A stretch of DNA of 63,807 bases, counting the filler, from Sphacelaria rigidula (taxonomy: Eukaryota): the NCBI GenBank assembly GCA_964200075.2. It is 9 parts of 9 records of this genome, joined end to end, with 100 filler letters (N's around TTAATTAATTAA, not from the genome) between each part and the next. Parts side by side here need not be neighbours in the genome. Positions count along the whole stretch, not along the records: positions 21,306 to 28,306 come from CAXNAA020017015.1; 8 more parts are not named here. One strand, given 5' to 3'. This document shows, in pieces, positions 1 through 63,807 of the stretch. The notes under the pieces are model-generated. The model saw only the letters and a list, made by a program, of their open reading frames with translations. It made no database searches and had not been told where the DNA came from. Each line of letters starts with the position of its first letter. Position 1 is the stretch's first letter. Both the position numbers and the translations under genes were made by a program.

Positions 1-3000
1 GGGCTTGTGGGGGGGGGGGGGTGTACTCATGATCATGCATGCCACAGTCATAGGACCATTGACCTCGCGTCCTACAAAGCCGGGACGGAGCACACCGGGT
101 TTTCGCCGGACCAGGCTCCGCGGCGTGGGAGGGGGGGGGGAACCGGGTGGTCTCCTGTAAGAGGGGACGGGATTGGATTTTTGCCGAAATGGAAAAAAAA
201 AATCAAACGCATGACAAGGCAAACCATATATGGTTGATTGATCGGGCGTGTTCCGGACGATCCCCAACCCCCCCATCGCACTTTTGAATGTACTGTCTGA
301 GGGCGTTTTAGAGGCTGAGCTGTTCGGACGCGGATGTGATGCAAATGGTGAACGTTTGTCATATAAACGTGCGTCAAGTGCAGACGATGGGTGTAGTGTA
401 TTTTGAATGCAATATGCACAGGGAGGCGGATCGGGCGCATCTGGCTAGTTGAAGCCCTGCGGAATGGCAAGATTTGAACAGGCTAGGTGTGTGTGGGGGG
501 GGCGGGGAGGCAGTTCGTTGAGACACAGCAAGATGACTTAACCTCAATTCTTCATGTACAGCCTAGTTATGTTGAATCTACCTACGGTGCCACCCACACG
601 AAAGCGGCAATTTGAACCACCCGGTTCATCTTGACTGCATGTAAGGGTAAGGCAAGGCCGTGCCTTAAGCGTACAACGCGTGACCTGCTCGTGCAGTGTG
701 TATTCCAAGCTGGCCATAGTTGATTATCGCTTGTTTTGTCGGCCGGTTATTTGTTTCAATATATGGTTTTTTATGGTCAGGTACCCTTGTGGTCATGACA
801 ACGTCCGGTATGTCGTGGAGTGTCTTCCGTTTGTATTCGAGAAGTTTTGAAGTGAGCGGGGTTATGAAAAGATTGGTCGGCGTAGCATAAAATGGTTTGA
901 TCTATAGCAGTCGACGAATGATTGTGTGCGCATTGCGCTGCCAATCGAACGGAGTCATTTAAAAATGAGATGGCATGGTATGGAATTATTTGGTCCATTA
1001 CAGTCGGCGAGTGTGTGACACGTACATGTGTCACGTGGATGGAGTTTCGCATGCCAGGGATGACTAGCTCGTTTGTGTGGAAGTATATATATTTTTGTGT
1101 ATGTGACGGTATTGCTCCTCTTCCTTCCCGACGAGAACGTCGATGGGTTCAGACAATTCAGTCAGGGAGCCGAGAACAAGCAAGACGGACAGTTCGACGG
1201 ATGACCGTGGAATCCCTCTTCGAACTTGATTCTGCTGAAACGACGTAGAGCCTTGGCAAGTTGCTTCCTTTGCATCATGGTTGAAAACAAGGGCTGGTTT
1301 TTCGGTGCGAACCCCGGTAAGTGGATATTGAGAGGGACTGACAAGACAGTTCAAGGGGTGCGCCTACGTACTCAGCATGCGGGTGGTTGCTCCCAAGTCG
1401 ACGACTCTTTCGGCGCTCGCGATTTTGCTTTGGCAACGCACACGTTGGCGGGGACACCCTCTGCATCCCTTTCTTAGCTCGAGGGGCACTCAACCGGATG
1501 GATGCTTTGAGTTGGGATTCAGGTTGTAGGGTCCGGTGTAAGGCGTGGCAAAAACACGTGTGTGTATCGATCATGAATCTGACGGAAAAACTCGGGGGAA
1601 TCGGCCCTCATCGAATTTTGGACACGCACCCTTTGTTTCTAGACTGTATTTTCGTTGTTTTGACCAGTATCTTCTGAGCGCTTTGTATGGCACGGAGGGC
1701 TATAGGCATGCCGACCGGTGCCAAGGGGTAGAAAGAAGTGCAACGAAGATGCGGGGGAATAGATGAGTTGATCTTTTGAGACTCTGGACTCCTCCTGAGG
1801 AACGGGCAGGGAAGTGCGGGGGAGTGTGTGTGCGTATGGGGGGGTGAAGCGAATGAGAGTATGACCAAATGTGTATGAATCTTGACTTGTCACTCCTCTT
1901 GCTTGATACGTGTATTCAACTGAGATCAATAGTCTGAAGAAGTACAGGATAGTCATTACAACCAGGCGTTCCTATTATTGTTTGTTCTGTGTCGTGTGAA
2001 TGTTTTGCTGTTGCCTCGTTTTTATCCACCGCAATATTTGATGTGATTGTTGACGGTGTTGTTGTGATGACCTCTTGAATTTTCCAGTATTGTGTGTTCG
2101 GAACGCTAGAAGCTTGGGTTTTGGTCGCAGCGCTTGTTTGAGATGTTGAGTTCGCTGGTCTCGTGCGACACGGAGCGGCCCATTCAAAGGACATACGTGG
2201 ATCCTGCCCTCCGCATTCGTTTTTTGCGAACAATGCTGAGAAAGTAGTGACACAGACGTATCGGCATCGATAACGATGTGCGTGTGAGCGTGGGTGTGTT
2301 TGCAGCTCATTCACGCCACCGCATACAGAGTGTGAAGATTTCCGCAAAATGAACGAGCGTAAATGATTTTCAGTGCTTGGTTGTTTCTCATGACTGGCAC
2401 ACTCATCTGTTGAGTTGAGGATGGAAACATGTCTTTTTCCAAGCTGCGGGTACCGTGGTATGATATGTGAGGGAAAACCGTCGCGAACTCAAGTGCAGTT
2501 GCATTACTGCAGATGTAGAGATACGGGGTACAAAAAAACGATAGGTTTTTCTCCTCGAGTTTTCACGCGTTTTTCACTCCATACACGCGTAGGGTCAACA
2601 TTTCGAGTTCATTGTGGAACAGCAAAAGATAACTTTGTGCAGGGACATCTTGCTCGTGCGTTCATTAGCTCGTTCGTGAGAAAATCGTGTCGGTTTCAGT
2701 GTACTGCGGTCCTTCCGAAAATAAATGGGCTGGAGGCAGCTTGACGCATGGCGCACGTCCTGGCGCAGTGAAAGAGTGCCGATTCAACAGGTAGATACAA
2801 TATGTCGCCGCCATCCGCGAGAGCGCATTTGACTTCAAACACCCCCGTCGCAGTGAAGTGATGGTGATTCAGCAGTGAAAGATGGCGACTCTTCAGCAGA
2901 TGAAGGGGAGGGGGCTTGTGAAGGCAGGGTAAAGTTTATTCAAGCAGCGAACATGTGAACGTCTAAAATATTGCATTGAATTGTTACTTCTATCTTCCTC

Positions 3001-4499
3001 TCATCCACATGTCGCTACCATCCACAACAACGTTGTGAACCCGGTAATCCTCAGCTGATCCCAGAACGAAACTACCCATCAAGTACGGTAGAAAACTTCT
3101 CTCTCCTTTTCTTGAAACAGATGGGAGGCAAAACAAGACCAGTGTCGTCTATGATAGGTGCTTATACGACGTGCGCCATAATACGTACGTGCCTACGTAC
3201 GTATGCACACAGACCGTACGGCACAGTCAGTGCAACATCGTATATAAGGCCGTGTCGCACACACAAAATACAGGTGATGTAGTGCACCGTACTATCTGTA
3301 CCGTATAGGTAGTCAAGGGTATTATCAACGGATCTAGTTTTCATCTCAAGTGTTCGAATTGTTTCGGGAATTTTTCCCGAAAATTGTAAGAGCAGGTTTC
3401 TTAACCAGGTCAGGTAGTAGATTGATTTGAGGCCGGCTACAGATTTCTCCGAATATCTAGCGTGCTTTCTTTTAGTAATTTAGTGTTGTAGAGTTCGGGA
3501 AAAATGTCAATATTCTTTGAAAAAAAAAGTGAAAACTTGCCCCGTTGATAAGATCCCAAAGGAATGTCGCCGGTTTGCCCACGTAGCCTCCACCACGGTC
3601 TTGCATTGTCGTGCAACTTCCATCTATCTGTTATTATGTGGATATCCCAGATGGACGTTCATGTGGGATACATCACATCTTGAATGGACATCCACATGTA
3701 AATATATATATATATATATATACATATAAATTCATCTGGTTTATGGATGTCCATCTGGAACACACACATAAGTATATATATATATATATATATGTATCCA
3801 TCTGGAAATATTCCTCTGGGATTTATACATCCATCTGGGATGTGGAGATCTCAGAGGGATCTTCCAGATGGACACTCAGGATGGAAATCCCAGATAGATA
3901 TCCATATTCCAGACAGACAACCCAAATGGATCATATATCCCCGACGGATGTTGCACGATAACACAGGGCACCCGACTCCATCCCAATCCGTTCGTGTGTT
4001 TCCGCTCAGCCGTCGGAGTTCAGTGTGGCCATATCTTCAATCGTTATGCAAGTGCCTGCCATGGACAACACTAAGTTTATGTTGCAGTCCATATGTCTTT
4101 CAAAATGAGAAGGCCAAAGGGTAAGCCCTCAAACACGAAATCCTGGTATTAAGAACGACATTTTTCACCTTCGACGGGTACTACTTGCAATGGTATATAC
4201 AATTTCGACCTCGGTTCGTTCCCATGGGAAAATACCGTTCCCACTTTTCAGGATCAATTGTGAAGTCATCGTTTGAATCGGCATCATTTTCACTCGAAAC
4301 ATGAGCTGATTTCAGGTTCACAGTCGGTGAGCCTGCTTCACAGTCACCACAGAACAGGAGTGAAGAATACGGACAGATGAATGCACCACAAAAACTATGA
4401 TGGCGAAAATGATAAATATTCCGAAATATGTCCATACATATAAACACTCCGCCGACTTGAAACATTCACGAGGCATCCGCGGTACTCTCTCGCCCCCTT

Positions 4500-5499
4500 T
4501 CTGATGTCTGCACACAAGATATCGCTAAACTACCAACTGCAACGTGCAAACACTGTTATGCGCTGGACACTGAAACAAGTTGGCTTCAGTGTGTTAGGGA
4601 TAGACTTTGGCATGGACTATCCAGGCATCTATCTGATGTAGCAAGCAGTATGGGTCGCGGTAGAGAGCTTCCCACAGGATACGTCGACCGGCGGGCCGCC
4701 CGCCACTTGTGGCTTTGGATCGTATTTCCGCCCCTATGACCTTGCCACACAGCCCTTTACGGTCGGGGTGGGCCGCCATTTCCCTCTTTGTTGCATGCGG
4801 TAAATTCACTTCGAAGGGTATACCAGCTTTCGGCGCGCATACATACAGTATAGTAAAGTACAAGTACAGTGCAGCACGCCTCCCCGACTGCAGAAGAGGC
4901 TACCGTTGCATACTCCCTTGCACGTTCTGGGCAGTTTTCAGCCACCGAGATCAACTGCCTATATGCCACTTCTTCATCCCCGCCTACTATATACATGTTA
5001 ACTGTGCACTGCAAGTCATCGGCATAGGGATAACCGGAATTCATGACGGTAGCTCATTTTGTCTTTCCACGGCCCACCTGGGTTTAGTGCCTGGTAAAAA
5101 TGACCATATTGTAGCATTTACTCTCCTTCCCGTTTTTTTCCGGTCCACCCTGTGTCAGTATAAATTACTGCGTTTTAGTATAGAATTGGAACCCAAAAAA
5201 AGCACTCCGGAAAAACTCGGGAACGCTATACTAAGTGCAAGTAATACCATAAAACAAGCTGCGACCACCCTGCACTTAGAAACCTGGGGAGGCTTATCTG
5301 GGCTAGGGATATGGCCCCCCTCACGACCTTTGCAGTGGCATCACACCCGACAACAATCCCCGTGCTGGTCGTTCGGGTCTGGTCGATAAATTTCGCCTCG
5401 CCGTGATTGGGCAGGTCGCCCGAAGACTTATTTTTTTTATTATTCCACTAACACAGGGTCAACCCTGTGTTAGTGGTGTTCCGGTCCCGAAAGGGTTAA
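4500..5499 (-). mobile_element. Putative piggyBac-like element end with decayed coding remnants
   Basis: Minus strand begins TTAA|CCCTTTCGGGAC (5499-5484), a TTAA+CCC piggyBac-type end, followed by a 15-bp hairpin at 5445-5476. Downstream minus-strand ORF scraps only weakly resemble a transposase. Confidence 0.35.
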
Positions 5500-5559
5500 C
5501 ACCTGCTAGCGTCAGCCTACTGCAGCCACTTATGGGTGTACAGCAAAATATCCTTGACA

Positions 5560-5570
5560 GATTATGAGCC
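5560..5570 (+). promoter_or_regulatory. Candidate copia primer-binding site (tRNA-iMet half-molecule type)
   Basis: ...TGACA|GATTATGAGCC resembles the GGTTATGRGCCC PBS. It directly follows a CA dinucleotide and lies upstream of a copia gag. Confidence 0.5.
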
Positions 5571-5919
5571 TCGTTTCAGCGCGGTGCTAGTGCGGGGTAT
5601 ATCGGGGAACGACGTCTTCGAGCATCCAGCACAAGCGAGCTTCGAAGATTTACGTAGAGAATTTTATAGGCTGTGAGAAATGTTGAGTCAACCCGTCTGG
5701 GATTGGATACTGGTCTGATCTGCTGGGATCCAAGATACTGCACAACAAGTGGTACGAACAACCTGCCTGGCGCATCGTATTCGGGGGCATTCCATCTAGG
5801 TCTTGATCATTTGTCGAGGAATAGAGTCTTGCATCTGCATTTTCTGCGCGGTGGTCATTACAATCGTCGAGGCGCTAGAATTTGTAGCATATCGTCGGAT
5901 ATTGCCCATTTTAGCCTGT

Positions 5920-6315
5920 ACGCAAGGACGTACAGCAACGAGATCCGGACAGCACCTAACATTGTGCCTAGGATCTTGCTCGTTTAGCAGAGTTTGCTTC
6001 GGGCAGAGAGACGACTGCAGTGTAGCTAGCTGCAGCCGTGAGCGCCTACACGCACGACGTGTAGCAACGAAATCTGGACAGCACCACATTTGCGCGTCGA
6101 GCATTTTGACAATCTCGGGGCGTTGGAATCGTGCTTAGGATTCGGTCTCTAGCAGCGTTTGCTCAGACCTAGACACGACTGCACCAGCTAGAGTCGCTAG
6201 GGTACAGCCGTTCGAAGCCTGCACGCACGACGTGTAGCAACAAGATCCGGACAGCACCACATTTGCGCGTCGAGCACTAATGGCCTTGGGGCGTTGAAAT
6301 CGTGCCTAGAATCTG
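5920..6315 (+). repeat. Degenerate tandem repeats in the copia 5' leader
   Basis: CGACGTGTAGCAAC..GATCCGGACAGCACCACATTTGCGCGTCGAGCA recurs at ~6050 and ~6223, with a partial copy at ~5925. Confidence 0.8.
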
Positions 6316-6359
6316 GCATGATAATTCGAGAGTTCTGCAGTTGAAACAGCTGCGACATC

Positions 6360-6850
6360 ATGGAACAAGCATTCAATGTACAAACAGCTCTGAAGTCAAT
6401 CCCCAAGTTCGACAGGACGAGAACAATGTTCCGCGAATGGCGATCAAAGGTTCGGGTAGTAATCAACTACTCAAACAAGTTCCTCTTCGATATTTTGGAG
6501 GGGGAGGAATGCCTTGAGCCAGCAGAAGGGCAGCTGCTTGGCGAAACTGCAGGAGCGCGTCCACCGCTCGCGCAAGTCATTGAAAAATTGGAGCGCGGTA
6601 ATCAAGACTAATTTTCCATCTTGTACCTCGTCACCACCGGGTCAGCGAACATCCTCGTGCGACAGTACGAGGGCCTGAGGCAGGGGAAGGGACTCGGCGA
6701 TGGGATTGCGAGCTGGAAAGCCCTTGCGGGCAAATATGGCAGCTACACAAAAGAGACGCGACAAGCATGCTACGACGAGCTATGCAATACAAGGATGCAG
6801 CATGGACAGGATCAGGAGGACTTCTTTTACAAGATGGACGACCTTCGGGC
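6360..6850 (+). pseudogene. gag: Ty1/copia gag fragment (UBN2/Retrotran_gag_2-like), in-frame stop at 6609-6611
   Basis: IPKFDRTRTMFREWRSK...FSILYLVTTGSANILVRQY...DGIASWKALAGKY...TRMQHGQDQEDFFYKMDDLR matches the copia capsid pattern. Confidence 0.8.
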
Positions 6851-6929
6851 CCCGCCAATCGATCATACTTACGCTCCAGGATCTGCCTGGATACGAAGGA
6901 AATAGATATGAAGATTGGATCATGACGTG

Positions 6930-7002
6930 CAAACAGCCAATCATCTATATTGAGGATGGTGCTATTGATTGAGGATGAGAACCCGGAGGATTAAAATCTT
7001 CG
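6930..7002 (+). repeat. Arm of a high-copy TIR element, cut by the contig end
   Basis: Near-identical to 21135-21205 and similar to the left arm at 22243-22335. Confidence 0.85.
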
Positions 7003-7102
7003 NNNNNNNNNNNNNNNNNNNNNNNNNNNNNNNNNNNNNNNNNNNNTTAATTAATTAANNNNNNNNNNNNNNNNNNNNNNNNNNNNNNNNNNNNNNNNNN
7101 NN
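7003..7102. other. Artificial contig spacer
   Basis: 44 N + TTAATTAATTAA (six-frame stop linker) + 44 N. Confidence 0.98.
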
Positions 7103-7111
7103 CCCCCCCTC

Positions 7112-7232
7112 CGTGCTCCGTCTCGAAAGGGATGCGTGGTCAATGGTCAAATGACTAAGGCAAGCAACGAATGAGTACGCCCCCCCCTCCGTCTCGAAAG
7201 GGATGCGTGGTCAATGGTCAAACGACCAAGGC
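7112..7232 (+). repeat. Tandem copies of a LINE 3' tail between C-runs
   Basis: GTGCTCCGTCTCGAAAGGGATGCGTGGTCAATGGTCAAATGACTAAGGCAAGCAAC matches the 3' ends of the LINEs at 7500-9150, 15049-16180 and 21560-21965. Confidence 0.8.
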
Positions 7233-7499
7233 ACGGGCAATTTGACAATACCCAATTTGCATCTTGACCAGGAGTCAACCAATTCATCATGCTCGCGAAG
7301 TACCATCAGCGGGGCCGGCCAAAACCCAGAGACTTGCCAATAGGTACTGCTCAAATATTTGCGTTGGTCTCCGGCATTCTGAAACGTTATTCGCATGGAA
7401 CTCTCGGATGCATTCCAGACTCGGATTGTCCATTTTTGCCAACTCAATTTTCATTTTCCACCCAGGAAGGGACTTGGGTCGCTGTTGTGTCGGCGGGAA

Positions 7500-9150
7500 A
7501 GGGGGGAAGGGGTGGGCTCTCATTTGTTGCTTGCCTTCGTCATTTGACTGTTGACCACGTATCCCCTTCGAGGCGGAGCACCGTTTCTACTTCCAATAGA
7601 CATGCTCCAACATTTGGGCGCTCATTGCGTCTTCTTCATGTCTCACGCAAGATCATTTTACATACATTATCCCTGTTTCGCCGTCTGTGGCCACCATCTA
7701 TCGCCTATTATAGCAATCATTCTCTCGCCGTCTGATATACCCAACGACTTCATGCTACATTAGGTAAGTTCCTCAATCCCCTCAAACACGTCCCGTTCCT
7801 TATTGTTAGTTCATGTTATGCCACAGTGTGAGTTCTACCCCCCACTTGTTTCGCCACAGGGACAATTCTGTGCGATCACCTCCTCCTCCAGTCGACTACC
7901 GGTATATATCTTCCTTCTTTTTGGAGGGTTCAGATCCCCGACCCGGAATCGCACCCTCAACCTTTTCGCGTGGACCATCGGGCCATGTAGATTTGTTTTC
8001 ATCGCTATTACTCCTCTTGACCCCCCGTATATCTATCTTCAGGTGCTCTTTCTCAGCCACTTTCCGTCTCAGAGTTTGTTTTGCCCTTACTGTTATCAGG
8101 TCTCTTACTTTTGTCTTGTGCCCTCCACATTCATCTATGAACATGATCTTGTCTTGGTGTTCTTGTACATCTTCCCATATTTTTTCGAGTGCCTCATCTC
8201 ATCTTAATCCAACCTGCCCTTTCGATCCTGTTCTCCATACGGCCCCGACAACTATGGCTGGCAACCTCTTTCCTCGCATGCTCCTTACGTTATGCTGTAG
8301 TTTCAACGTTCTCGGTACTCTATTTGTTGCGCGTGTGAACATCCCCAATTCTGATGTTGATACTGTATTACCCGTCGTTGTTGGGCATCCAATATTTTCT
8401 GAGCTGCTGCCATCTGTATTGTTCCCGGCTGGTTCACCAACTTTGCGTTCCCCTTCATTCCCCTGGACATCCTAGCTGCGTAGCTTCTCCTGCCTGTCCG
8501 GTATCCCGTGTATCCGTACCCACATACGATTCATCTCGTCATCTAATTCTCCAGTTGTTTCATCAACTACATATTTCTTCATCCCCTTTCTTGTATTTTC
8601 AATCATCTCGGTCACCTTTTCTTGCTCAGTGTACCTCTCCCACCCTACCGCAGTTTCACTCTGTGTACATTTTGCGCGGAGCGCTCTCCTTACTCTTTTA
8701 GCCTTCTCTATTTCTTCACTCCACCACTTCAATACTCGTTTGCATATTATCACGTTCTTTCCCATGACCTTCCTTGCTGCGGTCTTGACCAATTGCTCCC
8801 ATCTGTTCATGATCTTCGTTCCTGCCCGATCCTTTTTACATCGGTATTGGCTGTACCTACGCTATCCAAGAACTCGGAAAAATTTGATAAATTTTTGGTC
8901 CTCTTTTCTTGAGACCCATGCTGTTTCACTCCTACTTCTACTTCTACTTCTAGTTTGTCGATTCCCTCCCCAATTAGCTTCCCAACCCACTTATTTTTCT
9001 CATATCTCCCGTCTGTTGACTGCCTATCCACACTCGGCTGTGATCAATACTTCCTACGTCCGCTGCGCAAACATGTACTTCTATTTCCTCATTATTCCCA
9101 CAGTCTACCCCCATCCACACGCTCCCCTATTCTTGCCTCCTGTCCCTTCT
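7500..9150 (-). mobile_element. Degenerate APE-type LINE ORF2 fragment, RT core not evident
   Basis: Minus strand shows the endonuclease end (VGSIDHSRVW, ~9030-9060), the EN-RT linker (WEQLVKTAARKVMG...KWWSEEIEKAKRVRR), a C-terminal region and the shared 3' tail at ~7520-7620. Confidence 0.75.
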
Positions 9151-9629
9151 TCTATTCCCTTATCCATGCGCACTCTCTCATCCTACCCCCCCCCCGTCTC
9201 ATTCCGCGACTATGTATATACACACATATATATATATTATATAAATGTATAGGTCGCGGTTATTTGTTCGGCTATTTCTAGTATTTTGCTACCGTCCGTA
9301 GCGAATCCGCAAACGTTCCACGACCATATTCTAGCTTTCTTTTTCGAACCACTATCCACCTTGATTTTCGTCTTTGGTTCCCTCTCGATCCATTTTAGTC
9401 TTATTTTCTCCTGCACGACTCTTCTCTTTATTTCCAGTTCGGCCCCAAGTCTGTTTGCTTTCGGGCGCTAATTCACCGTCACGTTCCCTTCAGTATATTT
9501 ACGTGTTCCTACTTTCCCTCACCCCGGTATATCCAGGGGCTACGTTTGAGGTTCGCCATTTCCTCAGCTTTTCAAACCCTTTATTTTTCTCTCAAATATG
9601 CCGACGGCGAAGGCGGGGGAAGCGCGTAC

Positions 9630-9758
9630 CCAATTGTTGTTTTCCCCAGTCACTTGACCATTGACCACGCATCCCTCTCCAGACGGAGCATCGTTCCTAC
9701 TCTCGATAGAAACATCTCCAACGTTTGAGCGGTATGTTCCCATGCATAACACAAGAGC

Positions 9759-9798
<40 letters not shown>

Positions 9799-9830
9799 TA
9801 TCCCGTTCCTGTTTCGCCGTGAGTGGCCAT
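9630..9830 (-). mobile_element. LINE 3' end fragment interrupted by (TA)n
   Basis: Reverse complement of the shared LINE tail, with a (TA)n run at ~9762-9796. Confidence 0.7.
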
Positions 9831-12800
9831 AATATATCTCCAAGTTCAGCGTTTTGTTTTCCCGCTGTAGCCTACTGGACCAAACGATTGCAGGTCACTT
9901 TTGTTCTGTTCCCACATTTTTTCGGCGAAAATGTGGATGGGAGGGGAGGGGAGGGGAGCGTGGGCGTGTGCGTCGCGAATTTCACATCAAACTCACGGGG
10001 CCTGACTCGAAAAATGAAGCCGTGCGTGGCCATCTCCTGCGACTATAATGTGCATCAAGAGCATCCGAGGTCAAGACATGAAGATACCATACAAAGTTTC
10101 AGGGTCTCGGCTATAAAAAGGCTGCAATGACGATGAATCACGAAATGATACCTTCACCGCCTCCTTCTCGCCTCCGGAATGACGGGCTCCGAGTGTTAGA
10201 GAAAACTCGTAGAACTAATTTTGAGGCATCTTCGTAAGATTCGACACAAAAACGTGGTACGAAAAGACCGCGGACACGGCGACGCGAGTTTCGACAGATC
10301 AACTCGGCTGGCTTTGGAGCTAGATGACTGGGCGTAAGCATCTCAACTAAGTAGCATTCTACAACAATACGCTCAGCTTGTCCTGACTCAGTGCAATTTG
10401 AAAGATATGACCACACGGCACAGTCCGGTTTTCTTGGCTGCTCCCGCAACTGCCAAGCCCACGCGAATTCAAGTGATCCTGGTCCCACCGCTACGCAGAC
10501 CATCAACTGTGGGACTCACGGTATCCAGGCGGTGATGAGGCCACGGTAGTCATCGTGTATTAATTCCGCGTGATTCCCTCACCTTCACACCTCGCCGCAG
10601 ATATGAGCAAAGCGCGTTACTCCGCACACCGCCTGGGCCGACCACCTCATGGCTCTCCGTACATCCAAATTCCTTGCAATGTTAGTTTGTATCATGCTGT
10701 CCACAACTTCCCGTCGGTGAAGGTCGTGAAGCTCGTCTGTTGTGGAATCAGCAGATTGCAGATCTACAAGAGAAGAGACCCGTAGTCATGAGCGCAACCC
10801 CGTCTCCTTTTCCTCCAGCGTATATTCACGTGTCGTCGCATTCTTGAAGCACCTGCTCGAAAAAAATGGATGCACAGTAGGAGTAGTAGCGGCTTCAGAC
10901 ATACGCTTTCCCTCGCCAATTGGATCTTACACCGTAATTGACGAAAAACGCTAACGATTAACCTTGTACAAGCAAAAGCTTGTGCGAGAGCTTCATTGCC
11001 CTCGAACCGGTTATGGTGAATCTGAATGCTTGCGAATCAGCCAATAAACACAAGTAGCCATGATCAGGGCAACGACGACGAATTGCTGCAGATACGCTGG
11101 CAAGTCATTCGTAACAATTTCAGGGACACCACAGTAGACGCCTCAAGCTTGGAACACCACCCTTGAATGTACTGCGAAATCTAAATTTTATTTGCGCACT
11201 ATGATAGATCGATTCAAATTTGCTCTTCCATCGGCAGAGTAAAGTCAAAACTGTCAAATACATGTTCGGCCCGTATCTGTCCACCCGGCTGTACTCTGCC
11301 CGCGTAGTCATCAAAGGTCGTTAGCGCATTTCCGCTGCTTTAGGGGGTAAAGGGTGCGTATACGCACAACTGCAAGGTCGGGCAGGAAGGAATGGTCTTT
11401 TCAGCCTCTCGCTCGACCTCTGCCCCCATGTCAATCACGCGCGCCTCTGGCGCTTCTTCATTCACGTCTACTTTCGGAAAGTGGTTCAGTGCACTCACCG
11501 TGAGAGGGTAATGGACGCAGGGGTACTGTCGCTATCTCACAAGGGAGGAGACCCAATTGGCTCACTTCAATTAAAAAATTGCTTTGACCCATGATTTGGG
11601 TCCTACCCTTCGTTGCCACACCGATGCGGAAGGAGCCATCAGATGTGCAGTGAAGGTTCATGGGTCATCACCCAATTTCGTCGTTGAGAATATCGAAGGG
11701 ATCTCGCTCGGAAACTCGGAGCTATCCTCAGAAGTTTCACCACGTGAAGAGTACATCATCCACACCTTCGACACCACCGTAAAACGTGACCGAACGCATA
11801 TACCACTAGGTGAACGAATATGGCCACAGTTTGGTGCAGTTAATACCCAGAATCCCATGTACGCGTGGAATGCACGACAAAAGAGATACTTCAGCGCTGA
11901 AAAAAACGCATTCAACATTCTCGCCTCTGTAGTTCGTTCAGCAATATTATCACAGCAAGAGGCTCACGGGGACCTAAGAAAGCTAGCGCGATGATGTGTT
12001 GCTGGCGGACTCTGCGTGTGCTGTAGTTGTAGGAATAGGATAGCTTCCACGAAGCTGCTGACGCTAGGCATGAGTTACGGAAAGCATCAACTATGCGCGG
12101 GGAATTTTAGAGGATAGTCCTGGAAAACTTCAGTATAAGGCATCATTCCTCATTCAGGGGGATCACGCACTGTACCTGGGAATGGGTCAATCTGTCCCTG
12201 ATGCAGTCGTTGAACAGGCCGTGAAAACTGTGGTTTCTCCAATAGACGGCGTCGACAACGCTCCGCCACAGCATCTCCAATCCTGACTTTCAAATGCAGT
12301 GCAACATATTTCACTCCTTCGCATGCATCCAGGACAAAAAGATTGCAACGTGATGAATCAACGTTGGTGTCAGATGCAGAAATCCCTAATGTTGCATCCA
12401 CACATACAGTCAATTGACCAATGTAATGAGGTTGTTGTGCTGTTATAGCAAAAGGGACAGCTTACAGTCAGAACACAGGCTCACAAGGCAAGTGGACAGT
12501 AGTCAGTCTGGCACAGCTCAACACAGCTCAGCACAATATGTCAGGATAGATTCTCACGCGATGGTTCTCCTCTTCTTCTCGATTATCTTGTCTCTAGCTT
12601 TCAGTATCCAATCAATCAATCCAACCCAAACCAGCCAATACGTCTCACCGATGCTTTAGACTTCTTCGGCTGAAAGGGGGTAGAGGAGGAGTAGTGAGAT
12701 GGTGAGCGCCGGATGTGGGTATTTGTCACATCTGGCTGTCACCATCTCTACTACATACAAGCTCATATTTGTACCCGGCCAACTCTGAACAGACCTGCAG

Positions 12801-12989
12801 CCTTGAATACCGGAACACCAGAAAGCAAATAGCAAGACTCGACAACGGGTCTGAAGGGGCATGACAACAGGCTAATATGCGTCTTTTTGACACTAACCCA
12901 CCCAGACGAACCTTTATTACAGCTGCGAGGATTTACCCTCAAAGCAGCGAAAAATAAGTTTTTTTCTTTACTCGTACAGTCATGTGCGG

Positions 12990-13699
12990 CTAATGAAGGA
13001 TACCTAAGAAAACAGAGCCGTACCAACAATCCTGTACCCCCTCCCACACCTCAAAAGCACGGAGGCATGGACTGCTTCGAGAAGCAGAAGAAGTGCTGAT
13101 CAGCGTGTTCCTCCAGAAGGAGGCGGGCAGCGGCGGCGTCAGCTTCGCGTTGCTGGTCGAGGATGTTTTGGGTGAGTGCTGGTGCTTGTGAGGCGTAGTC
13201 GTCAATGAGCTGCAGCTGCTCCGCGCGGGGGTGGGTTCTGAACAGCCTCAAGAGGAGGCCAGTCGAGCAGCGCCCGTCGCCGAGCGGAGGGAGAACCTCC
13301 CCGGATGAGGCGAACGCACGGGGGCATCATCGACGGGGCCAGTGGTCGGGCCACTGTCGGCGTCCGTGTCGCAGACGGGGCGGCGGTGGTCGTAGGAGCC
13401 GTCGTGCGGTCGGCAGAAGGCGCATCGGCCAAGTTAGCGGCGGCGGCAGCGGGAGGTGTTGTGGCAGCAGTAGCTGCAGGGACGCCGGTGGGCCCCGTAG
13501 TGATCTTGGCGGCAGCAGCAGTGGATCTGGAAGTGTCCATTGTTAGTAGGTGACGCTCGAGGTCTGTCAATCGTTGATGGAGAGACAGAATAAGCGCAGT
13601 ATCGGAGCGGGACGGTGGTTCACGGTCAGTGCGGAGTCGTCGGGTTGGCGATGAGGTGCGGCCGGATCCTTCAATTGAGGATTCCAGAGCCGATGACAT
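12990..13699 (-). pseudogene. Frameshifted Ala/Thr/Pro-rich ORF, possibly gag/ORF1-like
   Basis: ORF 13202-13699 (LHQRLTDLERHLL...) appears to continue after a frameshift (EQLQLIDDYASQ...). No diagnostic motif. Confidence 0.3.
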
Positions 13700-14104
13700 G
13701 TCCTAAAATATGTTTTGGATATCATCAGCACGTACAGTGTTGTCATCGCGTACATGACGGCGGCGTGACACATGCGGAGCGCGAGGGGTGCGCAGGGTTG
13801 CATGACCGGTGTTCTTCGAGCGCGAGTGAACGCGCGAAGAACTGGATCTGTGCCGCAAATTATCCTCGCGAGTACGGTCACGGTTGGCATTCACCGATCT
13901 CTTCGGAGCGCGCGAGGAATTGGAGCTGTGGCGTGGCCTATCGTTCGATGTGCGACCATGCGCTTATTCGTTCTCTCCAACAACGATTGACAGACCTCGA
14001 GCGTCACCTACTAACAATGGACACTTCCAGATCCACTGCTGCTGCCGCCAAGATCACTACGGGGCCCACCGGCGTCCCTGCAGCTACTGCTGCCACAACA
14101 CCTC
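13453..14104. repeat. Perfect 124-bp inverted repeat (13453-13576 / 13981-14104)
   Basis: Base-by-base reverse complement. The right arm runs into the contig end. Confidence 0.95.
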
Positions 14105-14204
14105 NNNNNNNNNNNNNNNNNNNNNNNNNNNNNNNNNNNNNNNNNNNNTTAATTAATTAANNNNNNNNNNNNNNNNNNNNNNNNNNNNNNNNNNNNNNNN
14201 NNNN
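14105..14204. other. Artificial contig spacer
   Basis: N44-TTAATTAATTAA-N44. Confidence 0.98.
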
Positions 14205-14271
14205 TCGTGGGCGTGCGGGCGTTGGTGGTGTGGGGTGTGGTCTTGTTTGGCCCGACGCGCGAGGGGGGCGC

Positions 14272-14314
<43 letters not shown>

Positions 14315-14486
14315 CGTAGGAAGACTCTTACATAAACAGAGAGCGTGGGAGAACTGAATGACTAACTGGTGTCCAAGTTTGACTGTTTTGGGAAGAACAA
14401 TACGCGAGGAACGTCAACATGTACTGCGACAATGCTGTGCCCCACGATTTATATGGTTGATTGGATGACTCGTTGATCATGGGACA

Positions 14487-14595
14487 TTAACCCTTCGACC
14501 ACCAGGGTGGGTTATCTGGGTCTTTCGGTCGCGTTTCAAGCGAAAATGACGCCGGGTCAACATATGACCCAGCACCGTGGCGGTCAAGAGGTTCA
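14487..14595. mobile_element. Tiny piggyBac-like MITE
   Basis: TTAA|CCCTTCGACCACCAGGGTG ... CACCGTGGCGGTCAAGAGG|TTCA, imperfect TIRs. Confidence 0.45.
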
Positions 14596-14669
14596 CTGAT
14601 CCATTACGACTCTTGCCATAACCACAAGATAGATATACCGGGGGGAGCAACATCAGCGTGGGTACGTGA

Positions 14670-14779
14670 CACGGGTGGCCACTGGGGTGCCTTTAACCTC
14701 ATATTTGGACGTTACAGACGTTGTACAAGGCCTGTAACGTCCATAGTTGACGTGACAGACACTCCAGTTGCCACCCGTG
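14670..14779. mobile_element. Small MITE with ~20-bp TIRs
   Basis: CACGGGTGGCCACTGGGGTG ... CACTCCAGTTGCCACCCGTG. Confidence 0.6.
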
Positions 14780-15048
14780 CAGAGAAACTCACCGCAGGAG
14801 GCAAAGTGGTACGCGGTTGCCCGATTGGTTAGCTAATTGTCGCATACAAACTGAACCGCTACGAACCCATCCCAGATCACAAGGTGGACGTACCCGAGGT
14901 AGATCAACGAGAAACAGAAACGCTCGGTAGCGAAAACCCGAGAAGGTGTGCATGTATAATTACACAATTCTACTCATGACTCGAAGTCCATACAGTATGT
15001 ATTGTTTTCCCCCTTACAATCTGCCCCCACACCCCCTACCCCCGAGCG

Positions 15049-16180
15049 ATGCTAGAGAAGGAAGGAAACACCAGCGAGGAGCAAGCAGGTTTTAAACCTA
15101 ACCGAAGTTGCGTAGAAGACCACGTGTACACATTAGGTCAGATTATTCGAGGTAGGAACGACGCCGGGTCGAAAACGTACTGTTTCTTCCGACACGTACA
15201 AAAGGTCCTCAACACAGTATGGAGAAATGGGTTGCAGAAACAAGCGTGGGAAACTGGGATCAGAGGAAAGGGGTGAAGAATGGTGATAAAGAGGGCAGCT
15301 TGTGCGAGAAGTGCCACGATGCTAGATGGGAAAATATTGAACTATTTCGATATTTTACAAGGAGTTGCACAAGGATGTACGCTGTCACCCACTTTATTTA
15401 AGGTATATGTTAATGGCCTGAAAATAGGAATAGAAGGAGCAAGGCAGGGAGTCAGGGCGAGGGAAGATACGGTCTCAGGACTGATGTTCGCGGACGATTT
15501 TGTGGGGATATTAGAAACCTCATAGTGATTGCAGAAACAAATACAGAAGTAGCCAGGATCCACTAGGAAATGGAGAGTGAAAGCGAACGCAAACAAATGC
15601 GCGGTACTTCTATGTAACGGATATAAGGAAAACCCGGTAGAGATCAAATAATGGAAGTGGGAAGAACAGGAACAGCCAATCGTAGACCACGAAACAAACC
15701 TTCGTGTAGATATATAAAAAATAAATGTTTTGGGATGGACACATAAATAAAGTCATTGAAAAGGATAAGCCACCGATAATCAAGATGGGCTTGATCCCAA
15801 GAGATTCGCACCTAGATACTAGGATCAAAACATGTGTTTCGATGAATGTGATTGTATCGAAATTGCGCTATGCAGGAGAAATGTGGGAAAGGGACACGAA
15901 GTTGCTGAAGAAACTGGAAACGAAAACACTGTGATGCTCAAAAACGACGAGTGATACAACATTCCGACGCTCATTAGAAGATAGCTGGTGGCCACAGACG
16001 GCAAAACAAGTCGGGGATAGGATAAGTTAAAGCGTTTTGGCCATGTATGGAAGAAACGTAATGGGCGCCGAAATTTTGGAGGTGTCTTTAATAGGAGTAG
16101 GGACGATGCATTGTCTCAAAAGCGATGCGTGATCATTGGACAAACGGCTAGGCAAGCAACGAATGAGCACCCCCCCCCCC
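15049..16180 (+). pseudogene. LINE reverse transcriptase pseudogene with 3' tail
   Basis: EEQAGFKPNRSC, TVWRNGL, QGVAQGCTLSPTLF, LMFADDFVG, WRVKANANKC. Several stops and frameshifts. Ends in the shared tail plus a C-run. Confidence 0.93.
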
Positions 16181-17159
16181 GCGCGAGTGCGCGCCCGTCC
16201 CCCGGCTCCCCTGCTAACCCCTCCCTGGGTACGACTGGTTTTCACTCACGAAGCCTTCGTTGGGACCGAACTCTGTCTTGGCGAAGTCGAAGATGATACC
16301 CGCGCCGTCCAAAACAGTGAACCTCATGTTGGTGAACCTAAAATGTCGCGTGCGTGCACACGGGAAACGGTAGACGCACGGGTGATTTTCGTTTTATCTT
16401 GCATTGCTTGTTGCTATTCGAGGGAAGTCTCTATCAGATTAATGCGTCTTGGGTATGCTGCAGTGCATATTCATACCGTCGATGTACTTTTTGTGCTGAT
16501 GGAGTCTGTGGTGCAGTACAGGGCGGTGCATTACGGACACTATACAATTTGTTTCGTCTTCGTGGCTCTGAGAGGGGACAATGCGCTGATTGTTCACGGT
16601 CAACTGTTATGCGCAAGAGGTATCATGCCCTGAGCATCTATTGAAGACGTATAACCTTTTCACATTGGTGACACCAAGATATGATTCTGACTGACTGCGG
16701 GGTGGGCCAGCCGAGAAGCGGATCTGCAGGTTGCAAGAAGATTCTCACCTCAATTTTGAGAGTTGCACTCTCAACTTTGGTAGGGAAAATGAATGTTGGG
16801 CATATATGTGCTGGACCTTGAAGCACGGTAATATGTATATATATATATATATATACGCGTGTGTGTTCAAGATGATGTTTTTCAGGATCGACCTCGCGAA
16901 CTTTCAGAAGCATCACAATATTTTCGAAATGAAGGTGAAAATGCACGACACGGCCGTGATGTGTGGCCTCGTTCATTCTCAACAGATTCTATCCGCGCTT
17001 TGTGAAATTTCGTGCTCATACCGATCAAGTTCGCCCTTCGTTCATTCTCGTACCAAAAATTGTTCTTATACTTGTCAGACTCCCGTGCTGAAGCAAGATT
17101 TTATGAAGGGCAAAATACAAAAATGGGTGTAGTCCCCCTTATTTTTGCTAATCCATCTA

Positions 17160-17916
17160 GGTACAGGTAACCACGCAAGTTGGAGCTGTCCGTGCTAGGT
17201 CCAAACCACTCAAAAATCAATCCTCACGCAAACGCAAGGCGCCCACAGTCCATGCAGAGCTGTACACTAACCTTCGCGAAAAAAGAGCGCGGTCTCACGG
17301 CGGAATAGCGCCGCGGGAAACAGGAGCCTTGCAGAGTACCCTATTTTGTCTGAAAATGGGAGTAGGTATGCCTTGCAAACGCTACTCAGTTTATATTGCA
17401 CCTCATTCTGTCTTATAATGTCTAGTGCTATGTTCAAAATGTCCCTCAATTCGGCCAAGATGGGCCTTCCACAGCCGCCGCCGAACCCAGCGCACGGCAC
17501 GAAACGGAATGAACGCAGAACTTCTTCGACCCTTCTTCACACCTCTTTTTACGGCCCGGAGATGCAAGTGCTCACGTTTCTTTTCCCATTTTTCTACGGC
17601 CTAGAGACACAGAAGCCCACGCTTCTCTTTACTTCTTTTTATGGTCCGGAGATGCAACAATACACCAAAATGAGGTACAAGATCAACGTAGAAGTGTTTG
17701 CTGGGTACACCTACTCCATTTTTGGACAAAATAGGGTACTCTGCAAGACCCTTGTTTCTCGCGGCGCTATTCCGCCGTGAGACCGCGCTCTTTTTTCGCG
17801 AAAGTTAGTGTACATGCTCTGCATGGACTGTGGGCACCTTGCCTTTGTGTAGGGAATGACTTTGGAGTGGTTTAGGCCTAGCATGGACAGCTCCCACTTG
17901 TGTGGTTCCTTGTACC
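17160..17916. mobile_element. Foldback/MITE with ~210-bp TIRs and TA TSD
   Basis: 17160-17370 is the imperfect reverse complement of 17705-17916. Flanked by TA at 17158-9 and 17917-8. Short internal degenerate repeats at 17520-17660. Confidence 0.85.
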
Positions 17917-18183
17917 TATGTTTTGGCTAAAATAGAGTGGATTATAGAGCTACCCGATTTTGTCGGTCGGTTGCCCCTTGACAAATTGCGGACGGCGTTA
18001 GTCGTTTGTGTGAGCATCGCCACATATCACGACTACATAGTGCATGTGTTTTTTTCGATAGTATTCATGACGGCTTCCAACGTTCACCCTGAAAAAGAGA
18101 CATCCTCAAGTTGTAAAATCCAGTGTTTTGAGTTTTTGTTCATGAACGAAGGGCAAAAAACAAGATACACGTACTTATCACTA

Positions 18184-18445
18184 AGAGTGATGCTACGGCA
18201 GGGGTGCACACAAATTTTTTTCTGAGGTTAAAATTGTTAGGAGCTCTTTATCTCATGCAAAACGCGACCTATGAAAATATGTGAAAGTGCACCAGGATTT
18301 CTACTCCAATGTTATGGGGATATCCCGAATGAATTTGCAAACGGGGATGTCCTGCACCATATTTTTGTGCATCTTGAATCGTTAGGAGCCCCTGAACTAG
18401 ACATAATATCGCGAAAAAAGTGCACCCCTACCGTAGCATTGCTCC
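18184..18445. mobile_element. Tourist/PIF-Harbinger-like MITE
   Basis: TIRs AGAGTGATGCTACGGCAGGGGTGCAC / GTGCACCCCTACCGTAGCATTGCTCC, with CTA/TAA flanks. Confidence 0.7.
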
Positions 18446-19639
18446 TAAAATGTCCCTAATTCGTGAAAAAGAGAAGAACCGAAATACTTGCTTCCATTAG
18501 GATGGCCGTGGGACGGTCGTGGGATGCATCCAATACATTTTTTTTTATTCATATGACATTGACCCCATCAACAACCGGAAATCTAAAACTCAGGATATCA
18601 AGAAAAGTTTTGTATTGACGCCTGGAACAGTTTCACTGCCGAAATGCCCCTCTTTTAGGTCTTATACGAGGCCTTATACGCTCTTGTAATAGGTCCCCAA
18701 CGACGGCTCTGACATCCCCGACCAGGGTCTTGACGTGCAGCTGTAAGTAAACGGCATTGCTACACGCACAACATAACACATGAAATTAAAAAATAGCCAA
18801 GTTAGAGCGAATAATGAAACTCACTCTAAATTAAAAGCTAGACATTCAATCTGCGGCGGAAAAGTTGTTATATTTGGTGCGGAACAGACGGCGGTGGCGG
18901 ACGAGAAAAAATCGAGGGGAAATGCAGGCAAGATACGGTTTTGAGAACATTATGCTCCTACGAGAGATTGGCCATCTTGAGGGCTGCGTCCGTCCTCAGG
19001 TCGTTGAATCTAGGTTTGTGGAGCATCCTGCTCTATGCTGCATCATGTGAATCAACCTGAAAGTGGCTATACTCAACGGTAAAACAGTCAATGGTAATCT
19101 GATGTCTAAGTTTCTCGACCAAGCGTAAGTCTGCACATCTGGAAAGATATATCAAGAGAAGGAAGACATTCTGCTTTTCCCCCAGCAACAGCTGCACGGG
19201 AGGTTCAGAAAACCCAAATATGGTGGAGGTGAACACGGTGTGTACTAGAAAATGGATGCGCAAATGGAGAGCAGAAGTGGGGATATTTCTTGCCGTCCGT
19301 AAAGAGTAAACACCTCGTGAGGAGCGAGCCAGACGGCAGGCTTGCAGGCTTCCCGGCATGGTGACGTAGGTACAAACTCTACAACCGGATTGACGAGAAA
19401 GCGGTCGGCGGACAGCGATCACGTCTTAGTTTACCGACGGTTGATGAACTGCGTGTGTAAAGTCCCCTTTAAACATTTATTGCAAAAAATAATCCGCTGT
19501 TTTGAGAGAACAAAAAGAGTCGCTCAGAAGAGAGCACGATGAACCTCAGCCGATTTATTATACGACAGAGGGAGTATTTCATTTCAAGGTACACAGTATT
19601 GCATAAAAGGGCTATTGTTCAGGATAAAAACATTCTTAC

Positions 19640-19804
19640 TTGGTGGTGCTGGCGCCGGTGAGCGTGAGCACGCCTCCTTCGATGACGAACTCTTCCAGTA
19701 CGTTGTCAGCCAGGATAGGGCATTCCACAGCGCCGCTGGGGAAACCGATGGTCGTGTCCCCTGCCATGTTGGCGATGAAAGCCCTCAGGTCATCACAGCT
19801 CGCT
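19640..19804 (-). CDS. Orphan internal exon (55 codons), possibly of a secreted or surface protein
   Basis: Acceptor ...AACAACAG| and donor |GTAAG. Open frame ASCDDLRAFIANMAGDTTIGFPSGAVECPILADNVLEEFVIEGGVLTLTGASTT with GC3-rich codons. Confidence 0.6.
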
Positions 19805-21134
19805 CTGTTGTTTTTTTCGTCATGTAATTTTCACAAGCAAACAAATACAGCGATTCAGTGAACGCGCACTACACGACGGCAGCAAGGTATTGCTTCATTC
19901 ATGTCTGATGGAAAAAGAAAACGAACCACACGAAACATTTCTCGATTAAAGGGGATGAGGTGCAGTTGTGCCAACACCAGATAATAATACAGGCTCAGAC
20001 AACCACTTCCACGGATTTGTCTCGAGGAAACTAGGAGGGAGGCTGGGGGGGGGGCAAAGGTAGGGCACAATACAATGATGAGAAAATCGTAGAGCTATTT
20101 GAAAGCGAACGATGAAGACCGCGAGTGCGCCTTGGTAATCCAGATGGATGCAAGGCCCATCCATCCATTGGTGAAGTTGGGGATTCGACTCCTGGAGTCG
20201 CGTATTCTTCGAAGCTCAAGTTCGTGAGAGAACAGCGCCCGAGCAGATCGAGGAGATCGTTCTGGCGTATACTGCCGCCTATGCCACCATGCAACGGCGA
20301 TCCTGCACCTGGGAACGAGATTTTCCCATGAGAACGAACTGAGGTCGAAATTGTGTACGATATTGAACTTAGTACTTGCAAAGGTTTTTCTCAATATCAC
20401 ATACATACAATTCCGACCTCAGTTAACTCCCGTATACAAATCTCGTTCCCAATTCACACAATCGGCCGTAATGTGCGGCGCCTATGAGGGAGTGGGGGTA
20501 CAGCGCACCCACCGTGTTTCAATACAAGGTAGGCACGCACAAGACGATAAAAGTCGTTTACTCTTGCAGTCAGTCTTGGGAACGACGGGTCATCAGTTAC
20601 GATAATAGTACCCAGTGATAATGCAACAAAATGATTCACGGTTCGGACGGATTATCGACGGTTCGAATCACCAACTACGCCCGCGATTTCCCAGGGCTGA
20701 TTCCTTCAAAGAGAGTGAAAACTTGACCGATGGTCAAAAAGGTCTCCACGCAATGTTTGCGCCATTCCACGTGCCTAGGGTGCGCGTTCCTTGGTTGTAA
20801 CTCTAGAAACAAAGCCTAAGGATTGCTTCGCACGGCACGAATCAATTTTTACTACAATCAAGTAACTTCCAGACGGATGATTAATGAGTCCGATCGTTGA
20901 AATGATTGATTTGCTTGATTTGCTTGATTGTTTGGTTGTAGCACTTGATCTGATCCCCAAGGGATCCAGCCGTGGTCACATGATGGGCGTACCCGAGAAA
21001 AAAATGAAAATGGAAACACGCGCTGAAAAATAAAGTGAACAAAACAGAAAGCTACAGCAGACCGAGTAGACCAAGAGAAAGGAAGAAAAAAGGAAAGAAC
21101 AAATTTAAATCAAAGCGAAGACAAAACAACCAAA

Positions 21135-21205
21135 AACAGCCAATCATCTATGTTGAGGATGGTGCTTTTGATTGAGGATGAGAACCCGGAGGATTAAAAT
21201 CTTCG
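21135..21205 (+). repeat. Same TIR arm as 6930-7002, cut at the same base
   Basis: Both end ...GAGGATTAAAATCTTCG. Confidence 0.85.
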
Positions 21206-21305
21206 NNNNNNNNNNNNNNNNNNNNNNNNNNNNNNNNNNNNNNNNNNNNTTAATTAATTAANNNNNNNNNNNNNNNNNNNNNNNNNNNNNNNNNNNNNNN
21301 NNNNN
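21206..21305. other. Artificial contig spacer
   Basis: N44-TTAATTAATTAA-N44. Confidence 0.98.
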
Positions 21306-21559
21306 TTTTGTTTTGTGGTGGTTGTGTGATGTGGTGGTGGCGGATACTCATTTGTTGCTTGCCTTAGTCGTTTGACCATGGACCACGCATCCTTTTCGAG
21401 ACGGAGCACCGTTCCGGGTGGGGCACAGGGGCAATGACAGGGGATGAGACTCAGTCCACGCGAGAGAGCCCTTGGTGCGTGCCGTTTCTTCATCGCAACA
21501 TGCCAATCGATTTGGCATCAGCTGTTTTGTCTGCTTTCCGCACGATTTTGCGTGCTCGA

Positions 21560-21965
21560 CTACGAACGAACACAATGTGAATTGGGTGTCAAGACTTCTG
21601 TAGGAGGTGTATATAATGGGCAGAAACATGATTTAGTGCACTGTAAAAGGCATAGATGTGGACTATATAAGGAGAAGCGAGACGTGTTAGAGGGGAAAAT
21701 ATGGGAAGTAAACGAGAGCGTTATGAAATCATTCGGAACATTACACAGTAGCGAGAAAATCGAGATACTAGGAGATAGATGGCATGGCCGAAGACGGCGA
21801 AACAGGAAGGGGATAAGATATGTGTAGGGGTTTTGTGTACGTAATGCACGGAAGAAATGTAGTGAGCGCGCAAATGTTTGAGTTGCTTCTACTAGGAATA
21901 GGAACAGTGCTCCGTCTCGAGAGGGATGCATGGCCAATGGTGAAATGACGAAGGCAAACAACATG
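21560..21965 (+). mobile_element. LINE 3' fragment (ORF2 C-terminus and tail); an inverted short tail lies at 21345-21415
   Basis: H..CGLYKEKRDVLEGKIWEVN...ILGDRW followed by the shared tail. Confidence 0.75.
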
Positions 21966-22244
21966 AGGACGCGTAAATAACGTGCATTTTGCTGCTCTTG
22001 TGGCCGTTTCCTTTATACTAGAACACATGAAGAATGACGCACACGAGAGCAACACTCACTCCAGCCACTCACTATATGAGTTCTACTCTATATTGTCTTT
22101 CCCTTGCTCAAAAAAATAAATCAAACGACCAACCTCCATCCATCCATCCATCCATCCATCCATCTATCCAATTAATTAATTAATTAATTAAATTATTATT
22201 ATATATATATTATTATTTATTGCTTTGCCACCGGGGCAATTCTA

Positions 22245-22567
22245 ACAGCCGATCATCGAAATCGAGGACGGAGCTTTTCATTGAGGATGAGAACCCGGAA
22301 GATTAAGATCGTCGTACCCACACCAAATCTTCGAAATATGGTTCCATTCTTTCAGCTACTGGTAGTTATTGACAACTGCTACATGCCCTACAAATTTGGG
22401 TTTCGATAACCGAAATATTGGCGTCCTGAGTGAGAAAACAATTTCGGGGAATTTCGGCTTAGGAACACAGAGCGCCGATATTTAAAGCGTACTTCGAAGA
22501 TTTGGTGTGGATACGAAGATCTTAATCCTCCGGGTTTTCATCCCCAATAAAAGTTTCATCCCCGAAT
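22245..22567. mobile_element. MITE with ~75-bp TIRs
   Basis: GAGGATGAGAACCCGGAAGATTAAGATC...CCAAATCTTCGAA (to 22335) is inverted at 22493-22567. Confidence 0.8.
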
Positions 22568-22582
22568 CGTAAAATCCCATGT

Positions 22583-22690
22583 CGTTCCGCCCTCGCCCGA
22601 GGGTCCTCGGTGTGCGTTGGGTTAGGGTTAGGGTTAAGGGTAAGGGTAACGATACTTGTAAAATTGTGTCAACCATTCTAAAACGTACCC
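22583..22690 (+). repeat. Dispersed repeat with internal TTAGGG tract
   Basis: Near-identical to 24322-24421, and related in reverse to 24605-24690 and 41150-41230. Confidence 0.75.
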
Positions 22691-22920
22691 CAAAGATAGT
22701 TAACCAGCCTCCGTCGATACGCCGTCTAGCTGATAATCGGAAGTGACATCCCAGCCTAGGCTCCCGATGGTAAATTCAAGGCTTATGCCACCTGATCACG
22801 AATATTTTACGTGCTAGTTCGAATGAGAGATTTTGATGTGGTCAGCAACGTAATTGTAGCAAGCATTGTTTGAACAATTCAACCATACTTTATCGATAGC
22901 CACCCAATACGTGGAATCGG

Positions 22921-23322
22921 GAAACCCCCATGTCATGACGAAGTTATTCCGATTATCATGTACAATGAGAGGGTACCCTACCGGTCGAGTGCCATTCCCA
23001 GGAATCGAACGCTCACCGTCGTCAGTTTTTCCCTTCATTGAAAAACATTTCGCGCTCCGGACCCCAAGGATTGGATTTTCATTGGTTCCGATTATTTTCC
23101 GAGCCGTCGTTGGGCTATATGTGAAACCCCCATGTCATGACGAAGTTATTCCGATCATTATGTACAATGAGAGGGTCCCCTATCGGTCGGGTGTCATTCC
23201 CAAGAATCGAACGCTCACCGTCGTCAGTTTTTCCCTTCATTGAAAAACATTTCGCGCTCCGGACCCCAAGGATTAGATTTTCATTGGTTCCGATTATTTT
23301 CCGAGCCGTCGTTGGGCTATAT
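22921..23322 (+). repeat. Tandem duplication, 2 x ~202 bp
   Basis: GAAACCCCCATGTCATGACGAAG starts at 22921 and 23123. The overlapping ORF translations are near-identical. Confidence 0.92.
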
Positions 23323-23757
23323 ATTATGAAATGGTTGCACACACAAACGTCATGTTGTTGCCAGGTGGCTGGTGCAGGTGTACGATGGTCGTTGGCATTT
23401 TCTCAGACCAAGGAAAGATTCGAGCCGGAACTTAACGATTGGGACCTACGTTACAGACCGCGAAGATGTCAACAGTCTCATGCGATAACGAACTCGAACT
23501 GCTGTGACCCATGACGCGTCGTGTTTTTTCTTGACATAAAGAGGCGAGACATCACACGCGAATCATCAACCGGCGCATTTAGCCTTGATACTCTTTCGTC
23601 TCGGGCTCGTGAATCCTATCTTAGGGGCATCTGCTGACAATATATTTCAGTAGAGTTTACCAGCATTGGGCTTCGTTTTAGAATCGTTGGTATCACTTGA
23701 CTTGCGTCTCAACCACGAGGATCGGAATTTTAGTAAGGCTGGTAGTCCCGTGTGCTC

Positions 23758-24228
23758 TGTGACGATTTATAGGCAACCGATTAGACTACCGTGCAGTCAG
23801 CACTGACTGTACGGTAGTCGAATCGGTTGCCTATAATCGTCACAAAAGCTAGTCGTGGCAGTTCGATCCCCGTCACTTTCACTCCGAGGAGGGCGACTCC
23901 CCTTGCCAGCGCTGTTCAACTATTGGTGCATACGGTATCGGTCTAATGTTGCCACACGTATCCATTCGGAGTTACTCATCTCCCCCACTCATTTCCAGAG
24001 TGTGTGCACTGGGGTCCCTAGCAGTCAACCCGGGGACTGGACTCTCCCCCATCACCCTCTTTTATTACCGGAGGTAGGGTTTTCCTCTTTTTCTTCAAAG
24101 AAAGTGCGTTCGACGGGAATCGAACCAGCGACTAAGTTTTTGTGACGATTTGTAGGCAACCGATTAGACTACCGTACAGTCAGCGCTGACTGTACGGTAG
24201 TCTAATCGGTTGCCTACAAACCGTCACA
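23758..24228. mobile_element. Non-autonomous TGT...ACA element (Ginger-like) with palindromic, tRNA-like TIRs
   Basis: 4-bp TSD GCTC (23754-7, 24229-32). Palindromes at 23758-23844 and 24141-24228. B-box-like motifs at 23860-23870 (+) and 24115-24126 (-). Confidence 0.85.
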
Positions 24229-24604
24229 GCTCCTCGCGTGCACAGCACGCGTTCTCGTTTAAATCCGCGCCACAGGCGTCGGTTTGGGGTCTACCAAACC
24301 CGCACTTTGCTGAGGGAATATGTGTTCCGCCCTTGCCCGAGGGTCCTCGGTATGCGTTGGGTTGGTGTTAGGGTTAGGGTTAGCGATACTTGTAAAATTG
24401 CGTCAACCATTCTAAAACGTAGCCTACCGACGATTAAGCCGTAGACCGCGGTGCGGGTAGTCCATCTGGATCACGCTTTGTACATAATTTTTGCAAGTGA
24501 AAATTGATGCCGATTCAGCAGGTGACCTACCCCCGCGGTCTAAGGGAGGGGACCTAAAGAAATGTTCGTAGATAATGGTTGATGGGGAACATCACGAAAT
24601 GTTA

Positions 24605-24870
24605 CAAACTAACACTAACACTAACACTAACACTAACCCTAACTCTAACCCAGACCCAAGGCGCACGAGACCCTCGGACGAGGAGGGTGCATAGATTCTC
24701 CCAGGCAAAGTGTGCGTTGGCAGCCTTCAAATCGTCGCGGCAGGCGCCGATTTCGACAAAAACACGTTCTGGACGAGCTGGGTCCACTGCTCACCTGCCC
24801 CAAACCATATTTTTTCAATAAATGTTTCAAGTCTAAAATCGAGTAGGTATCCCTGTCAACCATTGTGTAC
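24605..24870 (+). repeat. Dispersed repeat with (CCCTAA)-like tract; second copy at 41150-41395
   Basis: Shared GCAGGCGCCGATTTCGAC..AAACACGTTCTGGACGAGCTGGG.CCACTGCTCACCTGCCCC. Confidence 0.8.
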
Positions 24871-25901
24871 GAAAATTTCTCTGGGTCTACTGCTCTGAGA
24901 AGGGTCAACTAGCCTCTTATTATGGTACAAGCCAACGTGTCGTGTAACATTTTGAAAGGTGCATGTGATCGCTGTTCGAATAAATTGGTCACTCTCAATC
25001 ATATCTTCAACTCTCAATCTCACAAAAACATTGTTGTGAGTGAAAGAACAAGGTATACAATTTCAAATGAAGCTATTGTGATAGCCTCAATACGAGTGCC
25101 AAAAGCTAGCAGAAAGCACTTTCCTCGGCTTTCCTCAGGCTTGGAGAAAAACAATGTCGGTCTCTTCAAGTCCCTAGGACAAATCGTAAAGGACAGACAG
25201 TTTTCCAGAATCTAACCATCAAGCTTTCGGAGCTACGAACGGCTCTACGAACGACAACCGACAGACGCTCGGAATTGAAAGTGCCCTCTGGCCTTCAGCA
25301 GCGAAGAGCAAAGGGGGAATGCCATGGCACGCGGGGGTGCTGCAGGGAGCGGAGAGGTTCATGATCTCTTGGCACAAGATCGAGGAAGAGACCAGCCGAC
25401 TACGTGCGATTAAACGGGAGCTTTGGGGAGAGGAGGGACGAGATGGAAGAATACATAACCAGTTTGTAGCGAATTGATAATGATGGAAGTGGCAGCAGCC
25501 CTATGATCTACCCTTGTATTATTTTTCTATTAACTGCTGACTCCAACGCACCCCTCTCCCCGAGGTGGTGTGTGTTGTTGTGTGGTGCTTGTTCCTGTTA
25601 TGCCTTGTACATTCGTACGCATAGCTGTCCCTCCAGAGGCACAAGGTTAGAACTTTGCGACTCTTATCGCTTTGGCTGGTGATCGGAGCTCTTGAGTTTG
25701 TTTACCTTCCTGTTTGTCCTCGCGTGTAGAGTGGACCAATGGGCCCTGCCTCCAGAGCCCGAATGGTCGCATATGACATCGGAACTTAGAGGGCTAGCAG
25801 TAGTCCTGTTCCTTTCCTCCTTTTTTTTTCTCATTTCTTTTGTTTCGGGTCTGTGTGAATTGTTTCTGGGTCCGATTTTATTTTATGTTTTTCGGTTATA
25901 G

Positions 25902-26010
25902 ATTGCCCTGTGTCCAGGGCGCTTCCAACTTCAATTTGTTTCGGTGTTTGTGACGTTGCGATCTTGAATTGCGGCGGTGAAACCGGAGCGGTCTCGGCTG
26001 GGCCCTTGTT
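25902..26010 (+). repeat. Dispersed repeat; second copy at ~48653-48760
   Basis: TTGCCCTGTGTC.AGGGCGCTTCCAA.TTCAATTT..TTCGGTGTTTG shared. Confidence 0.75.
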
Positions 26011-26934
26011 ATAAGTGGCTCTAAACTGAGCGTTTGCCGCAAGCACCCGGGGTATGGTGATGTGTCGTTGCGCCGAAGTGCAAAGTTATATTGAAGAATA
26101 AATTGTTTTTGTGTTGTAGCTGTCGCCGTACATTCGCAAGGGCCCGCAGCAAGCCGGCGCTGAGACGCGAGTCGTTTCCCGGCAAATTCCCGACAGGTCG
26201 TCCAGCACTAGTCCCAGCCACTACCTTGCTGTTTTCAAGTACAAGTGCAGGACTTGTTTCCCGGTATGCCATAGACTAAAACTTTCAAGCTGCTGCTTCT
26301 CGGACAGACAGGAGACACCGTCAAGCGTCAAGCAGCTGTACGCTGGGCCGGCCCCATATTTGGGAATGACGGCACGACCCCCCCCCCCAGGTCTCCCAAA
26401 CCTCATTCTGGGGCCGTAGGAGGGGACGGTGGGAGGACCCTCGGGTACCCTATTTGAGGAGGGGGTTACCCCCGTGACCGATGGGTGATGGCGATAGTAG
26501 TTGTTGTTGTGTGTGCGCATGGGTCTTGAACGCCCATTCATGTATTTAAAATATGCTGCTTGCTGCTGTGTTCGACACTGCGTACACTGCGTACCAACCG
26601 CAGCGTGACGACTTCGGCGGTACTACCTACTTGCTCACTGCACAGCGGCAGGGTGCAGGGTGACAAAGCAAACCGCAGGACGTCACATCCTTAGCCTACC
26701 CCTGTCCTGCATTGATTTCACGCTAACCTATGCAGTTCGCCACAGCATGAACGCAGCCGCTTGTACTTGCGGCCAACATACACGCGGGATATCACCTCTT
26801 GCTACGCGCTATATCGCTACGCCACATTCTGTAAAGCTGTCCATGTTGCAGCTACAGCGTTCGTTTGCCCCAGGTGGCGCACGCAGGAGTGAAACGCCGC
26901 CTCCACCGCTGTGATGGCTGCCTACCTAGAAAAG

Positions 26935-27030
26935 CTCCTGTGTTGGCCTTCCTCCTGTGTGACCCCGTGTGACCCCGGCTGATGCGCCCACATATATCGA
27001 AAGGTGGAGACCGGCGTCCAGAATAGATGG
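26935..27030 (+). mobile_element. 5'-truncated SINE tail
   Basis: Matches 41755-41836. An inverted copy lies at ~40608-40680. Confidence 0.7.
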
Positions 27031-28306
27031 GGCGAAAACACTCACGAAACAATATGCGCAGTACACTTTTGACATCGCGTTCGTACTGACTGTAGATATC
27101 TTTGTCCAGGGTCTGGTACATTTCCACATGTATGTAATGTTACTCAGTGAGATCATGAAACAATCCGCAAAATCTGGGCGAACTGCAGGTGAGGCAATCG
27201 AAATATTCACCTGCATACTCTGTTCCAGTGCACTGTAAGTTGATATCGCTAGAAGGATACAACTATAACCACGTTGCCGGCTGCCAGACTGTCGGGACGT
27301 AGGATCCACTAGCATTGCTATTGCCTGTACGGGGATGTTGCCCCCTTGTCGGGTACGTGGGGAAGAGCCCGTGGTAGAACGCAGTGGTCGCGTCAAGCAG
27401 CCGCACGCTGGGCGTTCTCACTCAAGACCTCGGTTTGAAGGATAATACTAGGTAGGCTGCAGCAACTGCTGTGTGGCCAGGTGCCCCTTGGAGCAGGGTG
27501 CGTTAGGTTTCTGTTCGACAAAGTCCCCCCCGGAAAACCGGAATCAATAGGGGTTTTAGAATAGAAAATAAAGCAAAAAAGAAGTCGCAAGAGTCGAGTC
27601 GCAAAACACCGCTTAGTCGAATTTTTACCCGGAGCGGAAACCAATTTCACGAAGTGAAATTGGAACCCTATCTTGGGGTAGTTAGCCTGTAACCACGGAA
27701 GGCGCCCGCATCAGATGCCCAGTACAGAGTATCGGAACGATTTTGAATGCCCAAGACAACTGCAACAACAACAGCCACCATTATTCCCACCTATACGAAA
27801 CGTTTCCATCAACGAGTTTTCGATTCCAAAACACGAACACTGCACCTTAATTATCTGAAATACTACTCCCTGTATATCCACAAATGTTTCTTCTTTCAGT
27901 AGTGTACTTTCCACACCGACAATAGATTCTATTGTAAAACAATGTACGGCGTACAGTATGGAATCTGTTGTCTACTGCAATGAACAGCAAATTGTGCGAA
28001 ATGACGTTTAACTCCGAGATGAGGTTCAAGTGGGCAACCCGACTTGCGAACTTTTTGTAGTAGAAGTACTGAGGACAAGCTCTTATTCAGAAGAAGTGAC
28101 CTGTGGAGGTGAACCCGTGACGCGTCATATTTAGTACGTCGAAGAATGGAGAGAAGTAAGTCGGGTGAGCACTCTTGTTACTCTACGCCACAAGGAAAAA
28201 AGTGGAAGCGCACGGATCCCATCTCCTGCGATAACCCCCCCCCCCTCGGGCTGCGCCAGCACGAGGAACAAACCCTCGATCATGCCCGACAGGGTGGCGG
28301 GGGGGG

Positions 28307-28406
28307 NNNNNNNNNNNNNNNNNNNNNNNNNNNNNNNNNNNNNNNNNNNNTTAATTAATTAANNNNNNNNNNNNNNNNNNNNNNNNNNNNNNNNNNNNNN
28401 NNNNNN
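28307..28406. other. Artificial contig spacer
   Basis: N44-TTAATTAATTAA-N44. Confidence 0.98.
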
Positions 28407-28660
28407 CTGGAAATGAGTGGGGGAGACGAGTAACTCTACGGTACAGTGAGAGTGACAATATTAGAGGTCCTGATTGCAGTCGATAGAGCGCTGGCAAGAG
28501 GAGTCGCCCTTCTCGGAGTGAAAGCGATGGGGATCAAATCCCCACGACTAACTTTTGTGACGGTTTACGAGACAACCACCACGGTTTAAGAGACAACCAA
28601 CTAGACTACTGACAAGTCAGACGTGTCAGTAGTCTTGTTGGTTGCCTCTTAATCCGTCAG
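28407..28660 (-). mobile_element. Diverged partial copy of the 23758-24228 element
   Basis: Reverse-complement similarity to 23760-24000, including its own imperfect palindrome (~28556-28660). Confidence 0.75.
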
Positions 28661-29044
28661 CTTTCATGTGAGCTCAGGTAAGACGCGAGTATTCACAGTG
28701 GTTGAAGATGAAGAAATGGTGCGCGTATGCGCCAGTAATATTTGGTGGTCCCACTCATTTTGATGTATCATCTCACCTTTTGTGTGGAAGGAGCATGTGG
28801 ATGGTGTGTCGATCGGTCTAAAAGGAGCGGTCCAGGTGAGCCGCGAGTCTGTTGAGACATGAAGCCAACCATTCACCTCGGGTGATGAGCCGGTGGGATG
28901 TTTGAGTCCGGCTGAATCAAAGTGGGACATTATCATCGGGTGGTATCTGGGGTGCACTCCATAAAGAAACCGGTTTCGACAATGATATCACTACGGGTGG
29001 TCAATGATGGCGGAGGTCGAGGTGCGCTTCCCCTTGTTGGGTTG

Positions 29045-30190
29045 GTATGCATGGCTTGAGTAGAGATGTGAGTTATGCCTTTGTCTTCGGTGCCTTAACG
29101 ACTGGTGAAATAGAGCTCTTTAGCGTTTGCGAGCAAGAGGAATTATATCAAAACGCTTTTACGGAGATTAACAATGCAGAAGTGATCTGCTTTTCAGACA
29201 TGTACACTTTTTTATTCTGGTTTGAGTATGATGTATTGCTTGGCTGTTGCACTCTGTTGCATAGGTGTTGTGCTAACAAAAAGGCGTTTCAATTCCTGCT
29301 AGGTACCTTGTCTTGGATGAGAAAGACCACGCGTCACGAGTGCTTTGGAATAGGCGCGAATACGTTCGTTGATTTTCGGGATTTTCTTTGCCGTTGTTTA
29401 TTCAAGCATGTTTGTTGAAGGCAACGACTTGGAAATCTGGCGTCAGCTGTAACGCCTCGACTTGAAGTGGTGCAAGTCTATCGTGGCATTGCGTGTTATA
29501 GAGCGACGTTTAAGATATCTTGCAACTTTTTCGGGGATTGGACGAGCTTTTATGGGGCTGTGATCAAATACAGCGGCAAAGATTGCCATTTTGTGTGAAA
29601 AACGACGGCACTAACAAGCAATAATGGTGTTTGATTTTGTCAATGAGTCATCATGCTGCGATAGGAGGGGAGGATGTTTTGGGCTATTTTTTCCACAAAA
29701 TTCCACTTGAAATCGTTTTTGAAAGCCGCACGGTTGTACGAGTGCGCTTGTTGATAATAAGTAACACTCAATCATATTTGTTGACATGTTGACACACCTT
29801 TCACCCCAAGAGAGCGCAGCGCGAGTATCTTAAGTCGTCTGACACACATATGAGTCCTTCCATTCGCATAATCAAGCACCACCCCCACACACCTTTATAT
29901 TTGACTCCTCGTTGGTAGTAGGCGAGCATTGGGGGTGCTGTAGACTTTGGTCACCATTGTGACCTACGTTAGGTATACGAATGTTGTCGGAATAACCCGT
30001 ACTAGGCTCGTTCACAGCTGCTTGATGGGTCGCAGATTATGCGAGTATGATTGGTTCCCGTGAGTGTTCCACAACGATTGTCTCAAGTCGCGTTTGCTCA
30101 CTCCGTGTGAGAGACGTTAGGGTGCTCCTGTCCGGTATAGTGAACAGCTAAGATTCATGTATAAATAATACAGCTTCTTAAGGCTACGTG
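29045..30190 (+). mobile_element. Gypsy 3' non-coding region, PPT and LTR start at 29939 (LTR end approximate)
   Basis: Homologous to 57030-57600. Reads TTGGTAGTAGGCGAGCATTGGGGGTGC|TGTAGAC. Confidence 0.6.
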
Positions 30191-30415
30191 CCGAGAATCG
30201 GAAGAGCCCACGTTTCTGTCTGGGCTTCACTGCAGAACTCGGCACCCCAGCCTAGAAGAGTATTTTATTTTTTCTTGTAAGATTCCAAGCTGCTTTGCTC
30301 GTGGTTTTTCTTGCTTCTCTCATCGTCTCGGTCGGCTATGGCATGATCGTTGTCACGAACAATCCGGATTGCCAATTATATGTCAGAACGCACACGAACC
30401 TCCCAGCGAACACTG

Positions 30416-30493
30416 TGTAATGCTAATCCTAACCATAGGGATGTTTAAATTCCGATGCGGTCCTCTAAGCACGCGGTCCTCTCACGCATTACA
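30416..30493. mobile_element. Internally deleted copy of the TTAGGG-bearing MITE
   Basis: Ends GCGGTCCTCTAAGCACGCGGTCCTCTCACGCATTACA. Confidence 0.7.
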
Positions 30494-31416
30494 GGATACA
30501 CCGACCACATGTTCGAAGGAAAGACGGTATTCTGCGAGGATCTTGTGCCTCACGATGCTGTTTGGCCCTAATCACGTTTGGGGTTTTGCAAACACTCGCG
30601 AGAATACTCTGCACGAGCTGCGGGCGGATAACGTTTGCGTCAGTATTTATTTTTGAGTGGTTCAAGCCTAACACGGGTATCTCTACCTTCCGTGCTCTCC
30701 TCTATCTTGAAAAGGGTTGGTGCACCAACCTTTGCCTGTTGCTCATTATTCGTAACCGACTCCGTCAGCCGTCAACGTCGAGCCAGTCAACTTTCGTCCG
30801 CTGTGCTGGTTCCGGCTTAACCTTTTCACACTTCCTCTAAGGTCAACCTCAGACGTCGAGAACATCGATGTGCTCTCGGCCAGTAATATCCCGACGGCTA
30901 TATACGGCGACAAGAGTCTCCAAAATTGTTCTCGTCACTTGCAACGGCGATACGGTATGCCGTGACGCCTCAACGATTGCCGTGCCTTTGGGGAAAGAGT
31001 CACCTTTGTCTAATAAAGTAGACGATGGCACCTCGTCCTTTTGCGGCCAGGAGTTGGCATCGCCTGCGCAACTGTGTGGTGGTTTCACCTGCTCCCCGCT
31101 GCCGATTGCCTGACGGTTATTCCCTCTGCATCAATGCATGCAAGCCTACATATATTACACAAGTCAATACGCTGAGACTATACAGAGGTTCAAACATATC
31201 AAAATATTGCCTATGCGCTGTCTGAACTCAATGTGTTTCTCACCCTTGGGCAGTCGAGGTCCGGGCAATATTTTTCGGCAGTGCTCGCGGCAGTGCACCT
31301 CAAAGCATAACGAGTAGTACACGTATAAGCAACAGCGTCGCGGAGAGGCATGCCTGTGATCGCGACAAAGAGATGCAGATGTTGTCACGAGCCAGTCATG
31401 AACAGGTGAACACAAG

Positions 31417-31620
31417 TGTAATGCGTGAGAGGACCGCGTGCATAGAGGACCGCGCTGTAGCTCGAAACACGTCAGGATCGTCGTGTATCAACACCAATCG
31501 GGCAGTCCCTGCAGGGACCACGCTCCTGACCCTAATCCCAACACTAACCCTAACGCTAACCACAGGGGTGTGTAAATTCCGGTGCGGTCCTCTAAGCACG
31601 CGGTCCTCTCACGCATCACA
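31417..31620. mobile_element. TG...CA MITE with internal (CCCTAA)n-like tract, 5-bp TSD ACAAG
   Basis: TIR TGTAATGCGTGAGAGGACCGCGTGC. ACAAG at 31412-6 and 31621-5. Confidence 0.9.
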
Positions 31621-32942
31621 ACAAGTACAAAGGAAACATCAGTTTGGGCTCGATTCAATCGTGGTGAGGTAGCGGCGGCGAAGACATGTTGATCATGGTG
31701 ATATGGTAGGTTTCCCTGTGACCTGGACTTCATGCCACAGCAAAAAAAGGCGCTACTTGTCATGGTAAAACCATGATCGGCTTTGTACACTCCATACGGC
31801 CAGGTTCGATAGAGTTGAAGGGGACACAGTTGAGGGAATTCGGCAGTGATTGAAGTTCTAGCAGGGAGCATCGATTTTGAAACATGCTGCTCAGCCCTCC
31901 CCTGTGGTTATGCTCGACCTATGTCATCCTTGCATGAACGCGTAATGTTTCTTGTGAACGTCACCCAGGAAGATGCTTTCAGGAGTGTTCGATGGGGGTG
32001 TTTTTGGTAAGAAAACTGATACGGACATTGTTACGAACATCACTACTATGGAGTGTTAGGATCCGTGCGCGAGGTCGTGAACAGTTTAGAGCCTAGGGCT
32101 CAATCCACATTTGAATGAGAAAAGAAGAAACCGTTTTCAACAAACGTTGGCACGAGTTAGTTACCCCAGAGGGCGCATTGTGCAGCGAAATTAGTTAGCC
32201 CGGAGGGCGCATCGCGCACCCAACGACAGAACACCTGTAAACTGATGGCAGATCCATACAGGTGTGATTCCATCAGCCGGTCGCACAAATGTCGCGGGTT
32301 GATCGTTCATCACCTAGACAACGAAGAGGAAACAAATGTTTACATGTATCAGTAGCACAAAAGCAAAACCTTACATCTAATGCAAGTACTTACTTATCTC
32401 CGCACATTTGTAATGTTTGGCTGCGATCTGTTGAGTATCAGAGGGTGGCAGGTTGTGCTTGTGACAAACGCGTTGCTGACTACGCCGGTGTAGACCAATT
32501 GCGTGCTTATACTCGATGCACGTCCGACGCTTATCGTTGTACCTCATTCACTTTTCAAAAGGACGGATCCGCCGATAAGAGGTGTCTCGAGTAGACTAAA
32601 CTGTTCGTTGAATATTCCACGAAGCGTTTGCATAACTAACTACTCTCATCCAAAAGATCATCGCAGCTACGTAACACAGCAATCGGAACCACTTGACAGC
32701 ACGTTTACTCACACGTTCTAGCCCATAACAAGTGTACGACACTGCACCGCACCAATAACAAGTGTACGACACTGCACCGCACCAATGCAGTTTCAAGTTT
32801 CGAGCAATGGAACTCCACCCCCTCGAACCAACGAGAAATGTACACAGTCGATCAAATTCCGGTACAGCTCCAGCTATACTCTGTCGTCCCTGACATAACG
32901 GGCCACTGAAAGGGTGTTCGAGGAGTGGGCATTTGACCATAG

Positions 32943-33155
32943 TGTAATGCGTGAGAGGACCGCGTGCTTGGAGGACTGCATCGGAATTTGAACATCCCCA
33001 CGATTATAGGGTTAGGGTTAGGGTTAGGGTTAGGGTTATGGTCAGGGGCGTGGTACCTGCAGGAACTGGCCCGATTGGTTTCGAAAAACATCGATTCTAT
33101 GGTGTTTTAAACTACGGCGCGGTCCTCCAAGCACGCGGTCCTCTCACGCATTACA
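32943..33155. mobile_element. TG...CA MITE with internal (TTAGGG)n, 5-bp TSD CATAG
   Basis: Same TIR in the opposite orientation. CATAG at 32938-42 and 33156-60. Confidence 0.9.
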
Positions 33156-34092
33156 CATAGCACCAAGAAGCGCTCGCTCAGTCAGTGATGGAAAATCCGC
33201 TTCTCAAGCAATGATTATTGCGTGTTTCCTGATATAGTCACAAATGGGATTTCGGGGCTCCCCGGCCCTCGCTACCATGATTCTTCACACGTCGGGTGCT
33301 GCGGACAATCGTCTTGGAGTACTTGAGTTTCTTCGGGGAGGTCTACGACAAGGATCTACGATACGGTGACTGACTTGACGTGTGGTGATCTGATTGGGTA
33401 AACGTGTAGGGTGTTACACCGCATTTAGGCGTGTTGTTACATACGTGAGGTCTTGACGTGGTGACACGCGGTATGTGAACCGCACATCACCTCACTTCAC
33501 TCCACAACCGCAATCAGCCTGGCTGACCTGCTTGAATAAACTATCTCAACAACTCCCCACGGGCACCCGAGCCAACCAACAAATCGATCATCCTTGACTC
33601 GAAACCAGGTCCTTTCCTATTTAGTAGCATTTGTGCAAGTGTCGATACCTGCTTGAAATATGAACGGCCGAGACTGTGTTTGGGTCGAGTCTGTTCGTAG
33701 GATGGCCTGCGGTGTTCAGTAAGATACACCTAGTCAGGGTAAGGTACAACAGTCTAGTGATATACCTGTTTGAGTTCCGGGTACTACGCGGAATGACTTT
33801 ATATTGTGATGTTAGTGACTGGACATACGTGAGTGGTGCTTGTCACATCCTGAGACTTTGGTGCCTACTGGGCCCACTCCCGTTCGTTCCCTCTTCATCA
33901 ACAAAGCTTTATATACATTTCTACCTCATCTTGATCGGCAGTCAGCCGTGTCCATTGATCGACCATCGCAGTCGTGTCCATTGATCGACCATCAGAGTCG
34001 AGTCTACACCCCCCAACCTCTCACGGGGTCACGAAGCTACACTCTAGAGCCCAAACCCTCCCCAACTTGGGAGCTTTGTGGCCAAGGGACCG

Positions 34093-34955
34093 ATGGCGGA
34101 CTGGAGCACTGCGGAAAGACACTCGGCTGTCGTAGGAGACACATCGTCTCCAACGAAGATGCTGGAGGTGAAAGAGAATGTCGCCAGCTTGCAAGGATTG
34201 GTGACGGATATCACCGAGCAGCTGGCGGAGCTGAAGACGATGGTGGTGTCCCAGTTAGTGCGCGGGACATCGTCCACTGGTCCCGGAGCGGCAGCGGACC
34301 AGGAGGGGGAGGCAGGCGACGGTGTGCGACGGTGCCGGAACAGGGAGGGTCCGGTCACCACTCGGTGTAGGGATTGTATCAGGTCCTCTCCGAGGATCCA
34401 CGGGCGATGGATCCGCCCATGTAGGTATGAACGAGAAGTCCCTGGCTTACTACCCTTATCTAGGCGTGAAGAGTTGTTTTCGTGTTGATGAAAGATTCGA
34501 TGAGAAGTTTGACAGGAAGGAGAGAAATTGGCCGTTGTTCCGTGATGATGATCCCCTGACACAAGTTAGTGCCGCAGTTTTCATAGCGCCGCACGTGAAA
34601 GACGGGAAATATTTCCGTATGACACAGGAAACTGGCCAGGACCCCCGTGAAGTGGCAAGGGAAGTCGAAAAAGGAATTTACGAATTCACAAGGGACCTCG
34701 GGAGATACGGGGGATTCAAAACTGGACGGACGTGAAAATGGTTCTGCAAAGGAGAGGCGATGTTGGATTTGCAGGAAGCAAACAACACACTTCGCGTGTG
34801 ACTGTCTGGAACGACATTGTATGAGATGCGGAAAGAAGGGACACTCTTATCAGGATTGTAATACAGTAGAGAACAAAGATACAGCGATGGCAGTAGGGTC
34901 GTCGGGTGGTACCGATTCTTCAGGATTTTCGGAAGCGGACGCAGAAGCCTCTTGA
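34093..34955 (+). pseudogene. gag: Frameshifted LTR-retrotransposon gag with two zinc knuckles
   Basis: N-terminal coiled-coil-like stretch. CWICRKQTTHFACDC and CMRCGKKGHSYQDC. Confidence 0.7.
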
Positions 34956-35407
34956 AAAATGATGACATGAGACCTATGCATGACTCAAATACCCCTTTGT
35001 CTTTATGTTTTGAGTGTTCGTGACCGTCATGCAAATAGCGATTCATTTACCCAAGGAAAGGTTGTTGCCCAGGTGGATCGAGATGTTGGATATCTCTGGA
35101 CAATGCTGAGATCATATTTTTGATATGGACACCGAAACTCAGTGTTGATGTTTGACGGATTTCTGTCTCGATGAGTGCAGACCTACTTTGCGCGTTTGTT
35201 TGACTCGATTGATGAAAAGAAAATCGTCTGCCGTTTTTGTAAGTGTGAGGAGAGCGGGGCACCGCGACTTGAGTTGACTGTGGAACGGTGTCGGTAAAAT
35301 TGCACAGAGTGAAGTGCGTGAAGAGTGTTGAGAACATGTTTTGACATGGATGCCGAAACTCAACGCTCATGTGTAACATTGTTGCCACCCCGATGAGCGC
35401 AGGACTG

Positions 35408-35507
35408 NNNNNNNNNNNNNNNNNNNNNNNNNNNNNNNNNNNNNNNNNNNNTTAATTAATTAANNNNNNNNNNNNNNNNNNNNNNNNNNNNNNNNNNNNN
35501 NNNNNNN
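35408..35507. other. Artificial contig spacer
   Basis: N44-TTAATTAATTAA-N44. Confidence 0.98.
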
Positions 35508-36099
35508 TGGACTCTCTGACTACTGCTAGCCCGGTGCTCGTCTTTTTTCACAGGCAGGTGCAACTCTCCTGCTCTGTCCGACTCTACTCCTTCCTCGCTC
35601 CTGGTGTGCGTACCCACGCGATGTGCAGCCCCTCCATTCCTGTCTAGGCTGTCCCCACTGCGCTCTCCGCTGCTGCATAGCCCCGGCGTCCAGACCGGTG
35701 CCTTAGCGTTTAACTGCATGCCGCCGCTAAATTGTTCCGAAACGAAGTACACGCCACTCTTGTGATCGTGGTGCCTCGTATCTTCCTAACCTAGTCTCCC
35801 CGTCGATACGAGGTTCGTACTCGTGTCTCCACCGTCGTTGACTGATCTTTCATCTGAAGTACGTATTTGTGCCGGTTTATTTGTGGGTGGTATCCCACCG
35901 ACCAATCAATGGCGAGGCGTAAGGGACAAACGGATCTGATTTTCCTCTCCCGATTCATGTCTACCCGCCATTTCAATGTTGCGTGCACCTTGCGCTGAGA
36001 CAGCGAATGCGACATTCCAAGGCGCCCCTTCATTACAACCCTCTCCACAACGCCTCGCTCCAATATTTCATCAATAGCTGTCCCTGACCTCTGCTCATC

Positions 36100-36423
36100 A
36101 TGGGAGCAGGAGGCTCAAAGCAACCTAGTTGGTATCCAGGGGAACCGGCGGTCCATGCGCTGGCGGAGTGTTCTTGTGCCAAAACGGGAGTTGGTCCACG
36201 AAACAGCAGTGGTTGTACTGGTATGCAAGGCATGGACAACAACGACAAGGAGGTCATCAACAGCAACCTTGGGCTGACCGCAACGACCGTGAGCTCTACC
36301 AGCAGCACCGGCAGCGATCATCATCGAAATACCGCCGCTACCCCCGCTACCACCACCACAGCTAGCGTGAGGGGTGGTCGTGACGCATCTAGCCTGGCGG
36401 CGGTTGAGCTTTCGGAGATGGAG
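36100..36423 (+). CDS. Predicted exon 1 of a TKL-type protein kinase with N-myristoylation motif
   Basis: MGAGGSK start (MGxxxS). 108 codons ending ...VELSEME|GT. The phase-0 join to the kinase exon gives VELSEMEFIAHGAFCDV. Confidence 0.65.
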
Positions 36424-37991
36424 GTGTGCGTCTGTGTGTGATGAAATGACATCCCAGCCATCTTCCCCACGTCATTTTCTGATTAGAAAGAAAAGAGTGA
36501 ATCGTGCCAGGTGCACGGCCCTCACCGGCCTTGTAGGTTGTATTGTATGTAAGCTGATGCCAGTGCCGTGCAGCCGATAGATGGCTGTGATTACCGTAAA
36601 CCGGACCACTCGAACGTCGAGAAACCTAATCTTCTGTTCGCAAGTACATCAAACAGAGGTGCTAGCTGCATTGCATGTACCGTGTGCGTGACCGCTATCA
36701 TGACGTCAGTCAGCGGGCAGTCTTACGTTTGGGTACTTGACCTATTGAAACAGATTAAATATATGTGGTTTCCGCATCTCCACCTAGGATAAGCTGCGAG
36801 GCTGAGCAATTGTTATCTGCGTGCGATGTGCTGCACGAACGCCAGCCGTACTGGCTGCTCTATGCTCTATTGCCCTGCTGAGCCGGGCGATCGAGTGTTC
36901 AGTGATGGATGACATCAGTGCGCAGGAGCTCTACGGTAGGTTATCATGGATGCCCAAGTTTTGCCCTCAACACGCGAAGCAAAGAACGGAGCCTCTTGGG
37001 TTTTACTTTCTTCGTTCTGAAGCAGGGTGCGGAAGGGAAACGCAAAACTTTTACGAGTACGCCGTGCCCCGGAAAAACAGCCTCAGGCGAGCTGCCACAC
37101 GCGCGTGCTTCAGCGCGGCGTTTTTTCAGGTCTTGCTGATCTCCACGATAGTCCTTGCGTATGGTAAATATATCAGTATTGTTGAACCAGGATCGACCAC
37201 GTTTCATTTTACAACCAAAAGCCATCGTTCGCTGTCTATCCTTCTTGAGTAGGGGCGTTACATATCGGCGGACTCCATGCAGTGAGTGATCGTTCCTCAT
37301 TTTGGCTACACGCTCTATTGCACAAGTACTCACGTTTTCCCTGCGGGTCGATTTTTCTCACTCAGTATAAGATAAAATAGATGATACATCACGGTCGCTA
37401 GTGGTATTTTTGTTCGAGTGAGACCTCCTCACTGCCAGCCCTCCGTTTTACCCCTACTGTTACGAGTAGACTGCCGCTTTTCTGTCGTACGTACCCCAGA
37501 ATAATTTCAATGCTCCTTCCCCACACATCTGCCCTGTTTTCAGAGCCTGTATTTATGCATGAATCCGAAAGCCGAGCGCAAGTCATCCTTGCCTCCTGTA
37601 CTTCTGTATACTTGACTTCACAGCGTACCCGTGCCTGTTCGTGGCAGGGTGGTTCCGATCGTGCACTTGCATCATTCAACGTGGTGGATGCTAGGTATGT
37701 AGCCCGTAAGAACAAAATTCACACGTCTCAACCAGCAACGACCACATCGGTCACGCGGAAGAACAATCTCCATTCCCGACGTAGCATCCAGCGCTGACTT
37801 CAGCGAATGTCAGCGTACGCCTGCCCGACGCGCCCTGAGCTTTCCCTCAACCGCCCATGTTTTACCCGTGCCTGTTGTCGGCCCGGTATACAGTATACTG
37901 TATGTGTATCCCTTGTGTCACGGTTTGCATCGGGTCGTGTGGTATATAACCATCCTGGTTCTTCTTCTCGTGCTACTGTGGTCCATCGCAG

Positions 37992-38179
37992 TTCATCGCA
38001 CACGGGGCATTCTGTGATGTGTTTTCGTGCAAGTACCGAGACTGGGAGGTGGTGGCCAAGCGAGTGCGGGCAGGCATGCCCTTGAGGGATAGGCGGGCAG
38101 CCGTCAGGAATCTCTGGACAGAGTATGAATGTCTGCGCGGACTCCAACATCCCAACATCATCGACGTGTACGGCATGTG
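37992..38179 (+). CDS. Protein kinase exon, subdomains I-IV (TKL-like)
   Basis: CGCAG|...|GTGAG. Translates to FIAHGAFCDVFSCKYRDWEVVAKRVRAGMPLRDRRAAVRNLWTEYECLRGLQHPNIIDVYGM: G-loop, catalytic Lys, alphaC Glu, HPNII. Confidence 0.9.
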
Positions 38180-51749: not shown

Positions 51750-54700
51750 TTGATTCCCCAGGGTGGTATTTACTGCCTGTGCTGTTCAATTTTACATGCG
51801 GGGCCGCCATCGCACGTGGTGTGTGTTTGATGGTGCATTTCCCGAAGCACGCAGTGTCGGCGGTGTGGCGAGAGCCGCCGCGTCAGGTGGCCCCTAGCGA
51901 AGTTGCCATAAGATCGTCTGTAGCCGCAGTATATGGTATCTGCGGTTATTGGGGGTAGACCTTGTGCAGGAGAGGGGGTATTCATTGTTTCTTGCCTTAG
52001 TTGTTTGGTCATTGACCTCGCATCTCTTTCGAGACGGAGCACGGAGGGGGTGGGGGGGCAGTGGTGTAGTTGGGCGGAAAGTCTGTGCCGGGGAGGGCGA
52101 GGGGACCGCGGCATGCATGCGTAGTATTTGCATCGTCTGGTGAATCGATTTATTTGTGAATCATGGGCTACTCTGTACATTTGCGAATCGGGGGATACTC
52201 TGTGTATTCACAGTGATGGTGACCGGGAGTTGGGCGTCAAATATCGTACAGTCTTTTGCATGCGTTTAGGTGATAGTTTCCCGCTGCCAATGTTTGGCCT
52301 CCGTCGTGTCGGCCAGCGTATGTCACTCATGTGAAGCGTTTCATACCATCGAACTTCTCTGGATCCTGGTGTTGTGTTGCATCTGTGCTCCTGAGACTAC
52401 GATGGGTCCCGGGCGACGTAGTACGGTTGATGTAGACGTGCATTGTATGTTTAATTTTTGAATACCCGGGGAAAATCCCTGACCAGGAATCAACTCCGGG
52501 CAAATAGCGTCACAGTATCAAGACGACTATCCGCAAACGTCAACTAACTCTAGTTCGCGGGAGCCCTTGTCCGGCAGAAGGACACACGCCTTTCTAAGCG
52601 CGTCATGAACGGTCGACTTTCCACACGAGGACCCAAGGAGGCCGGCCGCCCCCCCCAAGCAATGGGAGGATACCCTAAAGGAGCACATACATGCGCTAGG
52701 GACTGTCCCGCACAACGAAGCCCGACGAAAGTGGCTTGTCTACGGTGTAGAGATTAACAATGCATACGATGGGGTCACTGCGGCGAAGAACATGGGCAAA
52801 TGACATTTTGGAGTCGAAAAAGGAGCGGAAGAGTTTGAGGACACGTGGCGACGCGCAGACAAACGAGAATCAGACTGCCGTCACAAGCGAGAGGCTGCTG
52901 CGTCAAGGGCCGCTAATCGAAGAACCATATCTGCTCATATCGGTTGCTGATTACGTCCTTAGTCGGTGGCTCTGCGGTGCCCCCTAGTGTGTGTTTTTGT
53001 ATACTCTGCTGCCCTGAACCCCTTGGGCCTGTTCCTTTTTTTATTGTTCTCTATCCCATTCTGCTTTTTGCTTTTTTTGTCGTTTTAGGTCAGCCATATC
53101 TTTTTGTACTTTGCTTTTATTGTCTTTTTGGTTTCACGTCTTACTCTACTATGTCGTTCTGTGCGATCTTTTTTTCTGTTCCTTCTTTTCTTTGGTGAGT
53201 GTTTGAGTTTTGCTTTTTTTGGGTACGTCTATCATGCGACCACGGCTGGACCCCTGGGGGGTCAGTTAAGGTGCGACAATCAATCAACCGGTCAAAGTGG
53301 CTTTCCCCTGCCCCCGACCCCCGCCCGACTGGGGATGGTAGTGTCGGGGCTAGCTAACCCCAACCAACAACCAAATGACAAAACCACGCGTAGGAAAGAG
53401 TGACATGACCTACAGACTAGTCTGTGTTTTGTCTCAGCGGTGATGTAACAGACAGACTAGTCAGTTGGCCATGGCGACAGTGCTGCACTGCAAATTTCAC
53501 CCTCCAGCTGCTAAGTTTTACCCAGTCCTGGGATCCAAACTCAATCCCGCAGCAGCAGACTTTTTCCCGAAGTTGTGGGACTGTCACGGAAACCACCGTG
53601 GGGGCATATGGCCGGGATTCTCGAGCCAACAGTAGTAACGGCACCTCTTTGTGACACTTTGCAGGTGACGACAGGCTTTCCTGGTCAAACATTTCTTCCG
53701 CTCCCGAGGAAAGCACATCGCGTGCGGGGCACTACGAAAATTTCGAAGAACAAGTTTTTTTTTTCCAATATCTACATCGCCGGTTGTCGGGCGTTCCGGG
53801 ACCCCGGGGGATCATACGCCAATCACATGACAGTCTGGGATCCCCGATAACCGGCGAAATGAAAACATCGTTTTTTTGAAAGTTTCGTATGTCCCGGAGT
53901 GTAGTAGCGCAAACGTATAGTGTCTAACTCCAAGCATTGACGTGAGCGCTTGCGCCTTTGTGCGATGGAGTGACCTTGAAATGTACACAGTCCTCGTTTG
54001 ATGGTACTGTAGGAACGACGTTTCGGGTACGCTCAGCCTTCAAACGACGCCGTTGCATCAGTTTGTCGAGTCACGCAACGACACTCCGTACGCGTGTTTC
54101 TTGGACTACCCCAAAACGCGTACTTCTCTAATTTTTATTTTCAGGTATTCGTTTGCCGGCTTCCGGGGGTTTTCACGCCGGGGCCACCGAAAGCCGCTAA
54201 AGAGTAGAGATCCTTTGAAACATTTCACAATAATACTTCATTTCATTTGGTGCATCTCTGCCTACCGAACTTCGAAGTTTGGAGGCGGTCGGGACTTTCC
54301 TACGACAGATACAAGGGAGACCGTCAGGAGGCCTTCTGGGTCTTCGATGCATATCAGTGGAATTCCGACGACAAAACTTCACACCACCGAAATTCCCTAG
54401 AAATCGTTTTCACTTTTTTTCCCGTTAGATTTTCAAGCGCGCGAGAACAAGAATGTTGAACACAACTGTGTCTGCCCGAGAAGATACCCAGACTTTTGCT
54501 TCATTTCGGACGTGTGAAAAACTTGAACATCAATTCGATACCATGGGGGACAAGAACACGAAAAGTCGCCCTTACTACCGCGGGGGTCGAAGACTTCGAA
54601 GACACCATTTTCTCATCTCCATTCTGAACAAAGATGCGGACTTCTCCAGGTTGTTCTCCTGGGCCTTTAGCAAACATTAAGTAACCGTGCCTTGCCGTCC

Positions 54701-54789
54701 TCATCACTTGAAAACGTATAAGCTGGCTCTTATTTGCGCTCTCTTCTTGCTAGCGTGTGTTCACCTTTCCGTTCACATGCAACACGCTC

Positions 54790-55950
54790 ATGCACGCCAC
54801 GGAACCGTCGGTTGCCTTGCGGAGGTTGCCCTCGTCCTTAAAGTACGAGCACAGCGCTACGTTTCCCAGCCCGCAATACTTCTTGCACCTACAAGCCCCT
54901 GCCGTCTTCGTTAGGAGTACGTTTTCATGCCAATCGTCCACCCACTCGGCCGCCGGGGCATCTTCCTCCCCTCCTCCAACGCCAGCCACCGGTTCCGTTG
55001 TTTCCCGCGTAGTTGTGGGCCTCCCTGCATGGCACTCGGACATTAGCACCTCATTTTCGATCGACATGGATGACACCTGTTTTATGGCGATGGGGCCATT
55101 GACCTCTTTGGAGCCATTGCTCGGGTTTTCGTCGCGGCGTCTTCGTCGGGCCGCAGAACCCCGTCCGCCCAAACATCTTCAACTCCTCCTCAGTGAACAG
55201 TGAATGATCCGCACGTCCAGGCTGAAGATCCACGACTGCAAACATGCCCAGTTGTTCTCGAAGGCCATTCGCAGCTGCATCTCGAGAATCTGACGCCAGA
55301 AGTTCCTCTAAGCCCTGTGTTTGAAGGTGTACGTGTCAGTATTTTGATCCACCACGTTCACTCCACCCATTCTGGCATTGGGTGCCAGTCGGCAAGGAAG
55401 CTGTTTGCCTCACCCAGTATTTGCCTTTGACCCGCTGGCAGGAGATCGCCTGTATTAATCACGTGTTCCGCCCAGCCGTACAAGGTCGCAACCATGACGT
55501 GAAGCCGGAGCGGGCGGGTGGTGGGCGGTGGGAAAGGGGGGCGAGGGCACATGGGTATTGGCAATGGTGGAGATATGGTGTGTTGACCGCCAAACCCGTG
55601 CTCCTTGATACTATTTACCGGCTGATCCCACCACTTGACATTAAAAACGTCCCTTCGGCGTAAACAGGTCTGGCAGTATCATGAAGGAACAGCATGAATA
55701 CGCAACCTGCAACCCGAGGGTTTACGTGAAGCGTGCCGCGCGTTCTGATCGGTCGTCCATGAATTTGTAATCATCGCACACAATCCTGGAGCTACTTCTA
55801 CCTGTTGGCAGTGCAAGTTGGTGGTGAGGTGCGAAAAATAATCCCGCCCAAATTCTTGCCTTATTCCGCCGATTATTGGCGGGCGTGTACTTGGTATCGA
55901 GGCCAGAAAACTATACCTGTTTCGGCTTGCAAGTTGTCGCCGTTCGAACA
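54790..55950 (-). pseudogene. piggyBac transposase pseudogene
   Basis: A minus frame at ~55220-55385 reads NARMGGVNVVDQNTDTYTFKHRA*RNFWRQILEMQLRMAFENNW, the YNxxMGGVDxxD...WW...NAW block. A Cys-rich C-terminus follows (CRCKKYCG..VALC). Confidence 0.8.
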
Positions 55951-56707
55951 TTGGCGAGCAAACAATTGAGGAAATGTAGGCTAGTGGACAATATTTCCGT
56001 ATTTCTTCGAAATTGATTTATGTTGCTCTTTCGCTTGAAGTAAAACAATTTCGACCTGAAACTTTGACGACAGGTGGAAATGGATCGATCAAACACCATG
56101 CCTAGGGGAGTATCCATTCTTGTTCGATCCCCAACGTATGGGTGGAGTTTCCGACCGCGGCAGCTCGGTAAAATTGATACGAATCTGGAAATAAATAACG
56201 ATTTAGGAAACCCCCCTAGGCATGGCCTGTGAATTCTCGATAGTTGTCTTTTGCCGCTGGTGAGGCAACTCGTGAACATTGCAAATTACAACTTGCTCGT
56301 CGAGTGTGCTACGAGCCATGTGAGTCCTCGTGGGGAAAGATTCTTGCTTGTTCAAGACGACTATTTCGACTTGCACGTCATGGTGAAACTAGAACCAAAC
56401 TTGGAAAGTGGCAACGCATTCGACTCGTCACTCATGTGGTGCCGGCTTTGCGTTATTTTGCTGATTAGATGATTGAATAAGCGATCGGTTGTCGCATGTT
56501 GGCTGGTTTCCCAGGAATATGGCTGTCGTCACAAGATAGGCGTTCCCAACGCGAGTAAGAACATGACCCAGTGAAGGAAACTGTCTGATTGGGGGCGGTG
56601 TACTCATGATTGGGGGTGTGGGGGGGGTTTGGGGGGGGGGGGGGGGGGGGGACCTCTTTTTTGTGTTGTTTGGCGGGGGGACCCTTACCCCACCACCCCC
56701 TTTCAAA

Positions 56708-56807
56708 NNNNNNNNNNNNNNNNNNNNNNNNNNNNNNNNNNNNNNNNNNNNTTAATTAATTAANNNNNNNNNNNNNNNNNNNNNNNNNNNNNNNNNNNNN
56801 NNNNNNN
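56708..56807. other. Artificial contig spacer
   Basis: N44-TTAATTAATTAA-N44. Confidence 0.98.
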
Positions 56808-57584
56808 GAAGGTACCGACTGTATCACGGGTGATAAACACCATATGCCTTGCACGAGCAGGGGTACGTGGGATGAGAAGTAACCCAGCTACCGCACGGGC
56901 GTGGTACGAAGTAGATTGACATTAGATATCACAAATACTCCGTACTAGCCAAGTTGCTGCCTCTTTTCTTGGGCCGCTGCCGTCAGCCAGCCTGACCCAG
57001 CCTCAGCGCTCGGGCCGAGGCCGGATATACATGGCTTGAAAAGCGGTGTGAGCCATGACTTTTTCTTTTTTTCAGTGTGCTCATGAGTTGAGTGGGGCAA
57101 TGCAGCTTTCATGAAGAAATGTTGTGCAAGACATACGTTTTCACGGAGTATATTGCTTGGCTATTGCACTCCGTTGCGCAGGTGTTAAACGTACGAAAGA
57201 GGAACTTGTATGTTGAACGGTATCGCATGCGAGAGACGAATTATCACGATGGCTTCAGAATTCGAAGTTCGTTGACGTTTACATTTTCCTTGCCGGTTTG
57301 GAGTCAGGAGACTTGTGTGAAGCATGAGTTTGAAAATTGGGCGTCAGCTATCGCTCCGTGACTCGCAGAGATGCAAGTGGCGTGATTGCGTATTCATGAT
57401 GGACGTTTTGGATATCTTGCAAGTTATTCGGAAACCGGACAAGCGTGTATGGCTGTTATCGTATCCTGCGGTAGGGGTTGATATTCTACATCGAAAATGA
57501 CTGTAGACTCCGGCAACAATGATGTCTGAGTTTATCAAGCTCTAGGTTGACTACTTGTTGGTAGTAAGCGAGCTTTGGGGGTGC

Positions 57585-57864
57585 TATAGACCCCGGGCAA
57601 CATTGTTACCTTCATTCGGTACATCCCTGCAGTGGAGAAAGGCATAGCAGGCGTTTATAGTCTGGGATGGATAAGGGGTCTGAGAGTATGATCGGTGGAC
57701 TCCGTGATGTATGATCTTTGCATACGAAGTGCAAGGTCACTTCTGGTTCACGAAAGACTGCTGTTTGTATGATTGCTTGAGTCTTGAAGTCTCTGGAGCC
57801 CGTGACAGGGAAGAAGCCTCTGAAGCAGCACTGTAACCTTGTTGTGATTTCAGGGAGGTTTACA
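57585..57864 (+). mobile_element. Gypsy 3' LTR preceded by a PPT-like tract
   Basis: TATAGAC...GTTTACA. Homologous to 58718-59002. Confidence 0.75.
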
Positions 57865-58093
57865 CCAGAGACTTCACGACTCCAGCAGTCATACAAACAG
57901 CAGTCTTCCTTAAAAGCGGGAGTAACCTGTCACCCCCTTGAACACATATACTGTCAAGCAGTCATGGTCATACTCCAGAGAATATCTTATGACCTAATAT
58001 CATCAGGCAAAGTTCATATCCAAACCTCCATGAATTTACCTGCAGCTCCTCATGCATCTGCACGTGTACTAGATAGAGGTAGACTACTCTATA
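57865..58093 (-). mobile_element. Inverted LTR fragment of a related family
   Basis: Reverse complement of 59437-59583 plus 60186-60260. Confidence 0.7.
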
Positions 58094-58096
58094 GGC

Positions 58097-59436
58097 GCAT
58101 GCTGTCGCTTTGTCATATCCCAAGGAGGGGTATGAGGTGCTGATAATCCCAGACGCATCGGATCTACCCTGGGGAAGTTGTTTTACACAGGTGCCGGAGG
58201 ATGAGCTGGGCGGTACATTGGCGGTGGAAGACATGAGCCATGAGCCGATGGGGTTTCTTAGCGGAACTTTTCGTGGGGCGCAGGTTCGTTGGCCTATGGT
58301 GGACAAGGAAGGCTGTGCAATCGTAAGAACTTTCCGTAGATTGGAGTATCTTTCATGGGGTGGGGTACATATCTTCGCCGATCATCGTAACCTAGCATAT
58401 ATTTTTAGTCCCGAGGCGTGCGTTGCATCTGTGGCTAAGACTGCTGCCCAGAGGCTCGAGCAATGGAAGGCTGCTCGGGCAAAACGATTACTCCATCAGG
58501 CACGTTGCTGGTGAGCGCAACTGCTGGGGAGATATATTGTCGTCAAGGTGGGTAAACGTTCCGACGGTGTCTGCGCGTGCTGCAGCCGTGTTTGCGAGCG
58601 GTCAGCCTGATGAAACGCTGCCGTCGAAGAACGCTATTCGTGAGGCCCAAGAGCAGGCTCAAGCCGGGTTCGGAGTGATTGTTGCTGGAGCTCCTACGTT
58701 CGCAACAGCTGTTGGGCTGTAGACTCCGGGCAGCATTGTTACCTTGATTCGGTACATGAGTGCAGTGGGGAAAATGCATAACAGGCGTTTATAGGCTCGT
58801 TAATGGATGACGGGTCTGAGAGTATGATCGGTGGACTCCGTGATGTATGATGTTTGCATACGAGGTGCGCAGGCAACTTCTGGTTTTAACGAAGACTGCT
58901 ATTTGTATAACTGCTTGAGTCTTGGAGTCTCTGGAGCCCGTGACAGGGAGGAAGCTTCTGGAGCAGCACTTCGATCTTGTTCTGATTCCAGGTAGGTTTA
59001 CAGAGCGAGTTTCGAAAGACGGTGAGGGTTTATTTGGCGTGCATGTAGTATGGCGGAATGTGTTGTGGATCCCTCCGTAAGCCAAAGAGCTGTAAACACG
59101 CTTGATGGTGTGTGCTCACATAAAGGAGGCGGACCATCGAGTGCTGTGGCGACACTACAGCGGCTGCAAGAGTATTGCTGTTGGTTTCGGATGGAAGCTC
59201 ATGTGACAGATTGTGTGAAGAAATGCTTGCATTGTGTGGATTCGAAGCGGGTGAGACGGTCTCGCCACCACTAGGGGAGACAGTGCATGGCACATGGCCC
59301 GGTGAGATGATACAATTTGATTATCTGTACGTCGGCGAAAGTGGTCCGTTGGGCGAGAGCGGCCTGGATGAATGCGGCGGATACAAGTACATATTTGTAA
59401 TGATGGATGATCTGCGCAATTCCGTGTGGTTGAAGC
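58097..59436 (+). pseudogene. pol: Ty3/gypsy pol fragment: RNase H, integrase zinc finger and start of core
   Basis: PDASD..WG...EPMGFLSGTF...DKEGCAIV...FADHRNL. LQEYCCWFRMEAHVTDCVKKCLHC. IQFDYLYV...YKYIFVMMDD. Confidence 0.92.
58718..59002 (+). mobile_element. Solo LTR inserted in gypsy pol
   Basis: TGTAGAC...GTTTACA with GGGC/GAGC near-TSD. The pol frame resumes after it. Confidence 0.8.
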
Positions 59437-59583
59437 TGTACGGTATGTAGTCCACCTCGAGTACACGTACAGATGCATGAGGAGCTGCAGGTTGATCCAT
59501 CGAGGTTTGGATGTAAACTTTGCATGATGATAGTAGCTCATGAGATATTCTCTGAAGTAAAACCATGACTGCTTGACAGTATA

Positions 59584-60185
59584 CTTCCTCTGTTCCATAA
59601 GTCTGGTCGGTTATGTTCATACGAGACCTTAACGGTGTCCGATTTGATTTTCGATGTTTTTATTGCATTCGTTGGCGTTTTTCGAGCTAAAAACAGCACT
59701 CTTTCTACAACTTGAGTGCTGAACGCGTGCAATCTCGCGATCGAGAAAACGTAGGTCGGCCAAAAACGGCAACTGTTCACTTTTTTTCCCAGTAAGGATG
59801 GGGGATCCGGGAACACGAAAAATCGCGAAAAACCGCGAAAAAATCGTGAAAATCGCAAAAGAACCATTGGTGTTAGATATCTCCGCGACGATAACCTACG
59901 CACGCCCCATCAGACATATTTTCAGCATGTAATCGCTAGTGTTTGACGTAAAAACGTCCAAAATTGGTCAATATTGGGGTATACGTGGACCAAAAATGGG
60001 TCAACATGGGCGAATTTTGACGTTATTTTAGTATGGGCCGGTAACTTTTTATTTATTCATTATTCTTGCATCAGCTTCGTTGGCGCTTTATCTTTCCTAC
60101 GAACCAACTATAGGATATTCGGAAGACTTTGCATGCGCAAACGATTAAAAGCCCATAACCGACCAGACTTATGGGACAGAGGATG
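59584..60185. mobile_element. Stowaway-like (Tc1/mariner) MITE inserted in an LTR
   Basis: TA|CTTCCTCTGTTCCATAAGTCTGGTCGGTTATG ... CATAACCGACCAGACTTATGGGACAGAGGATG|TA. Confidence 0.88.
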
Positions 60186-60514
60186 TATTCGAGGAGGTGC
60201 AAGGTTACTCCCGGTTTTAACGAAGATTGTGTGTTTGTGAACAACAACTGTCTTAAACTCCAAGCTCTATTGAGAGAGGAAGCCCTTGGAGCAGTCTTGT
60301 GACGTTGTTCTGAGTCCAAGAGGGGTCTATAATGAATAAACTTTCATTCCGAGAACCCGCTGGTTTCCGGAAAAGGTTTTTTCAGCTGCGGACAGTCTTT
60401 GCAAGACAGAAAATGTATTGTACACAGACAGGTGTGCAATCTGTAACGCGAGGCAGCTCGTTGAACAGAGGGACGGCTACGTTGGCTGGAAGCATTGCGT
60501 GCCGCTAAGAAAGA

Positions 60515-61550
60515 ATGGCAGCGCGCGGGAAAAGAAGTGGAAGCGATGCAGGCGATGAGGTGACGTTTAAATTTACTGAGCTTATGCCAGGTGGATCGCT
60601 GAAAGCACCGGAGTACGGATGGCGCTTCAGCGAAGACGCCTCCAGACGGTTTTTTCAAAACCATGGGGATCATGAAGAGAGCGTACGACTAAGCAATAAG
60701 GGGAGGACAGTACAGGCCGCTTTATTGACCGTGCTAAAACTCGTGCCGAAGCACATTCGCGCGTGTTTACCACGTACAATATTTGACGGCTCCGTACTCG
60801 ATGATGAACATCTAAAGGAGGCACTAGGTCGACATGCAAAATGTTGGATTGCTTCAAAGATCGATTCTTCACTTGCTGCAGCAGGTGTGCGGAAGGCGTT
60901 GGCCGCTCGCAACGAGCCGACTGCCATGGGTAACATTGAGGAACAGTGGGGTGCCCTCGAGGAAATATTTTGCCGAAAATGCGTGCATCAAGCGCGCGTT
61001 CCGCGAGGACGAAATGTTCAAAGCAGGACCCGCTCAAATAATAACGCGGGAATTGCTCGCAGGCCTTTCCCCCCTCTGAATTCAAGACAAAAATGCTCAA
61101 CATGCTTCACATGAAGGGGAGTGGAGAGAGGACCCTGGGCTCGTTGTATGATACGACTCAGGAAGCAGCAGAGGCATGGCAGACGGTAGAAGCAGCTGAT
61201 AAACAGCGCCGACACCAGCCACAGCTGAAACAGAAGGGTGGCAGCGGGACCTCCGGGTCCAAGCGCGAACCGAACGGTGAAAAAACGGCGACCACTGGCA
61301 GTGGGACTACCAGATCCGGGAAATCTCGGAAGCCGGGCCCAAGCTGTGCAGGTTGTTTCTCACGGGGAGACAAGGGTCACTTCGTGAAGGATTGTAAGCA
61401 GCAATGCCATGCTGCTGCTCGACAACATACTGCAGGTGGGCAGTCGAAGGCCGACGACACCCAGCAACAACACCAGCAGCTGTTGTAGGGCCCCGGACAG
61501 GTGCCTCGAGGAGGGGGCAAGGGTCCTGGCGCTACAAGCGATGTATTGCT
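60515..61550 (+). pseudogene. gag: Gypsy gag, frameshifted and truncated by the next LTR
   Basis: FKFTELMPGGSLKAPEYG... and a degenerate knuckle CFSRGDKGHFVKDC. Paralog of 62005-63000. Confidence 0.8.
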
Positions 61551-61553
61551 ACA

Positions 61554-61830
61554 TGTAGAGTAGGTCCAGTACACGTACGTGCAGGTTCATGATGATCCAC
61601 AAGTGGAACAATCTGCTGTAGGCGTTTTCTATTGGTTGACGGACTTGCGGGTCTGATCGGCAGACTATGTGGATTTGAACATCACATGCTTCACGCTTGT
61701 GGTTACTTCCGATCACGAGGGCTGTGTGTTTATGGATAACAACTGCCTTGAAGTCTCCAGACCCTGGTGAGGGAGGAAGCCCTTGGAGCAATCTTGTGAC
61801 CTTGTTCTGAGTCCAGGAGGGCTCTATAAT
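61554..61830 (+). mobile_element. 5' LTR of the following gypsy copy
   Basis: Begins TGTAGAGTAG. Its 3' part matches 60240-60335 and the other LTRs. Confidence 0.65.
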
Positions 61831-62004
61831 AAACGTTTATTAAGAGGATCCCGCTGGTTTCTGGAAGAGGTTTTTCAGCTGTGGACAGCTGCGGAGAAAT
61901 TATCTAAAAATTTGAACGCAGTAGTGTGCACACTGTAACGTGAGGGAGCTTGCTGGCAACGGAGAGACGGATAGGTTGGCTGGAACTGTTGCGTGCAGCT
62001 AGCT

Positions 62005-63598
62005 ATGGCAACGCGCAAGAAAGTGGGTGATGGCGATGCAAGCGAAGAGGTGAAGTTTAAGTTTACTGAGCTTATGCCTGCAGGATCGCTGAAAGCCCCA
62101 GAGTACGGACGGCATTTTAGCGAAAATGCGTCCCGACGTTTTAATCAGAAATACGTCGAGTATGAAGAGGCGATCAAAGTGAACAACAAAGGACGTAGCA
62201 TGCAGGCCGTCTCACTGACTGTTACTGAACTGGTGCCGAGGCACATCCCGTGCGTGTTTTGTCACGCGCGATTTTTGACGGATCTGTGCTCGCCGAAGAT
62301 GATCTCAAGGAGGCACTAGGCCGACATGCGAAATGTTGGTAGGATGAAGAGATTGATCCTTCAGTTGCTGCCGCTGGTGTGCGGAAAGCGTTGGCGGCCC
62401 GCAACGAGCAAACTGCAATGGGAAGAGCAGAAGGGCAGTGGGGTGCCCCTGGAGGAATTTTTTGCGGAGAATACTAGCGCTGAGCGTGCGTTCCGCGATG
62501 ATGCAGATTTCAAACCAGGACCCGCTCAAATCTTGACTCGGGAAATGTTGAATGAACTGACCCCCCCGAATTCAAAACTAAAGTCCTCAACATGTTGAGC
62601 ATGAAGGGGGGTGGAAAGAGGACCCTGGGCTTGTGTTTAACACGGCTCGGGAAGGAGCGGAGGCATGGAAGACGGTGGAAGCGGCGGATAAGCAGCGCCG
62701 TCAGCAGCCGCAGCTGAAACAAAGGAGTGGCAGCGGGACCTCCGGATCCAAGCGCGAACCAAATGGTGGAAAAAGGGCGACCGCTGGCAGTGAGACTGCC
62801 AATTCCAGGAAATCTTGGAAACCCGGCCCAAGCTATGCAGGTTGTTTCTCATGTGGAGACAAGAGCCACTTCGTGAAGGATTGCAAGCAGCAAAGCCAAG
62901 CTGCTGCTCCACAACATACTACACGTGGGCAGTCGAAAGCCGGCGACAAGCAGCAGCAACAACAGCAGCTGTCGCAGGGCCCTGGACAAGTGCCTCGCGG
63001 AGGGGGCACGAGTCCCGCCCCTACAAGGGCTGTCTTTTCAGCCGATGGACAAAGTGCTCCCAGCGGGGGGGCGACGTTGCCACCAGAACCAGTCGTTTCT
63101 ACTGGTGGCGTGCAGCAGACCATCTCATCGCACTCGTTCCCGCATTCGAACTCTGCGGCGGTGCCAGCATGGAGATCGCTCAAAGCGGGTGAGGTGTCAG
63201 ATTTTCAATCTGAGGGTCTGCAAGTAGATCACAAGGAAAGGTGGTGTCTTGCCGACTTGTCTGTCCCGAGTGCAGGGGCAAAGGGTGTTTGTCCGGTCAA
63301 GGCCATTTTAGACTCGGGATCTGGAATTACGACTATGTCAGTGGGTGTAGCGGTGAAATTACAAGCTATGGTTCCAGATGTTCGAGTGGTCACACCGATG
63401 GTTGATGAACAGCTGGTGACACTGGCTAACGGCAATGTTGAGCGCGTGAAGCAGAAAACTTACCCTGTCCGAACCGCTTTACACACCAGCTGGGGACCGG
63501 TTGTGCTGGACCGGTGTTCATATGCAGTCATGCCGGGTACAGATGATGTGATCATCATGGGGAGCCCTACGCTGGAGGCGCTGGGCATTGACGTGTAA
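62005..63598 (+). pseudogene. gag-pro: Gypsy gag-protease, frameshifted
   Basis: CFSCGDKSHFVKDC knuckle. Retropepsin KAILDSGSGIT...VIIMGSPTLEALGI. Confidence 0.88.
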
Positions 63599-63807
63599 CG
63601 AGCGAGGTGTAAACACGCCTGACTTTACGGATTGTCGGCGTGTCAGTACCGCGGCTGACGCTTTACAGCAACCGGGAGGCCGGGCGGAGCCCGTTTATTC
63701 CTCAGTCAAGCGGTTGTTGTCGAGAAGTCCGGCGATGAGCATATCCCCGGAACAAGAGCTTGCTGAGCTTGATGTTGCGCCGGAGGAGGCAGTACAAGCC
63801 GCCGCGG

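Follow-up and report, generated by a model that had tools for sequence, protein, structure and literature searches.

Our analysis of a 63,807-nt stretch of Sphacelaria rigidula DNA, hereafter the window, confirmed a 471-bp element (positions 23758-24228) with the termini TGTGAC...GTCACA. Its anatomy, its target-site duplication, an empty paralogous site, the high abundance of its family and matched changes in the paired arms of its palindromes were all observed directly. Our preferred reading, which we consider reasonably probable, is that of a cut-and-paste DNA transposon that is non-autonomous, has ends of the integrase type (TGTNR and a 4-bp duplication) and bears a relic or promoter of tRNA origin beside each terminal palindrome. 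In these terms it would be a MITE whose termini are palindromic and evolve in concert, and which contains promoter motifs of the tRNA type; searches for MITEs with A/B boxes or tRNA-related inverted repeats yielded no description of this architecture in the open-access literature covered.

The window and its features

The window is made up of nine pieces of 7000-7002 nt, with artificial spacers (N44-TTAATTAATTAA-N44; Table 1) between them, so that distances and neighbourhoods spanning the joins are meaningless. GC content ranges from 47 to 52% per piece, and the observed/expected CpG ratio is 0.97. The element lies within piece 4 (21306-28306). A second, diverged copy starts at 28407, which is the first base of piece 5; it is therefore truncated by the join between pieces 4 and 5, and for the same reason does not necessarily lie 4 kb from the element. 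Neither nhmmer nor blastn found a third copy within the window, and the family alignment was limited to these two copies, one complete and one cut.

A Pfam search of 199 translated window frames returned retrotransposon fragments only, all of them in piece 9. This piece holds an LTR retrotransposon fragment with an RT_RNaseH domain (58095-58511, E 8e-14) and a gag/aspartyl-protease-like frame (62582-63595) with 12 unnamed homologues of up to 54% identity; the Atlas returned generic retroelement clusters only. No homologues were found for the frame at 8476-9249. A dinoflagellate spliced-leader motif was also looked for and was absent. Upstream of the element, a 202-bp unit occurs twice in tandem (22921-23322, 96%) and contains a B box with one mismatch, CGTTCGATTCC, on the - strand at 23001-23011; this unit may represent a second tRNA-related repeat family of the genome. 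G runs of 47-50 occur near piece starts and ends (14263-14309, 42628-42677 and 56610-56646), and are probably not biological but artefacts of sequencing or assembly where contigs end.

Table 1. Coordinates of the element, its second copy and the artificial spacers in the window
Feature	Position	Strand	Remarks
Target-site duplication GCTC, left copy	23754-23757	.	Sequence; empty-site contig spacing fits
Left terminal palindrome, 87 nt, TGTGAC...GTCACA	23758-23844	.	Outer arm 23758-23801, inner arm 23802-23844
A-box-like TAGTCGAATCGG	23815-23826	+	Inner arm of left palindrome
T4 run adjoining left palindrome	23844-23847	-	Sole - strand T4 run within the element; putative function
Left subterminal part of the inverted repeat, non-palindromic	23845-23882	+	~70% like the right one; holds B-box-like AGTTCGATCCC
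B-box-like AGTTCGATCCC	23860-23870	+	33 nt after left A-box-like motif
Interior without inverted repeat	23883-24102	.	Belongs to very abundant core repeat
Right subterminal part of the inverted repeat	24103-24140	-	Holds GGTTCGATTCC, the only perfect B box of the window
B box GGTTCGATTCC	24126-24116	-	33 nt after right A-box-like motif
T5 run adjoining right palindrome	24137-24141	+	Possible Pol III stop; putative function
Right terminal palindrome, 88 nt	24141-24228	.	44-nt arms, no loop, one mismatched pair
A-box-like TAGTCTAATCGG	24160-24171	-	Inner arm of right palindrome
Target-site duplication GCTC, right copy	24229-24232	.	Sequence; empty-site contigs
Second copy, core part	28407-28556	-	Cut by join; 76% like 23845-23998 (154 nt), 84% over first 68 nt
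Second copy, terminal palindrome	28557-28661	-	Arms 28581-28618 and 28620-28657, 89% complementary
Artificial spacers	7003-7102, 14105-14204, 21206-21305, 28307-28406, 35408-35507, 42508-42607, 49608-49707, 56708-56807		

Palindromic ends and target-site duplication

An earlier note on this DNA had claimed TGT...ACA ends with an exact 4-bp GCTC duplication, and both are indeed present at the borders of the element. The duplication rests on the single complete copy, on both flanks of which GCTC is exact, and the spacing of empty-site contigs (see below) fits 4 bp. The two ends of the element are 94% alike and form terminal inverted repeats, with 80-nt arms at 93%. Inverted similarity continues inward of the palindromes for ~35 nt at ~70%, so that the whole inverted repeat spans ~120 nt at 88.3% (23757-23874 versus 24229-24112). 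The sole open frame of the element, of 102 codons (23837-24142), matched no Pfam family, and we regard the element as non-coding.

Sequence comparison and folding also confirmed the ~88-bp palindromes, loop-less or nearly so, that had been described at each end, including the 44-bp arms of the right one and their one mismatch. The left palindrome is slightly less regular: three of its pairs are mismatched, and it contains a 1-nt indel and a centre of 2 nt. Folded as single-stranded DNA, the right palindrome yielded -48.5 kcal/mol (z -17.8) and the left one -42.8 kcal/mol (z -17.2), with none of 200 shuffles as good in either case. A search of the whole window for hairpins with arms of at least 30 nt returned 11 pairs, namely the eight artificial spacers, one AT-rich low-complexity pair and two palindromes; the latter are the right palindrome of the element and that of the second copy, the left one being absent from this list. 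A degenerate palindrome signature matched exactly three palindromes in the window, against 0 expected. Assembly artefact was rejected as the origin of these structures, since both palindromes of the element are covered by contigs of three independent runs and the diverged copy shares the same build.

Several other identities were considered for these sequences and discarded. Scores for the microRNA precursors MIR5998 (40.1 bits) and mir-199 (30.1 bits) lie far below the respective gathering scores of 180 and 60 bits, and these matches were dismissed as generic hairpins. A ribozyme or retrozyme was rejected given that no Rfam match was obtained, and an introner reading was rejected because the main text of the introner paper contains none of the terms 'palindrom', 'hairpin' or 'tRNA'.

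The left palindrome is flanked by GCTC and AAAG, and the right one by TTTT and GCTC. Neither thus has a duplication of its own, whereas the outer flanks match, which indicates that the last move took the whole 471 bp.

Because each end is palindromic, the ends can also be read as direct repeats (79 nt at 94%, of the TG..CA type). Read in this way, the element could be a miniature LTR-type retroelement, TRIM/SMART-like, in which terminal direct repeats of 79-88 nt, TGT..ACA ends and a 4-bp duplication would reflect the integrase-mediated insertion of a reverse-transcribed copy; this would also explain the likeness of the terminal repeats, and LTR retrotransposon fragments do occur in piece 9. 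In LTR elements, a primer-binding site follows the 5' repeat and a polypurine tract precedes the 3' repeat. Inspection by eye in either orientation revealed neither a TGG-led primer-binding site nor a purine tract beside either repeat, the sequence that follows the repeats being AAAGCTAGTCGTGG or AAAAACTTAGTCGC. Moreover, the tRNA-like stretch beside each repeat is in sense orientation, not tRNA-complementary, and the inverted similarity running ~35 nt past the palindromes is not expected of direct LTRs. Although the duplication falls within the 3-6 bp that LTR elements produce (excerpt of PMC10045372), we hold a retroelement origin to be highly improbable and retain the reading of a DNA transposon.

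An empty site within a host repeat and the abundance of the family

To place the element in its genomic surroundings, contigs of four public runs were positioned on 23300-24700, with matches of at least 85% identity. Public runs with parts of the region bear a coded organism label or are designated as algae, marine, marine-sediment or protist metagenomes. The contigs revealed an empty site: one contig each in runs X1, X2 and X4 joins position 23693 to 24229. Each of these contigs contains 104 letters past 23693, of which 44 correspond to 24229 onward; the 60 letters left equal the length of 23694-23753, that is, the count expected without the 471 bp and one GCTC. They differ from the window at ~12-13% of letters and thus represent paralogues rather than alleles.

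The flank of the element is a moderately repeated sequence in its own right. Contigs in three runs join ~23397-23399 to 24444, and 23426 to 24434; from the former joins, the host repeat looks like an insertion of ~1 kb (23398-24443) within another repeat. The host repeat also encloses an inverted pair (23669-23689 and 24404-24424). Flanking the element at 24320-24438 is a dispersed repeat with short TTAGGG-like arrays (GGTTAGGGTTAGGG), which recurs 1.6 kb upstream at 22579-22704 with 87.5% identity, and another TAGGGT array is found in piece 5 (33007-33047). Along the stretch covered by these contigs, summed depth peaks in the bins at 24428-24568, where it reaches up to 1.2 x 10^6.

Summed word depth in X1 amounted to 2-5 x 10^5 in interior bins of the element versus ~1-2 x 10^3 in the left flank, with single contigs at depths of ~25-45. 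The summed depth of the interior is therefore hundreds of times that of the flank, which points to a high copy number. Taking summed depth, which is not itself a copy number, together with the two copies in 63 kb, copies of the core repeat probably number roughly on the order of 10^4. The depth profile of run X6, which is only guessed to be RNA, tracks those of the DNA runs and is uninformative on expression. Collectively, these data bear out the MITE-like nature proposed earlier for the element, namely a discrete, non-coding insertion bounded by terminal inverted repeats and belonging to a highly repeated family.

Scans beyond these runs gave no further copies of the family. Two scans of metagenomes with conserved 20-21-nt stretches of the core gave 0 matches and 1 match, respectively; the lone match, L004, was rejected as an unrelated, uninterrupted coding-like sequence with only the 20-nt pattern in common. 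Prokaryotic genomes (596 Gb, 20 specified bases) gave three matches in MAGs versus ~2 estimated by chance, and the viral collections scanned for the family gave none.

The palindromes are far shallower than the core: with matches of at least 85% identity, the summed depth of palindrome bins is 20-80 times below that of the core in three runs, and in X1 it falls sharply from ~1.6 x 10^5 at 24136 to ~6 x 10^3 at 24141. Many core copies may bear other palindromes, or none. Such a profile would suit a composite in which the 88-bp palindromes are minimal MITEs, each made of two 44-bp TIRs back to back as in Made1, that flank an abundant core with short inverted ends of its own (GTTAGTCG...), a transposase acting on the outermost ends having moved the whole as a macrotransposon; Made1 indeed documents that elements of two TIRs and almost nothing more exist (excerpt of PMC1784062). 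However, in both core copies of the window (2/2) a palindrome is attached at one and the same junction, CGTCACAAAAG(C/T)TAGTCG, and is oriented identically, and neither palindrome of the element has flanking repeats of its own. Low depth is also explicable by subfamily palindromes that are too diverged for the 85% identity threshold, at which the arms of the second copy, 56-62% like those of the element, would be missed. We thus regard the composite as unlikely and continue to treat the 471 bp as a single transposon.

tRNA-like motifs within the inverted repeats

The inner arms of both palindromes were reported earlier to hold an A-box-like motif followed ~33 nt later by a B box, at tRNA spacing and on both strands converging. 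We found these motifs where they had been placed (Table 1), with TAGTC(G/T)AATCGG as the common pattern of the A-box-like motif in the inner arms. GGTTCGATTCC is the sole perfect match to GGTTCGANNCC in the window, in which one-mismatch matches occur at chance level (18 versus 14.4). A pair consisting of TRGYNNARNNG and, after 25-45 nt, GGTTCGANNCC was found once in the window, at the right end of the element, versus a mean of 0.005 in 200 shuffles; with a looser B box, the same pair occurs twice in the 63.8-kb window, precisely at both element ends, versus a mean of 0.165 in 200 shuffles. The A/B-box pair is therefore unlikely to be due to chance. Furthermore, most family contigs, if not nearly all, read GG at 23859-23860, which turns the left motif into GGTTCGATCCC and thus implies a full B box in the family consensus at the left end too.

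The further claim that these motifs make up tRNA-like Pol III promoters fared less well: the motif pair is statistically unusual, as just described, but no resemblance to an actual tRNA emerged. ARAGORN with default settings called no tRNA or cloverleaf at the element, and the Rfam tRNA model gave no match at E<=10 in either 701 nt or 98 nt. Very lax ARAGORN settings produced six low-quality calls within the 800 nt surrounding the element and a single one within 394 nt around the second copy; among the six, one starts at the palindrome centre, with 4/7 acceptor pairs. Conservation of the boxes relative to their neighbours, compared among the only three ends available and hence on a tiny sample, amounted to 6/9 specified positions for the B box versus 10/10 for the adjoining junction CGTCACAAAA, a result that leans towards boxes no better conserved than the bases around them. 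All six arms retain the AGACTAC/GTAGTCT core of the 'A box' without change, even the outer arms, in which it cannot function as one.

We interpret the A/B-box pair, on sequence grounds, as probably a piece of a tRNA gene or of the head of a tRNA-derived SINE that was absorbed into the subterminal repeat; binding of TFIIIC or promotion of Pol III transcription by this piece may persist. Initiation by Pol III ~10 nt upstream of the A box would mean that transcription starts at the palindrome centre and would stop at the T run before the opposite palindrome, yielding a transcript with the inner arm and without the hairpin. A working MITE/SINE hybrid would go further, in that live inward promoters would generate convergent transcripts of ~260-340 nt pairing into dsRNA, or would serve as TFIIIC sites. 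This accords with the restriction of the A/B pair to the two element ends, with the only perfect B box of the window and its full counterpart at the left end in most contigs, and with the T4-T5 runs located exactly at the points at which either convergent transcript would reach the opposing palindrome, no earlier T4 run being present on the - strand. Nevertheless, the + strand carries three internal T runs (24060-24063, 24080-24083 and 24088-24092), the B box of the second copy has two mismatches (GATTTGATCCC), and the negative tRNA searches and the equal conservation of the 'A box' core in the outer arms also speak against live promoters. Altogether, we deem such a working hybrid quite unlikely; a tRNA-derived relic or promoter within a DNA transposon is the reading that we carry forward.

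Paired arms change together

The diverged copy at 28407-28660 had been noted to keep a palindrome despite sequence change. This observation is real, and matched changes are found in both arms. Arms are 89-98% alike within the element and 83% alike within the second copy, whereas likeness drops to 56-62% between copies, which indicates that the arms evolve in concert. Of the aligned arm positions, 24 show no change; in the second copy, 11 have changed in the same way in both arms, as opposed to 5 that have changed in a single arm. Such a ratio of matched to single-arm changes is not expected if two arms drift independently. Mutual correction of the arms by gene conversion or hairpin-templated repair may be responsible; another possibility is that every arm follows a transposase that is itself diverging. 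The second copy also contains, just inside its palindrome at 28560-28599, a 21-nt tandem duplication of the inner-arm end (1.9 units at 94%), which shows that the palindrome region is prone to local rearrangement.

The ends of a MITE are expected to be its best-conserved part. Here, conservation between the two copies is lower in the terminal palindromes (56-62%) than in the core (76-84%), which, along with the shallow depth of the palindromes, cuts against a plain MITE. Terminal palindromes followed by a short non-palindromic inverted part are also the build of parvovirus (AAV) ITRs, and an element whose movement or replication proceeds via hairpin ends, with one arm copied from the other at each round, would have palindromes that are perfect within a lineage and drift between lineages. 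Palindromes with no or almost no loop, arms that are alike within an element yet only 56-62% so between copies, the 11 matched changes and termini more variable than the core would all suit such a mode of propagation. Conversely, the exact 4-bp duplication and the empty-site spacing suggest staggered-cut integration, and searches of the window turned up neither a Rep/HUH gene nor any other. The terminal repeats of replitrons, the HUH transposons described from plants, algae and protists, are short and direct (excerpt of PMC10288648), and an identification of the element as a replitron or other HUH transposon was rejected on this basis. We accordingly give propagation through hairpin ends a very small chance, and cut-and-paste transposition with concertedly evolving ends is the reading developed below.

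Proposed mechanism and significance

From the features described above, we infer the enzyme class, the mechanism of concerted evolution and any transcription as follows. The 471-bp element would have entered an older dispersed repeat as a single unit, duplicating 4 bp (GCTC). Its ~120-bp inverted repeats consist of two parts, the 88-bp palindrome and then ~35 bp with a tRNA-type B box; the terminal 88 bp are understood as a 44-bp end module, starting with TGTGA, in two copies arranged head to head. A DDE transposase of the retroviral-integrase-like kind, which includes Ginger1, Ginger2, IS481EU and relatives, would act in trans, recognise the 44-bp module and make cuts staggered by 4 bp; the presence of the module twice per end, in mirror orientation, would suit a dimer. 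Concerted evolution, by gene conversion or by repair with the partner arm as template, would maintain the likeness of the four arms of one element, while those of different lineages differ strongly. The 199 translated window frames yielded no transposase or integrase, and no autonomous partner with the same ends emerged from the window or the public collections scanned. Given that GCTC fits neither Ginger1 nor Ginger2 targets and that no transposase was found, we do not assign the element to a superfamily.

A bolder combination of these ideas can be formulated, which we hold to be decidedly unlikely. A hairpin-templated process would re-symmetrise the loop-less palindromic ends of a ~10^4-copy family, such that the termini evolve faster than the body and yet stay perfect; concurrently, live Pol III promoters at the palindrome centres, with transcription stopping at the T run before the opposite palindrome, would produce convergent, fully complementary RNAs of ~300 nt that could act as a silencing trigger or constitute an RNA stage in the spread of the family.

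If the features of the two window copies were to hold family-wide, this would be a very abundant MITE that breaks the rule of best-conserved termini, with the paired arms of each end changing together while differing strongly between copies. It would then provide a test case for how eukaryotic genomes keep long inverted repeats and palindromes symmetrical, and would mean that a large marine eukaryotic genome is strewn with candidate TFIIIC/Pol III sites and with sequences able to form hairpins, both in their thousands. Should the boxes instead be dead relics, the element would be one more lineage-specific MITE with a captured piece of a tRNA-like repeat.

Comparison with known systems

The likeness of the ends to those of the Ginger/integrase type, pointed out at the outset, agrees with the description of Ginger elements, which have TGTNR termini, TIRs of 40-270 bp and 4-bp duplications (excerpt of PMC2836005). 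As in Ginger1 and Ginger2, the element has TGTGA...TCACA termini, a TIR (~120 bp) and a 4-bp duplication. Unlike these, its single known insertion targeted GCTC within TGCTCC, which is neither the CCGG/CCGT of Ginger1 nor the AT-rich RTATAY of Ginger2, and it has palindromic TIRs and tRNA-like boxes that the available part of the source does not mention for Ginger (PMC2836005); no Ginger1/Ginger2 transposase was found in the frames of the window. IS481EU elements also have TGT..ACA ends, with 4-bp duplications in several families and others of ~15 and ~25 bp, and are described only from parabasalids (excerpt of PMC10045372). The element shares with them the TGT..ACA ends and the 4-bp duplication, a comparison made by end features, with no protein involved.

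The A/B boxes at tRNA spacing, a length of ~300-470 nt and a very high copy number are reminiscent of tRNA-derived SINEs, from which the element differs in lacking support from the tRNA model and ARAGORN and a 3' tail (A-rich, simple repeat or LINE-derived), and in having long inverted repeats and a short exact duplication where SINEs have duplications of variable length. Foldback elements have long, structured inverted termini that fold back, with arrays of short subrepeats extending up to kilobases. In contrast, each end of the element is a single loop-less 88-bp palindrome.

Made1 has a TA duplication and mariner ends. This 80-bp palindromic MITE of Hsmar1, the source of hsa-mir-548, is built from two 37-bp TIRs around 6 bp and forms a stable hairpin (excerpt of PMC1784062), much as each 88-bp end of the element consists of two 44-bp modules back to back. 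Unlike Made1, the palindromes described here are the two ends of a larger unit, neither of them with a duplication of its own. MER6, in turn, is a cut-and-paste MITE with mariner ends that picked up a SINE V-domain, a part of a Pol III-type SINE (excerpt of PMC6887750), and thus offers a parallel to the MITE/SINE-type chimera that we propose to account for the tRNA-like boxes. The piece captured by MER6 is, however, as far as this source describes it, a conserved body domain, whereas the element would carry a promoter head in both of its inverted repeats.
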